Shown in pieces: positions 1 through 64,000 of a stretch of DNA of 64,000 bases; position 1 is the first letter of the stretch, and every line of letters starts with the position of its first letter. The notes beneath the pieces were generated by a model. The model saw only the letters and a list, made by a program, of their open reading frames with translations. It ran no database searches and was not told the origin of the DNA. The translations under genes and the position numbers were made by a program. The stretch comes from Candidatus Hydrogenedentota bacterium. Lineage in GTDB: Bacteria > Hydrogenedentota > Hydrogenedentia > Hydrogenedentales > SLHB01. Location: the NCBI GenBank assembly GCA_045863295.1, contig BTWA01000006.1:96001-160000 (forward strand), read 5' to 3'.

Positions 1-1804
1 CGACCGTTATCGCCAATGTTCTTTCAACATTGGAGCCTGGCAGTGCGGCAGCCCAATACCATGAGCTTACGTCAGGCCACGAATCCACACCGCTTATCCA
101 TACATCCAAATCGCTGGGTGAGCGGGATACAGTAATTGCGAAATAGCACTGGCGCACATAGTAAACGCCCCCATCGGGGTCGTAATAACGGAATCGGCTC
201 CATACATGGCCGTGTTCGTCAACAAGACTGTCTTCGGTGTCACAATTCCCGCCTTGAGCTTTGAAACAGTTTTCTGCCGAGTGCAGGGCGCGAGTGGCAA
301 CCGTGCAAATGCGAAGCAGTACAAGTTCATCACTGTCTTGAATCCGAAATTGGGCCCAGGCTCCTGGAAAGTCTTTGATGTACGCCTCCAAATCGGGATT
401 CAAGGCAACCGGAAGTAGGGTACGGCCAGACCATGTATCAGGCCATTTCAACGAATCAACCAGGGCATCGGTGCCATTGGCCGTCCCGCTGCCGAGCAGT
501 GGCCCTGTGGCCGCCAGAATCGTTGCGAACGCAACGATTCCAATTGACCTGGACCCAACAGACTTTGACGCAGTCGTTGAATCGGCGCATTCAGATTGCT
601 CTCTACGCTTCAACCAGACCGCCACAGCTATCAACACTAAGGCACACTGTGCAAATACAATGATCCCGAACGCCGTATGCGCGGCCGAATCAAGTTCTGC
701 CCCCATCAGGAACAAGGTGGCCGCTCGCTGCGCGTTTCCGAATATTACCAGGAGGACCGCGAAGCATAGGAAAAGGAAGGTTTTCAGAAATCGGAATTGC
801 ATGACCAAGGAAACGGCCGATGCGAGTGCCAACCCCGTGCTGAGCATATGCACACCGCTGCAAGGTCCATCCACGTTAAACACCATGGATCCATCGGTCA
901 AGCCGGTGCCTATACTGAATGCAACCGGCCCAAGCATTAGGTCGGCCAGTCGGGCCGAGATAACGCGCAAAGGAAAGCCAACAAAGAAATCCAATGACGT
1001 ACTTACATGCATGGAAAGCATGATCAAAACGACGAGTCCCCAGGAGCGCGACCGAGTGTGACTTGGTAGGGCTGCAATCAGGGCGATTCCCAGTGCGGCA
1101 GCGGCAATTTCACAGGAAACCAGCGAAGGAACATGAACAAACGCAAGTCCGTAAACGGACAGAAGCGCGGCAACGGAAATCCATGCCCAACGTGCTGCAT
1201 CACGAACCGGAGTGAAACGCTCACTGGACTGAGCAAGTAGTATGAGCCAAAGTCCAATAGCAAAGGCAAAGATGACTCCGCCGCTAATCGATCCCCAAGG
1301 CTCAAACCACCGATCCCATGCGTTGACCACGGCCGCCCAGCAACCCAACAATACGGCTACTGGCAATAGCAGGGATCTGACGACAAAGGAATGCAGTATC
1401 AATTCGTCAACCGGTGCTGGGGACAAGGCTTCCGGAGTCGGACCTTGTACGTTTTTTCGGATGGTGCCGATGGTTAGTTGAAATGCACGGACAGGTGCCA
1501 TGACTAACGCAACCACGACCACCACCAAGCTCAGACAATAAAATAGAATCCGAAAGATGCTCAACTCGGCAAGTCGTTGAATTGAATAATTCAAGCGTTC
1601 GGATTCGCCATTAATCGCATAGTCAATGCTGCCCGCAACCAGATCAAATGAATGGTCGCCAAAAAACAGGGAAACGATATACAATGCAAAGGCGAACACA
1701 CACCAGAAGATAAAGGATCTTGCCATTGCGGATATCGCCGAACGAATTCTCGATGCGGTTATACGTCTACCGCTTTCGGATAGAAATTCATCCCGCTGCA
1801 ACAT
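1..1804 (-). CDS. Exosortase (XrtQ-like) fused to a C-terminal periplasmic partner domain; 3' end runs off the window
   Basis: Absent from the ORF track because it has no stop in the window. Hand translation from ATG at 1804, directly after the upstream gene's TAG, is open for 601 codons. Many TM segments; SLDFFVGFPLRV; VDGPCSG (Cys315), GNAQR (Arg360) and AAHTAFG (His376) give the exosortase Cys/Arg/His triad. C-terminal region has WPDTWSGRTL, TRALHSAENCF and WPDVSSWYWAA. Confidence 0.85.
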   Translation of the reverse strand, partial: MLQRDEFLSESGRRITASRIRSAISAMARSFIFWCVFAFALYIVSLFFGDHSFDLVAGSIDYAINGESERLNYSIQRLAELSIFRILFYCLSLVVVVVALVMAPVRAFQLTIGTIRKNVQGPTPEALSPAPVDELILHSFVVRSLLLPVAVLLGCWAAVVNAWDRWFEPWGSISGGVIFAFAIGLWLILLAQSSERFTPVRDAARWAWISVAALLSVYGLAFVHVPSLVSCEIAAAALGIALIAALPSHTRSRSWGLVVLIMLSMHVSTSLDFFVGFPLRVISARLADLMLGPVAFSIGTGLTDGSMVFNVDGPCSGVHMLSTGLALASAVSLVMQFRFLKTFLFLCFAVLLVIFGNAQRAATLFLMGAELDSAAHTAFGIIVFAQCALVLIAVAVWLKRREQSECADSTTASKSVGSRSIGIVAFATILAATGPLLGSGTANGTDALVDSLKWPDTWSGRTLLPVALNPDLEAYIKDFPGAWAQFRIQDSDELVLLRICTVATRALHSAENCFKAQGGNCDTEDSLVDEHGHVWSRFRYYDPDGGVYYVRQCYFAITVSRSPSDLDVWISGVDSWPDVSSWYWAAALPGSNVERTLAITV

Positions 1805-4561
1805 CTAGGCCGTGTGCGCGCCCGTTGCGCGCGTCTTTCGTTGTACCCACAGCAGAAGAATGAATGTGACGCCGGCAACGACAATGAGCGCCCATTCTTC
1901 CGGCTCCGGTATTCCTGGGATCGATTCCATATTCTCAGAGGGATCCAGCCCGAACTCTTCGTACTGCGCGGCCTGTTCCAATACCACAGCCCCCGTCAGT
2001 GGAGTTACGAGACGCGACGTAGCCGCCAGGCTCGCGACGGGTTCAATTTCCTGGGTGAGATGTCCTTGATGCACCTTCCATGCATGGTCGGCTATGGCCA
2101 ATCGGGCCAAATGCCCCGTGGCGAAACCAATGACCGGTGAGACCGCGGCTTCCGGAGTAGCAGTAATAGAAAAATGGTGAGTCACCTCTCCTGGAGCCAG
2201 CCGGGCCAGTGCAAATGCCAGTGTCGCTTCGAGTGACTCCAATTGGGGTACCCGGAAAACACCCCCTATCTCCCCCAACTGTTCCAACACGCGATTAGGC
2301 CCTTGCACGGCTTCGATGGTCAGCAGTCTGGAAGGCGCCCCATCCCCACCCATCGCGCGCCGACGGTTCCATTGCCTTATGCCTTCGATCGAGGAGAGTT
2401 CTACAGGAAGCGGCCCGTGGACCCACACAATTGACGCACGGTTCGCGCTGGCCAATTCCCACGCTTTTTCCAGGGCGGGAATTGGATCGCACCCGCCGCG
2501 GTATATCCGGTCGTCCAGCCAAGTGGCCATATCGGTACCGGGCACTTGAAACCCCCGTCCATATACTTCGACTTCCTGCCCTGCAAAAATGGCCGCCACT
2601 TCGGCTTGGCGCGGGAGTTGTTCCATAAGGCGGCTCCAATTCAGCGGCAAAGCCCTCATCGACGCCGAACCGTCAACCACAAGGCAATACTTCTCACCCT
2701 CGCGCGCCTGCCCGGCGGCTGGCTCCACACTCATAGATGCTTCCGTCTGTTGGAGCACATCACGCCAACGTGTACCAGTAATTGTTCCTTGTTCGACCTC
2801 GACTATGCCGGAATTCGGCGACTGCAGTGACTCTTCGCTTAACTCTCCGCGGAGCATCGACCATCCGTTCACCGGTGTATGGGAAGTCAGCATGGGACTC
2901 TTGGCGCGAACTGTAGAATCGCATTCTACCCAGATGTCATGACGGAATTCCGGCAAAACGGTGAAATTGCGCTCGCTGAAATAAGGCATTCGCAAGTAGC
3001 CGGTGCCGTTGCGAATTACCAGCGGCGCAGTGATCCCAATCTTCAGTTTCATGGTGGACTGAGGCTGGACAGGAAAGCACTGGAGCAACAACTTGTCGGG
3101 ACCGGCGATATTCAGCAGCGCCGGATCTCGTCGCCTTACTACGGCTACCTTCTGGTAGGCTTCGCGCACTTGCTGGCGCGCGCCAAACGCCGCCTCGCGT
3201 TCTTCACCTTCTATCCACAATGTCAGCCGGCTCGCGACTCCGCCATGTGGCAACTCAATTTGAGCCCGGGCTTCCCTCTGGTTATCGGAATCGTTCCGGA
3301 ATTCGATTATCCATTCCATATACGCCAAAGCCGGGTCGCCCGACTCGCCCCCCAAATGCACAATATTCGCATCAATATGGCTGCCTCGAAGGCTAAGGCC
3401 AGCTACCCGGCCGGCAACCGCCATTCCCCCGACCTCGCTGTCGGCAATACGTTCTTCCTCAAGCGTACCGATATCGGCCAGGGTGCGCGATACCTTCATT
3501 TTCGGCCTGGGGACGCTGTTGTACGGTTGTCCGGTCATCCTGAAGTACAATTCGCGACTTCCCGCAAGCCGGGACACCTCGGACTCAGACCAACGCCGAT
3601 TTCCAGGCAATCCGATCCCGATTGGTCGGTAACAAGTCTTAAGGACGGTCTCTTCCAAGCTGAGCGCCTGCAGCCACCAGAATCCTCTCGATCGCGAGTC
3701 CTTATCCGCGGAAATAGCCATATCGATGAGCTTGCGTGACAGCAATTCGGGTCCCGCATAACCGGCCGTTAACAGCACTACAACGGCTGCCCCACCGGCT
3801 GAACGCAAAATCGCTTTGCGTACAGGAAACTCAGCATGACTGGAAATGTGGATGTAGAAGCGTCGCATCTGAGCAAGTGAACAGGCGAGACAAAATACAG
3901 GAGAAAAGCCCATAATCCCGGCGCCAAAACCCAATATGGCAAACGTTGCGACCGGAATTATAGGGAGGTATATGAGCGTATAGATCAATGAAAGACCGAC
4001 GGCATAGGCATTGAGAAACAGGACCCACTCGGGCCAACGAATGTGTCCGCTGCGGCCGGCCATTCGTAGTGACATGTCGCTAACCACGATCGATCCAATG
4101 AGGACAAGGCCGGCAACGATATGCCATACGGTCGGAATTGGATCGACGAAAATTGTGGCCATGACCCCCGTAAACAACTCGAATCCCATCGAAAGCAGGG
4201 GTATCGCAACGCCAAATAGATAAATGAGCACACTCGTGCCAATACCGGTCGCGGCTTGCTCTTGAAGCGGCTTCGTGCCATTCCCGTTTGTACCTTGGAC
4301 CGCGGGAGTGGCGCACTGGGAAGGTGGTTGGGTTGATTCAGTACCAAGGATATCTTCGGGGCTCCCCATGGCCGCCAAGGCCCGTTGAACATGTTCGAGC
4401 GTAACAACCGAGCCAGAATGCTTTTCCGCTTCGGTCCGTATGTGGATGCTCAGGCCTTCGACGATCTCGCCGGTGTCTTCGCCCCGGCTTTCGGATATGC
4501 GTCCAACGGTTGATAGGTACTCGTCGAGGCGTTCCTTCGCTTCAGGCGTCCAGTTCGACAT
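1805..4561 (-). CDS. VIT/vWA-like domain membrane protein with N-terminal HAAS/DUF1700-like domain and C-terminal PEP-CTERM sorting signal
   Basis: N-term LDEYL...EIVEGLSIHI...ALAAMGSPEDI; about 6 TMs; VIT-type segment EARAQIELPHGGVASRLTLWIEGEEREAAF...RRDPALL; vWA-like LVVDGSASM; tail IPEPEEWALIVVAGVTFILLLWVQRK. Start MSNWT at 4561 overlaps the padR end. Confidence 0.85.
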   Translation of the reverse strand: MSNWTPEAKERLDEYLSTVGRISESRGEDTGEIVEGLSIHIRTEAEKHSGSVVTLEHVQRALAAMGSPEDILGTESTQPPSQCATPAVQGTNGNGTKPLQEQAATGIGTSVLIYLFGVAIPLLSMGFELFTGVMATIFVDPIPTVWHIVAGLVLIGSIVVSDMSLRMAGRSGHIRWPEWVLFLNAYAVGLSLIYTLIYLPIIPVATFAILGFGAGIMGFSPVFCLACSLAQMRRFYIHISSHAEFPVRKAILRSAGGAAVVVLLTAGYAGPELLSRKLIDMAISADKDSRSRGFWWLQALSLEETVLKTCYRPIGIGLPGNRRWSESEVSRLAGSRELYFRMTGQPYNSVPRPKMKVSRTLADIGTLEEERIADSEVGGMAVAGRVAGLSLRGSHIDANIVHLGGESGDPALAYMEWIIEFRNDSDNQREARAQIELPHGGVASRLTLWIEGEEREAAFGARQQVREAYQKVAVVRRRDPALLNIAGPDKLLLQCFPVQPQSTMKLKIGITAPLVIRNGTGYLRMPYFSERNFTVLPEFRHDIWVECDSTVRAKSPMLTSHTPVNGWSMLRGELSEESLQSPNSGIVEVEQGTITGTRWRDVLQQTEASMSVEPAAGQAREGEKYCLVVDGSASMRALPLNWSRLMEQLPRQAEVAAIFAGQEVEVYGRGFQVPGTDMATWLDDRIYRGGCDPIPALEKAWELASANRASIVWVHGPLPVELSSIEGIRQWNRRRAMGGDGAPSRLLTIEAVQGPNRVLEQLGEIGGVFRVPQLESLEATLAFALARLAPGEVTHHFSITATPEAAVSPVIGFATGHLARLAIADHAWKVHQGHLTQEIEPVASLAATSRLVTPLTGAVVLEQAAQYEEFGLDPSENMESIPGIPEPEEWALIVVAGVTFILLLWVQRKTRATGAHTA

Positions 4562-4919
4562 TGTTCTTCTCGCTTTCAAGCAACTGCCCAATACCCTGCA
4601 CCAATTCGGTCCAGTAGGTGCCCATCATTTCCACGGAATTCCGTCCTTCCGCAGTCAGTGCATAATATTTGCGCGCGGGACCTTCCGGAGATTCTTCGAG
4701 GCGGGATGTTACGAGTCCAGCGCTTTTTAGACGCGAAAGGAGCGGATAGATTGTGCCATCGGTGATCGCCAACGCCTTGATGCCGGCCAGGCGTTTGACC
4801 AGGTCGTAGGCATACATTTCGCCTTCGGCCAACTGGGCGACGATGCAGAGCTCAAGAAGTCCCTTGCGGACTTGGGTAACCCAGTTGGAGATGTCGAAGG
4901 ATGTCTCTTGATTAGCCAT
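4542..4919 (-). CDS. PadR-family transcriptional regulator
   Basis: QVRKGLLELCI, YAYDL, GTIYPLLSRL, ESPEGPARKYYALT motifs. Confidence 0.93.
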   Translation of the reverse strand: MANQETSFDISNWVTQVRKGLLELCIVAQLAEGEMYAYDLVKRLAGIKALAITDGTIYPLLSRLKSAGLVTSRLEESPEGPARKYYALTAEGRNSVEMMGTYWTELVQGIGQLLESEKNNVELDA

Positions 4920-4938
4920 AAATTCTCGTCTCGTTGAA

Positions 4939-4971
4939 ATAATATAACAAACTACCTTGTATTGCAAGAAC
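4939..4971 (-). promoter_or_regulatory. sigma70-like promoter of padR with overlapping imperfect palindrome (candidate PadR operator)
   Basis: Minus strand TTGCAA (4967-4962)-N17-TATTAT (4944-4939); inverted repeat CTTG-tattg-CAAG (4956-4968) overlaps the -35. Confidence 0.55.
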
Positions 4972-5188
4972 AATTGCAAATAGTCTTGATTTATCTGTAA
5001 AATATTTATCTATATATATTTAGATAAAGGGCCTGTCGGCGCTCTCGGCGTGCAGTTGTGGCTCAAAAGAGTCGATCTACCTTTAAACCACTGCTGGCAT
5101 CACTCTCCGCAAAATTGCTCCACAAACGGAATTGCTCAGGATCCATGTATAATTCGCAGATAGCGCCTACCCGGAAGGATTACCCTGC

Positions 5189-6778
5189 GTGCCCATTAGT
5201 TCGCCTGTCTCCTCGGCTTCAAAATCACTGGTACCTTTTGTGTTCATGGCCCTTGCGTTGCTTTGGCCTGCCGTCGTGTATCACGTGCTTCCTCTCAAAG
5301 GGCAAGTCCATGCCACGGATTCCGTATCCTATACTCAAATGGCGAAGGGTATACTTCACTGGCCGGATGAGCCGATTGGACTGCGGTTCCTGGATTGGGA
5401 CGGTAAATCCCCAACATTTAATTCGACCTTTCCGGTCGGTTATCCCTTGTTGATTGCCTTGGTTTCCCTGTCTGGCATCCCAATTGCCATCTCAGCCCTG
5501 CTGGTTCCGTTTTTATGTTATTGTCTGAATGGACTGCTGTTCTATCTTATCGCTTCACGACTAACCAATGCGCGCACGGGCCTCGCCGTTTCAATTCTTG
5601 CTTCATTTGCGTTTCCTTTCCTGGATGTCGCCTGGACGGCTTGGTCGGAGACGCCCGCAATTACCTCGACCCTTTTCGCGTTCCTGGTTCTGGCGATAAT
5701 CGAGGCAGAAGCGGTTCCGAAAGATGCGGTCTGGCCGTATACCCTGGCCGGTTTGGCTGCTGGGTTTACGTTCTGTATTCGCTACGCCATGTTGCCGTTT
5801 CCGTGTGCATTTGTGTTAGCAATTGCCTGGGGACGGTGGAAGCATGTCATTACCACAAGACAAGCGGTGGCGGGTATCGCCGGTTGCTGTGGACTGGTGA
5901 GTGGATTGCTTGTGATGAACTCGACTCTGTCGGGAAATGCCATGGGACCTTATCGGCACCCGGCTGAGGAGTCATTCGCAAAAAATGCGGCAACCGTAGT
6001 GAACCATCTCACCTATACCGTCACGGGCGTTTGGGGTGAGTTGAGCCGGCCTGTGCTCGCAGGTCTTGTGTTGATTTCGTTCACTGCGATTGCCCTTGCC
6101 TGCGCTTACTGGGCATTGGATACGCTCGTTCGGGGGAAAGCGGGCACGTTTTATTGGACCTCCTTGCTTTTTGCAGGCGGGTATCCGGCGTTCATCGTCG
6201 TTTCCCGCTCCCTGAAGCAGTACGACCCCATCGACATACGCTTCATGGTCCCATTTCTGGCGGTATATGTCCTGCTGTTCCTGACCCCATCCGTCCACGC
6301 AATCCTCGAGGGGGAAACGAACCGCCTAAAACGCGCTGCCTCGGTATGTATCGCTGGGTCTTTCCTGCTTGGATTTCCACTCACTTGGATTCACGAACCG
6401 GACCAGCACCATTCCACGCGCTGGCATTTGAACCTAGGTACGGATCGCCCTGATTTCGCTGCGCTCTCCGCGTCAGTGTCCGAAGATAGAGCGGCGTTGA
6501 TTACGGTGTCACACGAGATGGCCTACATCTGGGATCGCGGTCCTTCCGTAATTATCGACCCACAATCCCTTCAGGCGGACGACGAACGGGTCGCGGAATT
6601 TACCCGACGGGTGGGCATGCCTGTCTATTTCTATGTTCCCTACGATCATCCCGAGTTTACCCCGGCGGAATTCGGCCCGTTCGTCGAAGAACTCTTCGCG
6701 GGAACGGCCGGTGGGAATGCCGAAATGCTGCATGACTCGGGCAAGGCTAAACTATGGCGGCTGCGCGCCGGTATATAG
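5189..6778 (+). CDS. GT-C fold membrane glycosyltransferase (ArnT/PMT, GT39/GT83-like)
   Basis: DSVSY in first loop, FPVGYPLLIA, WSETP, GLAAGFTFCIRY; more than 10 TMs. Confidence 0.75.
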   Translation: MPISSPVSSASKSLVPFVFMALALLWPAVVYHVLPLKGQVHATDSVSYTQMAKGILHWPDEPIGLRFLDWDGKSPTFNSTFPVGYPLLIALVSLSGIPIAISALLVPFLCYCLNGLLFYLIASRLTNARTGLAVSILASFAFPFLDVAWTAWSETPAITSTLFAFLVLAIIEAEAVPKDAVWPYTLAGLAAGFTFCIRYAMLPFPCAFVLAIAWGRWKHVITTRQAVAGIAGCCGLVSGLLVMNSTLSGNAMGPYRHPAEESFAKNAATVVNHLTYTVTGVWGELSRPVLAGLVLISFTAIALACAYWALDTLVRGKAGTFYWTSLLFAGGYPAFIVVSRSLKQYDPIDIRFMVPFLAVYVLLFLTPSVHAILEGETNRLKRAASVCIAGSFLLGFPLTWIHEPDQHHSTRWHLNLGTDRPDFAALSASVSEDRAALITVSHEMAYIWDRGPSVIIDPQSLQADDERVAEFTRRVGMPVYFYVPYDHPEFTPAEFGPFVEELFAGTAGGNAEMLHDSGKAKLWRLRAGI

Positions 6779-6980
6779 GCGAACCCACTCTTGCCATTCT
6801 AAAGATTATTCTCCATAATCGGTCCTTGGGTTGGCGGATAGCACCTTGCCGGGCGGGCGCGTGCCATCCGAAGTCAGGTTCGATGTGGGCGGGCCGTGCC
6901 CGTTTACCTATTCGAACGATTGCAGTACCAGTCCTTTTCCCAGTTCCAAACGATTCGAACTTTCGAGGGAGGATTCGGCA

Positions 6981-8171
6981 ATGGCAGGCAATCGTGGTGT
7001 AGCGTATATCAAGCCGGGTGTGGTCGAAGTGCAGACAATCGACTACCCCAAACTGGCACTGGGCAATCGCAAATGCGAACACGGTGTCATTCTGAAAATT
7101 GTCTCAACCAACATCTGCGGCAGCGATCAACACATGGTCCGCGGCCGAACTACAGCACCCGAAGGGTTGGTTCTGGGACACGAGATTACCGGCGAGGTCA
7201 TTGAGTGCGGCCGAGACGTCGAGTACATCAAGAACGGCGATATTGTTTCGGTGCCTTTCAACATCGCTTGCGGACGCTGTCGAAATTGCAAAGAAGGCAA
7301 GACGGGCATTTGCCTGAACGTGAATCCGGCTCGCCCTGGTGCGGCATATGGATACGTGGACATGGGCGGATGGGTCGGTGGTCAGGCCGAGTACGTAATG
7401 GTGCCCTACGCGGACTTCAACTTGCTCAAGTTCCCGGATAAGGCACAAGCCATGGCAAAGATCAAGGATCTAACGCTTCTGTCCGACATCTTCCCAACTG
7501 GATTTCACGGCGCGGTGACGGCGGGAGTAGGTCCTGGGTCCGTGGTGTATGTGGCCGGAGCCGGTCCTGTGGGGCTTGCTTGCGCCGCATCATGCCACCT
7601 ATTGGGCGCCGCCGTCGTTATTGTCGGCGACATGATTCCAGAACGGCTTGCGCAGGCCAAAAGCTTCGGCTGCGAGACCGTCGATCTCCGGAAGGATGCC
7701 ACGCTGGCCCAACAGATTGAGCAAATCGTGGGAGTACCCGAAGTGGACTCGTCCGTGGATTGTGTCGGCTTCGAGGCACGTGGACATGGCCACGATGCCG
7801 CCGTGGAACGTCCTGCAACCGTGTTGAATTCCGTAATGGAAGTTACCCGCGCGGGTGGTGCCATTGGCATTCCAGGCCTCTACGTAACCGGCGATCCCGG
7901 TGGAGTGGATGAAAACGCCAAGATCGGTAATCTTGGCATTCGGATCGGGCTGGGCTGGGCAAAATCGCATTGCTTTACAACCGGCCAGTGTCCTGTGATG
8001 AAGTATAACCGAGCCTTGATGCAATGCATTTTGCATGACAAGATCCAGATTGCCAAGGCGGTAAACGTCGAAGCCATTTCGTTGGACGACGCACCAAAAG
8101 GCTATAAAGACTTCGACAAGGGCGCTGCCAAGAAGTTTGTCATTGACCCGCACGGAATGATCGCGGCGTAG
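6981..8171 (+). CDS. fdhA: Glutathione-independent formaldehyde dehydrogenase
   Basis: MAGNRGVAY start after GGAGG; STNICGSDQHMVRGRT, LGHEITG, CGRCRNC..C, LSDIFPTG, GLGWAKS, FDKGAAKKFVIDPH, characteristic of Pseudomonas-type FdhA. Confidence 0.95.
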   Translation: MAGNRGVAYIKPGVVEVQTIDYPKLALGNRKCEHGVILKIVSTNICGSDQHMVRGRTTAPEGLVLGHEITGEVIECGRDVEYIKNGDIVSVPFNIACGRCRNCKEGKTGICLNVNPARPGAAYGYVDMGGWVGGQAEYVMVPYADFNLLKFPDKAQAMAKIKDLTLLSDIFPTGFHGAVTAGVGPGSVVYVAGAGPVGLACAASCHLLGAAVVIVGDMIPERLAQAKSFGCETVDLRKDATLAQQIEQIVGVPEVDSSVDCVGFEARGHGHDAAVERPATVLNSVMEVTRAGGAIGIPGLYVTGDPGGVDENAKIGNLGIRIGLGWAKSHCFTTGQCPVMKYNRALMQCILHDKIQIAKAVNVEAISLDDAPKGYKDFDKGAAKKFVIDPHGMIAA

Positions 8172-8183
8172 CACTTGGATAGC

Positions 8184-8221
8184 GTGGGCGTCACTCCGAG
8201 TAAACACGGAGTGACGCCCAC
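8184..8221 (+). other. Perfect 15-bp intercistronic stem-loop
   Basis: GTGGGCGTCACTCCG-agtaaaca-CGGAGTGACGCCCAC between fdhA and the next gene; no U-tract follows. Confidence 0.75.
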
Positions 8222-8246
8222 ATTGAACCTTTGCAGGGTTTATCCC

Positions 8247-10442
8247 ATGTCTGATAGTTGTTCGGCGCGACGCCTTCCCAAAGCCGGCGGAGGTTGGCCG
8301 GCCATTCTTTACACGCTTCGAAAGGCCCGGCAAGCAGGCGGTGCTTGGCGATTGTGGAAAGCACTGCGTACAAAGAACGCATGCAAGACGTGCGCGTTGG
8401 GAATGGGTGGACAATCCGGAGGCATGGTAAACGAACTCGGCCACTTTCCGGAAGTCTGCAAAAAATCTATCCAAGCCATGACCGCGGACATGCAAGGCCG
8501 TATCCGGCCGGATTTCTTCAGGGAATTCAGTCTGACTGACCTTGAACGGTTTTCCCCCCGAGAGTTGGAAGCAGCGGGCCGGATCGTAGAGCCGTTATTC
8601 GCCGGATCCGGTGACTCCCACTATCGAACCATTTCATGGGACGAAGCCATCGACCGGATCTCGAAGCGACTTCGTGCGTCGGATCCCGATGAAACGTTCT
8701 TCTACTTCAGTGGACGCTCTTCTAACGAAGCTGGGTTCTTACTCCAACTATTTGCGCGTGTGTATGGCACGAACAACGTCAACAACTGTTCCTATTACTG
8801 CCATCAAGCATCGGGGGTGGGTCTGCATAGCATTTACGGGTCAGGCACAGCAAGCGTGGTCCTGGAAGACGTCGAACATTGCGATGTGCTGTTTCTTGTA
8901 GGGGCCAATCCCGCATCCAATCACCCGCGCCTTATGACGACTATCGACCGCCTCAAGAAGAATGGAGGCAAGGTTATCGTCGTCAACCCGATTCGCGAGG
9001 TCGGCTTGGTTCAATTCAGGATTCCGTCAGTCATGTCCAGTTTTCTCTTTGGAACCAAGATCGCCGACATCTACGTACAACCGCATATTGGCGGTGACAC
9101 GGCTTTTTTCGCGGGACTTGCGAAAGAAATCCTGGAGCGAAACGCCGCTGATTCGAATTTCATCGATCAGCATACGGAAGAATGGTCCGAGTTTGAATCC
9201 TTTATCCGAAGTCTGACGTGGGACGAAGTGGTCGAGAAATCCGGTGTAGACAGAAATACCATTAATTGTGTTGTGGATGTTTATATCGCATCAAAAGGCG
9301 CGATTTTTGCCTGGGCCATGGGCGTTACCCACCATGAACACGGTGTCCAAAACGTGCAAATGATGGGAAACGTGTGTTTGATGCGCGGCATGCTCGGCCG
9401 CCCCCATGCGGGTCTTCTCCCTATTCGCGGACATAGCAATGTGCAGGGGATAGGTTCAATGGGGGTTACACCAAAACTTAAGGAAGCGGTGCTACGCAAC
9501 CTGGAAGCTCATTATGGCGCAACGTTGCCGAGATCCCAAGGGCTCGACACGATGGCCAGTATGGTAAAGGCCGAGGCTGGCGGCATTCGCTGTGCATTTT
9601 GCGTGGGAGGAAATTTGTATGGTTCGAATCCCGACGCTACTTTCGCAAACCGTGCTCTGCGGAGCGTAGACACAGTCATCTATCTGAGCACCACGCTAAA
9701 TACCGGGCATGCCAGAGGCCGCGGCCAGGAAACCCTGATTTTGCCCGTACTGGCACGCGACGAAGAGTCGCAATCAACTACCCAGGAATCAATGTTCAAC
9801 TACGTTCGGCTGAGCGATGGTGGACCCAAACGATACGAAGGGCCGCGAAGCGAAGTGCAAGTAGTCGCAAGCCTGGCACAGCGATTGTTTGGAGATGAAT
9901 CCCCAGTGGACTGGAAAGCCATGGAAGAACACGGCAGAATTCGTGAAGCCATTGCCGCTGTGATTCCAGGCTACGAGGAAGCGGCGGACATCGGAGCAAC
10001 ACGAAAGGAATTCTATATCAAAGGCCGCACATTCCATGCGCCTGCATTCTCCACCCCTTCGGGCCGTGCCCGTTTTCATGCCGCACCTCTCCCGGCTTTG
10101 AAGGGCGGAAACGGAGCTTTTCGTCTGATGACGCTTCGTTCCGAGGGACAGTTCAATACAGTCGTGTACGAAGAAGAAGACTATTACCGAGGTCAGGAAC
10201 GGCGAGACATAATCCTGATGCACCGGCAAGACATACTCCGCTTGGGATTGCGTGAGGACCAGCCGGTATCGGTGAGAAGCGCCACGGGAATCATGCAGGG
10301 CATTCACGTGCGCGAGTTTGATATACGCCAGGGAAATGTCGCCATGTATTATCCTGAGGCCAATGTGCTCGTACCGCGCGCCCTCGACGCCCAATCAAAG
10401 ACACCGGCCTTCAAAAGTATCGCTGTCCACATCGAGTTCTGA
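8247..10442 (+). CDS. FdhF/YdeP-family molybdopterin oxidoreductase (formate dehydrogenase alpha-like)
   Basis: GGGWPA, CKTCALGMGG, SGRSSNEA, NNCSYYCHQAS, PIRGHSNVQG, TLRSEGQFNTVVY, SKTPAFKS. Confidence 0.92.
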   Translation: MSDSCSARRLPKAGGGWPAILYTLRKARQAGGAWRLWKALRTKNACKTCALGMGGQSGGMVNELGHFPEVCKKSIQAMTADMQGRIRPDFFREFSLTDLERFSPRELEAAGRIVEPLFAGSGDSHYRTISWDEAIDRISKRLRASDPDETFFYFSGRSSNEAGFLLQLFARVYGTNNVNNCSYYCHQASGVGLHSIYGSGTASVVLEDVEHCDVLFLVGANPASNHPRLMTTIDRLKKNGGKVIVVNPIREVGLVQFRIPSVMSSFLFGTKIADIYVQPHIGGDTAFFAGLAKEILERNAADSNFIDQHTEEWSEFESFIRSLTWDEVVEKSGVDRNTINCVVDVYIASKGAIFAWAMGVTHHEHGVQNVQMMGNVCLMRGMLGRPHAGLLPIRGHSNVQGIGSMGVTPKLKEAVLRNLEAHYGATLPRSQGLDTMASMVKAEAGGIRCAFCVGGNLYGSNPDATFANRALRSVDTVIYLSTTLNTGHARGRGQETLILPVLARDEESQSTTQESMFNYVRLSDGGPKRYEGPRSEVQVVASLAQRLFGDESPVDWKAMEEHGRIREAIAAVIPGYEEAADIGATRKEFYIKGRTFHAPAFSTPSGRARFHAAPLPALKGGNGAFRLMTLRSEGQFNTVVYEEEDYYRGQERRDIILMHRQDILRLGLREDQPVSVRSATGIMQGIHVREFDIRQGNVAMYYPEANVLVPRALDAQSKTPAFKSIAVHIEF

Positions 10443-10472
10443 TGCCTTGTACCGCTTAAAAAGGGCTGACGT

Positions 10473-11258
10473 ATGTCTCTGTTTCTGCTCACAATCGGCT
10501 TGTGTGCTGCTTCTCACCTGAGCGGTGACCAAACCGAACACGTAGAATCCATGACCCACTTCCCGCACCCCCTCGGACAATCGCAGATTTATCGGAATGT
10601 GTACAAGTCGGCTGTCGGTCCGGGAAATCACGTCGCAACTATATCGTGGATCCGGGCGATTACCGTCATAAAGCACATCCAGATTCCCGAGGGCACCATG
10701 GTAATTCGCCGGGTGACCAACTCGAATATTCAGTACGACGTCCCCGAGGATGCTACTGAGACAAGCTTACAATGGTTTCGAGAGAATCTTGCCAATGATA
10801 GAACCGATCACCTGCTGTTTGCCGGTGACTATGTATATGAAGTTGACGATAGAGTTTGGAATCATTCCGCCAACCAGTTGATGCCTGACTTTGCACGATC
10901 CCTTGCCCAAGGCGGAGTTACGCCATGTCTACATTTTCCCTTGAAACTGCGCGACAAATGGTCTGAACGTACCCGCGAAGAGGCCGATAGCGAGTTGACA
11001 GCAAGATTTGAAGCCGGACAAGGGCCGGCTCCGAATCCAGGGCTTTGGTATTGGATCGTCCAAGCCGTGGAACCGATCGAGACTCCATTCGGCCAGATAG
11101 AAAATACATACCAACTTCGATATCAAACACTCGGCGGATACGAGGCACGTTGGTTTAAGCAGGGAGTAGGTTTTGTACGGTTTGAGAACAAGCACGGTGG
11201 ATCCTATTTTGAATCCAGTTCGGAACTGATCGCTGTCAAGCCCAATACGACAGATTGA
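10473..11258 (+). CDS. Hypothetical exported protein
   Basis: Hydrophobic N-terminus; C-terminal ETPFG...WFKQGVGFVR resembles the DUF3108-like beta fold. Confidence 0.6.
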   Translation: MSLFLLTIGLCAASHLSGDQTEHVESMTHFPHPLGQSQIYRNVYKSAVGPGNHVATISWIRAITVIKHIQIPEGTMVIRRVTNSNIQYDVPEDATETSLQWFRENLANDRTDHLLFAGDYVYEVDDRVWNHSANQLMPDFARSLAQGGVTPCLHFPLKLRDKWSERTREEADSELTARFEAGQGPAPNPGLWYWIVQAVEPIETPFGQIENTYQLRYQTLGGYEARWFKQGVGFVRFENKHGGSYFESSSELIAVKPNTTD

Positions 11259-11377
11259 GCTAACACAGAAAGTTAGGACATTGGCCATTCATAGCCCAGG
11301 AAAAACACGGTCCCATTGCGCATTGAGCAAGAGAATTTGTAGAATCTGCCACCCAATTCCGAGGGATGGAGCGACAC

Positions 11378-12499
11378 ATGACTGTACTTGCCGACCGGAT
11401 GAAAAAAATTGACGCAAGTGGAATACGAAAAATATTCGCCCTGGCGGCAAAACTGAAAGATCCAATCAATCTCAGCATTGGCCAACCCGACTATGATGTC
11501 GACCAAATTGTAAAAGACGTGGCCGTAGAGGCCATCCAAGATGGCTTTAATTCCTATACGCAAACCTGGGGCACAGAGGAATTGCGAGAAGCCTGTTCCG
11601 CATATTATGAGCGTACTTTTGGGACACCCCTCAAAAACGTCATGATCACATCGGGGGTCTCAGGGGGCCTTTTTTTGGCGCTCATGGCGACAATTAATCC
11701 CGGCGACGAAGTTATTTTCGGCGATCCCTACTTCGTGATGTACAAGCATTTGGTAAATTTGCTTGGGGGAACGCCGGTCCCGGTTAACACGTATCCCGAT
11801 TTTCGACTGACGCCAGAACGCGTCAAGCAGGCGATTACGTCCAAAACCAAGATGTTGATTGTTAATTCCCCATCCAACCCCACGGGCGTCGTGTTGAATG
11901 CCTCCGAGTTGGCAGCTCTCGCCGACCTGGCACGAAAGCATAACCTGTTGGTTCTGTCCGACGAGATTTACGAGGGGCTTTCCTATGACGGTGATCGTGC
12001 ATCCATGGCGGGTAAGTACGAGCATGTTATCGTCCTCAACGGCTTCTCCAAGATTGCAGCGATGACGGGCTGGCGTGTCGGATACGCCGCCGGTCCTGAC
12101 GATGTGATTCAGGCAATGAATACCTTGCAGCAGTATACCTTTGTGTGTGCGCCAAGTTTCGCGCAAAAGGCAGCGGTAAAAGCGCTGAACACCGATCACT
12201 CCGCCAAAATTGACGCCTACAGAAAGAAAAGAGACATTATCCATGATGGCCTGACCCAACTCGGATTCCACGCGGTGAAACCCGGAGGCGCCTTTTACAT
12301 CTTTCCGCAAGCCCCGTCGGGGAACGGAGATCTGTTTGTGGCCAAAGCCATCGAAAACGGACTCCTCATAATTCCAGGGTCAGTTTTCAGCGATCAGAAT
12401 TCCCATTTCCGAATCAGCTTCGCCGCGACTGACTCTACCCTTCACAGGGGTATCGCCTTGCTGGAGCGGCTCCGCAACGAAACCTTGGCGGCCGTCTGA
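11378..12499 (+). CDS. PLP-dependent aminotransferase class I/II
   Basis: INLSIGQPD, NSPSNPTG, LSDEIY, GFSKIAAMTGWRVG. Confidence 0.93.
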   Translation: MTVLADRMKKIDASGIRKIFALAAKLKDPINLSIGQPDYDVDQIVKDVAVEAIQDGFNSYTQTWGTEELREACSAYYERTFGTPLKNVMITSGVSGGLFLALMATINPGDEVIFGDPYFVMYKHLVNLLGGTPVPVNTYPDFRLTPERVKQAITSKTKMLIVNSPSNPTGVVLNASELAALADLARKHNLLVLSDEIYEGLSYDGDRASMAGKYEHVIVLNGFSKIAAMTGWRVGYAAGPDDVIQAMNTLQQYTFVCAPSFAQKAAVKALNTDHSAKIDAYRKKRDIIHDGLTQLGFHAVKPGGAFYIFPQAPSGNGDLFVAKAIENGLLIIPGSVFSDQNSHFRISFAATDSTLHRGIALLERLRNETLAAV

Positions 12500-12595
12500 A
12501 TCCGGCGGCCAGGATGGTCATCCACCCGAATTTCAGTGGTGGCCTTCGTGCGGCTCTGATATACTTGGGCGTTTAAATAAAGGGGGCCGTGGACC

Positions 12596-13696
12596 ATGAT
12601 AACCCTGCAGAAGATACTGACCTATGCCGTGAAGAACGGGGCTTCTGACGTCCATTTGACGGTAGGAAGTCCGCCTGCAGTTCGTATTGATGGCGTTATT
12701 CGATTCATTCGCGATGTCGAGATCCTGAAGCCTGAGGATACCCTACGCTTTCTCGACGACATGATGACCCCCAAGGAAAGAGACACTCTATTGGAAAAAG
12801 GTGACGCAGACCTTGCCCTGAGCGTGCCGGGTCTCGGCCGGTTTCGCGTAAACTGTATGAAGCAGCGCAGTTCCATTGGCATCGTGATGCGACACGTAAA
12901 AGGCAAGATTCTCAATTTTGACGAACTGAATCTCCCGCTCGGGATGGAGTTGCTCACGAGAATGCCTCGGGGCCTCGTGCTCGTTACCGGAACTACCGGT
13001 AGCGGCAAGTCAACAACATTGGCTTCAGTCATTGACAAGATTAACGAGTCCAGACGTGGTCACATCATCACGCTGGAAGACCCGATTGAATATCTTTATG
13101 TCAACAAGAAGAGCATCATCTCGCAGCGCGAGATGGGCATAGACACCCAGAATTTCCATACAGCATTGCGGGCCGCAATGCGTGAAGATCCCGATGTAAT
13201 TCTTATTGGTGAAATGCGAGACAAAGATACGTTTCAGGCGGCCATTTCTGCCGCTGAAACCGGTCACCTGGTATTCAGTACCCTGCATACAACCAACGCA
13301 ATGCTGACCATCGACCGCATCTTGGACCTCTTTCCTTCCAATCAACAGGATCAAGTGCGGTCTCAGCTATCGCTGCAGTTGAAAGCGTGCGTTGCCCAGC
13401 GTCTCCTGCAGACAACCGACGGAAAAGGACGCGTCCCGGCCGTTGAAATCCTCATCAGCAACCCGGCAATTGCGGCATTGATACGGGAAAACAACGTCAA
13501 GATGATTCCCAACGCAATTGCGGCAGGCAAAGAAGACGGCATGCAGACTTTTAACATGAGCCTCGTTGATTTAGTGAAGCGAAAGCTCGTTTCGCAAGAA
13601 GAGGCAGAATGGGCGTCGGACAACCCGGAAGAATTGAAGATGAACCTGCAAGGTATCTTTTTGAGTTCGGGACGAGGCGGAATACTTAAGAAATAA
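12596..13696 (+). CDS. pilT: Type IV pilus retraction ATPase, PilT/PilU family
   Basis: ASDVHL, GTTGSGKSTT, TLEDPIE, REDPDVILIGEMRD, AAETGHLVFSTLHT, GMQTF. PilT versus PilU is not resolved. Confidence 0.88.
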   Translation: MITLQKILTYAVKNGASDVHLTVGSPPAVRIDGVIRFIRDVEILKPEDTLRFLDDMMTPKERDTLLEKGDADLALSVPGLGRFRVNCMKQRSSIGIVMRHVKGKILNFDELNLPLGMELLTRMPRGLVLVTGTTGSGKSTTLASVIDKINESRRGHIITLEDPIEYLYVNKKSIISQREMGIDTQNFHTALRAAMREDPDVILIGEMRDKDTFQAAISAAETGHLVFSTLHTTNAMLTIDRILDLFPSNQQDQVRSQLSLQLKACVAQRLLQTTDGKGRVPAVEILISNPAIAALIRENNVKMIPNAIAAGKEDGMQTFNMSLVDLVKRKLVSQEEAEWASDNPEELKMNLQGIFLSSGRGGILKK

Positions 13697-13751
13697 ATAG
13701 ATGGTTGGCTCAGCATCGGTCTGCTCGCACGAGGGAAGGGTTTTCTCCCGC

Positions 13752-15017
13752 TTATACGGGCCGGTCGTAAATCTTCTCGGGGCCACGGAAGGGGTCGTAG
13801 ACCGTAATCCCTTCCGGTCCGAAACCCGCTGTAACGTGCGCCCCTTTGCCCGACTCGAAATACGAGAAATTGCGGCGAATTACTTCGCGCGCCGCCTGCA
13901 CGATCAACGCAGTCAAGCGGCCCTCTTCCGCGTCCGGGTAAGACCCTCTTAATGCCTCCGTGCTCCGGCCCAGAAACTTGATTTCAGAAACTTTGGCCAG
14001 ACAGACTACGAGACTGTCAATACCGTAGCCAACATAGGCGTGGCTGCCGTCTTCTCGCCGGACGTCGCGTGTAAAATGACTATTGCGAGTCTGAGTCCCT
14101 TTGCCTTGCTCATGGTAACGCAGACCCCTGTACTGTGAATCGGATTCGATCATTCCGCGCGTGCCGCAAATCATGCTTTCCTGATTCACGGGCGCCTCGA
14201 ATTCATCCGGAACAATCCAATTGTTTACAAAATCGATGCTCATGCCGTTATCAAACTGAATCTTGACCTGAACGGAATCAAAGGCGTCCATGCCATATTC
14301 TTGGCGCAATTTTACTTTCTGGCCCACCGCATGCAGACTTACCGGCTTCACGCCAAAATAGGAAATGAATAGATCCGTCCAATGACAACCGACATAACTG
14401 AACGGATCGCTTTGCTCAGCCCACTTCCGGAACACCTGCGTGGATATCGATAGCGGCTCTTCCAAAACCGCCCGTCCGTACAGCGGTGTCCCAATACGCT
14501 TCGACAAATCGTCGCGAATGCGCAAATGGTCGGGGTCGTAGCGTTTGTGCATATCGACCCCGACCAGACAATGAGACTCACGCGCGGCAGCAACAATGGC
14601 GTCCGCTTCATACCCGTCCAGTGTCATGGGCTTTTCGGTAATCACATGGACACCGCGCTTCAAGGCCGCAAGTATCGGTGCGGCATGCAAATGGTCTGGC
14701 GTGGCGACCGCCAGCACATCCAAATCCGGATGCTCGTTGAGCATGTCTTCCCAAGGAGTCTCGCCATGATATAGCGCGAATTCCATCCCTTGGGGAGCAT
14801 ACTCCCGCAATTTGGATTGGCCTGTCTGTTCCGACCGGGTCGCCAAAGCAATGAAACGGATTTCCACGTCACCCAAGGGTCGGGCAAGCGTGTCCAACCC
14901 CAACCGGCCCAGCCAGGGAGTTAGTCCATTCAAGTGCAATTGGCAAAATGTGCGCATGTGCACATCGCCGCCAAACATTCCCGCGCCAACCAGGCCAACC
15001 GTCAGAACCCGGGTCAT
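13752..15017 (-). CDS. Gfo/Idh/MocA-family oxidoreductase
   Basis: LVGAGMFG, VATPDHLH, TEKPM, DMHKRYDP. Confidence 0.88.
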   Translation of the reverse strand: MTRVLTVGLVGAGMFGGDVHMRTFCQLHLNGLTPWLGRLGLDTLARPLGDVEIRFIALATRSEQTGQSKLREYAPQGMEFALYHGETPWEDMLNEHPDLDVLAVATPDHLHAAPILAALKRGVHVITEKPMTLDGYEADAIVAAARESHCLVGVDMHKRYDPDHLRIRDDLSKRIGTPLYGRAVLEEPLSISTQVFRKWAEQSDPFSYVGCHWTDLFISYFGVKPVSLHAVGQKVKLRQEYGMDAFDSVQVKIQFDNGMSIDFVNNWIVPDEFEAPVNQESMICGTRGMIESDSQYRGLRYHEQGKGTQTRNSHFTRDVRREDGSHAYVGYGIDSLVVCLAKVSEIKFLGRSTEALRGSYPDAEEGRLTALIVQAAREVIRRNFSYFESGKGAHVTAGFGPEGITVYDPFRGPEKIYDRPV

Positions 15018-15046
15018 GCCCCACTCCACTTCCTAAAGTAAACGAA

Positions 15047-16075
15047 TTAAATCGCCTCTTCCGCGGCGCCATCCGCGGGTGCCGCCGGTGGCGTCACCTG
15101 CAAATCGGTGACAAGGATGTCAATCTTTAAGGCCGCCTTGCCATCCGCGACAACCTTTTCAATGTGCTCCATTTGCTTCTGACCGGTCAGACCCTCGCGA
15201 ATCTTGCCCGACGCCTCTTCCTTGCTCACTTGGCCCTTCGCTGTGACCGTAAGGAAGTGCCAACCAAACTGCGTCTTGAAAGGTGCCGAGACTTTGCCCA
15301 CTTCGGTGCCGAACGCCACGGACTCAAACTCCGGAACCATCACACCACGAACTACGTTGTCGTAGGCGCCACCATTGTCTTTCGATCCGGGATCGTCGGA
15401 GACTTCCTTGGCCACGTCAGCAAACGCTTCACCATCCGTCACGCGCTTGTGCGCCGCATCAATTTCGACCTTTGCGGTCGTCCAGGCATCTTCGGATGGG
15501 TCATCCACCTTAACCAGAATGTGCGCCACGTTCACCGAATCCAGCTCACCCGCAGTCTTCGACTTTTCGTATTGAGCCTCTATATCTGCATCCGTGACTT
15601 GGACCTCATCCATCTTGGCTTGGGTAAACGCACGAATAGCGCCGCCGCGCGCAATCATGTCCCGAAAGTCAGCTTCCGTAAGTCCTTCAGACTTGAGCGC
15701 GTCCTCGAACGACATACCGGCTGGCATGTTCTTTTTCGTTTCGGCAACCTTGCTATCGATTTCATCGTCTTTCAACGCGAAACCTTCTTTTTGCGCCAGA
15801 ATGAAAAGCACATGATTATCAATCAGGGAATCCAAAATATTCTTCATCTGCTCGGCGGTGAACGCCTCCGGCGGCTCGCTCCCGGTCATCTGGGCCTGCA
15901 TCGCCTGGCGCTGGCGAATCATGGCGATCGCCTTGTCAAACTCCTTCTGGGTCACGGTCTCCGTATCGCCTACCTTGGCAATGACGGCCTCCTCGGCCAT
16001 GGCCGGCGAAACTGCCAACGCGGCAGCCGCTACGCCTGCGGCGACAACGAGGGGCTTCAGAAACGACAAACGCAT
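15047..16075 (-). CDS. Exported parvulin peptidyl-prolyl isomerase (SurA/PrsA-like)
   Basis: Signal peptide ending AMA-EE; HILVK, FADVAKEVSDDPGSKDNGG, MVPEFE, KTQFGWH. Confidence 0.92.
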   Translation of the reverse strand: MRLSFLKPLVVAAGVAAAALAVSPAMAEEAVIAKVGDTETVTQKEFDKAIAMIRQRQAMQAQMTGSEPPEAFTAEQMKNILDSLIDNHVLFILAQKEGFALKDDEIDSKVAETKKNMPAGMSFEDALKSEGLTEADFRDMIARGGAIRAFTQAKMDEVQVTDADIEAQYEKSKTAGELDSVNVAHILVKVDDPSEDAWTTAKVEIDAAHKRVTDGEAFADVAKEVSDDPGSKDNGGAYDNVVRGVMVPEFESVAFGTEVGKVSAPFKTQFGWHFLTVTAKGQVSKEEASGKIREGLTGQKQMEHIEKVVADGKAALKIDILVTDLQVTPPAAPADGAAEEAI

Positions 16076-16348
16076 ACACTGGTCTCCTGGAGCAGGATTT
16101 ATTTGACCTGCTTGTTAACGCGAAACCACGGGGACGGCATGGCCTGGACTGGCTTCAGCAAGGCGTCATGCATTGCGACAGGCAACGAGACGTATGTGGT
16201 TTGCAGCTAAGGACGATTTGGCTTCAGCTTTCTTGAATTTCGATTCTGACGCTGTGGACTCTGCCAGAAGCGCTATACTTTAAATCCGCAGCAATTTTGA
16301 TTCTATGTAAGTAATACCGAATTCAGTGGCCTGCACCTGGCCAAGTCT

Positions 16349-17398
16349 TTACAGGTCCACCGGCCTACCAGTCTCCGCCGATCGATAAATTGCTTCTATT
16401 AGCTCGACTGCGCGCCGGCCTTCCCGGCCCACGATGGCGGGCTCCCGTCCGTCGCGAATGGCAAGCGCAAAATCCTCAATCTGCCTGCGATGCGCTTCGT
16501 GCTTGAGATTGGCCAGTGGATCCGCCGCGCCGGAACCTGTTGCACTGCCCTGATTCAACCGATCCACGATGGCCTTGTCTTCCGGAAGCTCATTCTTGAA
16601 CTTCCACGATACAATTTCGCCATCTTCCAAGACAACCGAACCCTCGGTCCCATGAATCTCCACGCGAGCAGGATGTCCCGGCCAGATCGCTGTACTCCCC
16701 TCAATACAGCCCATGGCCCCGTTCTCAAATTGAAGCATCGCGCACGCCAAGTCTTCGACTTCCAGCCCCTCATGACCTACCAAAGCCGTTTGAGCTGTGA
16801 CGCGCTTCACAGGGCCAAAGTACCAAAGAAGCAAGTCGATCTGGTGAATACCCTGGTTCATTAGACACCCACCGCCATCGAGCTTACGGGTACCGCGCCA
16901 AGCCCCACTATTGTAATACTCTTGGGACCGATACCACTTAATGTACGCATCGCCTAGCACCAATTTGCCAAATCGGCCAGAGTTCAGGGCGCGTTGGATC
17001 TCCCTGGGTCCGTCCGCGAAACGGTACTGAAAGATGCACCCCAACAAAACATTCGCTTCATCTACGGCCGCAAGTATTCGATCAATACGGTCAGTCGATA
17101 CTTCCAACGGCTTTTCAGACAAAATGTGTTTGCCGGCTTTGGCGCAAACCTCGGCAATTTCCGCCCGCATTCCGCTCGGCACGCAGAGACTGACCGCATG
17201 CAAATCCGGCCGCTGTATCATTTCTTTGTAATCCGAATAGACATCCGCGCCGTACTTCCCCGCTAGCGCTTCGGCATTCTTGGGAACCACGTCGGACACG
17301 GCAACGAGCTTTGCAGACGGTATTTCGGATATGGCAAGGGCATGAATCGGGCCGATATTTCCGCATCCAATTAACCCGAAGCCAATTCGGTCAGCCAT
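16349..17398 (-). CDS. Gfo/Idh/MocA-family oxidoreductase
   Basis: IGCGNIG, SEKPL, WRGTRKLDGGGCLMNQGIHQID. Confidence 0.92.
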   Translation of the reverse strand: MADRIGFGLIGCGNIGPIHALAISEIPSAKLVAVSDVVPKNAEALAGKYGADVYSDYKEMIQRPDLHAVSLCVPSGMRAEIAEVCAKAGKHILSEKPLEVSTDRIDRILAAVDEANVLLGCIFQYRFADGPREIQRALNSGRFGKLVLGDAYIKWYRSQEYYNSGAWRGTRKLDGGGCLMNQGIHQIDLLLWYFGPVKRVTAQTALVGHEGLEVEDLACAMLQFENGAMGCIEGSTAIWPGHPARVEIHGTEGSVVLEDGEIVSWKFKNELPEDKAIVDRLNQGSATGSGAADPLANLKHEAHRRQIEDFALAIRDGREPAIVGREGRRAVELIEAIYRSAETGRPVDL

Positions 17399-17497
17399 TG
17401 TGTACACCTTTCTTCATACGGGCACCCCAAGCCTAGCCTGTCGGATCCCACGATTGGGCTGCAAAAGCAGATATGATGAAGGGCGAAACATGGCAAT

Positions 17498-18484
17498 TCA
17501 AGCTGTAGTTTCCCCGTCACCGTTCAAATCCGCTTTCCGCAGGGCTGATCTTCGTGTGCGAAACAATAAAAGCAACCCCAGACCGAGAGCGGCGAGCCCG
17601 ATCCATTGGGACACGGCCAAACCGCCGATCACGTACACCCGGGTGGCCAGAAGGCTATCGAGGGTCAAACGCAATACCCCGTAGGATAGGAGCACAAAGG
17701 CAAGCGTCGCACCCCGACATGGACCCTTCCGATAGATCTGCTCTGCCACAATCCCCAATGCCAAGGCAGCCAACGAGAAAAGAATCGGCGTGGGCCAAAC
17801 CGGAAGGCTTCGCGTCTGACCCGCGAGATGCGCGATGTCGGTTGCGCTCTTGCCTGAGACTTCGTCCGGAAAGCGGTCCAATAATCGTTGAAACTGCTCA
17901 CGGCGCAAATGCAGGAACTGTTCGTGGCCCCAGAGGTTGGTTTCGCCTTCCGCGGTGGTGTGAACCAATCCGCGAGGGGGCACAATCAAATTGGAGCGCC
18001 ATTGGGTCTCATACGGTGTGCTTCCATAGGGATAGGTTATGCCCAGATAGGCAGGCGCAAGGCCACCGGCACAGCACCCGGCAAATACGCATCCCCATTT
18101 AGCCACCGCAAGACCAAGTAGTGCCGAAGGAGCGAGCGCGTCGAGATAGTCGACCGCTTTGAGTCGCAGTGGCGCGAGTCCAATCAACAATGCTACTCCT
18201 GCGCCAATGGCAAATACCGTAAAGGAGGACGGTGCCTTTTGAAAAGGAGAGAACACACGCAAGCCCAATGCCTCGTGCCGAGGATCAAACAACAGGGTGG
18301 ACCGGCTCAACATCCATCCGCATAACAACGCCACGGACAGCATGGGGATGAGTAAAATAAAGTGTATGTCGTCCCTTTTGACACGCCAGAATAGGGTGGC
18401 AAGCGCGGTCAATACGGCAAGTAGTATAGCTGTCGAATAGGCGCCGATGTATGTATTGCCTATGGAAAACAGAACCGGACGCAC
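17498..18484 (-). CDS. Divergent prolipoprotein diacylglyceryl transferase (Lgt) paralogue
   Basis: Start (M)RPVLFSIG..AY; DALAPSALLGLAVAKWGCVFAGCCAG; GITYPYGS; SLPVWPT; YGVLRL.LD; SQWIGL. The Lgt scaffold is recognisable but several canonical motifs are altered. Confidence 0.82.
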   Translation of the reverse strand: MRPVLFSIGNTYIGAYSTAILLAVLTALATLFWRVKRDDIHFILLIPMLSVALLCGWMLSRSTLLFDPRHEALGLRVFSPFQKAPSSFTVFAIGAGVALLIGLAPLRLKAVDYLDALAPSALLGLAVAKWGCVFAGCCAGGLAPAYLGITYPYGSTPYETQWRSNLIVPPRGLVHTTAEGETNLWGHEQFLHLRREQFQRLLDRFPDEVSGKSATDIAHLAGQTRSLPVWPTPILFSLAALALGIVAEQIYRKGPCRGATLAFVLLSYGVLRLTLDSLLATRVYVIGGLAVSQWIGLAALGLGLLLLFRTRRSALRKADLNGDGETTA

Positions 18485-18494
18485 CTGTGTCACC

Positions 18495-18536
18495 TAAAAA
18501 CGTTGGAGACACCCCACTTGGAAAGGGTGTCTCCAA
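18495..18536 (-). terminator. Terminator-like hairpin between the peptide gene and the lgt paralogue
   Basis: 12-bp stem TTGGAGACACCC (18503-18514) / GGGTGTCTCCAA (18525-18536), followed on the minus strand by CGTTTTT, then AGGTG (RBS) and the lgt start. Confidence 0.7.
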
Positions 18537-18578
18537 TTTGCCAAAGTTTCTATGCCGCACAAACGCGCGGCACGTCTG

Positions 18579-18776
18579 CTACACTTCCAGTCCCGCCGCT
18601 TCAAGTTCGGCAAGGCACTCTTCCAACGTAATATCTTCCAAACTTACGTCGTCGCCCGTGTCGCCCGAATCGTCCGTTTCGTCCGCATGCGAAAGCAACG
18701 AAGGGCCAAACAACGCCAGCACAAGCGCCAGCAAACCACTTCCTAGCATCCATTTCCAACTCTTTGACTTGCTCAT
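18579..18776 (-). CDS. 65-aa secreted acidic peptide with a single Cys
   Basis: AGGAGG RBS. Basic N-region, hydrophobic core, SHA-D cleavage site. Mature part DETDDSGDTGDDVSLEDITLEECLAELEAAGLEV. Confidence 0.8.
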   Translation of the reverse strand: MSKSKSWKWMLGSGLLALVLALFGPSLLSHADETDDSGDTGDDVSLEDITLEECLAELEAAGLEV

Positions 18777-18852
18777 GCGATTCCTCCTGATTGCGGTGCA
18801 ATCTTGCGGGAGATGCCCTGTCTACGAATCCCCCGGCCGTCCACACACCTAC

Positions 18853-18880
18853 AGTATATCGAAACGGCACGATTATGCAA
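18853..18880 (-). promoter_or_regulatory. Candidate sigma70 promoter of the peptide gene
   Basis: Minus strand TTGCAT (18880-18875)-N16-TATACT (18858-18853). Confidence 0.55.
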
Positions 18881-18913
18881 AGACGTAACAAACAAAGAGT
18901 GGCCAACAACTTC

Positions 18914-20446
18914 CTAAGACTTGGCGGGCAAGGAGCGAATTCCCCCGCGCAACGAGAATACGTTTGGATATCCCTGTTTGTGGAACACCCGCGCTGCACT
19001 TCGGCTGCGGTGTCCATGGCTACAGCACAACACATAGGACCGGTCACATTCAAAAGGCGGAGAGGCAAAATCGATGCGGCTGAGGGGAACGGATAGTACG
19101 GCGCTCAGGGAAATCGGTTCGCGCTCAACCTCGTCCAATTCTCGCACGTCAACCAACGTGAACCTTTCTATCGTCCCAATGAGAATCTGCTGGTAGTCAA
19201 GCTCTATGGACTCGTCCGGCCCGTAATTCTCCGGGGACAAATCGGATATGGAAGGATTCGCCCCGCACACCGGACACCCGGAACTCTTTTCAATGACCAC
19301 CTTCCGTATACTCAGATCCAGACAATCCACGATTGCAATTCCATTGACTGGGCCTCCCGGAATAGCCAAGAGTTGACGCAAGGCTTCCATGGCCTGCATG
19401 GCCCCGAGAATTCCCGGAATAGCCCCAAGCACACCCACCTCGGCACACGTACCCACACAGCCCGGATCCGGCATGGTCGGCCAAAGGCACCGCAGACACG
19501 CCGATTCCCCAGGAACATAAACCTGAATCTGGCCTTCAAATTGATAAAGGCTGCCAAAAACTGCCGGCATACCCAGTAAGACTGCAGCGTCGTTGATGAG
19601 AAATTTTGTCGGAAAATTGTCCGTGCAGTCGAGCACCAAATCATACTGGTTGAATAGGGAATACGCGTTTTCGGCCGTGAGACGATGATCGTGTTGGCGC
19701 AATTCTATACCCGGATTCAGCGCTCGAAGTCGATGAAGGGCAAGTTCGATCTTCGGCTTACCAACGTCGATGGCGCTGTACAAGGGCTGACGATGCAAAT
19801 TGCTGATATCCAACGAGTCGGATTCACACAGGCCGAGAACGCCGATTCCCGCGGACGCCAGATAAGTTGCTGCGGGAGAACCCAACCCACCCAGCCCCAC
19901 AACAAGTACGCGGGCGTTGGCCAGTCTATGTTGTCCGTCTGTACCGATTTCGCGAAGCCGGATTTGACGGTCGTAATACAGAGCCGGATCGGGTGCAACG
20001 CTCGATCCCACTGGGCCATGTCCGTGTGCAGCGCAACGCTCGCAATTGACCCACCCCGAATTCCCGTCGATGTAGTACTCCTTTTTCCATATGGGTACTC
20101 GGTGCTTGACCTCGTCTATAATGTACCGGCAGGCTTTGAACGCCTCGTCGCGATGTGCGGAAACCGCACCTACCCAGACGGCCATGTCGCCAATGCCCAG
20201 CCCGCCAATGCGATGTACGCAGTGCGCGGTGATCAACCCGAAACGGCGAATGGCGTCCTCAACAATCCTGCACCCCTCAGCGACGGCCATCGACTCGTAG
20301 GCTTCATATTCCAGCCGGGTAACTGCTTTACCCTCGTTATGATTACGAACCCAGCCTTCAAACGATGTGAAGGCTCCGGCTTCAGGCGCAATCATCGTTG
20401 CTTTTAATGTGGCGGTGTCGATGGTGTCTTGACTCAATGAAAACAC
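18914..20446 (-). CDS. moaE/moeB: MoaE-MoeB(ThiF)-rhodanese fusion
   Basis: MoaE HRIGGL..SAHRDEAF..IDEVKHRVPIWKKE; MoeB YDRQIRL, GLGGLGSP, SNLHRQ, DCTDN, CLRC, CPVC; rhodanese VDVRE..CCSHGHRS..SLRGG. GTG start 2 nt after the moaD stop. Confidence 0.9.
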   Translation of the reverse strand: MFSLSQDTIDTATLKATMIAPEAGAFTSFEGWVRNHNEGKAVTRLEYEAYESMAVAEGCRIVEDAIRRFGLITAHCVHRIGGLGIGDMAVWVGAVSAHRDEAFKACRYIIDEVKHRVPIWKKEYYIDGNSGWVNCERCAAHGHGPVGSSVAPDPALYYDRQIRLREIGTDGQHRLANARVLVVGLGGLGSPAATYLASAGIGVLGLCESDSLDISNLHRQPLYSAIDVGKPKIELALHRLRALNPGIELRQHDHRLTAENAYSLFNQYDLVLDCTDNFPTKFLINDAAVLLGMPAVFGSLYQFEGQIQVYVPGESACLRCLWPTMPDPGCVGTCAEVGVLGAIPGILGAMQAMEALRQLLAIPGGPVNGIAIVDCLDLSIRKVVIEKSSGCPVCGANPSISDLSPENYGPDESIELDYQQILIGTIERFTLVDVRELDEVEREPISLSAVLSVPLSRIDFASPPFECDRSYVLCCSHGHRSRSAARVFHKQGYPNVFSLRGGIRSLPAKS

Positions 20447-20448
20447 CG

Positions 20449-20691
20449 TTAGCCTCCCGCCACCGGAGGAACGAAGACGACCGTGTCGCCTTCGGACAGC
20501 GGTGTGTCCCAATCGCCAAACGTCTCGTTAATCGCTACCTTAAGTTGTTCAAGGTGCAAAGTAAATCCATGAGTTCGCTGCAATTCACCGTACAAAGCGC
20601 GGGGAGTGGACGCCGTTGTACGCACCTCTTCAGCGGAAAGGCCTCGCTGCTCGCGCATCAACGCAAAATATCGTACATGGACAGTAATCAT
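20449..20691 (-). CDS. moaD: Molybdopterin synthase sulfur carrier subunit
   Basis: VRYFALMRE; C-terminal PPVAGG. Confidence 0.93.
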   Translation of the reverse strand: MITVHVRYFALMREQRGLSAEEVRTTASTPRALYGELQRTHGFTLHLEQLKVAINETFGDWDTPLSEGDTVVFVPPVAGG

Positions 20692-20707
20692 CCGGGCTCC
20701 ATCAACA

Positions 20708-21811
20708 TCAACCCGTTGCAAGGAATCGTCGAACCGAGTCCCGTTCGTCGGGGTTGTTCACATTCTGTAATGTCCGCGACTCGGGCGGGGTGATAAGCGC
20801 GATCCGGGAATTGATAAGCATCTTGCGCGGACAATCATATCCTGCCGCCAGAAATGCAAGCATCCTATGTATCGATTTCGGCTCGTAAATCGTACAAAGT
20901 GGCTCTGGAAAGCCTTGCTCGACATTGGCAAATGCAGTTGCATGACGGAATGGGTTGCGTTCCGCAATCAAGTGCCGCAGCACCTCGTGATCGACGAAAG
21001 GCATATCACACGCCAGTACAAGCCACGCAGCCCGGGGATCTTGGGTCAAAGCAGTCAGTATGGCACCCATTTGACCATGACCCAAAAAGGTATCCGAAAT
21101 TAATGGCAAGCCCGCATAGAACGGCTCATCAATTTGGTCGGGGCGAATGGACACGTGCGCCGACACGCAAACGCTACGCAACAATTCCAGGGCATGCAAA
21201 ACCTGAGGCCGGCCGTGATAGTCGATCCGCGCCTTGTCTGACTGCATGCGGGAGCTATGTCCTCCAGCCAGCACCAGACCCCGCAGGGGAACTCGCCCTG
21301 CCTCGCCAACAAGGTATTCGCACACCCGTTGGGTAAGTCCCGGTACGTCATCGAACGCATAAAACGCTTGGTCTGGCGCCAGAATTGGACATGCGTTTAG
21401 CGGCCCCACATAGGCAAGTACCTGCTCCTGGACTGGTTGAACGCCGTCAACAGCCACCACAACCTTGCAGCCGTCGAACAATTCGACACACTCCGTAAAC
21501 ACCACGTCGCAGTCCAGCAATGGACGGGACCCCACAAAGGAATCCAGTACTGATGGATACTGCAAACCCTGTTGGTTCCCCGTGACAAACAGGTTAACGC
21601 CGGAAAAGGCATCCCTCGCTGTCTCGGACCCTACTTCCGGTCCGCGGCAAACCACGCGCCCCACCAGACAGTCGCGAAATGCCTCTGCGATTACACCCGA
21701 AACGAGTGCGCCAATCAGCTCGGTTTGACCACAGCAGAAGCCAATCTCATAGGGATTGTATACGAACGGCTTCGGGTGGATTTTCTCCGAGTTGGAACTA
21801 GCGCACGGCAT
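20708..21811 (-). CDS. mobA: Molybdenum cofactor guanylyltransferase with a degenerate N-terminal domain (possibly MobB-derived)
   Basis: C-terminal half has GLVLAGGHSSRMQSDKA, LACDMP, EPLCTIYEP, NVNNPDE; preceded by about 175 extra aa. Confidence 0.82.
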   Translation of the reverse strand: MPCASSNSEKIHPKPFVYNPYEIGFCCGQTELIGALVSGVIAEAFRDCLVGRVVCRGPEVGSETARDAFSGVNLFVTGNQQGLQYPSVLDSFVGSRPLLDCDVVFTECVELFDGCKVVVAVDGVQPVQEQVLAYVGPLNACPILAPDQAFYAFDDVPGLTQRVCEYLVGEAGRVPLRGLVLAGGHSSRMQSDKARIDYHGRPQVLHALELLRSVCVSAHVSIRPDQIDEPFYAGLPLISDTFLGHGQMGAILTALTQDPRAAWLVLACDMPFVDHEVLRHLIAERNPFRHATAFANVEQGFPEPLCTIYEPKSIHRMLAFLAAGYDCPRKMLINSRIALITPPESRTLQNVNNPDERDSVRRFLATG

Positions 21812-22268
21812 AATCGGACCTGCCGCCTCTTTTTTCCATCAATCGGATTTCCTGAATGACGATGCCATGTGAGGCCGCTTTGCACATATCGTACACGGTC
21901 AATGCCGCGACCGAAGCACCGGTCATCGCTTCCATTTCCACACCCGTCTTCCCGTACACGCTGACCACGCAATCTATCTGAATCCTGTCAGGTTCCGGCA
22001 ACGTGATTTCCACCTGGCAATCGTCCAATCCAATAGGATGGCAAAACGGGATCAACTCGCTGGTCTTCTTCGCCGCCATTACGCCCGCAATGATGGCCGT
22101 GTGAAACACGGGACCTTTCTGGGTACGAAGAGCGCCGTCTCGAATAAGCATGGCTACTTCATCGGGAATGTGAATCAGCGCGCGCGCGCGCGCGGACCGT
22201 CGGGACATGGGCTTCTCTCCCACGTCCACCATGCGCGGCTGACCCTTCTCGTCAATGTGGGACAGCAT
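21798..22268 (-). CDS. moaC: Cyclic pyranopterin monophosphate synthase
   Basis: LSHID..RMVDVG, AAKKTSELIPFCHP, KTGVEMEAM, YDMCKA. Confidence 0.96.
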   Translation of the reverse strand: MLSHIDEKGQPRMVDVGEKPMSRRSARARALIHIPDEVAMLIRDGALRTQKGPVFHTAIIAGVMAAKKTSELIPFCHPIGLDDCQVEITLPEPDRIQIDCVVSVYGKTGVEMEAMTGASVAALTVYDMCKAASHGIVIQEIRLMEKRGGRSDYAVR

Positions 22269-22276
22269 ACGATCTC

Positions 22277-23338
22277 CTAACCTCCAATATGGTACATTTC
22301 CACGTGCTTGCGCATCTCAGGTGAATTCAAAGTCTCCATGCGTACCTCAGAATACCGATCTGCGCGCTGCTGCCACAATGACGCAATCAAGGCCGTAATT
22401 TCCTCCTCGTGTGCGCCATCCCGCAATGGAGTGCGAAGATCGAATCCATCCGAAGCAAACAAACAGGTGTATAGCTTTCCTTCCGCGGAGAGTCGCATCC
22501 GCGTGCAGTCTCCGCAAAAAGGTGCACTTACAGACGATATGAACCCAATTTCCCCCGATCCATCCAAGAACCGGTATCGGGCCGCAACCTCACCCCGGTA
22601 ATTGGGCTCCACAGGCGCTATCGGAAAGACCGCGTTTATCATCGCGCAGATTTCCCGCGATGGAACCACTTGGTGCATTCCCCAGCCATTGCAGGTCCCA
22701 ACGTCCATATACTCAATAAAACGTACGATATGGCCCGTGCCTTTGAAGCGCCGTACCAGTTCGACCACCGTATGCTCATTAAGTCCACGGATGACGACGG
22801 CGTTTATTTTTGCGGGAGGAAAACCGGCCGCTTCGGCGGCACGAAGACCCTGGAGAACCGCGTCAACGCCCGATCGCCCCCCGTTCATCGCGCCAAATAC
22901 GGCGTCATCCAGCGTATCAAGGCTTAAGGTGATACGACGCAATCCAGCGCGCATCAACGACTGTGCATAGGATGGCAGCAGCACGCCGTTGGTCGTAAGC
23001 GCGATGTCTTCCAACAACTCAATTCCAGCCAACTGAAGTACCAACTGATCCAGGTCACGCCGGAGCAACGGTTCTCCGCCCGTTATGCGAACCTTGCGCA
23101 CGCCCAGTTTCACGAATGACCGTGCCAGCACACAAATCTCTTCAAAGGTCAGCAATTCGCTCTTCTGAAGAAAATGATAGGACTCGTGATAGGTCGTTTC
23201 AGGCATACAATACGTGCAACGAAAATTGCATTTGTCAGTAACCGATATCCTCAGGTCATGCATCGGCCGGCCAAAACGATCCGAGGGATACTCCTCCTGT
23301 CGCGACGGTTCAATAGGGCGCGTGTTCGGATACCTCAT
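22277..23338 (-). CDS. moaA: GTP 3',8-cyclase (radical SAM)
   Basis: DLRISVTDKCNFRCTYCMP, TGGEPLLR, FCGDCTRMR..LYTCLF, C-terminal MYHIGG. Exact start uncertain. Confidence 0.95.
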   Translation of the reverse strand: MRYPNTRPIEPSRQEEYPSDRFGRPMHDLRISVTDKCNFRCTYCMPETTYHESYHFLQKSELLTFEEICVLARSFVKLGVRKVRITGGEPLLRRDLDQLVLQLAGIELLEDIALTTNGVLLPSYAQSLMRAGLRRITLSLDTLDDAVFGAMNGGRSGVDAVLQGLRAAEAAGFPPAKINAVVIRGLNEHTVVELVRRFKGTGHIVRFIEYMDVGTCNGWGMHQVVPSREICAMINAVFPIAPVEPNYRGEVAARYRFLDGSGEIGFISSVSAPFCGDCTRMRLSAEGKLYTCLFASDGFDLRTPLRDGAHEEEITALIASLWQQRADRYSEVRMETLNSPEMRKHVEMYHIGG

Positions 23339-23640
23339 GCGGGTTGGTTCTGGATGCACGCCGAATCCTTTTTGCGGCCTTCTATGTCTGGCTGGTGCAT
23401 ATTCATGGGACAATCATCTCTCGGTGATACACTATGCGTTTGCGATTCTATTCTGACTTTTCAAATCTTGCGAGGTCGACATACAGTACGGCAGTGGACG
23501 ATGGCAAGACAAGTATGAACAGCCGCTCTCGGATCAATACTATCTGTAGTCCAATTTGCGCTTTGTGAGTCACTCGAACGGCGTATCTGCCTGACCGTAT
23601 GTTCCTTATCTCATAAGCGCCACTGGAATCGCAAAGTCCA

Positions 23641-23673
23641 TCAAAACAAGAAATCCGCGTGTTGCCGCGGATT
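23641..23673 (-). terminator. Intrinsic-terminator-like hairpin in the long intergenic region
   Basis: Minus strand AATCCGCG-gcaaca-CGCGGATT followed by TCTTGTTTT. Confidence 0.5.
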
Positions 23674-23809
23674 CAACGAATACACCCATTTCCAATCCGG
23701 TCCTGCCGTAAAGGTTGCCCACTTCAACCAATGCAGGCAAGTCACAGAATCGAATGCAGCCTCAGTGTCCACGCCAGAGAGTCTCGAGTCATTAATCATA
23801 CCGGGCAAT

Positions 23810-23838
23810 GCTATTTGAGTCTTTAGAGCTATTTGAGT
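23810..23838. repeat. 11-bp direct repeat with 18-bp period
   Basis: GCTATTTGAGT at 23810-23820 and 23828-23838. Confidence 0.7.
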
Positions 23839-24184
23839 ACCATGCGACGCCAAGCCGGGGAGTGGATTCAGCGATCTTCAGGTTTTGCGGATATTGTAGG
23901 AGAAATCGGGAACGCGATGGGCCGCAGTGGTGTTTCCTTAGGAGTCTGTACCATAGTATGAAGGTTGGACAACACTGCAATCGCACAAAGTACAGGTTTT
24001 TCTGGATTTCTACCGGAAGACGGGAAGCCATTTGGGATTGCATATGCCGAATACTCAATAATCTCCGGCTTATCTTTGTGACTTATTGGATCAATTTGGC
24101 CTTTTATGCCCGGTACCTGTACAATCGGGGTTTTGTGCGCGTCGTGGTTTGAAGTTTTGACAACCCATTACACAGGAGGACGAT

Positions 24185-24607
24185 ATGAACACGAATGCCG
24201 CGTTGTTTCATATCAATATCAAGAGCCCTATTGCGGTTTATGTGCAAATTGAGAATCAGGTCATGTTTGCCATTGCAGCAGGCAAATACCAACCCGGGGA
24301 TACTGTTCCCTCTGTACGGGACATGTCCCAGATCCTCAATGTGAATCCGAACACGGTCACAAAGGCGTACCGCGATTTGGAATTGCTTGGGTTCGTGACC
24401 ACTCGTCGGGGTGTAGGCGTAACCGTGAGTGAAAAGGCGCCTAAACTCTGCAAAGACCGAGTATCTCAAATGGTTCGTTCGCATCTGGAAGACGCATTGG
24501 GAGAATGCATCGCCAGCGGACTGAAAGCCGCCGAAATCCGTTCCGCCGTGTCTAAAGCGATCGATGCGTCGGTGGTCCCCTACCACCCCGATCGAGTTTA
24601 TTCATAA
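24185..24607 (+). CDS. GntR-family regulator (YtrA-like)
   Basis: AGGAGG RBS; YVQIENQV..PGDTVPSVR..NVNPNTVTKAYRDLE..RRGVG. Confidence 0.93.
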   Translation: MNTNAALFHINIKSPIAVYVQIENQVMFAIAAGKYQPGDTVPSVRDMSQILNVNPNTVTKAYRDLELLGFVTTRRGVGVTVSEKAPKLCKDRVSQMVRSHLEDALGECIASGLKAAEIRSAVSKAIDASVVPYHPDRVYS

Positions 24608-24624
24608 CCGACGCAATCCGAAAT

Positions 24625-24666
24625 CAAACCGCCGGCACCCCCGCAGTAAGAGGGTTGCCGGCGGTT
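24625..24666. terminator. Hairpin between convergent genes
   Basis: AACCGCCGGCA...TGCCGGCGGTT stem. Confidence 0.6.
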
Positions 24667-24682
24667 CTGCAAATTGCGTTGG

Positions 24683-25012
24683 CTACTCGATACTGAACTG
24701 CTTGAGAATGGTGCCGATTTCCGCTTCTTCCTTCGGGTGAGTTTTCAAGATTGAGACCTTGCCCTTCGGAGAAATCGCGATGGCGTAGGCCATCCACGTA
24801 TACCCGCTACCACCATCCAATATGGGCAGTACAGTGTAAGCGCCGTTCCCCACGGCTCCTTGGCTCTGAGTTATCGCGGGCAAGGCAAGTGTCCCTTCAA
24901 TGGACGCCTCCGCTTTCGGGGATACCATACCGGCCCAGTATCCCGCCGCTGCAAACCCCCCGCACATCAACCCCAACAGCAAGTAACGCACATACTTCGA
25001 TTTCATGGCCAT
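24683..25012 (-). CDS. Small hypothetical exported or membrane-anchored protein
   Basis: GGGAG RBS; basic plus hydrophobic N-terminus with a possible AEA-S cleavage site. Confidence 0.65.
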   Translation of the reverse strand: MAMKSKYVRYLLLGLMCGGFAAAGYWAGMVSPKAEASIEGTLALPAITQSQGAVGNGAYTVLPILDGGSGYTWMAYAIAISPKGKVSILKTHPKEEAEIGTILKQFSIE

Positions 25013-25075
25013 TCTCCCTGGTTAAACGGTTGCAGAAGCGAAACTACATGCCGCCGAAGGCGGATATGTACGGAG

Positions 25076-25906
25076 TCAGGGTCGTTCGCCGCGTGCCAAG
25101 CGGGTATTAATCGAGTCAATAATAACCGGCAATTCACGAATAGATTGAATAAGAAAATGTGCGCCCGCTCCAGCAAGGCGTTGCCGGGCGTACTCGAATC
25201 GGCTCTTGCGAACTTCGTCGGGTAGCGCGTGCAAATCAACCTCACTCAGCCCCACCTCGTTGCCATGCTCGATCACCCCCACTGTCCACATGCCCGCATT
25301 GAGTCCTTCGCCAATGTCTACCGGCGTATCGCCTACCTTCACGATAGACTCCATCGGATACACACCCAACCGCTTTGCACACTCCAACGCCATCCACGGC
25401 GATGGGCGGCCTTCTGGAACTTCGTTTACACATACCATGGAATCAGGCTCGTAGCCTGCCTTGGCCGCCTCGGGGGTCAGAACAGACATCATCACGTCGT
25501 TGTAGCCAGTCGTGCTCCCGATGCGCAGTCCACGCCGCCTCAGTTCTGAAATTACTTCAAGCACCCCGGGGACCAGATCGGTATGTTTTCCTATGCAAGC
25601 CACTTGCATCGGCACGAACTCGGTGAAGAGCATATCCACATCGGCATGACCCGGCGTATGCCCCTTTTCCTTCTGCCACTGACTGGCGATGGAAGGCATG
25701 GAGAGCATCACGCGAAGGTGATCTTTCTTATGCATCCCCATGGGCTGGCGCGCTTGCTCAACCGTAACTTGGACCCCATGCTTTTCAAACAGTTCGACAA
25801 ATACAGAAGCAGGGGCCATGCAGCCAAAGTCAACGGTAGTCCCTGCCCAGTCGAATATGGCCGCCTTGAGTGGACCACGATAGATTCGATGAAACATAAA
25901 ATCCAC
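25076..25906 (-). CDS. phnX: Phosphonoacetaldehyde hydrolase (phosphonatase)
   Basis: FDWAGTTVDFG, PMGMHKKDH (Schiff-base Lys), STTGY, GRPSPWM, VKVGDT..EGLNAGMW. Confidence 0.95.
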   Translation of the reverse strand: MDFMFHRIYRGPLKAAIFDWAGTTVDFGCMAPASVFVELFEKHGVQVTVEQARQPMGMHKKDHLRVMLSMPSIASQWQKEKGHTPGHADVDMLFTEFVPMQVACIGKHTDLVPGVLEVISELRRRGLRIGSTTGYNDVMMSVLTPEAAKAGYEPDSMVCVNEVPEGRPSPWMALECAKRLGVYPMESIVKVGDTPVDIGEGLNAGMWTVGVIEHGNEVGLSEVDLHALPDEVRKSRFEYARQRLAGAGAHFLIQSIRELPVIIDSINTRLARGERP

Positions 25907-25956
25907 GGCAAATCTCCAATTGAAACGCTACGAAAAAGTACGAAAAGAACATGAAA

Positions 25957-27084
25957 CTAAACGAGACGAATGTTCATCGTATGAAGCACCGAGAAAATAG
26001 CATGAAGTAAGTCATCAATATCTGACTTTCCAATCCTGCCGATGGTCCCGATCCTGAAACAGTCCGCCTGAGCGACCTTTCCGGGATAAATTACGTAGCC
26101 GCGCTCGTTCAAGAGTCGATAGAATTTTACAAACTCGAAATTCGGGTGCTCAGGATAGCAAAACGATGTGATTATGGGTCCCTGTAACTCTCTGGAGAGA
26201 AACGTTTTGAATCCCATCCGCGTCATTCCTTCCAGGAGCGCGGCGTGATTGTCGCGGTAGCGCTTTTCCCTGGCCTCGACCCCACCCTCGCTTTCCAGTT
26301 CTAATAAAGCCTGATGGAAAGCCAATAGAGCATGGGTGGGTGGAGTAAATCGAAATTGACCGTTTTCTTCCAGACCCCGCCATTGGGAATGAAGGTCCAG
26401 ACACAAGCTCCTGGACCATCCTATCGTTTTCTCAATCAATTGGTTGCGCGCAATCACAAAGGAGAATCCCGGGACCCCCTCGATACATTTGTTGGCCGAA
26501 GACACCAGGTAATCTATACCACACTCATCCAGATCGATCGGCAACCCACCGAAGCTACTCATAGCGTCTACAAAGAACTGCCTTTTCGCCTCCCGTACCT
26601 GGGCTCCAATGGCATCCAAGGGATTCAAAATCCCCGTCGTGGTCTCGCAATGAACCATGGCCACCATCGTTATGGACATGTCATCGAGGGCAAGGCGTAC
26701 TGCATTGGAATCTGGAACCATGTCTTCGGAAAAGCGCAACACCTCGTGCGCGATCCGAAGCGTCTGAAGAATATTTACCATGCGCTCCCCGTAGGCGCCA
26801 TTGGCGAGGACGAGTACCTTGCCACTGGGCGGGACGCAACTGGAAAACACCGCCTCTACGGCATAGGTCCCGCTACCTTGTACTGGCACGGCCACAAATG
26901 CGTCCGTATTCCGGGTGGCGAGACGGACTAATCGCTCCCGGATATCGCGCACTACTGCAATAAACGCGTCGTCGCGCGATCCAAGGTCGTGGAGCATCGC
27001 CTGTTTGACGGTTGCGCTCGTGGTGAGCGGGCCGGGAGTGAACAAGGGCTTGTCTTTCCAACCCGGCAACGAAGTGTTGATCAT
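25957..27084 (-). CDS. phnW: 2-aminoethylphosphonate-pyruvate transaminase
   Basis: LFTPGPLTTS, HCETTTGILNP, DAMSSFG, SSANKCIEGVPG, QFRFTPPTH, IYPGK. Confidence 0.95.
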   Translation of the reverse strand: MINTSLPGWKDKPLFTPGPLTTSATVKQAMLHDLGSRDDAFIAVVRDIRERLVRLATRNTDAFVAVPVQGSGTYAVEAVFSSCVPPSGKVLVLANGAYGERMVNILQTLRIAHEVLRFSEDMVPDSNAVRLALDDMSITMVAMVHCETTTGILNPLDAIGAQVREAKRQFFVDAMSSFGGLPIDLDECGIDYLVSSANKCIEGVPGFSFVIARNQLIEKTIGWSRSLCLDLHSQWRGLEENGQFRFTPPTHALLAFHQALLELESEGGVEAREKRYRDNHAALLEGMTRMGFKTFLSRELQGPIITSFCYPEHPNFEFVKFYRLLNERGYVIYPGKVAQADCFRIGTIGRIGKSDIDDLLHAIFSVLHTMNIRLV

Positions 27085-27089
27085 CGGTA

Positions 27090-28424
27090 TTACAATCCGC
27101 TGTTTCGGGCGTCGGCTTCCCGATGGCCTTTGTGAGTAACGTGGAGTCGCCACATCATGATCATCATGAAGAAGACGAACAAAACGCTCATCCCCAACGC
27201 AAGTCGGTTGGTATTTTGGATGCCTTCCAAAACTCCCCCGCTGACAAGCCTTGCAATGACCCACTCCTGGAGGATGGGACCAGTGCTTGCAATGCCATTT
27301 ACGACTCCGGCAACGGCCACGCCATTTTTTTCTCCGGCTACCTGCACGGCTGCGGCACCTGCCAGCAATGTGTCAGGCCCGTATAGCATGAATCCGACGA
27401 TACCGAAACACCACGCGATGCGTACAGGCGAATCGCCGAGATAAATCACGGACAGATACCCAGCGATCAACCCTAGACCCATCGTGAAGCAAAGGGCGGC
27501 CCAGTTGCCCCGAAAGAAGCGGTCCAAAACCAAACCCGCGACGATGGCGCCCGCAATGCCGGCGTTGTCGAATATCGAGGAATAGTAGCTGGCTTCCCCA
27601 ACTCCCATACCCTGGAAGTTCAAGAACAACGGCAGCCAGGAATCGAGCGCATAACGTAGAAACTTTATGCAAAAATAGCTTACACCCATGGTCAGTACGA
27701 CCGGGTTGAGCGCGAGACGGAAATAGTCAAGTGCGTTTACGTGGTCTTCTTGCGAGGCGCGCACCGCTCTTTCGTCAATCGCTTGCTTCTGGACAATGGG
27801 ATCCAACCCTACGTCTTGAGGCTTGTTGCGCTGCCAGAAATACACAATCCACCAAATGCCAAACGAAATCGCGCTCAGACCAAAGAACGCATACCGCCAA
27901 CCCATCGCGTCCAGCAATAGGCCGCCGATGTACTTCACCATGAGATTGCCGACAAGATAACTGGTAGACCAGAATCCCATGATTGAACCGCGTTCATGCG
28001 GGCGCAACCACTGTGATACGCCACCAACGGCCCCAGGCCAACCGCTGGCTTGTACCAAGCCGTTAAACACCATAAAGACCAGAAAGGTATAATACGAGTT
28101 GGCAAACCCAAAGATTGTGTTGATGACGATCGACAATCCGAATCCAGTCAACAGAATAACTCGAGGACCGTGCCGGCGCCCCAGAAAGCTATTCGCGAAT
28201 TGGCCTATCGCATATGCCACAAGGTAGGCGAACCAGGCATTGGAGGCAAGATTGACGCCGGCTTCGACCGAAATGCCATAGTCGGCCGAAAACATTTCGG
28301 CAATCGTTGATTTGCATATGGTAAATGCTTTTCGAGTAAGGTAGTAGCCTGCATAGGCAAAGTACGTGGCAAACAGAATGCGCCAGCGCCAAAGGTGCTG
28401 CTCTCTGGACAACGGTTGCAGCAA
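27090..28424 (-). CDS. MFS transporter of the organophosphate:Pi antiporter (GlpT/UhpT) family
   Basis: YAGYYLTRK, NGLVQASGWPG, ERGSIMGFWS, KFLRY, GFMLYGPD; TTG start after GGGGAG; 5 nt upstream of phnW. Confidence 0.88.
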   Translation of the reverse strand: MLQPLSREQHLWRWRILFATYFAYAGYYLTRKAFTICKSTIAEMFSADYGISVEAGVNLASNAWFAYLVAYAIGQFANSFLGRRHGPRVILLTGFGLSIVINTIFGFANSYYTFLVFMVFNGLVQASGWPGAVGGVSQWLRPHERGSIMGFWSTSYLVGNLMVKYIGGLLLDAMGWRYAFFGLSAISFGIWWIVYFWQRNKPQDVGLDPIVQKQAIDERAVRASQEDHVNALDYFRLALNPVVLTMGVSYFCIKFLRYALDSWLPLFLNFQGMGVGEASYYSSIFDNAGIAGAIVAGLVLDRFFRGNWAALCFTMGLGLIAGYLSVIYLGDSPVRIAWCFGIVGFMLYGPDTLLAGAAAVQVAGEKNGVAVAGVVNGIASTGPILQEWVIARLVSGGVLEGIQNTNRLALGMSVLFVFFMMIMMWRLHVTHKGHREADARNSGL

Positions 28425-28740
28425 TTCGATATCTCCCCGTGACTCCGCTATGAGTCCGTATACAACGACAAAGACAAGTCCTTGGGTTTCGGCCCCCCCC
28501 ACGTTGGAAGCGATAGCATACCGGCGGAGCAATTCAAAAGGAAATCAGATCCAGAGTAAGGACAGTCCCTTTCAAATCCCCCCATCACAGGAGGCGGGAA
28601 ACACGCATATCGCCTGATACACACCTGTGCCATGTAACGCTACTCGTAACGTTACATCATTCTGCTGAATCGACCAAACTCGAACTGGCTTTGTATTTGT
28701 AAGCGATTTTATAACAATGCATTAGGGCTAATTCGCGCGA

Positions 28741-28757
28741 TTGGCATACTCATTGCG
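28741..28757 (+). promoter_or_regulatory. sigma54 (-24/-12) promoter
   Basis: TTGGCATACTCATTGCG (GG-N10-GC). Upstream are an IHF-like TAACAATGCATTA (28712-28724) and the inverted repeat TGTAACG-N10-CGTTACA (28633-28656). Confidence 0.65.
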
Positions 28758-28808
28758 CCGTTCGCTTACTGCTAGGCACATTGGGTTACGCAAATTCGGA
28801 GATTGCAC

Positions 28809-28982
28809 ATGATACGACTCTTGTTGGGAACGGCGGCCGGCGTCATTGTGGGCACGCTCACGGGGATGTCCAGGTCATGTGAATCCGGCACGTGCCCACT
28901 CACGGCCACCCCTTTTCGTGGCGCCATTTATGGCGGCATTATGGGCTTCATGTTGGCTTCTATGGCAGGTGGACCTGCCTGA
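28809..28982 (+). CDS. 57-aa two-TM protein with a CxxGxCP motif (DUF6132-like)
   Basis: Below the ORF-track cutoff. GGAG RBS; MIRLLLGTAAGVIVGTLTGMSRSCESGTCPLTATPFRGAIYGGIMGFMLASMAGGPA. Confidence 0.8.
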   Translation: MIRLLLGTAAGVIVGTLTGMSRSCESGTCPLTATPFRGAIYGGIMGFMLASMAGGPA

Positions 28983-29005
28983 TGTATCCGGATTGTGAGG
29001 GAAAC

Positions 29006-30214
29006 ATGATACAGCAAATTCCCAGACTGTCATTGTTACTTGCTCTAGTGGTAGTGACGGGTTGCGGGGCATACTCCGACTCCGGAAAATACCTCACCGA
29101 GCGATCCGCGCCGATGCCTGTACCTGTACCACTAAAGGCCGTCGAATCCGTTCAGATGAACACGTTCTACGAGGCATCCGGGACCGTACGTGCGAAATCA
29201 AACACGGTCATTCAGAGCAAAGCAACCGGGCACATCATTCGCATGGCGGTTAACGAGGGCGACCGTGTGTCCAAAGATACTGTCCTCTTGGAAATTGACG
29301 ATCGCGAAGCGCTGGCATGGGTCCAACAAGCAACCAGTGCTCTGAAAGCGGCAAGAGAGGCACGTGGCGAAGTGCAGGCCGCAACGCTCGCCGCCGCCCA
29401 CGCCCAAGACGCGGCAGACGCGAACAACGCACTGGCTAGTGCCACGTACGATAGATACAAGAGACTGCGCGATCAAGACGTTGTCAGTGAACAAGCTTAC
29501 GACGAAGCGAGCGCCAAGTGGAAAAGCGCCGCCGCTGAATCCGCCCGCGCAGCCGAGACCGTGGCCTCCATTCAAGCCCGAAGCGGAGAAGCGGAAGCCC
29601 GAATTCAACAGGCTGAGGCCGCACTTGTGAATGCCCAAACGTTGCTCTCGCACACCAAAGTACTCGCCCCATTCGATGGCGTCGTTACGAAAAAGCATGC
29701 GGATGTGGGCACCCTGGCCGCCCCCGGTTCTCCGCTGCTCGAACTGGACGCCACCGGCCAATTCCAACTGGAAGCGCTTGTGGACGAGTCCATGATAGCC
29801 ATGGTCCATCAAGGTGACACCCTTCAAATTACGGTGGACGCCATCGCCGATCGGACACTCCAAGGAGTGGTGAGCGAAGTGGTGCCCTCGGCCAGCGAAT
29901 CAAGCCGCACCTTTGTTGTACGAATCGATATTCAGACTGTGGAACCAATCATATCTGGAATGTTTGGCCGCGCCCGGTTCATCACCGGGCAAAAGGAGAC
30001 GATTCAGGTGCCAGCATCAGCGATTGTACGGCGAGGACAATTGGCATCTGTGTATGTTGTGGACGAATCCCTCGTTGCGCGCATGCGGCTGGTCACACTG
30101 GGGAAAGCGAACGGCGATACCGTTGAGATTCTGAGCGGACTGGATGCGGGCGAACGAATTGTAGTCGATGGAATCGACCGGGTTAGAGACGGGTGTAGGA
30201 TTGAAGCGAACTGA
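29006..30214 (+). CDS. RND efflux membrane fusion protein (lipoprotein)
   Basis: Lipobox VTGC; VNEGDRV, coiled-coil hairpin, APFDGVV, SRTFVVR, GMFGR. Confidence 0.93.
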   Translation: MIQQIPRLSLLLALVVVTGCGAYSDSGKYLTERSAPMPVPVPLKAVESVQMNTFYEASGTVRAKSNTVIQSKATGHIIRMAVNEGDRVSKDTVLLEIDDREALAWVQQATSALKAAREARGEVQAATLAAAHAQDAADANNALASATYDRYKRLRDQDVVSEQAYDEASAKWKSAAAESARAAETVASIQARSGEAEARIQQAEAALVNAQTLLSHTKVLAPFDGVVTKKHADVGTLAAPGSPLLELDATGQFQLEALVDESMIAMVHQGDTLQITVDAIADRTLQGVVSEVVPSASESSRTFVVRIDIQTVEPIISGMFGRARFITGQKETIQVPASAIVRRGQLASVYVVDESLVARMRLVTLGKANGDTVEILSGLDAGERIVVDGIDRVRDGCRIEAN

Positions 30215-30267
30215 CGCCCCTGTTTCTGAGGTCGTGCCAGACCAAACGCGCACAGGAGACTGACTGA

Positions 30268-33200
30268 ATGAGTAGGCCGACTGGAATTGCTGGGCGTATG
30301 GCCCACGCGTTCATCGACAGCAAGCTCACCCCCTTGCTCGTCGGCGCCTCTATTCTATTGGGTATTGGGGCGGTTGTCCTGCTTCCACGAGAAGAAGAAC
30401 CGCAGATCATTGTTCCGATGATCGACGTATTCGTTCAGATGCCCGGCGCGAGCGCCAAGGAAGTGGAAGAACGTGTCACGAAACCCATGGAGAAGCTTCT
30501 CTGGGAAATTCCGGGCGTCGAATATATCTATTCCACTTCCAGCCCCGGACAGTCGATGGCCATCGTTCGATTTCTCGTTGGTCAGAACGAGGAAGCGGCC
30601 ATCGTGCGGTTGAATCAGAAGATGTTTGCGAATTTCGATGTCATTCCGCAGGGTGCGTCTCAGCCCATCGTAAAACCTCGATCCATAGATGATGTGCCAA
30701 TACTCAGTTTGACACTCTCCAGCAACCGATATGGGCACTTTGAGTTACGGAGGGTGGCCACGCAGTTGCACGATGCGATCAAAGAGGTCGGCAATGTATC
30801 GGAAGTAAAGGTCATAGGTGGGCAGCGCAGGCAACTGCGGGTTGTATTGGATAAAGTAAAAATGGCTTCGCGGCAGGTGGATCCTGTCACGATCCAAAAT
30901 ATGTTGAGTCACGCAAACGCAAAAAGTATACCCGGGCGATTCGCCTCCAATAATCAAGAGTTTCTTGTGGAGGCGGGCCGCTGGCTACAGGATGCCGACG
31001 ATGTCGGCAGCGTTGTGGTGGGCACCTTCGAGCAACGGCCGGTATACTTGCGCGATGTATCGACCATTGATGACGGACCGGAAGAACCGCTGAATTATGT
31101 GTATCACGGCAACGGGCCTGCGGCCAATCATACCCGCCGACTGGACGATCGTTCAGTTGCGGATCCCGTCGGCGCATCGATTGCGCCCGCGGTGACCATT
31201 ACAGTCGCCAAGCGCAAAGGAACCAACGCCACCCATGTAGCCGATGCCGTGTTGACAAAAGTCGATGCCTTGCGCGGTAAAGTCATCCCAGGCGACATAC
31301 AGGTGGTCGTATCGCGTAATTACGGTGAAACCGCTGCTGAAAAATCCAACGAGTTGCTGTATCACATGGCGCTGGCCATCGTCTCGGTCACAATACTCGT
31401 GGCACTGGCCCTGGGGCTGCGTGAATCCGGATCTGTGGCCATCGCGATTCCCGTCACGTTGGCTTTAACCCTGGTCGTCTTCTATTTCTTCGGCTATACC
31501 ATTAATCGAGTCACCCTCTTTGCCTTAATATTCTCCATCGGCATCCTGGTAGACGATGCGATTGTCGTGGTCGAGAATATCGTCCGCCATTTTCGTTTGC
31601 CTGAAAACAAAGCCCGGCCCGCTCTCGAGATTGCCGTCGAAGCCGTCGACGAAGTAGGCAACCCCACGATTCTCGCCACGGCGGCTGTCATCGCAGCGAT
31701 TCTTCCCATGGCTTTTGTACGTGGGTTAATGGGTCCCTACATGCTGCCCATTCCCGTGGGGGCATCGGCCGCCATGGTATTTTCAGTGCTGGTATCTTTT
31801 ATGGTCACTCCGTGGGCAGCCTATCGATTGATTCGGCACGATGAAAACGTCGAAAAAGGAAGTCGCTGGATCCGGCTATTCTTACGCAAACCAAATAGTG
31901 CACCTTTACAAAACCATACCGCACACAGCGAAGGTTGGATGGACAGACTCTACCGGCGGGTGATGAACCCATTGATCGCTAATCCGTTCTATCGATACGG
32001 GTTCCTCGGAGGGGTAGTCGTTCTGTTGCTTGCCGCGTGCGCGCTGGTCCCCATGGGCAAAGTGCTTGTGAAGATGCTGCCGTTCGACAACAAAAGCGAG
32101 TTTCAAGTGATTGTGGACATGCCGGAAGGGTCCCCATTGGAAAGGACCGCGGCCGTAACCCGTGACATTGCCGCTTACATCGAAAGCGTCCCGGAGGTCA
32201 CCGATTTCCAGATGTATGTCGGCGCGGCATCACCGCACAATTTCAATGGACTGGTGAGACACTATTTCCTTCGCCAGAATCCGAACGAAGCCGACATACA
32301 GGTGAATTTGGAACCTCGCCACGATCGAAAAGCGCAAAGTCACGACATAGCGAAGCGGGTGCGTCCCTCCATTGCGGCCATTGCCAAACGATATGGCGCA
32401 CGAATCAAAGTGGCGGAAGTTCCCCCGGGTCCGCCGGTTCTGCAGACGCTAGTCGCCGAGATATACGGTCCTGATTATGACCGGCAGATGGCTTTGGCCA
32501 GGCAGGTGCGCGACATATTTGAGAATACTGAGGGGGTTGTGGATGTCGATTCGTACGTCGAGGACGATCAAGTCAAGTATCAATTGATTGCTGATCAAGA
32601 GAAAGCGGCGCTGAACGGGGTTTCCGTCGAATTAGTTTCGCAGACACTACAAATCGCATTGAACGGTATGAACGTCGGATTATTGCACAAGCCCGAAGAG
32701 AAGGAGGACATTTCAATCCATCTTCAATTTGACCGCGGCCAACGCTCCGACTTGGAAGCCTTACAGGAAATAAAGGTCAAAGGTCACTCCGGAAATCTCG
32801 TTTCGCTGGGCGAACTGGTGGAAGTTAAAGAGACCATTCAAGACAAGAGTATCTACCACAAGAACATGATGCCGGTAGTTTACGTCACGGGCGACGTGGG
32901 CGGCAAAGGTGAAAGCCCTGTTTACGTCATATTCGACTTGATGCAAAAGGTCGAGTCGCTGGAATTGCCCAGCGGTTCCCGAGTTGAGCAATACTCCACA
33001 CAGCAACCCGAGAGTACGGAAGATCTCTCCATCAAGTGGGACGGGGAATGGTATCTGACGTACGAAGTATTCAGGGATATGGGTATCGCCTTCGCTGCAG
33101 TGCTGGTGCTCATTTTTATTCTGGTTGTGGGTTGGTTTCAGTCCATGAAGACACCCTTGGTCATCATGGCGGCCATTCCATTCTCGTTGGTGGGCATTTT

Positions 33201-33567
33201 GCCCGCTCACTGGTTGCTCGGAGCCTTTTTCACGGCAACGAGCATGATTGGGTTTATCGCCGGCGCGGGAATTGTAGTGCGAAACTCGATCATTTTGGTC
33301 GATTTCATTGAACTCCGGCTGGCGGAAGGCATGCCACTAGCTCAAGCAGTGGTGGATGCCGGGGCCGTACGATTTCGGCCAATGCTGCTGACAGCGGCAG
33401 CGGTCGTGGTCGGCGCCTCGGTGATTCTGTTTGACCCTATATTTCAGGGCCTTGCATTATCGCTGATGGCCGGGGAGATTGCCTCGCTCCTGCTCTCGCG
33501 CATGGCCGTTCCCATCTTGTACTACCTCTCGCGAAAGCACGAACTGGAAATCGCCAAAGCCGCGTAG
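30268..33567 (+). CDS. RND efflux permease (AcrB/CzcA superfamily)
   Basis: [41 protein letters not shown]; 1099 aa. Confidence 0.95.
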
Positions 33568-33588
33568 CGGCATCAAAGAGCCCAATAC

Positions 33589-35334
33589 TCAGGGAACAGG
33601 GAGTTGCGGAGATCCTGGAAATGCCCCAGACTGACCTCTCCCCACCCGAATCGTCTCGCCGGTTCGTCCATTGATGAATTCGGCAGTGGGCGGCGTCTCC
33701 GCAATCTGTTCGAGACGCCATGGATACATCAAATCGTCTCCAGGCGTCAGGCGCATCTCTTGTCCAGAGGATTCGAATCGAAAGATATGTCTGTCCCCAA
33801 CGCTTCCCACGTACTTCACCCAAATCTGCGGGATGGAAGGCTGGGATGGCACAGGAGACACGGGGGGCTCAATCCTGTCCCCATCCGGAGGCGGTTCGGG
33901 CAACGGCGCAGGCGAACGCACCGGCGGCGTTGCACGTCGGACTTCGCGCGGACCGACCAGCCGCTCGGGGATAGGGATCGCAATTCTATTCTGAACGGCA
34001 TTCGACCCCCGCACAAAACGGATTTCGACGGCATCGGCTTCAGGCACTGTACGGCGAATCTCGTACATATCCAGAAGCAGCGACAAAGCGAACCGTGGCT
34101 GCACAGGCACACTTGTACCCTGTCCCACGCTTTCACCACGAAACCGCCAGACATCACCGTCCATCGGGATGGGCCGGAAGTCGTCCTCCCCTGAAACACG
34201 TGCGTAAACCTCGACCCCAAACTCCGCTTCCGCCTCGGCTTGTCTCGGTATGGAAACGGAACGTGGTTGGCTGCCATTGTTTCGAATAACAACATTGACA
34301 AGTCCACGGGTGGGATTGCTCAATGTGGCTTCAAATTCCAAATTGGGCGCGCTCCGCATAAATGCCGAGGCGGCAAGCAGGACGCCCATGGAAACAAGCA
34401 ATATTCCTCCGGCGACCGCCGCCTGTCTGAACGTGGCTGAAAGTGTATTGGCGGATGGGGCTACCCGCTGCGCGCCAAGGTAGACCAGCGCAACGCCGGT
34501 CATGCTGTACAGCATGGATCCTGCGTGGTATATCTGCAGAAATGAGGACAAATAGCTCGCATCGAGCGGCCACGACGCCCAGGCCAGACCCGGCAAAAGA
34601 CCCGCGGCAAACAGGATCAAGCCGTTGACCAGAAGCCCCCATCCGGCCAACCGGCTTTTACGTCTCATCGCAAAGGGGGGCGCAAAAAGCGGCAGCACGA
34701 GCCAAATGGACCAAATCCAATTCAGGCCGTTCGCCGGTGGATTCGTGCGAACCCACGTAAACAGGGAAATCGACTGGTCGTTTGACCAAGTCCAAGGCAT
34801 GAATACGGAGGCAATGGCGAAGGCCGACAGTACTAGGGTTAGCCACAGGTGACCGGTGGGGACTTGAGGGATTACGGGAGGCAACAGTGCGGCATAGCGA
34901 TCCAGCGGCAAGTCAATGAATCCACCGAGTTCGTCCGCATTTCTCGCCGCTCGAATCTGGTTCATGAATGCGATATCGGCGTCCATCGACGCCAGTTCCT
35001 CCAGGCTCTTGCGGTTCAAGTCGTTGGCAAGAGGTCCCGGCACACTGTTTTGTGCCACTTGCCGGAGTAAAACGTTGCGTTTTTCCTGCAGGCGCTTTTG
35101 CTCGGCGACCAATTCGTCAAGATATCGATTGCATTGAGTGCGAATCTTGGCCACGGCGGCTTCGGCAATCTGAATGTCGTAATGGTAACGATGAATCAGA
35201 TCCTTGTGGCGTTCCGGCGATAAGGCGCGCTCCTTAAGCGCGCGATCACATTCCGAGCAGGCGGTACGCAATTTTTGGCATTGCGACAAGGCAATGCGGA
35301 GCGATTTCTGAAGTTCCTTCTTACTCACGCGCAC
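33589..35334 (-). CDS. Hypothetical multi-domain membrane protein
   Basis: N-terminal coiled coil, about 5 TMs, a beta-rich domain, a Pro-rich linker and a small C-terminal domain; overlaps the pyrG stop. Confidence 0.75.
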
Positions 35335-36952
35335 TTCGATTCGCCAGCGCCGCCTTTACAAAATCTCGAAACAGCGGTTGGGGGGCTAATGGGGTACTGG
35401 TGAATTCAGGGTGAAACTGCGACGCACAAAACCAAGGATGGTCCTTTAACTCGATTATCTCAACCAACTCATGATCGCCTCGATTGAATGTGCCGCTTAC
35501 GATCAATCCGGCTTCTGCCTCAAGACGCTCACGGTACAAGTTGTTGAACTCGTAACGGTGCCGGTGGCGTTCCTCCACCGAGTCCGCACCGTACGCCGCA
35601 TGAGCTTTCGTACCAGGAGTCAATTCGCAGCGATAAGCGCCTAACCGCATCGTGCCGCCCAAGTCTTTAATGCCGCGCTGTTCGGACAAAAGACTAATAA
35701 CCGGATCGGGACTTTCCGTATCAAACTCGGTGGAGTTCGCCTTGGGCAGCCCAAGTCTGTTGCGTGACATTTCAATTACGGCGATCTGCATGCCGAGACA
35801 CACCCCAAGGAAAGGCTTTTGGGTTTCCCGAACATAGTTCACCGCGCGAATCTTACCTTCAATGCCACGCGCTCCGAACCCTGGACCTACAAGAACACCG
35901 TCGTAGTCCCGAAGGCGGTCCTTGGGTAATACGCCGTTTTCAAACTGTTCCGAATCCACCCACTCGGTGACCACGCGGCAATCATTGGCAATGCCCGCGT
36001 GCACCAACGCTTCGTTGATACTCTTGTACGCGTCTTCGTGCTCGATATACTTTCCAACAGCGGCAATACGCACTTCATTTTTTGGAGAATTGATCTTCTC
36101 GATGATCTGTTCCCATTCAGACAAATCTTGCTTCGGAGCATCAATTCCAAGAATCCGAAGAACGGTCTCGTCAAATCCTTGCTCGTGAAGCGCAAGGGGC
36201 ACCGCATATACTGGTGAAGTGTCCTGTGCGCCGATAATGCACTCCTGCGTAACATTGCAGAACATCGCAATCTTCCGGCGCTCATCCGAACCAAGCGCCT
36301 CCCTGCCGGTCCGGCAGATAATGACATTCGGCTGTATACCAATGTCCCGCAATGCGCGAACACTGTGTTGGGTTGGCTTAGTCTTCAACTCTCCGGACGC
36401 CTCAATATACGGAACCAGCGTCACATGCACACTGCAGCATGGCTGTGGAAGCATTTCCAGAATGAACTGCCGAATAGCCTCCAGGAAGGGCAGACTCTCG
36501 ATATCGCCCACGGTGCCGCCCACTTCCACGATGGCGACATCGGCATCGTCCTCCGCATCCGCCGTGAGTTGACGGATACGCAGTTTAATCTCGTCGGTGA
36601 TGTGTGGAATCACCTGAACCGTCTTGCCAAGGTATTCGCCACGCCGTTCCTTTTCAATCACGGCATGGTAAACGCTACCCGTAGTGAAGTTACTCTTCTG
36701 GGAAATGCGTGCATGAGTGAACCGTTGATAATGCCCCAAATCAAGATCGGTTTCAGCCCCGTCATGGGTGACGAACACCTCGCCATGTTCGAAGGGGTTC
36801 ATGGTGCCGGGATCCACGTTGATGTATGGATCCATCTTCATCATGGCCACCTTCAGCCCTCGTGACTCCAACAGCAAGCCCAAGCTGGCTGCGGCAATTC
36901 CTTTGCCAATGGAAGACACCACCCCTCCGGTAACAAATACATAACGTGGCAT
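35321..36952 (-). CDS. pyrG: CTP synthase
   Basis: [56 protein letters not shown]. Confidence 0.98.
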
Positions 36953-36958
36953 TTCCGA

Positions 36959-37717
36959 TCACCCTTGTACTATGTGTTCAATCATTACGCGGACACGTTC
37001 CAAATCTTCCGGGGTGTCGACCCCGATACTCTTGTAAGAAGTTTCGATGACGCCAATCGCATGGCCATGCTCCAGCACGCGCAATTGCTCCAGCTTTTCC
37101 AGTTTCTCCAACGTCGTGGGTTGCCATTTCGCAAATTCAAGCAAGAACGAGCGCCGGTACACGTACAGGCCAATGTGCTGCCAATAACAGGGAGGGCAAC
37201 ACTCGCGATCGGCCGAGTCCCGAATATGGGGAATCGGCGAACGGGAAAAGTAGAGCGCCTTTCCGTGGCTGTCGCAAACCACTTTGACCACATTGGGATT
37301 GAGGATATCGTCGTTGTCGATTAGAAGCCGGCGGGCCGTGGACATGGAAAGAGATTCGTCGTCCAACATGACCTCAACAGCGGCGTCTATAGTATGGGGA
37401 TCAATTAAGGGCTCATCGCCCTGAACATTCACAATCAGATCGGCGGTTGTGCCATTTGCTACTTCGGAAATACGATCGGTCCCAGATGGATGATCGGGGC
37501 GAGTGAGCACAACCGGAACGTGGAGATCACGCAATGGCCCGGCCACGCGTTCATCGTCGGTGGCGACCACGACATCCGATACCAGCGTCGCCTTCAAGGC
37601 CCGCTGAAACGTGTGCCAAACCAGGGGTTTGCCGCCTATCGGAGCCATGACCTTGCCCGGGAATCGCGTAGAGGCAAACCGGGCCGGAATGACAGCCAAA
37701 ACCTTGTGGGCGGCCAT
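36959..37717 (-). CDS. kdsB: 3-deoxy-manno-octulosonate cytidylyltransferase
   Basis: IPARFASTRFPGK, SGTDR, NVQGDEP, ALYFSRSPIP, HIGLY, LEQLRVLE. Confidence 0.97.
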   Translation of the reverse strand: MAAHKVLAVIPARFASTRFPGKVMAPIGGKPLVWHTFQRALKATLVSDVVVATDDERVAGPLRDLHVPVVLTRPDHPSGTDRISEVANGTTADLIVNVQGDEPLIDPHTIDAAVEVMLDDESLSMSTARRLLIDNDDILNPNVVKVVCDSHGKALYFSRSPIPHIRDSADRECCPPCYWQHIGLYVYRRSFLLEFAKWQPTTLEKLEKLEQLRVLEHGHAIGVIETSYKSIGVDTPEDLERVRVMIEHIVQG

Positions 37718-37918
37718 GGCGATTGTAAACCCCTCTCCCAGTTAGCCGCACGGCACGGCGCAAGACAGTCAACGCGCAAAGAATCGGGTCCAGACGCCGA
37801 AAAACTGTACAAATTGCGGGAGAAATGGAGGGAACATCCCGTTTCCCCAACGGGAGTGTATTGTAACCGAGTTATTCTCCGAAATCAACGGTATAGCGGA
37901 AAACCGAGACCTGCAAGG

Positions 37919-38884
37919 TCACCCCTCGTCCGCCATCTGCCGCATCCGTTCGAAGCAATGCTCCACGAGCATTTCGTGCCCCCCTTCAAAGATAACCAAC
38001 GACACAGGTCCTGTCTGGCGCATGTAGTAAACAGCCCGGCCATCGATAGGCTTACTTTCCGTCGATTGTCCAACATTTCTGCTCAGCAAGTTGATCATGT
38101 CCTCCATGGAAACGAGCGAGGGGTGACCCGGCGCCAATACCGCCACCTTGTTGTAAAACAAAAGGGAGTGAGAGATCGGAACGCTTCCTGTGTAGCCATC
38201 ATGTATACCTTCGTAGATTTCGAGTTGCCCATTCGGCAGTTGCGTCACATTCCAGTGCAGCGGTGACCGGCGTCTGGCCTCCTCGCTATCCAACGCAGCA
38301 CCGGACGACGTGCTCCGCAGTATATGATCGGCATATTCCTGTTTTGCGTTGACGCACTGCCAGTACCACGCTTCGATGTCGCTGATGGCTGCCCAGGCCA
38401 GAAAGGCCTTGACCGGATGGCGGGTTCTCAAATAGGTGCCCAGGGTTGCGTAGCCGCCTCCCGATACGCCGGTGACAAAGATATTGCTGGTATCCACCTT
38501 TCCCGTGGTGAGGGCAAATTGTATCGCGTCGTCGATGTCGGCAATGGCTTTGTCGCTCAAACACGCATCTGGCGACCAATTCGGACCTCGAAAGTCAGGG
38601 TGGATGTAGTTCCAATTGGCTTCCAGCGCCTTGGCGGCCAGCGGGTCCGTCTGGGTATAGTTGCCTGACCAGGTATGAAGGCTGACAAGCAGCGGTCGAG
38701 GGGTATCACCCTGAGATTGGGCAAAATATGCACGTTGCAAGACCCCGTCCAGGCTGCTGGGAATGTCTATCAACGTATACTCCCCTGGCCATGGTTCGGG
38801 TGAAGGATCGGGAGTTCCCTTGGTGACGCACCCGGCAACCAGCAAAACGATAAAGAACAGGGAAAAGGGATAGAGTGATTTCAT
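37919..38884 (-). CDS. Lipoprotein alpha/beta hydrolase (S9/esterase-like)
   Basis: Lipobox VAGC; nucleophile motif GVSGGG; HDG; FEGGHE. Confidence 0.85.
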   Translation of the reverse strand: MKSLYPFSLFFIVLLVAGCVTKGTPDPSPEPWPGEYTLIDIPSSLDGVLQRAYFAQSQGDTPRPLLVSLHTWSGNYTQTDPLAAKALEANWNYIHPDFRGPNWSPDACLSDKAIADIDDAIQFALTTGKVDTSNIFVTGVSGGGYATLGTYLRTRHPVKAFLAWAAISDIEAWYWQCVNAKQEYADHILRSTSSGAALDSEEARRRSPLHWNVTQLPNGQLEIYEGIHDGYTGSVPISHSLLFYNKVAVLAPGHPSLVSMEDMINLLSRNVGQSTESKPIDGRAVYYMRQTGPVSLVIFEGGHEMLVEHCFERMRQMADEG

Positions 38885-38969
38885 TGCGCCTCGCCTCATG
38901 CGGCCTGGGTCTAGGGAGTATGCCAAAATGTTGGACGATTGGCCAGGAAAGCGACTTAGGAGAAGAACG

Positions 38970-41090
38970 GTGACTTACTTACAATGGCGACGTCGCGGCT
39001 ACGTGCGTCTGGCAATCGCCGGTTGGACGCTTTTGAGCGGACTACAGATCCAGGCTTTCTCCACTTCCATCGAATCCATTGCATTTCCGTTTGACGCGGC
39101 CACCTTTCTGATTGACGAAGATAACTTTGGGATTGTGAACGGCCGTATCAGCGCTGGGGTCAATTACAAGAGCGTAGGCGATATTCAGGGACTTTATGCG
39201 CCGCCATTTGTGAGTTCAGATTTCTTTTTACGCTTCGCCCTGAATGGTTCTCCAGTACCTACCGCCCAGGGAACATGGCTGCCGTGGGAAGTCACGCGAT
39301 TCGGGGTTGTGGACGGAGTAACTATTGAGTCCTCGACCCTGCTTTTCAGCGGCGCGGCGGCCGGAGAGATTGCCTTTCGTATGACCTCCGATTCGGATAA
39401 GACAGTGGAATTCCAGTTGGAAGCGACCGGCACTCTCGATTTGAATCAAGTATGGGAATTCGCCCGGCCGGTGAGCGAATCCCCCTCCCTGTCTCGTATG
39501 GAAGGAGACATGTTGCTGCTCGAACAAGGAAACCTCGCCATTGCGCTGGCCGTGATTGGTGCGGAAAACATTGCAGCGACTGAGGGATCGAATCTGCTCA
39601 CTGCTTCGTTGCCCCTGACAGCCGCGAGTCCAACTACCGTGCGTGTGGCATTCGCCATGGGCCGAACCAGCGATGTCGAGGAAGTGCTTGGCACCTGGAA
39701 ACAGAACCCGGAATCCATTCGTTTAGACTCGGTTGCAAGACTAGGCAACCGCGCACAGGGGCTGCTGGACCGCCTTCCCTCCCTGGAAAGTGACAATGCC
39801 GCATTAATGCGCTTGTACAACCGCTCGCTGGTGCACATGATCACCAACCGTTGGGAAGTGCCGCAGTTCGTACTGAATCCGTACTACGCCACGGGCAGCA
39901 TCAAGGGCGGATGCGTGTGCAACTACCTCTGGAACTATGGCGAGAACTGGGAGATCATGCCGCTCTTCGATCCCGAAGCGGTGAAGACGCACATCAAACA
40001 ATTTCTGAGCATCAACCTCACAGAACACTTCGCCTTCCTCCCCATCACCGGCGAAGGATTCGGACCGTGGTATATGGTCAACCAAGAGAAGATACTCGGG
40101 TCCATTTACTATTACGTCTTGCTTACTGGAGATACGGCTTTTCTCGACGAAGCGGTCGATGGAAAGACGGTCTACGACCTCGTGTTGTATCACGCGCAAG
40201 CCCGTGAAGAAGATCCCAAGTCGCCCGTCGAACTGATCGACTACGGCCCATCGAACAGTCATCTCGAACTACGGCGCGAGTACGCCTATAACCACGTGAT
40301 GCCCGATCTCAACGGCCGGCGCTATACAAACTACTGGTACGCCGCGCGCACCTGCGAATTGGCGGGACGGCCACAACCTTTTCTCATGGAACGCGCCGAG
40401 GCCCTGCGCGCCAAGCTCCACGACGAACTCTGGGATCCCGAGGCCAAGTGGTTCGCCTTTCGCAACGGCGAAGGTCAAATGGAACTGCGTTACACCATTC
40501 AACTTTTCAAACTCTTCAACAACCCCATCCTCACACCCGAGTCAGAGGCGGGACTGCTCAGTCACTTGAACGAAACGGAATTCCTGGGCGAATACGGTTT
40601 GCACAGCATGTCCAAAACCGATCCCGCCTACGACGCCGTGGACATCGACAACGGCGGTGGCGGCGCATGCACCTGCTTCCCGCCGCAAATCGCCGAGCGC
40701 CTCTACAAAGCCGGCCACCCGCAACAAGCCGACGATATCCTCCGCCGCATCCTCTGGTGGGGCGAACACCTCCCCTACTGGGGCGACTCCATCGTCGCCG
40801 ACAAAATCGACTACCGGAAGGACACGCCATTGCAGTGTACGTTCGATGGATTGACCGTTGCGCAATCCATCATCTTCGGCGTGTGTGGCGTGAACGTAAA
40901 TGATGACGGCACAGTGCGCGTCGCACCGAGGTTGCCGTCATTTTGCAACGAGTTGAGACTGAAGAATGTTCAAGTGCGCGGCCAGACGTTTGACGTAAAT
41001 ATTCAGAAGGACGAATTCAGCGTCAACGTGAACGGCGATGTAATGATGGCAAACGAAGGAACCTGGATTGACTTGCCTGCGAACCAGTAG
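38970..41090 (+). CDS. Exported (alpha/alpha)6 glycoside hydrolase (GH63/MGH1-like)
   Basis: YLWNY, ELWDPEAKWFA, EFLGEYGLHSMSKTDPAYD..DNGG. Start placed after AGGAG but uncertain. Confidence 0.72.
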   Translation: MTYLQWRRRGYVRLAIAGWTLLSGLQIQAFSTSIESIAFPFDAATFLIDEDNFGIVNGRISAGVNYKSVGDIQGLYAPPFVSSDFFLRFALNGSPVPTAQGTWLPWEVTRFGVVDGVTIESSTLLFSGAAAGEIAFRMTSDSDKTVEFQLEATGTLDLNQVWEFARPVSESPSLSRMEGDMLLLEQGNLAIALAVIGAENIAATEGSNLLTASLPLTAASPTTVRVAFAMGRTSDVEEVLGTWKQNPESIRLDSVARLGNRAQGLLDRLPSLESDNAALMRLYNRSLVHMITNRWEVPQFVLNPYYATGSIKGGCVCNYLWNYGENWEIMPLFDPEAVKTHIKQFLSINLTEHFAFLPITGEGFGPWYMVNQEKILGSIYYYVLLTGDTAFLDEAVDGKTVYDLVLYHAQAREEDPKSPVELIDYGPSNSHLELRREYAYNHVMPDLNGRRYTNYWYAARTCELAGRPQPFLMERAEALRAKLHDELWDPEAKWFAFRNGEGQMELRYTIQLFKLFNNPILTPESEAGLLSHLNETEFLGEYGLHSMSKTDPAYDAVDIDNGGGGACTCFPPQIAERLYKAGHPQQADDILRRILWWGEHLPYWGDSIVADKIDYRKDTPLQCTFDGLTVAQSIIFGVCGVNVNDDGTVRVAPRLPSFCNELRLKNVQVRGQTFDVNIQKDEFSVNVNGDVMMANEGTWIDLPANQ

Positions 41091-41808
41091 GATTCCAACA
41101 TCTGCTAAATTGCAGTCACTTCATAGCCGGAACGGCCGTCGCCTCACCGGCCCATTGGTGTTCTAGTCTGTTCGGGTTGTAAAACGCATCGGCAATTTTA
41201 GACCCAGGCACTGAGTTGATATCTAGTTCCCTGCGCTCTGCGGACTTCTGTCCCATATTCAAGAAGTAAACGACGCCCTTCTTGCCCCCAGTCCCGCCCA
41301 CGGAACTTTCCGTGAAAAAAATACCTTCGGGGCTTTCATACCAATCTTGGATAACGATACAGCGATGACCCGTTCATCGGCGATTTCTAGCGCCTGGGCC
41401 TGCCACTCGCTACAGGCCAATTCGCGCTTATAGCGCTGGCCATAGTCGTAACTCAACGTAAAAACGGGACTTTTCGCCAACTGTTTCGAGGCGTGGTGCA
41501 ACAGAACGGTAGAGTCTCCCGGTTTTACATAAACCTCGACTGAAAGGGAGTGAAGCATGGCTGATTGTTGGTCACACTTGAGTAACTCTATGACTTCATA
41601 TGCCTGATTGACGCTGGTATCCCACTTTTTGATTAATCGAAATTGACCGCCTAATAATGTGAAATACGTGACAAATAATGCGAATAACTCCCACAGGTCC
41701 AGTAGTTGGCGGGATATTCCAAAAACAGCGAGCCGTCACTTACGAAAACTGCATATAATTCCGCGTAAAAGCAAACAACTCTTTACATTCATTTCATCCA
41801 TCCTACTT

Positions 41809-41825
41809 TTGGCGCGCGACTTGCT
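41809..41825 (+). promoter_or_regulatory. sigma54 (-24/-12) promoter of the PEP-CTERM gene
   Basis: TTGGCGCGCGACTTGCT; IHF-like AAACAACTCTTTA (41773-41785); TGT-N10-ACA (41658-41673). Confidence 0.65.
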
Positions 41826-41881
41826 TGTTGATTTGGCAATCATAGGATTTGGCCGGTGTAAAACGGAAAGGCAGGCTACAC

Positions 41882-42634
41882 ATGAAAAAGCGATTGGCGC
41901 TGGCAATAACAGTCTTCGCGGCGGGGATGGTGGCATTCCCTGCAGCAGCGGATTTTATCACGTTCTCAGGCTCCGGACCTGGCGACGGAAGCAATGGACT
42001 GGCTGCTGAGGCCACATTCACCATTACGGGCAATACGCTCACGGTCTTATTGACCAATACGTCCACGGACTTCTCCGAGATTCCTTCCGAGTCCTTGACG
42101 GGCGTTTACTTCGACTTGCTCAATGGCAATAGCCTCACGGGCGTTTCGGCGATTGTCGCGGCGGGCAGCACAGTGGTGAATGGAGTGGCCGGCCCCGGCG
42201 GCGACGTGGGCGGCGAATTCGCCTATCTGGCCAACATTTCTTCGGGCTTCAACGGAGCCAGCTACGGCATAAGTAGCAGCGGCATGGACGATGTGTTCGG
42301 CCCCGGCGACCGGTTTAACAACAACGATTTGGATGGGCCGGCCTCACCGAACGGCATGAATTACGGGCTAATCTCCGCCGCCGGACTTGGGCCAAATGCC
42401 AATGCGCCCATGCTGAGCGAGCCGTTCATCCAGAATGCGGTCTTGTTCTCCTTCACTTTCTCCGGTGCGCTTTCGACAAGTGACATCGGCAATGTGAATT
42501 TCCAATACGGCACGAGCCAAAGTCAGCCGAACATCACCACCTCGGTGGTGCCAGAGCCGGCGACCATTTCGCTCATTGCACTGGGACTTGCGGGTCTGGC
42601 CATTCGACGGAACCGTCGCCGTATTGCAGCGTAA
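41882..42634 (+). CDS. PEP-CTERM surface protein (resembles the XDD4 family)
   Basis: Signal peptide AAA-D; LTVLLTNTS, VGGEFAY, YGISSSG, NVNFQYGT; tail VPEPATISLIALGLAGLAIRRNRRR. Confidence 0.92.
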   Translation: MKKRLALAITVFAAGMVAFPAAADFITFSGSGPGDGSNGLAAEATFTITGNTLTVLLTNTSTDFSEIPSESLTGVYFDLLNGNSLTGVSAIVAAGSTVVNGVAGPGGDVGGEFAYLANISSGFNGASYGISSSGMDDVFGPGDRFNNNDLDGPASPNGMNYGLISAAGLGPNANAPMLSEPFIQNAVLFSFTFSGALSTSDIGNVNFQYGTSQSQPNITTSVVPEPATISLIALGLAGLAIRRNRRRIAA

Positions 42635-42655
42635 TTGGCGTTATGTATCGCTCCC

Positions 42656-42693
42656 TGCGGGGCCGGTGTTTGCACCGGCCCCCGCATTTTTTT
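42656..42693 (+). terminator. Intrinsic terminator
   Basis: TGCGGGGCCGGTG-tttg-CACCGGCCCCCGCA followed by T7. Confidence 0.9.
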
Positions 42694-42724
42694 GTTGCGC
42701 AGGCGCGATTCACCCTAGAGGGAC

Positions 42725-42753
42725 TTGAACTCCCCCGCTTCTTATGCTATTGT
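42725..42753 (+). promoter_or_regulatory. sigma70 promoter of rpmB
   Basis: TTGAAC-N17-TATTGT with an extended TG. Confidence 0.55.
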
Positions 42754-42856
42754 ACCGCGCTGTGTTTTGCCCCATCCCCTGTGGATTGTTGGGCTTACGG
42801 CTGGTAACCAAGCAGGTTTAAGTACCCGGCGCACGGGTAGTTTTCAGGAGATTCTC

Positions 42857-43123
42857 ATGGCTTTCAAGTGTGATTACAGCGGCAAAGGCCCCAAGAGGGG
42901 CATGCGCATTGTCCGCCGCGGTAAGGCGAAACGCTCCGGCGGTATTGGCCAGAACATCACGGGCAAGACCAAGCGCCGGTGGAAGCCGAACCTACAGAAG
43001 ATCCGCGTTGTAGACGAAAACGGCCGCGTAAAGACCATTCGCGTCTGCGCCCGCTACATCAAGGCCGGTAAATTCACGAAGGCCACTGCGGGCCGCGCTC
43101 AGAGCAAGGCTGCCAAGGCCTAG
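42857..43123 (+). CDS. rpmB: 50S ribosomal protein L28
   Basis: AGGAG RBS; CDYSGK..RRGKAKRSGGIG..TKRRWKPNLQ..RVCARYIK. Confidence 0.95.
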   Translation: MAFKCDYSGKGPKRGMRIVRRGKAKRSGGIGQNITGKTKRRWKPNLQKIRVVDENGRVKTIRVCARYIKAGKFTKATAGRAQSKAAKA

Positions 43124-43141
43124 TTTTAGGTTATTACCATT

Positions 43142-43184
43142 TGTGGCGTCGTCGGAAAAACCGGCAGACGCCACATTCTTTTTT
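43142..43184 (+). terminator. Intrinsic terminator after rpmB
   Basis: TGTGGCGTC...GACGCCACA followed by TTCTTTTTT. Confidence 0.75.
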
Positions 43185-44361
43185 ACGTGGGCCCGTTCAC
43201 TTCCAAGGTTAGGTCCCTCCCAATAACGGTACGAGTATTCAACTCGAAATCGGAATAATGCTTCTCCGCGAAATAGACGGCCAGCGGCCGGACTTGGCCT
43301 GTATAGCGTATTTTTAATCGAGCCAGAGTGGTGGATGCATACAAGGTGTCCACGGATTCAACATGCCAGTCGGCCTTAATCGCGCTGGCGATCTCCTCCA
43401 CTCTTTCCGTGGTCCCCGGATTCTCAATGGTCAGAAACACCGATTCCCTGGCGTCGTCCAAAAACATACCCAGCACGACCGACCGGAGGATCGACTCAGG
43501 CAGTTTGGCGCAGGCATCCAGAACAGCTTGCCGGCATCCTTCCTCTGGAACCAGACTGTGGACCTTACCGCTTGCGGTGTGCGTATCGACAACCAATCCG
43601 TCCAACGCGCGCACTACTTTGACCGTGACCGTGACACGGTTTTCATGCACTCCCTTGCCATTGGCCAACGGCTCAGAAACGGCGTGGGCACTTCCGCAGA
43701 CAACCATGTCGGCCAGCAGGCCTCGTGCAACAAGACATAGCCTCTGAAGTTGGTCGTTGTTCTCAATGTCCAGCGGGGTGTCGCCGAAACGCCTTAGGAC
43801 CTCATCGGCGGGCGATTGATCGAAGCGACGGCCTTTCAGTTCATCCGCGAGCGTTTGTGTGAGCAGTGGCAGCGGCGCGTTATCCCATTCCGCGCAGCGT
43901 CCGCCAATCAAGACCAACTGAGCGGGTACCATCAACGCATCCAGAGCGAGGGCTGCGGCATTTTTGCGCAGCATCTCGCTGTCCACAACCGCTTCGACAT
44001 CGACGCGAGTGGATTCTTCGGTGGTTTCTTGCTTGACGATTTGATACGTGCGGACGTACGCCTCGGCATGATCGATTATGGGGGCGAAGGTCACCAGATT
44101 GCGGCTGGGCACCCAATTCTCCAGCTCTTGCGCAACTAACGCTTTGAGGGCGTTGCCCGCGGCCTCATGCCTTGCCGCCGGTCCCAGCCCGATGGCCTCG
44201 CCAGAGACAGTCACTCGTTCGATATCCGATGGGTCAGTTACCTGTGCCACGGCGGGAAGTAATGCAAGGATTACCGCGATGGGAGCGATCCGGAAGCGCC
44301 AGTGGTAGCCGGATTGGCGAACGGATCTCAGGGAAGCCGGGCAGACCTGGCTTGGACCCAT
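43183..44361 (-). CDS. Hypothetical exported protein (FlgT-N/CsgG-like architecture)
   Basis: Strong GGAGG RBS; signal-like segment; VTVSGEA..ARHEAAGNALKALV; ADMVVCGSA..VTVKVVRA.DG. Family call is tentative. Confidence 0.6.
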   Translation of the reverse strand: MGPSQVCPASLRSVRQSGYHWRFRIAPIAVILALLPAVAQVTDPSDIERVTVSGEAIGLGPAARHEAAGNALKALVAQELENWVPSRNLVTFAPIIDHAEAYVRTYQIVKQETTEESTRVDVEAVVDSEMLRKNAAALALDALMVPAQLVLIGGRCAEWDNAPLPLLTQTLADELKGRRFDQSPADEVLRRFGDTPLDIENNDQLQRLCLVARGLLADMVVCGSAHAVSEPLANGKGVHENRVTVTVKVVRALDGLVVDTHTASGKVHSLVPEEGCRQAVLDACAKLPESILRSVVLGMFLDDARESVFLTIENPGTTERVEEIASAIKADWHVESVDTLYASTTLARLKIRYTGQVRPLAVYFAEKHYSDFELNTRTVIGRDLTLEVNGPT

Positions 44362-44392
44362 TTCAACTCCCCTCCAAAATCACCGAACCAGC

Positions 44393-44429
44393 AAAAAAAT
44401 CGGGGCGGCGCTCAGGTCGCACCGCCCCG
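44393..44429 (-). terminator. Intrinsic terminator after the Zn peptidase gene
   Basis: CGGGGCGG / CCGCCCCG stem with an A7 run on the left (U-tract on minus). Confidence 0.8.
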
Positions 44430-44443
44430 GTTACACGTACCTG

Positions 44444-45163
44444 CTACTCGCGCCGCGCGGCCATAATCAAGTACAAGAGCTGGAGCACGGCACCGCACGC
44501 AGCCGCGACATAGGTCAGCGCAGCTGCATTCAGGACTTTACGGGCGCCGTGCAGCTCGTCCTGCGTCAGATACCCGCCGTCGGCCAGGGCACGCATTGCA
44601 CGCCTGCTTGCGTCAAACTCCACCGGCAGCGTGATTAATGTAAATGCGACGGCCACGGAAAACAGACCGATACCCAGGGTCAACAGAAACGGAAACTGTG
44701 CCTGGAAAAAGAAACCGCCGAGAATGAGGAACCACGAGAGATTCGACGTGATACCCACCATCGGCACGATCGCATTGCGCCACATGAGTGGAGCGTACAT
44801 ACGCGCGTGTTGAATGGCATGACCTACTTCATGCGCTGCGACGCCCAAGGCGGCAATGCTTTGGCCTGCATAGACGCCTTCCGACAGTCGCAACGTGCGA
44901 TCGCGGGGGTCATAGTGGTCGCTCAAGTGGCCCGGCACCGCCTCCAATCCCACGGCAAAACCGCGGGCGGACTTGGGGTCGTTCGAAATGGCCAAATTCG
45001 CGTCGCGTACAATGCGGGCGGCCACTTCCGCGCCGCTCAATCCGCTTCGTGTGCCGATTTGCGAATACTTCGCGTAGGCTGCCTTGACTTTGAATTGGGC
45101 GTAAAGCGAGAGAAGAAACGCCGGCAACATCCAAAGAAGTTGATCCAAGAACATTACGGGCAT
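44444..45163 (-). CDS. Membrane zinc metallopeptidase (YugP/Zn_peptidase_2 family)
   Basis: LSDHYDP..LRLS, VAAHEVGHAIQH, TLPVEFDASRRA, VLNAAALTYVAA. Confidence 0.93.
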   Translation of the reverse strand: MPVMFLDQLLWMLPAFLLSLYAQFKVKAAYAKYSQIGTRSGLSGAEVAARIVRDANLAISNDPKSARGFAVGLEAVPGHLSDHYDPRDRTLRLSEGVYAGQSIAALGVAAHEVGHAIQHARMYAPLMWRNAIVPMVGITSNLSWFLILGGFFFQAQFPFLLTLGIGLFSVAVAFTLITLPVEFDASRRAMRALADGGYLTQDELHGARKVLNAAALTYVAAACGAVLQLLYLIMAARRE

Positions 45164-45187
45164 GGCGATACTGCTTCTACTGGACGG

Positions 45188-45949
45188 TTACTGCTGTTGT
45201 TGTTGCTGTTGCTGCTGCGCCGCCTTCTGTTCCGTCCTTTGGGCAGGCGGCCGCATGGCGCACGTACCATTGAATAGTGCACCTTCCTCAATAACAATGC
45301 GCCGTGCCCGAATATTGCCTTGAAGGGAAGCCCCGGCCACCAGCCGTAGCGTACCACCCGTTGTCACATCACCAAATATCTTGCCGCCGATGACAACTTG
45401 TTTTCCGGCCATAGCTTCCGCATTCAGCCGTGCTGTGCGCCCCAGTTCCAATTCCTGGGAGCATTCCACCTTGCCTTCGACGAGCCCTTCTATTTTGCAG
45501 GAACCCGCCCGGACGTTGCCGGTCACGAGAGCACTCGCGCCCAGGTATAGACGGCCATCGACGGTCACGTCTCCTTCAATCTTACCGGCAATTTCCGTTT
45601 CCGATCCGCTCATCAGATTGCCCTGAATGATGACGCCTTCGGGCACTACCATTCGCTGCAGCTTGATTGTGCGGGCACGCCGGATCGCCAAGTCATCCGC
45701 CGTGACTTCCGGATCGTTTCCGCCTTCTTCCGCGGGCGATCGGGTGCGGCCTGTGCCCCGGCTCGATTGAATGGCATCCTGAAACGCCGCTCCCATACGG
45801 GAAAAGAGTCCGCCTTCACCGCGGCGTCCGGCCTCTGCCAATGCCTCATAGGTGTCGCCCTCTTCCACAACCGGATCCGCGGGCGGTTTGGCCTCGGGCA
45901 CGGCCGGACGGGCTTGCGTGAATTTCTTGGGTTCGGAACGATCCAACAC
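45188..45949 (-). CDS. Bactofilin (polymer-forming cytoskeletal protein) with long disordered N-terminus and poly-Gln tail
   Basis: Repeating IxGxIxGxV beta-helix units ending IEEGALFNGTCAM; ends AAQQQQQQQQQ. GTG start 2 nt after the upstream stop. Confidence 0.88.
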   Translation of the reverse strand: MLDRSEPKKFTQARPAVPEAKPPADPVVEEGDTYEALAEAGRRGEGGLFSRMGAAFQDAIQSSRGTGRTRSPAEEGGNDPEVTADDLAIRRARTIKLQRMVVPEGVIIQGNLMSGSETEIAGKIEGDVTVDGRLYLGASALVTGNVRAGSCKIEGLVEGKVECSQELELGRTARLNAEAMAGKQVVIGGKIFGDVTTGGTLRLVAGASLQGNIRARRIVIEEGALFNGTCAMRPPAQRTEQKAAQQQQQQQQQ

Positions 45950-45951
45950 GA

Positions 45952-46899
45952 TCAAAAGTACCCCAACCGGTTCGCGATATCGACGACATTCGCCGCAATC
46001 TTGTGATTTGAATGGCTCACGACAAATGGCGTGCCTGTGTTGATGGCGTCGGGCACGCATTTGTCAAAATACATGTACCCCAGGTTCTCCGGCTCGATCA
46101 TCAACTGCTGCCGGGCGAACTTGGAAAGTATGTTCACCGCGATCTGGGCCTCGTACGTATTACGTACGCGGTTGACCACGATCTTCGGCCGGATGCTCTT
46201 TGCAATGGCCAGAATCTCGCCGCAGATCTTCTTCTTCGTGAGGTCGTCGAACAGGTCCGACTCCTTCACGCAGTGGATAAATTCACGAAGGCTTTCGTTG
46301 CGTTTCAAAAGCAACGCCACTTCCGGGCTCTGGTAAAAGCGTTCGATCCGGCGGAATAGAGCCGCCCGCAGGAATTTAAACGCATTGTCGATACTGGTCT
46401 TTTCCGGAGTGATGACCAGCACGCCACTCGTATCGGACATCAGGAAAAAGTCGAGCGTATTCAAGTGCGCGCCGGCATCGAGATCCACAATGATCAGATC
46501 CGCTTCCAACTGCCGGAGTTCCCGGATCAGCGCCACCTTCTGCTGGTATTTTGGGTTCGCCACCTCGAGCAGGCCGGTCGTCCCCGGAATCATCTTCAGA
46601 TTCTCGTACTTCGTGTCGCACAGAATCCGTTGAATGTCTTTGCCGCCCCGCTGGTGGAAAAACTCATCCAGCTTGGTATCCGCCTCCACGCCTAAGACGG
46701 TTTCCACGTTTGAACAGGTTAAATCGGCATCCACCACGATGACCCGATACCCCTTGCCGGAAACCTCGACCGCGAGGTTGACGGCAAAGCAGGTCTTCCC
46801 CACCCCGCCCTTGCCACCGCCAATGACAAGTATTTCCGGGTACTTGGGTTCTAACTGCGGAGATGCGGAAACCAGGGGTGTTTCTTCAATGAGCCGCAC
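45952..46899 (-). CDS. MinD/FlhG/ParA-family ATPase
   Basis: Deviant Walker A GGGKGGVGKT; VVDADL; VDLDAG; TPEKTSIDNAFKFLR; KIVVNR. Confidence 0.9.
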   Translation of the reverse strand: MRLIEETPLVSASPQLEPKYPEILVIGGGKGGVGKTCFAVNLAVEVSGKGYRVIVVDADLTCSNVETVLGVEADTKLDEFFHQRGGKDIQRILCDTKYENLKMIPGTTGLLEVANPKYQQKVALIRELRQLEADLIIVDLDAGAHLNTLDFFLMSDTSGVLVITPEKTSIDNAFKFLRAALFRRIERFYQSPEVALLLKRNESLREFIHCVKESDLFDDLTKKKICGEILAIAKSIRPKIVVNRVRNTYEAQIAVNILSKFARQQLMIEPENLGYMYFDKCVPDAINTGTPFVVSHSNHKIAANVVDIANRLGYF

Positions 46900-47181
46900 G
46901 TAGCGTTCTCCATAAAGCCCTGCCTGGCATGACACACGAATGACTCACACTTCAGGTAAACGCTATCATACCCCACCTGCGGGAGTCAATCGATTTCCAA
47001 TCCGGAATCTCGTTTAAACTCGCACGGCAATTGGATTTGGGACGGCCAGCCAAACCCTAAAAAGGTGCGGATCGGGTAAAAGCCGACACTTCGAGCACGC
47101 CGATTGCCGTTGACGCCGTTACCTCATTCCAGATGCGCTATACTTGAGGACATTGGAGAATACCGAACCTCCGGAGGAACA

Positions 47182-47712
47182 ATGACTCCCATTGCCGGCG
47201 CAACGGTTGCCGACCGGAAAGGGCGCAACTACTGGAAATATGTACTCGGCGCCCTCGCCCTGTCCGCCGTAGGGTTCTGGTGTTTCGCCTTCTTCACGAA
47301 CATGGGCCCGTCCGCGCGCCCCGTGATCGCCTATCTTCTTTTTGCCTTGTTTGCCGTGGGAAGCGTCGGTGAAGTGCTCCGTGAAATCAGCCGTTACCAA
47401 CTTACCGAACACGGCATTGAATTGTACGCGCTGGGCTGGCGGCGCGAACGCATCCGCTGGGACCATGTGTGCGCATTGCGAACCCACAATTTCGACCGGG
47501 CCACAAATGACCATGACGTCGATGAATTGCTCGACAAACCATTGAACTATGATTCCCGCCGGGGCGTGATCCTCACGCTCCGCAATGGCCGCGAAATTAC
47601 CCTGGAAACAGAAAGCCATCTGAACGAATTCTTCACCCTGCGCTTTATCAGCATGCATTGCCCGGCCGACTGCGTCCGCAACGGAGAATTCGCCGTATTT
47701 CCAAACGCGTGA
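47182..47712 (+). CDS. Hypothetical two-TM protein with a bPH-like C-terminal domain
   Basis: GGAGG RBS; two TMs followed by YQLTEHGI..RIRWDHV. Confidence 0.7.
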   Translation: MTPIAGATVADRKGRNYWKYVLGALALSAVGFWCFAFFTNMGPSARPVIAYLLFALFAVGSVGEVLREISRYQLTEHGIELYALGWRRERIRWDHVCALRTHNFDRATNDHDVDELLDKPLNYDSRRGVILTLRNGREITLETESHLNEFFTLRFISMHCPADCVRNGEFAVFPNA

Positions 47713-47790
47713 CCGGCGCTCCGACCTTTCAATGCTAAAAGGAGTTTCCTGCCAGAGTCCGCACTGCGGACCAGGATTCGTGCGGTCCCT

Positions 47791-47960
47791 TATGGACTGC
47801 GGCGGCAGAATCCCGCTACCCAGTGGGATGCCGACGGCACTTTGGCTCGGTGGAAGCGCGGACGCGGACAACAAATGAACGGCCCTGAATTCTGAACGGT
47901 TCTCGGCTTCGAGAGCAAAAGCGGTGTCGACGGCTGTCGCCTTTGCCACCGCAATCCATA
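47791..47960. repeat. 170-bp REP/REPIN-like imperfect palindrome
   Basis: Ends TATGGACTGCGGCGGCAGA / TTTGCCACCGCAATCCATA (16/19 complementary); inner arms CGACGGCACTTTGGCT / AGCAAAAGCGGTGTCG. Confidence 0.7.
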
Positions 47961-48227
47961 GAAACCCCTCTTACTTATCTGGGACCATCTGTTGCATTTC
48001 CTTAGCGGATTGAAACAAGGGTAAATGATGGCATTACGTAGATTGCGTACTTTTTTGCAGAATGGAGTAAGTCGTCGCGATTCGCGACCAGTTCGTGTTG
48101 TGACCTTGCAGACTGTAGGTCCAAATTGGGTTCGCAACTCTCGGGTTAAAGGTTGTCTGTTTCCACTCAGCGCTATTTCTCGTAGTCAATTCGCTTCGTT
48201 GACGGCTACAACCGCTGTGGTGCGGTG

Positions 48228-48236
48228 TGCTATAAT
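48228..48236 (+). promoter_or_regulatory. Extended -10 promoter upstream of lipA
   Basis: TGcTATAAT about 90 nt before the ATG. Confidence 0.5.
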
Positions 48237-48327
48237 TTGGAGTTGGTTGGCAAATGCCAATTACCAAAGGGTTTGTGGCCTTTGCCTCATCCCCATTTTT
48301 CAATTTGACAGGATTCATTTGACTACG

Positions 48328-49260
48328 ATGGCTGACCCTCTTATAAAACCCGTGCCGAAGCGTTTTCCGGAGTGGATTAAGCGTGCTTGGGCGTCCGGGC
48401 AGGATTTTTCGTTCACCAAGGATTTGGTGGAGGGATTGGACCTGCACACGGTGTGCCAGAGTGCGCGGTGTCCGAATATGGCGGAGTGTTGGTCGCGGCG
48501 GACAGCGACGTTGATGATTTTGGGGAATACGTGCACGCGGGCGTGCCGGTATTGTTCCGTGCCGAGCGGGAAAGATGGCGATGCCATCGACGCGCGGGAG
48601 CCGACGCATGTGGCGGAGGCGGTGGCGAAGATGCAGTTGCGCCACGCGGTGATTACCTCCGTGACGAGGGATGATTTGCCGGACGGCGGCGCGGGCCACA
48701 TTGCGGAGACTGTGCGGGCGATTCGGGCGTTGTGTCCGGCGACGACGATTGAGCTGCTGGTGCCGGATTTTCTGGGCAACGCGGCGGCGATTGATGTGGT
48801 GTTGGCGAGTCAGCCGGATGTGTTTGGTCACAACATTGAGACGGTGGAGCCCCTCTACCCCACAGTGCGCGGGAAGCGGCTAGATTACCGGGACGCGTTG
48901 CGGGTGCTGCGGCGAGCTTCGGAGCACCGCCCGGCGGTGATCGTGAAGTCGGCGTTCATGGTGGGCCACGGAGAGACAGAGGACGATATCCAGTCGACCT
49001 TGGTGGATTTGCGGGAGGCCGGCGTCGAAGCGGTAGCCATTGGACAATACTTACGGCCTACGCCGAAGCAGCGCGAAGTGGCGGAGTTTGTTCATCCGGA
49101 CCGTTTCAAAGTAATCGAAGCACTGGCGTATGAATTGGGTTTTCTCTTCGCGGTTGCTGGGCCGTTTGTGCGTAGTTCATACCGATCGGAGGAGTTGATG
49201 GATGCACCGTTCGCGCGCGATCGGCGACGAGAGGCGGCTGCCATCGTGGGAGGAGACTGA
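48328..49260 (+). CDS. lipA: Lipoyl synthase
   Basis: TVCQSARCPNMAECW, CTRACRYC, ITSVTRDDL, HNIETV, GQYLRP, VRSSY. Confidence 0.97.
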   Translation: MADPLIKPVPKRFPEWIKRAWASGQDFSFTKDLVEGLDLHTVCQSARCPNMAECWSRRTATLMILGNTCTRACRYCSVPSGKDGDAIDAREPTHVAEAVAKMQLRHAVITSVTRDDLPDGGAGHIAETVRAIRALCPATTIELLVPDFLGNAAAIDVVLASQPDVFGHNIETVEPLYPTVRGKRLDYRDALRVLRRASEHRPAVIVKSAFMVGHGETEDDIQSTLVDLREAGVEAVAIGQYLRPTPKQREVAEFVHPDRFKVIEALAYELGFLFAVAGPFVRSSYRSEELMDAPFARDRRREAAAIVGGD

Positions 49261-49263
49261 GAC

Positions 49264-49503
49264 ATGGTCCAGGAGGTGAAACTGGAGAGCTTGGGCGAAG
49301 ACTCCAACGACAAGGCGACCGTGGCGTACCTGCTGGTGAAGCCGGGCGAGGCGGTCAACGAAGGCGACGATCTCCTTGAGTTGACCACGGATAAGGCGGT
49401 GTTCAGCGTGTCGAGTCCGTTTAACGGCGTTGTCGCGGGGTTCAAGGTGAATGAAGGCGACATGGTAGGTGTCGGCGACGTGTTATGCACGATTGACGTG
49501 TGA
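49264..49503 (+). CDS. Stand-alone lipoyl-domain protein
   Basis: VKPGEAVNEGDDLLELTTDKAVFSVSSPFNG..VNEGD; lipoyl-Lys in TDKA. Confidence 0.9.
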   Translation: MVQEVKLESLGEDSNDKATVAYLLVKPGEAVNEGDDLLELTTDKAVFSVSSPFNGVVAGFKVNEGDMVGVGDVLCTIDV

Positions 49504-49586
49504 CTGCGCATGGTTTGCAGATGGTATGGGTGGCGCCAGGGCGGCTTGTCCTGGCGACATTGTTGAACGGGAAGGTAAGGTAGCAG

Positions 49587-50870
49587 ATGCCCATCGGGGT
49601 TGGATTGATAGGCGCGGGGACCGTTGGCGGGGGCGTGATACAGACTTTGGCGGCCAACCGCGAAGTCATTCGGCAGCGCACCGGAGCGGACGTGGTCCTG
49701 AGGCACGCGGTGGACTTGGCACCGGAGCGGTTCGATGCGTTTCCGATGGACGGCGTGACTGTGGGCACGGATGCGATGGCGCTGATCAACGATCCTGGGG
49801 TACAGATTGTGGTGGAGTTGATCGGCGGACTGAAGCCGGCCAAGACGTTCATCCTCGAGGCACTCAAGGCGAAGAAAAATGTTGTGACGGCGAACAAGAT
49901 GCTGCTTGCGCACGACGGCCCCGAGTTGGTTCATGCGGCGAAGGAGAACGGCGTCGAATTGCGGTTTGAAGCGGCGGTTGCCGGTGGAATCCCCATTATC
50001 AAAGCGCTACGAGAAGGGTTGGTTTCGAATCATATCAAGCGCATTTACGGGATTTTGAACGGAACCTGCAACTACATCCTTTCCCGGATGTCGTATGAGG
50101 GTCTCGATTTCGACACAGTTCTCAAACAGGCGCAGGAAAAAGGATTTGCCGAGACCCCTCCTGATCTCGACATACTCGGCCATGACACGGCGCACAAGTG
50201 CCAGATCCTCGCCTCACTGGCGTTTGGCACAGAGATCGATTTGAACGACGTGTATGTCGAAGGAATCACGGGAATTACCCATGCAGATGTGGCGTATGCC
50301 ACCGAGATGGGGTACGTAATCAAACTGCTGGCCATCATCCAAGGGGGTAATGGGTCCATTGAGGCCCGAGTGCACCCCACGCTGGTGCCGGAGGACAAAC
50401 TGCTGGCCTCCGTGCGCAACGAGTTCAACGCCATCTATGTCGAGAGCGATATTGCCGACAAGACCCTGTATTACGGACGCGGCGCGGGCCGCATGCCCAC
50501 GGCGAGCGCCGTGGTGGCCGATATTGTGGATATTGCGCGGCGCGACGACAGTCCGGCGCCGGTGCCGTTCAATTACGGTCCAAAACTACCCGTGAAGGAC
50601 ATCGGCGATATTACCAGCCAATATTACTTGCGGTTGACGACGCACGACACTCCCGGAGTGCTCGGGCGGGTGTGCACAATATTGGGCGATCACGGCGTCA
50701 GCATCGCCTCGTGCATTCAAAAAGATCCACACGGCAGCGAATATTTGCCGGTGGTGCTTATGACACACGAAACTAAGGAATCCGCGTTGCAGGCGGCCGT
50801 CCAGCAGATCGATGGTCTCGATTCCATACCGGAATTGACGCATATGATACGCGTACTGGACGACGAGTAA
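49587..50870 (+). CDS. hom: Homoserine dehydrogenase with ACT domain
   Basis: GAGTVGGG, VVTANK, FEAAVAGGIP, GILNGTCN, GAGRMPTASAV, DTPGVLG. Confidence 0.96.
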   Translation: MPIGVGLIGAGTVGGGVIQTLAANREVIRQRTGADVVLRHAVDLAPERFDAFPMDGVTVGTDAMALINDPGVQIVVELIGGLKPAKTFILEALKAKKNVVTANKMLLAHDGPELVHAAKENGVELRFEAAVAGGIPIIKALREGLVSNHIKRIYGILNGTCNYILSRMSYEGLDFDTVLKQAQEKGFAETPPDLDILGHDTAHKCQILASLAFGTEIDLNDVYVEGITGITHADVAYATEMGYVIKLLAIIQGGNGSIEARVHPTLVPEDKLLASVRNEFNAIYVESDIADKTLYYGRGAGRMPTASAVVADIVDIARRDDSPAPVPFNYGPKLPVKDIGDITSQYYLRLTTHDTPGVLGRVCTILGDHGVSIASCIQKDPHGSEYLPVVLMTHETKESALQAAVQQIDGLDSIPELTHMIRVLDDE

Positions 50871-50926
50871 CGCATTAAATGCTGTTCTGGGCATATCTTT
50901 GCCGGTAAGCGAGAGGAAACTGGAAA

Positions 50927-52030
50927 GTGCGTATTCAGGGGGTTATTGAACGTTACCGGGAATACATGCCGGTGAGCGAGAAGACCTGCATTATCAGTCT
51001 GAACGAGGGGTCAACCCCTTTGATTCGGGCCTATAATCTCAGTCAAGCCATCAATCCCAAGCTGGACATATGGCTGAAGTACGAGGGATTGAATCCTACC
51101 GGGTCGTTCAAAGATCGCGGCATGACCATGGCCATCACCAAGGCCGTCGAGGACGGGTTCAAGGGGGTTATTTGTGCATCGACGGGAAACACCTCTGCAT
51201 CGGCAGCAGCGTATGCGGCCCGGGCGCGGATTTCCTGCGCCGTTCTGATCCCTGAGGGTAAAATCGCGCTTGGGAAGTTGAGTCAGGCGATGATCCACGG
51301 TGCCAAGGTAATTCAGATCAAGGGCAACTTTGATGATGCTCTAGACCTGGTGCGCGAGATTACCGAGAAGCACCCGATAGCATTGGTGAACTCGGTGAAT
51401 CCATATCGGATTGAGGGGCAGAAATCCGGCGCCTTCGAAATTGTCGACGACTTTGAGGGGGTCGCCCCCGATTTTCATTCGCTTCCTGTGGGCAACGCGG
51501 GGAATATCACGGCCTATTGGAAGGGGTATAAGGAATACCATGCGGCAGGAAAATGCCGCAATCTTCCCAAAATGATCGGGTTTCAGGCGGCTGGAGCGGC
51601 CCCGATTGTGCTGGGCCACCCGGTTAAGAATCCGCAGACCTATGCCACGGCCATCCGGATCGGAAACCCGGCGAGTTGGGAAACGGCGGTGGCGGCCCGG
51701 GATGAGTCTGGCGGCGTGATCGATATGGTTACGGACGAAGAGATCGCGGCGGCGTACAAGCTGGTCGCTTCCTGCGAGGGAATCTTTGCGGAGCCTGCCA
51801 GTGCAGCCTCGATTGCCGGCTTGATTAAGTTGTCCGGTAAAAATTACTTCCAGAATGTCACACCGATTGCAGGAGACAAGATTCGAGTCGTCTGTATTCT
51901 GACGGGCCACGGTCTCAAGGATCCGGATAGCGCGATCAAGTCTGCCGAGGCTCCCGTGACGGTAGAAGCCAATGAAGAGGCTGTTTTGGAGTCAATGGGG
52001 CTTTTTGAAACAGTTAGCATTTCAGAATAA
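50927..52030 (+). CDS. thrC: Threonine synthase
   Basis: [50 protein letters not shown]. Confidence 0.96.
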
Positions 52031-52200
52031 TCCCCAAAACAGAACTGACTTAAATCACTTGAAACAAATGGAAACGTCATGGGCCACTTATGTTTCCCGA
52101 ATGTGTTTCAAGTTGGTTTTCCCAGGCAAGCTTCGCTAGTTTATTTTCCTATGAGATGCATAAACTAATGTCTTTGAGTGACTTGCGAGGATAGAAGACA

Positions 52201-52863
52201 ATGCCTTATGGTCTGGTATTTGATATGGACGGAGTTTTGGCCGATACGGAGGATTTGATAGCACGCGCTTCCATAGCCATGTTTAAAGAACTTTACAATA
52301 TCGATATGATTTTTGAAGACTTTCGCCCCTTCATTGGCACAGGGGCTGTGCGTTATGTCCTTGGGCCGGCTGAGAACAAGGGGATTAGGGTCGATCTGGA
52401 AAAGGCTCTCGAAGTCCGCCTGCGCAACTTTGTAGCGCTTTTGGATGCTGGAGAATGCAAGCCTTTTCCCGGTGCCCATGCCTTGATTGATGCCGCCTAT
52501 AACCATCCGGAATGGAAATTGGCGATTGCCACGTCCAGTCCCGGCCCCAAGGCGATTGAGACCCTGAACTCGGTCAACATCGATGTCACGAAATTCGACG
52601 CTTTCATTCACGGCGACCTGATTACGCACAAGAAGCCACATCCCGAAATCTACGAGACCGCGGCGAGAACCTTGGGGATTCCCCCTTCGCGATGCATTGC
52701 CATCGAAGATGCGGTCACGGGTACCGCTTCGGCCAAGGCCGCCGGTATGACCTGCATTGCCGTGACGAACTCATTTTCACCCGAGGAATTGGCTGAGGCG
52801 GATACGATCACACATTCATTGACGGAGCTTAGCCTCGAGAGATTGGAGGGCTTTTTTCAGTAG
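52201..52863 (+). CDS. HAD-superfamily phosphatase (IA, beta-PGM-like)
   Basis: FDMDGVLADT, ATSS, KKPHPEIY, IEDAVTG. Confidence 0.92.
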   Translation: MPYGLVFDMDGVLADTEDLIARASIAMFKELYNIDMIFEDFRPFIGTGAVRYVLGPAENKGIRVDLEKALEVRLRNFVALLDAGECKPFPGAHALIDAAYNHPEWKLAIATSSPGPKAIETLNSVNIDVTKFDAFIHGDLITHKKPHPEIYETAARTLGIPPSRCIAIEDAVTGTASAKAAGMTCIAVTNSFSPEELAEADTITHSLTELSLERLEGFFQ

Positions 52864-52969
52864 TCCCTTCCAGCGTTCGCGAAGGTGCGTTTTCCCTCCT
52901 TTGTTTGGTACTGTCCAATTGCCGGTCGCGTGTGATCGATTACATCATCCATCCTGAGGAGAGCGAATC

Positions 52970-54955
52970 GTGTTACGAGTGGTATTGGTTTCTCTGTTTT
53001 TACTTCCCCTCGCCTATTCAGAATTCCCAATGACCTGGCGGCTTGAGGAGCGGCCCCCGTTGGCTAATGTGGTGGGTCCTCTTCGGATTCGGGATCATCA
53101 GTCGCGCGGCGATGGCGCCTCTCAACCGAGGTTGCCTATTCCTGACGTGCCTGTCCTTGAGCATGTCCGTGGGGTCGCGACGGATGCCGACTGGCCAACG
53201 TCCGAAGCGGCTGTCGCACTACCGGGTGGCCTGGACGGGAAATCGATTACGGCGTCAGCAAAAGATTCCAAGGGCACAACATTCGCCGGTACCGCCGACG
53301 GGTTGTATATTCACAACGGTCAGACCTGGTCCCGCCACGCTACCTATGGAACCAATGGTCCGAGGTCAAACGTCATTTCCGGACTTGCCGTCGATTCCAA
53401 AGACATTCTTTGGGTGACTACGCCGGGGGGCCTCAGCAAGCGGGATCCTGGGGGTGTTTGGACCTCGGTGTTGGGACGGGACGGATTGCCCTGGGAGGAA
53501 CTGACGTGTATTGCGCTCGGTGCGGACGACGCCATCTGGCTGGGCAGCACGCGAGGCCTCATCCTGCACACTCCCTATGATAAAGGCAGACAGTGGTACT
53601 ACCGGGCGGGGGAACGTTACCTGCCAGGGGACTTGGTGAGTGCGGTGGCAGTGTCGGCCGATGGTAAGAGTGTGTTTGCGAAGACCGACAAGGGCATTGG
53701 CCGCATCGATTTTGTGCTGAGGACGATGTACGACAAGGCCGAGGCCATTCAGCAACGGTTTGAAGAACGGCATCGCCGTTTGGGTATGCCCTCTCCTGCC
53801 CAATACAAAGACGCTACCTTGCAGGAGTGGACGCATGGCCCGCAGCCCAGCGACGGATTGTGGACCGGCTATCATGTGGCCGCGATGAGCATGGCGTATT
53901 CCGTCACGAAGGAGGAGCGCTATCGCGAGGCGGCGAAGAAGGGTATGGACGCGCTGTACCTGCTGCAGAACGTGACCGGGATCAAAGGGTTGGTGGCACG
54001 GAGCGTCATCGAAATTGGGGAGCCCTACACGGCCGAAGCGGAGAAGCAGGAAAACTGGCACAAAACGGCCGACGGCAAATACATGTGGCGCGATGATGTT
54101 TCGTCCGATCAAATAGACGGCCACTATCTGGGTTTCTATACCTATTACGAACACATCGCCAAACACGATCCCGAGGAGAAGTCCAAACTTGCGGCACAGA
54201 TCCGGCAGGTGACGGATTACATTGTCGACAATGGGTATACGATTCCCGATTGGGATGGCGAGCGGACCCAGTGGGGCTGGTACGACCCACACCGGCTTAA
54301 CAACGAGCCGATGCACTATCTGGAAAGCGGCCTATATGCGCTGATGATCCTGTCGCATTTGAAAGTGGCGTATTATGTGACGGGCGATGACAAATACCTG
54401 AACGAATTCAAGTCGCTGATTCTCGAGCATGGCTACCTCAGCAACCTATTGTTGGAAAAGAAGTTGTTTCCCGACGAATTGAATCATTCCGACGATCAGT
54501 TGTCGGCGGTGGCCTACTATCCGATTCTCCAACTGGAGGAAGATCCCATTATTGTAGAAACACTTCATCGTGCTTGCCGGCGCCATGCGCGAATTGAACT
54601 ACCGGAGCGGAATTCCTTTTTCGCGTTCACGTATGCGACGCTCAATCCGCAAGATGCCGATGTCGAAGGCGGCGTGCGGACGCTGCGCGAAATGCCGCTG
54701 GATCGCCGCAACTGGGGCATGGTGAATTCACACCGGGCAGATGTGATGATTGCTCCGCGCGACAACCGCGGCGGCAACGACATTCTGATCGAAGTCCTGC
54801 CTGCAGACGAGCGCAATTTCGAGCGATGGAATCAGGATCCCTACGAATCGGATTCAAACGGCGATGGGTTGAACGAGGGATCCGGTGAGCACTATCTTTT
54901 GCCCTACTGGATGGGCCGATTCCACGGGCTGATTGCAGCACCGGCCGGCCAGTAG
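52970..54955 (+). CDS. Hypothetical exported protein: beta-propeller repeats plus a helical-barrel-like domain
   Basis: Signal peptide; repeats LAVDSKDILWVTTPGGL and IALGADDAIWLGSTRGL; DGLWTG, DDVSSDQIDGH, YLLPYWMGRF. Confidence 0.75.
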   Translation: MLRVVLVSLFLLPLAYSEFPMTWRLEERPPLANVVGPLRIRDHQSRGDGASQPRLPIPDVPVLEHVRGVATDADWPTSEAAVALPGGLDGKSITASAKDSKGTTFAGTADGLYIHNGQTWSRHATYGTNGPRSNVISGLAVDSKDILWVTTPGGLSKRDPGGVWTSVLGRDGLPWEELTCIALGADDAIWLGSTRGLILHTPYDKGRQWYYRAGERYLPGDLVSAVAVSADGKSVFAKTDKGIGRIDFVLRTMYDKAEAIQQRFEERHRRLGMPSPAQYKDATLQEWTHGPQPSDGLWTGYHVAAMSMAYSVTKEERYREAAKKGMDALYLLQNVTGIKGLVARSVIEIGEPYTAEAEKQENWHKTADGKYMWRDDVSSDQIDGHYLGFYTYYEHIAKHDPEEKSKLAAQIRQVTDYIVDNGYTIPDWDGERTQWGWYDPHRLNNEPMHYLESGLYALMILSHLKVAYYVTGDDKYLNEFKSLILEHGYLSNLLLEKKLFPDELNHSDDQLSAVAYYPILQLEEDPIIVETLHRACRRHARIELPERNSFFAFTYATLNPQDADVEGGVRTLREMPLDRRNWGMVNSHRADVMIAPRDNRGGNDILIEVLPADERNFERWNQDPYESDSNGDGLNEGSGEHYLLPYWMGRFHGLIAAPAGQ

Positions 54956-55019
54956 CGAAGTTTGTTAACCGGATGGATACTTGAGCAGCCTAAACCTTGT
55001 CATTAAAAGGGGAAGAATC

Positions 55020-56114
55020 ATGGTGCGTTTGTCGATGCTGTCGTTGATATGCATGGCGGGGCTTGCGGCCGTCGCTGATGTCTCAATGGTTCCCGCCGAA
55101 CACGGTACGGTGTTCCGTGAAACCGGACGCTTTGGCGGATGGCCCGCGAACAACGGGATCTGGATATGGGATAACGAAATTGTGGTGGGGTTCACGCTCG
55201 GCTACCTGAAAATCGAGGGCGCGACCGGACACCCCATCGATCGCGATCGCCCTTCCGAATCGATGCTGGCGCGCAGTCTGGACGGTGGGGTAACGTGGAG
55301 CATAGAGAAACCTTCGTTCGCTCTGGAAAAAACAGACGGGTCGGACGCCACCGAATGCCCGGGGGGACTTGATTTCACCAATCCCAATTCCGCGTTGCGG
55401 TTTAAAATGAACGTTTTTTACTACTCGCCCGATCGGTGCAAGACATGGCAGGGGCCGTTCAAAATTCCTTCTTTCGATCGCCCGGGGATGCTTGCCCGCA
55501 CGGACTACATGGTTCAAGGCAAACACGAACTCGTTGCATTCATGGCGGCGGAGAAAGATGACGGCAAGGAAGGGTGGCCTTGTGCAATCAAGACGACGGA
55601 CGGGGGCAAGACTTGGGAGCTGTTGGGATACATTGGTACCATGCCGGAATCCGGCGGCTACTCCATTATGCCTTCCACGCTGGAGATGAAAAATGGTTCG
55701 TGGCTTTCCATCATTCGGCGGCGCACGCGCATTGAAGGCGGTTCCATCTGGTGGATTGAAGGATACCTTTCTCCGGACAAGGGAAAGAGTTGGTACCTGC
55801 TGAAAGAACCCTATGTGGACAATCGAGGTAATCCGGCATCGATGATTCGCTTACAGGATGGCCGGATCGCCATGACCTATGGATTCCGTGGGGAGCCCTA
55901 CGGCATCCGGGTGCGGTTCAGTAAGGACGAAGGACAGACCTGGGGCCCAGAGCATATTATTCAGGACAAAGGCGGGGACTGGGACATTGGCTATCCCCGC
56001 ACCGTGCAGCGGCCGGACGGCAAATGTTTTACCGCCTATTATTTCAATGACGAGCCGGAAGGCGAACGCTATATTGCTTACAGCATTTGGGATCCGAGTG
56101 CGGTGAAGGAATAG
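55020..56114 (+). CDS. Exported sialidase/BNR-repeat protein
   Basis: Asp-boxes SLDGGVTW, SPDRCKTW, TTDGGKTW, SPDKGKSW, SKDEGQTW; DIGYP. Confidence 0.88.
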   Translation: MVRLSMLSLICMAGLAAVADVSMVPAEHGTVFRETGRFGGWPANNGIWIWDNEIVVGFTLGYLKIEGATGHPIDRDRPSESMLARSLDGGVTWSIEKPSFALEKTDGSDATECPGGLDFTNPNSALRFKMNVFYYSPDRCKTWQGPFKIPSFDRPGMLARTDYMVQGKHELVAFMAAEKDDGKEGWPCAIKTTDGGKTWELLGYIGTMPESGGYSIMPSTLEMKNGSWLSIIRRRTRIEGGSIWWIEGYLSPDKGKSWYLLKEPYVDNRGNPASMIRLQDGRIAMTYGFRGEPYGIRVRFSKDEGQTWGPEHIIQDKGGDWDIGYPRTVQRPDGKCFTAYYFNDEPEGERYIAYSIWDPSAVKE

Positions 56115-56122
56115 GACAACGC

Positions 56123-58504
56123 ATGTTGTTTCGAGCGGGAATAGTCACACTGGCGATACTGGCGGGATGCGCCGCACAGGCCGTTGAGGTAACCTTCTCT
56201 TGGCGCGGTCTGAACCGCACCTGGATTGGACCGGACTTCTGGGCCAACCGGTTGCAAGACTGGCAGGTCGCGAACGATCGTTTGGAGTGTGTTGAGGGCG
56301 ATGCGAAGTTTCCCTATCGCACCGTGCATGCCCTGACGTATCGACTGAGCGATAAACCAGGGAGAGCCACGCTCAAGGCGGTGATTGGCCCAATCAATCC
56401 GTCCGATGGTGAGATCCTTCCTGGTTTTGCCGGTTTCCTATTCGGTGCAGGAAATTCATCGATTGATCCCCGCTTGACCGCGCTTGTTCATCAACGGCCG
56501 GCGACGGATGGTGGATTGCTGGCTGTGGTCGATCGGGCGGCCCGGATACGGTTCTACGACTTCAGCGTGGACGGCGTCCAAGCGAAGGAATTGGGTCCGG
56601 ATGGGGCGGCGGCAGCCCCAGCGATGGCGAACTTGAAGGGAAAGGAAGTACAGCTTGCTGTGGAGATTGTGCATGAAGACAGCGGCATTCGCATTCATGC
56701 ACTTCTCCTGGACGCGACGACCGGCGAGACTATCAACGAACGACGCCTCTCCGGACTGGGATCCGAATTTGCCGATGGCGGGATTGCGCTGCTTTCGCAT
56801 CTGGATGGAAGCGGAGCGGATGGCGGATTTTACTTCCGCGAGTGGGCGATGGAAGGCGACAAGATAGCGCATATGCCGGCATTTGCGTTTGGCCCCATCA
56901 TGGCAGTGCAATATACCGTTCAGAATCACCTGTTGAAGTTGACAGCGCAGTCGGTTCCGTTGGGGGCTGGAGACTCTCAGACCGCCGACCTGCAAGTTCT
57001 GGACGCGTTTAAGAATGAGTGGCGGACGGTCGCGACTGCCCATTTGACGCCCTTGAGTTGTACCTTTCCTTTTCGGGTCGAAAACTGGGATAGCCAGACG
57101 TCACAATCGTTTCGCATTCTCTATCCGCTTTCCGGCGATGGTGGGACCGTGCGATCGGCAGCCTATGAAGGAACCATTGTGCTGGATCCTGTTGAGCGGG
57201 ACAACTTCGTGGTCGCGGCCTTTACGGGACACAAATGCTTTACGGAACAGTGGCATTGGAATCACAACGGCATTTGGTTTCCCCATCGCGAGGTCGTCGA
57301 TGGTGTCGCGCATTTCAGACCCGATTTGCTTTTCTTTTCAGGCGACCAGATTTATGAAGGTGACTTAACTCCTCCCGATCGACGCAGTCTCGACAAGTCC
57401 ATGCTCGACTATTTGTACAAATGGTACCGGTGGTGTTGGGCTTTTGGCGAACTTTCCCGGACTACGCCGTGCATTTGCATTCCTGACGATCACGATGTGT
57501 ATCACGGCAACATCTGGGGTGCGGGCGGGCGGCATGCGGAGAAACAAGACGACGGCGGCTACACCATGCCCGCCGAGTTCGTGAATGCCGTGCAACGCAC
57601 TCAGACTTCGCACCTGCCTGACCCCTATGATCCCACGCCGGTAGAGCAGGGAATTGGCGTCTATTACACTGCGCTAAACTATGGCGGTGTCAGTTTTGCG
57701 GTAATTGAAGATCGGAAATGGAAGAGTTCTCCCACGGTGGCTGCGCCTGAATGTCAGTTTGTGAATGGGTGGCCGCAGAATCCCGATTGCGATCCCGTAA
57801 CCGATGCGGATGTGCCTGGCGCGGAGTTGCTTGGAGAACGGCAATTGGCGTTCCTGGATACGTGGGCCACGGACGGTGCGGGCGTCTTCAAGGCTGTTCT
57901 TTCACAGACTATATTTGCCAATGTTGCGACTCTTCCCGGCGGCGCCATGGGCGATCAGGTGTTACCCAAAACACCCATGTATGCGCCTGACTTCTATCCC
58001 ACCGATTGGCAGTTGGCGGAGGACGCGGATTCCAATGGATGGCCGCAGACGGGACGCAACAAGGCGTTGGAGGCCATGCGCAAGGGTCACGCGGTGCACA
58101 TCGCAGGCGACCAGCATTTGGGTAGCGTAATCCAATACGGTATTCGCGAGTTTGGGGATGCCGGGTATGCGTTCTGCGTGCCTTCGATTGCCAATACGTG
58201 GCCGCGCCGCTGGTTTCCGCCGCAGCCCGGCGCGAATCCTCTCCCCCATTCCCCCCGGAATACCGGCGATTTTCTGGACGGCTTCGGAAACCGCATGACT
58301 GTTTTCGCGGTGTCGAATCCATCCCTAACCGGGGTGGAGCCGGTCGCGTTGCACGATCGCGCGCCAGGTTACGGGATCGTGCGATTCGACAAGGCGGCGA
58401 AGACAGTCACTTTTGAATGTTGGCCTCGATCCAGTAATCCCACGCAGCCGGACGCACCGCAGTACCCGGGTTGGCCCGTTACGGTGAAGCCGTTCGAGGA
58501 CTAA
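56123..58504 (+). CDS. PhoD-family phosphatase/phosphodiesterase, possible lipoprotein
   Basis: LAGC; FSGDQIYE, PDDHDV, EDRKWK, LLGERQ, DSNGWP, AGDQH. Confidence 0.88.
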   Translation: MLFRAGIVTLAILAGCAAQAVEVTFSWRGLNRTWIGPDFWANRLQDWQVANDRLECVEGDAKFPYRTVHALTYRLSDKPGRATLKAVIGPINPSDGEILPGFAGFLFGAGNSSIDPRLTALVHQRPATDGGLLAVVDRAARIRFYDFSVDGVQAKELGPDGAAAAPAMANLKGKEVQLAVEIVHEDSGIRIHALLLDATTGETINERRLSGLGSEFADGGIALLSHLDGSGADGGFYFREWAMEGDKIAHMPAFAFGPIMAVQYTVQNHLLKLTAQSVPLGAGDSQTADLQVLDAFKNEWRTVATAHLTPLSCTFPFRVENWDSQTSQSFRILYPLSGDGGTVRSAAYEGTIVLDPVERDNFVVAAFTGHKCFTEQWHWNHNGIWFPHREVVDGVAHFRPDLLFFSGDQIYEGDLTPPDRRSLDKSMLDYLYKWYRWCWAFGELSRTTPCICIPDDHDVYHGNIWGAGGRHAEKQDDGGYTMPAEFVNAVQRTQTSHLPDPYDPTPVEQGIGVYYTALNYGGVSFAVIEDRKWKSSPTVAAPECQFVNGWPQNPDCDPVTDADVPGAELLGERQLAFLDTWATDGAGVFKAVLSQTIFANVATLPGGAMGDQVLPKTPMYAPDFYPTDWQLAEDADSNGWPQTGRNKALEAMRKGHAVHIAGDQHLGSVIQYGIREFGDAGYAFCVPSIANTWPRRWFPPQPGANPLPHSPRNTGDFLDGFGNRMTVFAVSNPSLTGVEPVALHDRAPGYGIVRFDKAAKTVTFECWPRSSNPTQPDAPQYPGWPVTVKPFED

Positions 58505-59158
58505 GTGATAACCCCGTCGTCTCGCAAACTTGAAGTAATCCGGCTTGAGGGTCTTGTACCCTACCCAAAGGCCTATGAACTGCAGGTAGCACGCAGGAAA
58601 GCCGTGGAGCGGGGCGAAGTGGGCAACGCATTGTTTCTTTTGGAACACGAACCGGTTATCACGCTTGGGCGCAATTTTCAGACGCAAAATCTGCTTTTCG
58701 ATCGAGAGACACTGCAACGGCAAGGCATTGCGGTCGTTGAGGTAGATCGCGGCGGCGACGCTACCTACCATGGTCCCGGGCAATTGGTCGCGTATCCGAT
58801 TCTGAATTTAAGGTATTGGCGGCAGTCCATCCGATGGTATTTGCGGGAACTGGAGCAGGTGTTGATCGATCAGCTTGGGGATTATGGCCTTCCGGGGGAG
58901 CGATTAGAAGGATTGACGGGAGTATGGGTGGGCGGTGCGAAAGTGGCGGCGATAGGTATTGGCATTCGAAACTGGGTCACATACCACGGAATCGCGCTCA
59001 ACGTGAAACCCAATCTGGAGCATTTTTCGTTCATCATTCCGTGCGGAATCGCGAACAAGCCCGTGACCTCGTTGGAGCGTATGATCTCCCCCACCATTTC
59101 CATGGAGCAGTGCGTGCTCGATTTTCAAGCGTGCTTTGTCAATCGATTTGGTGTGTAG
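58505..59158 (+). CDS. lipB: Octanoyltransferase
   Basis: LLEHEPVITLG, DRGGDATYHGPGQLVAYP, KVAAIG, HGIALN, IPCGI. Confidence 0.96.
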   Translation: MITPSSRKLEVIRLEGLVPYPKAYELQVARRKAVERGEVGNALFLLEHEPVITLGRNFQTQNLLFDRETLQRQGIAVVEVDRGGDATYHGPGQLVAYPILNLRYWRQSIRWYLRELEQVLIDQLGDYGLPGERLEGLTGVWVGGAKVAAIGIGIRNWVTYHGIALNVKPNLEHFSFIIPCGIANKPVTSLERMISPTISMEQCVLDFQACFVNRFGV

Positions 59159-59287
59159 CCCGTGCCGACTCTCACTACTCTATTCTGCGTGAATTGAGAT
59201 CCTGTTCACGGCGTGCCAAGTCGATTCAATGTATGCATATTCCGTTGGAAACGTGGGCACTCTTCTCGCCAATCAGGATACAGAATC

Positions 59288-59791
59288 ATGAATTCACCTA
59301 TACCAAGCCTTACTGTGCGTTTGGCTGGACCGGCCGATCATCCCCGCATGGATCAAATTCGCCAAGCCGCATTTGCCCCCGTTTTTGCTTCCTTCCGACA
59401 AATTCTGGGAGATGAGATCTATGCCTTGGCGCAGGCCAGGGAGGACAATGCACAGGGCGATTTATTGCGATCGCTTTTGGAGCCGGACTCCGGTTGGACT
59501 GTCTACGTTGCCGTTCGCGCAGAAGAGCTCGTTGGATTTGTCTCGATACGACTGAACGAGGAAACGAAAATGGGCGAAATTGGCCTGAATGCGGTTCATC
59601 CGGACTACACCGGCCGAGGCGTTGGCACTGCAATGTATCAATTCGCGGTGGAAAAGATGAAGGAATCCGGTATGCGCGTAGCGACGGTCGCAACGGGCGG
59701 CGACCCGAGCCATGCGCCCGCGCGAAGGGCGTATCAAAAAGCCGGATTTACGGCCGAGATTCCCAGTGTCTGGATGTGTCGCTTGATCTAA
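59288..59791 (+). CDS. GNAT-family acetyltransferase
   Basis: NAVHPDYTGRGVG; TGGDPSHAPARRAYQKAGF. Confidence 0.9.
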   Translation: MNSPIPSLTVRLAGPADHPRMDQIRQAAFAPVFASFRQILGDEIYALAQAREDNAQGDLLRSLLEPDSGWTVYVAVRAEELVGFVSIRLNEETKMGEIGLNAVHPDYTGRGVGTAMYQFAVEKMKESGMRVATVATGGDPSHAPARRAYQKAGFTAEIPSVWMCRLI

Positions 59792-59808
59792 TCCCGGCAA
59801 CCGCACTC

Positions 59809-62043
59809 CTATTGCGGTGCGGCGGGATTCGACAAGGCAAACTCGACTGAATCGATCGAACTAATATCCAGCGGTGTATACCATGAGTAAACGGCCATTC
59901 CACCGCCGGAATATGCATGATTTTGATGACTCGCATTGACAGGCAATTCCTTACCGCCACGGTCATAGGCCGCGATTTTCGTTTCCTGCTGACTCAAGCC
60001 CTTCACGGTTAGCACGAAGGTTGATCCGGATTCCAAATCATCGTCGCTTGCACTCAATTTAATTTGACCGTTCGTATAAGCCGAAATGCCATCAAATCGC
60101 TTTCCCGTGTAGGCAACCAACTCCGCTTGGGCCGGCGCAAATTGATCGGACACGTGGCTGCCTGTCCGGCCGTGAATAGCAAATCGCATCGGCGGCAACT
60201 TTTTTGCAGGTACGGTCTGAATGGAAGGCAATTTGACATCCTCAAAACAGAATCGTCTCTCTTCATGAAGCGGGTACAGCTCGACCCGCGCGATCGCTTC
60301 CGGCGCCACTTCGAATTCATGGATATGCGTTGGGCCATTGTCGATAGCCACAAAGAAATCGCTCCAATGCCGTTTGCCCATTGTGTCGACCACACACAAT
60401 TGATACCGCTTTCCTGCCAGTGCTCTCATAGGGTCATCAAGATCCACAACAATGTTGGAGCTTTGGGGATCGCCATTGGATTCGCCCCACTCGACATCGC
60501 CGTTGGTTCGCATCTTATAGCCAGTCGTGCCCCCGTGGATTTCGCGCAAACGAACTTTCGCGGATCCCAATCGCGCACTGCTTCCTGCGGATCCTTTCAA
60601 TACCGCATCCGGATCCGACGGCCGATGGCGCACCCGGAGCCAGATATCCAGCGACGGCGGAAGGGATCCCTGGATGCACATTAACTGAATCGTGCGGCCA
60701 ACGAGGCGGTACCCGGCAGCATTCGGTCTGCCACTGTTCAGAAGCGTTCGGGTGGCATGATCAAATACCCGCAATTCCGTGATATCGAAGACATCGGCGA
60801 CCGGACCAATTTGTATGGAGGCAATATCCACCGCATCCAGGATTTGCTTGTCCGGTGATGCGCCGTTCCAGGCAGCCGCGAACGGATTACCGTCGCCGTC
60901 TTCGACGAGCGGTTGACCACCGATATTCCACCGGACAACTTTGTCGATCGTGAACTGTGTTGGCCCTAACGTGAATTCATTCGCCGTGGTGGATGGCGCT
61001 TTTTCGTATGCGGCTTCATCGCCTGCAATGCCGCTCGAGAATACCGCAGAACAAGCGAACAGTAAGAGAAATGCCGTGGAGATTGAAATTACTTGTACAC
61101 GATTCGGGTGCGCTGGGGCCTGGAGCGTCAACTTTCGTAAACGGGCAACAAGATGCGAACGCCGGGCCATGGGAAGCGCCAAACGAATTTGACTGTGATG
61201 CAAAGCCACCTGAGCCAGCGCCCGGCGGTAGTCCGAGGCCGATCCCAGAGCACGTGCCGCGGTTTCATCGCACGCTTCTTCGCACGCCTGGCGATGGATG
61301 CGCGCCATGTGCCACAACATTGGATAGAACCATGCGAGGGCACATGCAAATTCAAACACAACCGACCATTGCAGGTCCCTTTGTTTTAGATGTGCGCACT
61401 CATGCAGGAGGACAGCCGTGAGGTTGCCGCTGGTACCTTTGGTTTCAGGCACGATTATGACCGGACTCCAAATCCCGGCAATTGCAGGCCCGCCTTCCGC
61501 GATCTGGATTCGTGGAGTTGAATGAAGCCCGATTCGTCTTGCCAGGACGCCAACGTGATTCAAGAGCGCCGCGTCGGCGAGGTGACCTGATCGGGCGCAG
61601 CGCTCGGTCGCTGCGATAGCAGCAATCGTCCGCGAGAGGAATACGATGGCTCCCGTTATCCAGATTCCAAGCAGCCCAAGTCTCCAATCGAACTGGCTTT
61701 CAACAGGCGGGGCGCCTTGCAGCGGGAACGCGCTTTCAGACGACACTGCCCTCGCTGGCACGTCCTCGGAGGCCCGATCCGGCTGAACGGCAGCGAAGGC
61801 CCTCTTGCCAACGCCGGCATCCGAAGGCAATTCCACTCGATAGGTGTACTCCGGTACGAGCAGCACGACAAAAGGATAACTAATGACAGCAAGCAAAGAG
61901 ATTCGCAACGCGGTGACACGCGCCGCCGGATGCCAATGAAGTATCAGGATGTTTGCGATCCAACACATGATAATCAGCGCGGAGAACTTGATGAGGATCA
62001 GGGTCCATTCGGGCATCATCGCCCAAGCAGCCAGCCAATTCAC
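59809..62043 (-). CDS. BlaR1/M56-family metallopeptidase sensor with unrecognised C-terminal domains
   Basis: GIWSPVIIVP, LLHECAHLKQRD, WFYPMLW, EEACDE, LVARL; overlaps the blaI stop (GTGA). Confidence 0.9.
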   Translation of the reverse strand: MNWLAAWAMMPEWTLILIKFSALIIMCWIANILILHWHPAARVTALRISLLAVISYPFVVLLVPEYTYRVELPSDAGVGKRAFAAVQPDRASEDVPARAVSSESAFPLQGAPPVESQFDWRLGLLGIWITGAIVFLSRTIAAIAATERCARSGHLADAALLNHVGVLARRIGLHSTPRIQIAEGGPAIAGIWSPVIIVPETKGTSGNLTAVLLHECAHLKQRDLQWSVVFEFACALAWFYPMLWHMARIHRQACEEACDETAARALGSASDYRRALAQVALHHSQIRLALPMARRSHLVARLRKLTLQAPAHPNRVQVISISTAFLLLFACSAVFSSGIAGDEAAYEKAPSTTANEFTLGPTQFTIDKVVRWNIGGQPLVEDGDGNPFAAAWNGASPDKQILDAVDIASIQIGPVADVFDITELRVFDHATRTLLNSGRPNAAGYRLVGRTIQLMCIQGSLPPSLDIWLRVRHRPSDPDAVLKGSAGSSARLGSAKVRLREIHGGTTGYKMRTNGDVEWGESNGDPQSSNIVVDLDDPMRALAGKRYQLCVVDTMGKRHWSDFFVAIDNGPTHIHEFEVAPEAIARVELYPLHEERRFCFEDVKLPSIQTVPAKKLPPMRFAIHGRTGSHVSDQFAPAQAELVAYTGKRFDGISAYTNGQIKLSASDDDLESGSTFVLTVKGLSQQETKIAAYDRGGKELPVNASHQNHAYSGGGMAVYSWYTPLDISSIDSVEFALSNPAAPQ

Positions 62044-62423
62044 CGTTGGTCTCCTTCGTCATCCCGATCAGGGCCATCGCCGTACGCGATACGCCTTATC
62101 TCTTCCATATCCTCCGCACTGAGTTTCTCCGTCTTTACGAAATGCGCTAGCAAGCGCTTCGTGGATCCATTGGCAAAGGCGTCTGCCATCGCGCGCAGGG
62201 ATTCTTTAAATGCTTTGTCCCGGCGGGTCTTCGCTTTGTAATAGTAAGCCTTGCCCACCTTGCGCCGCGTTACATGTCCCTTTTCGAGCAGAATGGCCAA
62301 ATACGATCGCAGTGCGGAGTTCTGCAACCTTCGAGGCAGCAGGTCCTGAATTTCCGACGGCTTCAACTCATTATGATTCCACAGTACTTGCATGCACTGC
62401 AGTTCGCCAGGAGTAAATCGCAT
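62040..62423 (-). CDS. BlaI/MecI/CopY-family repressor
   Basis: TPGELQCMQVLW, LEKGHVTRRKVGKAYYY, FANGS..LLAHF, LSAEDMEEIRR; GGAG RBS. Confidence 0.93.
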   Translation of the reverse strand: MRFTPGELQCMQVLWNHNELKPSEIQDLLPRRLQNSALRSYLAILLEKGHVTRRKVGKAYYYKAKTRRDKAFKESLRAMADAFANGSTKRLLAHFVKTEKLSAEDMEEIRRIAYGDGPDRDDEGDQR

Positions 62424-62450
62424 AGTGCCGTGCTCCGTTACCGCCTTATA

Positions 62451-62510
62451 TGCAGTATAGTCTGCACATTCTGGGGCGTCAAGAAGTTTCTGCAGACTAC
62501 TCTGCACATT
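62451..62510 (-). promoter_or_regulatory. blaI promoter with two palindromic operators
   Basis: TGCAG-N6-CTGCA+CATT at 62451-62470 and 62491-62510; minus strand TTGACG (62482-62477)-N17-TATACT (62459-62454). Confidence 0.85.
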
Positions 62511-62545
62511 ATCGGGGATACGGCTGGGAATCGAAAAGGACAGGT

Positions 62546-63688
62546 CTAGGCGCGGTGGATGAGCGTTTCTCGCGCGGCGAGCACGGCATTCTTCGCCGAT
62601 TCCACGGACTGGGCAAGTGCCGTGAGGTGGCCCATCTTGCGTCCGGGCCGGGCTTCGCGTTTTCCGTAGAGATGGATCTTCACGTCGGCCATGGCGCAAG
62701 CGGCCGCCCAGTCCGGTTCGCCGTTTACCCACAAATCGCCAAGCAGGTTGACCATGGCGGCGGGCCGCAGCAGCCCTGGATTACCGAGCGGCAACCCGCA
62801 CACCGCGCGGAGTTGTTGTTCAAATTGGCTCGTGACCGCAGCATCGAAAGTCAGGTGTCCCGAATTGTGGGGCCGCGGAGCCAACTCATTGACTAGCAAC
62901 GTTCCTGATCGGGTCAAGAAGAACTCAACGCACAACACGCCGACAACCTCAAGCTTTTCCATGATGCCCCGGGTGATCTCTACAGCGTCTTTCGCCACGG
63001 TTTCGGGTACCGGCGCGGGCGATACCGTAACATCAAGAATGTGATTGGCATGGGTATTTTCAAAGATCTCGTGGCTGACAAACGTGCCGTCCATCCCGCG
63101 CGCGCCGATGACCGAGAGTTCACGTTCGAAATCGACGAACTGTTCCAGTACGGACTCCTGCTCTCCCACGGCTTTCCATGCGGATGAAAGGTCACTTCCG
63201 TCGAGAATCTTGGACTGGCCTTTTCCGTCGTACCCCCAACCTGCGGTTTTGAGCACGCACGGGCAGCCATTTGCGGCAATTGCCGCCTCCAGTTCCTGCA
63301 TGGAATGGATATGCGTGAATTCGGGCACAGGAAAGCCGTTGGACTTCAGGAATGTTTTTTCGCGCAAGCGATGCTGGGTGACATGGAGCACCGAACCTGC
63401 CGGGCGCACGGGCGCGCGGCCCTCGGCTGTCTCAGCCGTGATTGCGGGCACATTCTCAAACTCGAACGTCACGACATCCACGTTTGCCGCAAAGTCACGC
63501 ACCCGGTCCAGGTCGTCGTATTCGCCGCAGACTTCGACATCGGCGACTTGTCCGGTGGGTGTATCGTAATCCGGCGAATAGGTATGAACGCGATATCCCA
63601 TGCGGCGTGCCTTGAGGGTAAACATGCGCCCCAATTGGCCGCTGCCCAAGACCCCGATTGTCGACCCGGGCAGAACAATGGGGGTCAC
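62546..63688 (-). CDS. purK: N5-carboxyaminoimidazole ribonucleotide synthase
   Basis: [48 protein letters not shown]. Confidence 0.97.
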
Positions 63689-64000
63689 GGAAGAGAATCG
63701 CCGAGTACGGCGTCCGTTTGCTCTCTTCTATAGGCCGCCAGGCGCTGGCGATACTCCGGATACTTGTTGCCGAGTATGGATACCGCCATCAACGCAGCAT
63801 TCGTGGACCCGGCCTTGCCAATGGCGAATGTGGCAACGGGAACGCCGCCTGGCATCTGTACGATGGACAACAGTGAATCCAGTCCATTGAGCGCATGACT
63901 TTGCACGGGCACTCCAAGCACAGGCAGCACCGTTTGGGAGGCCACCATTCCGGGCAGGTGTGCAGCCCCTCCCGCGCCTGCAATTATGACCTCGATTCCG
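63685..64000 (-). CDS. purE: N5-CAIR mutase, 5' end outside the window
   Basis: [41 protein letters not shown]; overlaps the purK start. Confidence 0.96.

Follow-up and report, generated by a model that had tools for sequence, protein, structure and literature searches.

Why would a bacterium that already carries a canonical lgt keep a divergent gene of the Lgt family directly behind the gene of a small secreted peptide that has no lipobox? This question is raised by a two-gene unit on the minus strand of the window analyzed here (the whole stretch of 64,000 nucleotides from a contig of a Candidatus Hydrogenedentota bacterium), in which the gene of a 65-aa peptide with a Sec-type leader stands 94 nt upstream of a gene for a 328-aa Lgt-family protein (table 1). 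Lgt is considered a housekeeping enzyme with a single purpose, whose specificity is set by the lipobox, and our analysis suggests that this rare two-gene unit is a route, not described before, to modified and probably lipid-bearing peptides.

Table 1. Features of the peptide–enzyme unit in the window (positions counted from the first nucleotide of the window)
Feature	Position	Strand	Remarks
Promoter-like site TTTGCA-17-TATACT	18853..18881	-	Precedes the peptide gene; ~77 nt from its ATG
Peptide-gene ribosome-binding site AGGAGG	18783..18788	-	Start codon (ATG, 18774-18776) follows after 6 nt
Precursor peptide gene, 65 aa plus stop	18579..18776	-	From the ORF list; member of leader family A2
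Leader, Sec-type signal, 31 aa	18684..18776	-	K/R n-region, invariant Trp, LFGP, SHA at -3 to -1
Mature/core part, 34 aa	18582..18683	-	Net charge -14; single Cys
First intergenic hairpin, 9-bp stem	18552..18573	-	RNA folding
Second hairpin, 13-bp stem (18503-18536), then T-run	18493..18536	-	Folding and terminator scan; terminator-like or attenuating
Divergent Lgt-family paralogue, 328 aa	17498..18484	-	GTG start at 18484; start in the ORF list 18493

Much of what the first-pass annotation had read at this locus was recovered. The AGGAGG ribosome-binding site is in place, as is a 65-aa protein without lipobox whose signal ends in SHA/DE (a cleavage site predicted from the -3/-1 rule), and the 34-aa mature part indeed contains 14 acidic residues (7 D and 7 E), no K or R, and one Cys, which is residue 54 of the peptide (codon 18615-18617). 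The promoter, announced as TTGCAT-N16-TATACT, is present but shifted by one base, and since the promoter scan found 1 site of the form TTTGCA-17-TATACT when 1.2 were expected from shuffles, it does not rise above chance by itself, even if its position fits. As for the announced 12-bp stem-loop with its U-tract, a hairpin followed by a T-run does exist, but its stem measures 13 bp and it is the second of two hairpins; it runs into CGTTTTTAGG and is also listed by the terminator scan. As a whole, the spacer between peptide and enzyme folds at -40 kcal/mol (z = -6.1), a value equaled by 0 of 200 shuffles, and the hairpins correspond to no known RNA family, because an Rfam search of positions 17300-19100 returned only a sub-threshold match to a miRNA family (20 bits vs. 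51, E 0.79). The enzyme most likely starts at GTG 18484, which AGGTGA precedes by 5 nt, a choice favored because the resulting 328 aa equal the length of the database protein P0001 and because orthologues begin with MRPxLF. With regard to expression, a library recorded as metatranscriptomic contains a 229-nt contig that agrees at every position with 18594-18822, a segment made up of the peptide gene and its 5' leader; this match is at contig level, similarly placed fragments occur in DNA runs, and since DNA carry-over is possible, it says nothing on the level of transcription or on termination at the hairpin.

Across loci and genomes, the peptides are paired with the enzyme, carry a leader that is specific to its clade, keep an invariant Cys, and co-occur with it. 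The peptide family came to light only once upstream regions had been translated and a profile built, and 1-5 such peptides are encoded on the same strand upstream of the enzyme in all 13 distinct loci of the Lgt clade that have an intact 5' end, with tandem copies numbering 5 in L009 and 4 in L147. The expectation of a signal-peptide ORF with a conserved Cys upstream of the homologues was thereby borne out. The sole tight-clade locus devoid of a peptide, L144, was dropped as a chimeric or truncated contig: from nt 594 on, its sequence equals that of L141 (100% identity), before that point it is unrelated, and the 5' end of its enzyme gene is missing. The leader profile matches 26 of 224 loci, all 26 of them from the tight clade, and none of the ~197 other loci (21,251 segments). 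When neither peptide of the window's own genome was in the training set, the leave-out profile still placed these two on top of 140,885 six-frame segments, with E 7e-5 for the first and E 7e-4 for the second (the window peptide), ahead of the next segment at E 1.2; likewise, a peptide of genome G118, outside the training set, was matched at E 2.6e-11 and has one Cys.

Within the phylum, the enzyme clade is present in 5 of 135 genomes, and 6 of the 135 have peptide matches at E <= 1e-6, namely the same five and G013, where 98 nt of contig remain beyond the peptide stop. We left out of the count three weaker matches, located in G084 (E 3.9e-4, interrupted by a stop), in G012 (E 6.7e-4, within a 655-aa frame), and at G118:C76 (E 5.4e-4, part of a 162-aa protein). 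Family peptides are also encoded away from the enzyme gene, G118 having four strong matches of this kind and G034 one, so that adjacency to the enzyme is not obligatory; the idea that the paralogue is dedicated to the adjacent peptide holds as far as the pairing in 13/13 loci is concerned, but has to accommodate the further family peptides of these two genomes. No conserved third gene was seen, the Lgt paralogue being the sole shared neighbor of at least 80 aa across the 12 loci compared, and no exporter, kinase, or regulator is conserved near these loci. The proposed peptide–hairpin–enzyme layout did not survive as a trait of the family: folding beyond the level of shuffles was seen in only 2 of 10 intergenic regions, and it is only in the window and L009 that at most 1 of 200 shuffles folds as well (z-values of -6.1, -1.5, 0.1, -2.7, -1.1, +1.5, -0.7, -1.8, +1.0, and +0.5 for the 10 loci).

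The clade itself is rare (15 cluster representatives among 1.84 billion) and known so far mainly from uncultured Hydrogenedentota-like bacteria; the database protein P0003, 43% identical, is encoded on a 6.6-Mb contig. Among more distant Lgt-like proteins, an upstream peptide was found in 0 of the 37 inspected by a heuristic (40 loci examined of 78), with which the profile scan of the 224 loci agrees. The distant proteins with a Cys-rich motif are mostly from Actinomycetota and have N-terminal extensions.

The family peptides share a leader with K/R, an invariant Trp, LFxP, and an A-x-A-like site past the h-region with Ala at -1. Their cores are unalignable apart from the Cys, while the leader columns M, W, and LFxP are conserved; in 17 aligned peptides, the only invariant columns are M, W, P, and Cys, the last being present in 17/17. 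Exactly one Cys is found in 22 of 24 tails and an adjacent pair in the other 2, and the probability of a Cys in all 19 distinct tails is ~7e-12 given a genome Cys content of 1.39% and tails treated as independent. This Cys lies 6-43 residues past the predicted site of cleavage, at 1-14 residues from the C-terminus, and the residues that precede it (e.g., LEE, WGE, IDQ, PET, or YR) do not form the lipobox [LVI][ASTVI][GAS]C. Four leaders also have a Cys in the h-region, which is unconserved, with T, V, or A-after-I at -1/-2. The net charge of the mature parts ranges from -14 to +1 and is negative in 18 of 24. Short precursors adjoin the enzyme gene in 13/13 loci, as in RiPP-type layouts, the cores vary among paralogues, and the tandem hypervariable copies fit a RiPP-like reading. 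Between orthologues, the core is kept despite drift of the leader, as exemplified by KGQYTWLPECLE in L142/L143/L148 and G013, and further orthologue-conserved cores are RCPIPATGDVL and QGWWIHPCCI.

No family for these peptides exists in Pfam or NCBIfam, and an ESM Atlas query with the window peptide returned zero usable feature matches, its structural neighbors being generic small helical proteins. TatA models match 2 of 17 leaders (best E 5.9e-6 for NCBIfam and 9.8e-5 for Pfam) and not the window peptide; a TatA/TatE identity, which would call for an N-out protein with a TM helix, then an FGxKKLP hinge, then an amphipathic helix, was rejected because the N-terminus of the peptides is rich in K/R and a KKLP hinge is lacking, and we judge these matches to reflect a resemblance between transmembrane helices only. 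Since the peptides are short, and since a single-sequence search with the window peptide against 60 relatives gave nothing significant (best non-self E 0.017), one might still argue that the small ORFs are spurious, or that only chance placed them beside the enzyme. This reading is effectively refuted by the success of the leave-out profile, the independent G118 match, the confinement of leader-profile matches to tight-clade loci, and the co-occurrence across genomes. Against it also speak the presence of the peptide in 13/13 loci and the synonymous bias of substitutions between peptide orthologues (synonymous to non-synonymous codon differences of 6:2, 9:6, and 12:4); moreover, gene callers predicted 13 family proteins in a large collection (as "hypothetical protein" where named), and the RNA-library contig mentioned above weakly points the same way.

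Turning to the enzyme, it matches the Pfam LGT family (PF01790) over residues 6-311 with 56.2 bits, above the cut-off of 24.9, and falls far below the cut-off of the NCBIfam lgt equivalog TIGR00544 (23.5 vs. 118.9 bits). Its AF2 model (pLDDT 85.3, pTM 0.81) has 5AZB as sole Foldseek match at E <= 0.001 (E 1.4e-6, TM 0.58/0.66), and the protein is thus predicted to keep the Lgt fold, with the seven-TM body and periplasmic head of 5AZB. That a canonical lgt should exist elsewhere in the genome proved right: of six PF01790 matches, one passes the TIGR00544 cut-off (129.6 bits), and it adjoins lspA, this housekeeping pair lying ~54 kb away on the same contig.

The enzyme falls into a tight clade with 15 cluster representatives, in which the position of Arg143 is occupied by an invariant Lys (14/14 members); Arg143 is kept in the canonical copies of the window's own genome and in second-tier Lgts. 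The HGGL motif at the start of TM3 is lost, with no GG motif left there (the own canonical Lgt has Q for the His of HGGL, and second-tier Lgts Y), and the GGxxF[HYQ]GG motif is gone as well. N149, H196, and R246 are replaced, G27 has become S or P, and E243 has become D. By contrast with these replaced residues, the equivalents of Y26, D129, P197, G154, Y235, and R239 are kept, R275 and G143 of the clade (equivalents of Arg239 and Gly154) being invariant and Y271 and Y19 (equivalents of Tyr235 and Tyr26) nearly so. According to a study of E. coli Lgt (PMC4728403), Arg143 is "absolutely conserved," the R143A/E/K mutants and all H103 mutants tested are inactive, and HGGL was proposed by Mao et al. 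as the lipobox-binding site. Since HGGL may be the lipobox-binding site, its loss would agree with substrates that have no lipobox; at the same time, the changes at R143, N149, H196, R246, and G27 and the missing GG motif imply that catalysis may be lost or changed. Residue rules drawn from E. coli transfer imperfectly, since the genome's canonical Lgt, with its signature GRIGCFLNGCCFG, also does without His103, Asn146, and Glu151. We also considered the Cys-rich signature GCxxxGCCxG of the clade as a sign of new chemistry, and ruled it out as such, for it is also present in the genome's canonical Lgt, second-tier Lgts, and many distant Lgt-like proteins.

Co-folding of the enzyme with the window peptide, a check that had been proposed for this pair, gave a median score of 0.57 (runs at 0.68, 0.57, and 0.52), the best of 3 controls scoring 0.01. 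Among solved complexes, 116 of 157 attain the pass mark, against 2 of 215 among mismatched pairs, and passes at scores <=0.60 comprise 18 of the 157 solved complexes together with both of the mismatched pairs, so that the pass is a weak one. The runs had at least 69% of contacts in common, and the pLDDT of the partner was at least 54. The model thus lends weak support to a contact between enzyme and peptide.

The best explanation is, in our opinion, that of a self-contained module composed of precursor peptide(s) and a modifying enzyme, in which a dedicated Lgt-derived transferase would lipidate a non-lipobox Cys in a RiPP-like manner; we advance this reading tentatively, with nearly as much belief as doubt. 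Under such a scenario, Sec would export the small proteins, and their family-specific leader would anchor them in the inner membrane, N-terminus in and C-terminal tail in the periplasm. The neighboring Lgt-fold membrane protein would then recognize the leader in place of a lipobox and move a lipid group, by descent most likely diacylglyceryl, from a phospholipid of the membrane onto the thiol of the one conserved tail Cys. Signal peptidase I would presumably cut after the conserved Ala and release a product of 14-44 aa, a mostly anionic lipopeptide staying on the cell envelope or leaving it, which could act as a signal, a surface-active agent, or an envelope peptide. Given the invariant Lys in place of Arg143 and the loss of HGGL and of several polar-network residues, diacylglyceryl transfer by the paralogue looks less secure than first assumed. 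The position of the Cys in the tail is also variable, as opposed to its fixed position at the membrane surface in lipoproteins, a counterpoint to lipidation. The broader proposal that these systems form a new class of ribosomal lipopeptides, in which a leader-retargeted Lgt derivative lipidates an internal Cys, some precursors being encoded in trans, and in which the products are anionic, strain-specific signals or envelope/surface agents, is one that we put forward with somewhat more doubt than belief.

Several other readings have to be weighed against that of a dedicated lipid transferase. Bacteriocin–immunity pairs consist of one or several peptides followed by a membrane protein, a layout that also suits the present loci, and variable tandem copies would equally be expected if the peptides were Sec-secreted pheromones or bacteriocins that stay unmodified, next to a membrane protein merely co-transcribed, with an immunity or unrelated role. 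We hold this to be quite improbable: the mature parts have an anionic or neutral character, the 12 loci share no exporter, kinase, or regulator, the conservation of W and LFxP in the leader far exceeds the needs of export, and the co-occurrence of peptide and enzyme is strict.

A more serious contender, although still an unlikely one, is an Lgt-fold pseudoenzyme that binds the leader or the peptide as an escort, a release factor, a carrier, or an immunity-like partner, the Cys serving for instance in a disulfide-linked dimer. The change of Arg143 to Lys and the loss of HGGL and of several polar-network residues would be explained, given that R143K and all tested H103 mutants are inactive in E. 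coli (PMC4728403), and the weakly supported co-fold speaks for contact alone. Yet K132, C135, C140, C141, G143, R275, D279, and E251 of the central cavity are invariant at ~30-45% identity within the clade, a pattern more typical of a working active site; an invariant single Cys in hypervariable cores is best explained by chemistry at that residue; and mature charges of -14 to +1 are unlike those of the cationic membrane-active peptides that need an immunity protein. If the enzyme does act on the Cys, it could do so through another chemistry, such as the use of another lipid head group or donor, acylation via an enzyme-Cys thioester, or a thioether or disulfide link to an envelope component. 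The replacement of most of the network that binds PG (R143, N149, E151, R246, and HGGL, with roles as given in PMC4728403) would be in line with this, as would the gain of invariant residues specific to the clade (GW in TM2, E251 in TM5) and the presence of three or four conserved Cys in the signature region. The last point loses its force because the Cys-rich signature also occurs in the genome's canonical Lgt and in second-tier Lgts and is therefore no pointer to new chemistry in the clade, and literature searches turned up zero precedent in the Lgt family, so that we regard such a chemistry as rather unlikely. The dedicated lipid transferase remains our preferred, if tentative, reading.

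If the proposed lipidation were true, a paralogue serving lipobox-free peptides would mean that the Lgt scaffold is open to retargeting, the enzymes that modify ribosomal peptides would be joined by a lipid transferase embedded in the membrane and facing the periplasm, and a minimal two-gene route to genetically encoded lipopeptides would be at hand. The clade also amounts to a natural experiment on which Lgt residues matter for catalysis and which for substrate choice, with Arg143 changed to Lys and HGGL lost. Because it is found mainly in uncultured bacteria, its study depends on heterologous expression.

From a comparative perspective, searches of the literature and of family libraries did not find described a layout in which a lipobox-free peptide stands with a dedicated Lgt paralogue. 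The closest relative is Lgt itself (E. coli structures 5AZB/5AZC; PF01790), with which the paralogue has fold and family in common, and which acts on the Cys of a membrane-held signal-peptide substrate, as the paralogue is proposed to do. Unlike Lgt, the paralogue exists alongside a canonical lgt–lspA pair, its gene directly follows those of its presumed substrates, and these have no lipobox and a site of SPase-I type, which the Cys follows at a distance of 6-43 residues. An assignment to class II bacteriocins, for which one expects a cationic mature peptide, a leader of double-glycine or Sec type, and an immunity protein of small size, was set aside, the charge of the mature parts running from -14 to +1 (negative in 18/24) and the partner being a 320-aa Lgt-fold protein.

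Exosortase/PEP-CTERM and rhombosortase/GlyGly-CTERM systems associate a dedicated membrane enzyme with a recognizable sorting signal. The present family resembles them by its paired enzyme and signal, by targets encoded both adjacent to the enzyme and elsewhere, and by strict co-occurrence, and differs from them in that the signal is N-terminal, the targets are small peptides only, and the enzyme is of the Lgt family. Short, hypervariable, strain-specific peptides encoded next to a dedicated modifying enzyme are also a trait in common with ComX/ComQ and AgrD/AgrB. ComX is prenylated on Trp in the cytoplasm, and AgrD, which has no Sec signal, undergoes chemistry at a conserved Cys by a membrane enzyme. 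The enzyme families are unrelated to Lgt, and no receptor kinase is found near the present loci (12 loci).

Bufferins and other RiPPs with Sec leaders are modified in the cytoplasm by MNIO enzymes. Bufferins and the present peptides alike have a Sec-type signal on a small Cys-containing precursor, whereas the sole partner here is a membrane protein of Lgt fold, whose active site would face the periplasmic leaflet (topology per PMC4728403). Lastly, DAG-RiPPs such as DybA are RiPP–lipoprotein hybrids, which, as described in the report (PNAS 2026, PMC13056109 / bioRxiv 10.1101/2025.10.31.685832), have a canonical lipobox, are served by the housekeeping Lgt, LspA, and Lnt, and are defined as a class by a cytoplasmic MNIO. 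Compared with DAG-RiPPs as described there, the present loci have neither a lipobox nor an MNIO or other conserved neighbor (12 loci), and carry in their place a dedicated Lgt paralogue.

The first-pass annotation had described a peptide gene with its own ribosome-binding site and a single-Cys acidic tail, followed by an Lgt-family gene, and this stands, save small details, against the sequence, the ORF list and Pfam. The peptide starts with a K-rich N-terminus, continues with a hydrophobic stretch with LFGPSLLSHA at its end, and finishes in a tail of 34 residues with 14 D/E, no K/R and one Cys. The promoter match alone is not above chance (1 site vs. 1.2 expected). The 94-nt spacer between the peptide and Lgt paralogue genes holds two hairpins, which are real: its folding energy of -40 kcal/mol (z = -6.1) is equaled by 0 of 200 shuffles. 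Across loci, the spacer folds better than shuffles in just 2 of 10, and attenuation may thus occur in the window, yet is not a defining trait of the system. The terminator scan found no terminator-like site between the paralogue stop (17498) and the next gene, so read-through is possible. Further upstream of the triple-fusion gene, MoaD-like and MobA-like/MoaC ORFs complete a molybdopterin cluster; the triple-fusion gene is not kept beside the module in other genomes, and no third conserved gene was found around the module in 12 loci.

Features of the module in the window and of an orphan-peptide locus (L226, contig C59 of phylum genome G118, G118:C59:236600-242800; positions within the locus)
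Feature	Location	Strand	Basis
Peptide ORF, 65 aa	18579-18776	-	sequence and ORF list
AGGAGG site 5' of peptide ORF	18783-18788	-	sequence
Promoter-like TTTGCA-17-TATACT 5' of peptide ORF	18853-18881	-	promoter scan
Second spacer hairpin, 13-bp stem, then T-run	18503-18536	-	RNA folding and terminator scan
Lgt paralogue gene, 328 aa	17498-18484	-	most likely start GTG at 18484, AGGTGA 5 nt upstream
MoaE + ThiF/MoeB + rhodanese triple fusion, 532 aa, upstream of module	18914-20512	-	
Two GFO/IDH/MocA oxidoreductases and SurA-like PPIase, downstream of module	13752-17407	-	
L226: orphan family peptide, core RCPGPATGDVQ	3020-3166	+	
L226: 344-aa secreted protein in place of the Lgt paralogue of genome G011	3176-4210	+	no Pfam match

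The paralogue is not the housekeeping enzyme. With Pfam LGT it scores 56.2 bits (cut-off 24.9), but with the NCBIfam lgt equivalog it reaches no more than 23.5 bits (cut-off 118.9). Its genome (6.3 Mb, 88 contigs, 96% complete) has six PF01790 matches and, on the point of whether a canonical lgt exists elsewhere, carries one at C6:59010-59825, above the TIGR00544 cut-off (129.6 bits) and directly adjoining one of two lspA genes (C6:59866-60291); this pair (C6:59010-60291) lies on the same contig, ~54 kb from the module and ~37 kb before the window start. A second member of the window enzyme's clade, 35% identical, lies on contig C12. Four extra Lgt paralogues were counted in this genome; at one locus (L225, G000:C27:12500-20500), two more Lgt-family paralogues (2568-3419, +; 4724-5473, -) flank a 433-aa ORF that, judged by its sequence, looks glycosyltransferase-like, and no leader-type peptide was found near them. 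Many Actinomycetota (L064-L138, e.g., L066, L072, L077) encode Lgt-family proteins of 400-570 aa with a long N-terminal extension and a GCxxxGCCxG signature, and no leader peptides were seen upstream of these genes.

Enzyme relatives were drawn from 60 related genomes, one genome per GTDB species, metagenome contigs, and all 135 phylum genomes, and the DNA upstream of each was translated for small ORFs. The enzyme clade is sharply bounded: when 1.84 billion cluster representatives were searched exhaustively with a profile, 15 clade proteins scored 295-435 bits and the next best 170 bits, within a wider family of 10,479 proteins at E <= 0.001. The proposed search for upstream signal-peptide ORFs with a conserved Cys was borne out, a same-strand small ORF lying 44-171 nt upstream in 13/13 distinct clade loci with an intact 5' end (window, C12 paralogue, G034, G011, G053, G118, L063, L140, L142, L143, L148, L145, and L147), with five tandem peptides in G011 and four in L147. 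The sole exception, L144, matches L141 identically only from nt 594 and is unrelated before; as its enzyme gene start is missing too, it was dropped. Named relatives are assigned to Candidatus Hydrogenedentota, plus single MAGs labeled Planctomycetales and Nitrospirales. The clade occurs in 5 of the 135 phylum genomes, and peptide matches at E <= 1e-6 in six, namely these five and G013, whose contig ends 98 nt after the peptide stop, short of the 171 nt that separate peptide and enzyme gene in the related L142.

The peptides themselves form a family with the anatomy of RiPP or pheromone precursors: the leader is conserved, the linker varies, and the core is paralogue-specific yet shared by orthologues. 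Across 17 aligned peptides, just four columns never vary: the initiator Met, the Trp opening the hydrophobic stretch, the Pro of LFxP, and one tail Cys. An n-region with 1-5 K/R precedes, and five to eight residues past the LFxP Pro comes an A-x-A-like site whose -1 residue is Ala; with cleavage placed by the -3/-1 rule, the predicted mature parts have 14-44 residues and a net charge of -14 to +1. The distance from the tail Cys to the C-terminus is 1-14 residues. A single Cys is present in 22 of 24 tails, the other two being orthologous and ending CCI, and no peptide has a lipobox. Orthologues retain the residues flanking the Cys despite leader and linker drift, as in the cores KGQYTWLPECLE (L142, L143, L148, G013), RCPIPATGDVL (five-peptide locus peptide L009a and database protein P0155), and QGWWIHPCCI (L145 and P0164). 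Nor is the leader simply this organism's ordinary signal peptide: a profile excluding both own-genome peptides ranked them first and second of 140,885 six-frame genome segments (E 7e-5 and 7e-4; next segment 1.2). The full profile matched 26 of 224 loci, all clade loci (26/27, the miss being L144) and no non-clade locus, and a G118 peptide left out of training matched at E 2.6e-11. Neither Pfam nor NCBIfam has a model of these peptides; among 5.8 billion clusters, gene callers predicted 13, named "hypothetical protein" wherever the source gives a name. TatA/TatE models match 2 of 17 leaders (L142 and L145; best E 5.9e-6) via the W..L..VVL.LFGP transmembrane segment, a resemblance judged convergent because the charge distribution is opposite to that of TatA.

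Family peptides are also encoded away from the enzyme gene: G118 has four such strong matches, G034 a single one. The enzyme is thus probably not limited to its neighboring peptide, and the leader appears to act as a recognition tag, in trans as well. The leader-profile search found no such orphans in the window's own genome. The G118:C59 locus is syntenic with the five-peptide G011 locus and lies between a Zn-ribbon gene and the gene of a beta-helix protein; its enzyme gene looks to have been replaced or lost. The other four orphans (L227-L230; G118:C102, C11, C105 and G034:C202) have the same leader and one Cys; the genes around them are unrelated (heparinase-like, DUF2851, isocitrate/isopropylmalate dehydrogenase, MotB).

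We hold with high confidence that peptide(s) and paralogue form one functional unit. False ORFs or chance adjacency are scarcely credible next to the pairing and the synonymous vs. non-synonymous codon differences between close peptide orthologues (6:2, 9:6, and 12:4). One 229-nt contig of an RNA-labeled library spans the peptide gene, at most a faint hint of its transcription; metagenomes of sludge and activated sludge from studies besides the probable source (runs X2, X4) contain near-identical DNA for 17400-18950, with 0-2 differences per contig, and the organism seems a recurrent wastewater-reactor member. Co-folding from the enzyme and peptide alignments (three runs, three controls) gave a median score of 0.57 (0.68, 0.57, 0.52) vs. 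0.01 for the best control, with at least 69% of contacts in common and partner pLDDT of at least 54. Of the solved complexes, 116 of 157 reached the pass mark, as did 2 of 215 mismatches, and at scores up to 0.60 just 18 of the 157 passed alongside both mismatches. The model lends weak support to enzyme-peptide contact. We regard unmodified secreted peptides accompanied by a co-transcribed membrane protein as improbable.

What the paralogue does to the peptide is argued from its residues. Its AlphaFold model is confident (pLDDT 85.3, pTM 0.81), with E. coli Lgt (5AZB) as the only significant PDB neighbor (E 1.4e-6, TM 0.58/0.66), and residues were mapped by HMMER alignment to 5AZB together with alignment to own-genome Lgts and second-tier proteins. 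The clade keeps the equivalents of Y26, D129, P197, G154, Y235, and R239, with Asp for E243, and has clade-invariant gains of GW in TM2 and Glu in TM5. It has Lys for Arg143 in 14/14 members, A, G, or S for N149, S or P for G27, a hydrophobic residue for R246, and [WLF]PxP in place of HP[ST]QLY, and lacks the GGxxF[H/Y/Q]GG segment (E. coli HGGL). According to Mao et al. (PMC4728403), R143 touches the phosphatidylglycerol under attack, R143A/E/K and any H103 mutant are inactive, and HGGL is the likely lipobox peptide binding site. Loss of HGGL in the clade is consistent with lipobox-free substrates. The Arg-to-Lys change makes unchanged, or indeed any, chemistry uncertain, and a pseudoenzyme that merely binds or escorts the peptides would accommodate it; we consider this unlikely, as we do, a little more firmly, an active enzyme with another chemistry at the Cys. 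In the opposite direction, the genome's canonical Lgt itself carries the signature GRIGCFLNGCCFG, with Gln in place of H103, so several E. coli-essential residues are not universal, and the Cys-rich signature is a lineage trait, not a clade-specific one. Our tentative preference is for lipidation, with putative chemistry: the leader would insert the peptide N-in, C-out and be recognized within the membrane by the paralogue, which would move a lipid, most simply diacylglyceryl, onto the tail Cys, before signal peptidase I releases a short anionic lipopeptide.

The nearest described idea, set out in PMC13056109 and its preprint, is that of DAG-RiPPs, RiPP-lipoprotein hybrids in which canonical-lipobox signal peptides route MNIO-modified peptides into the housekeeping Lgt/LspA/Lnt pathway, whereas the present system has neither lipobox nor MNIO and has its own Lgt paralogue. 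Among the hits of full-text literature searches, no paper on an Lgt paralogue dedicated to adjacent peptides turned up. The two-gene system is real, rare, and conserved; it adds a new, RiPP-like version to Cys-directed lipoprotein-type modification, its chemistry being putative. Like ComX/ComQ and AgrD/AgrB, it combines a hypervariable peptide and a modifier dedicated to it, and like exosortase-type systems, it pairs a signal with a cognate membrane enzyme whose targets may lie elsewhere in the genome.
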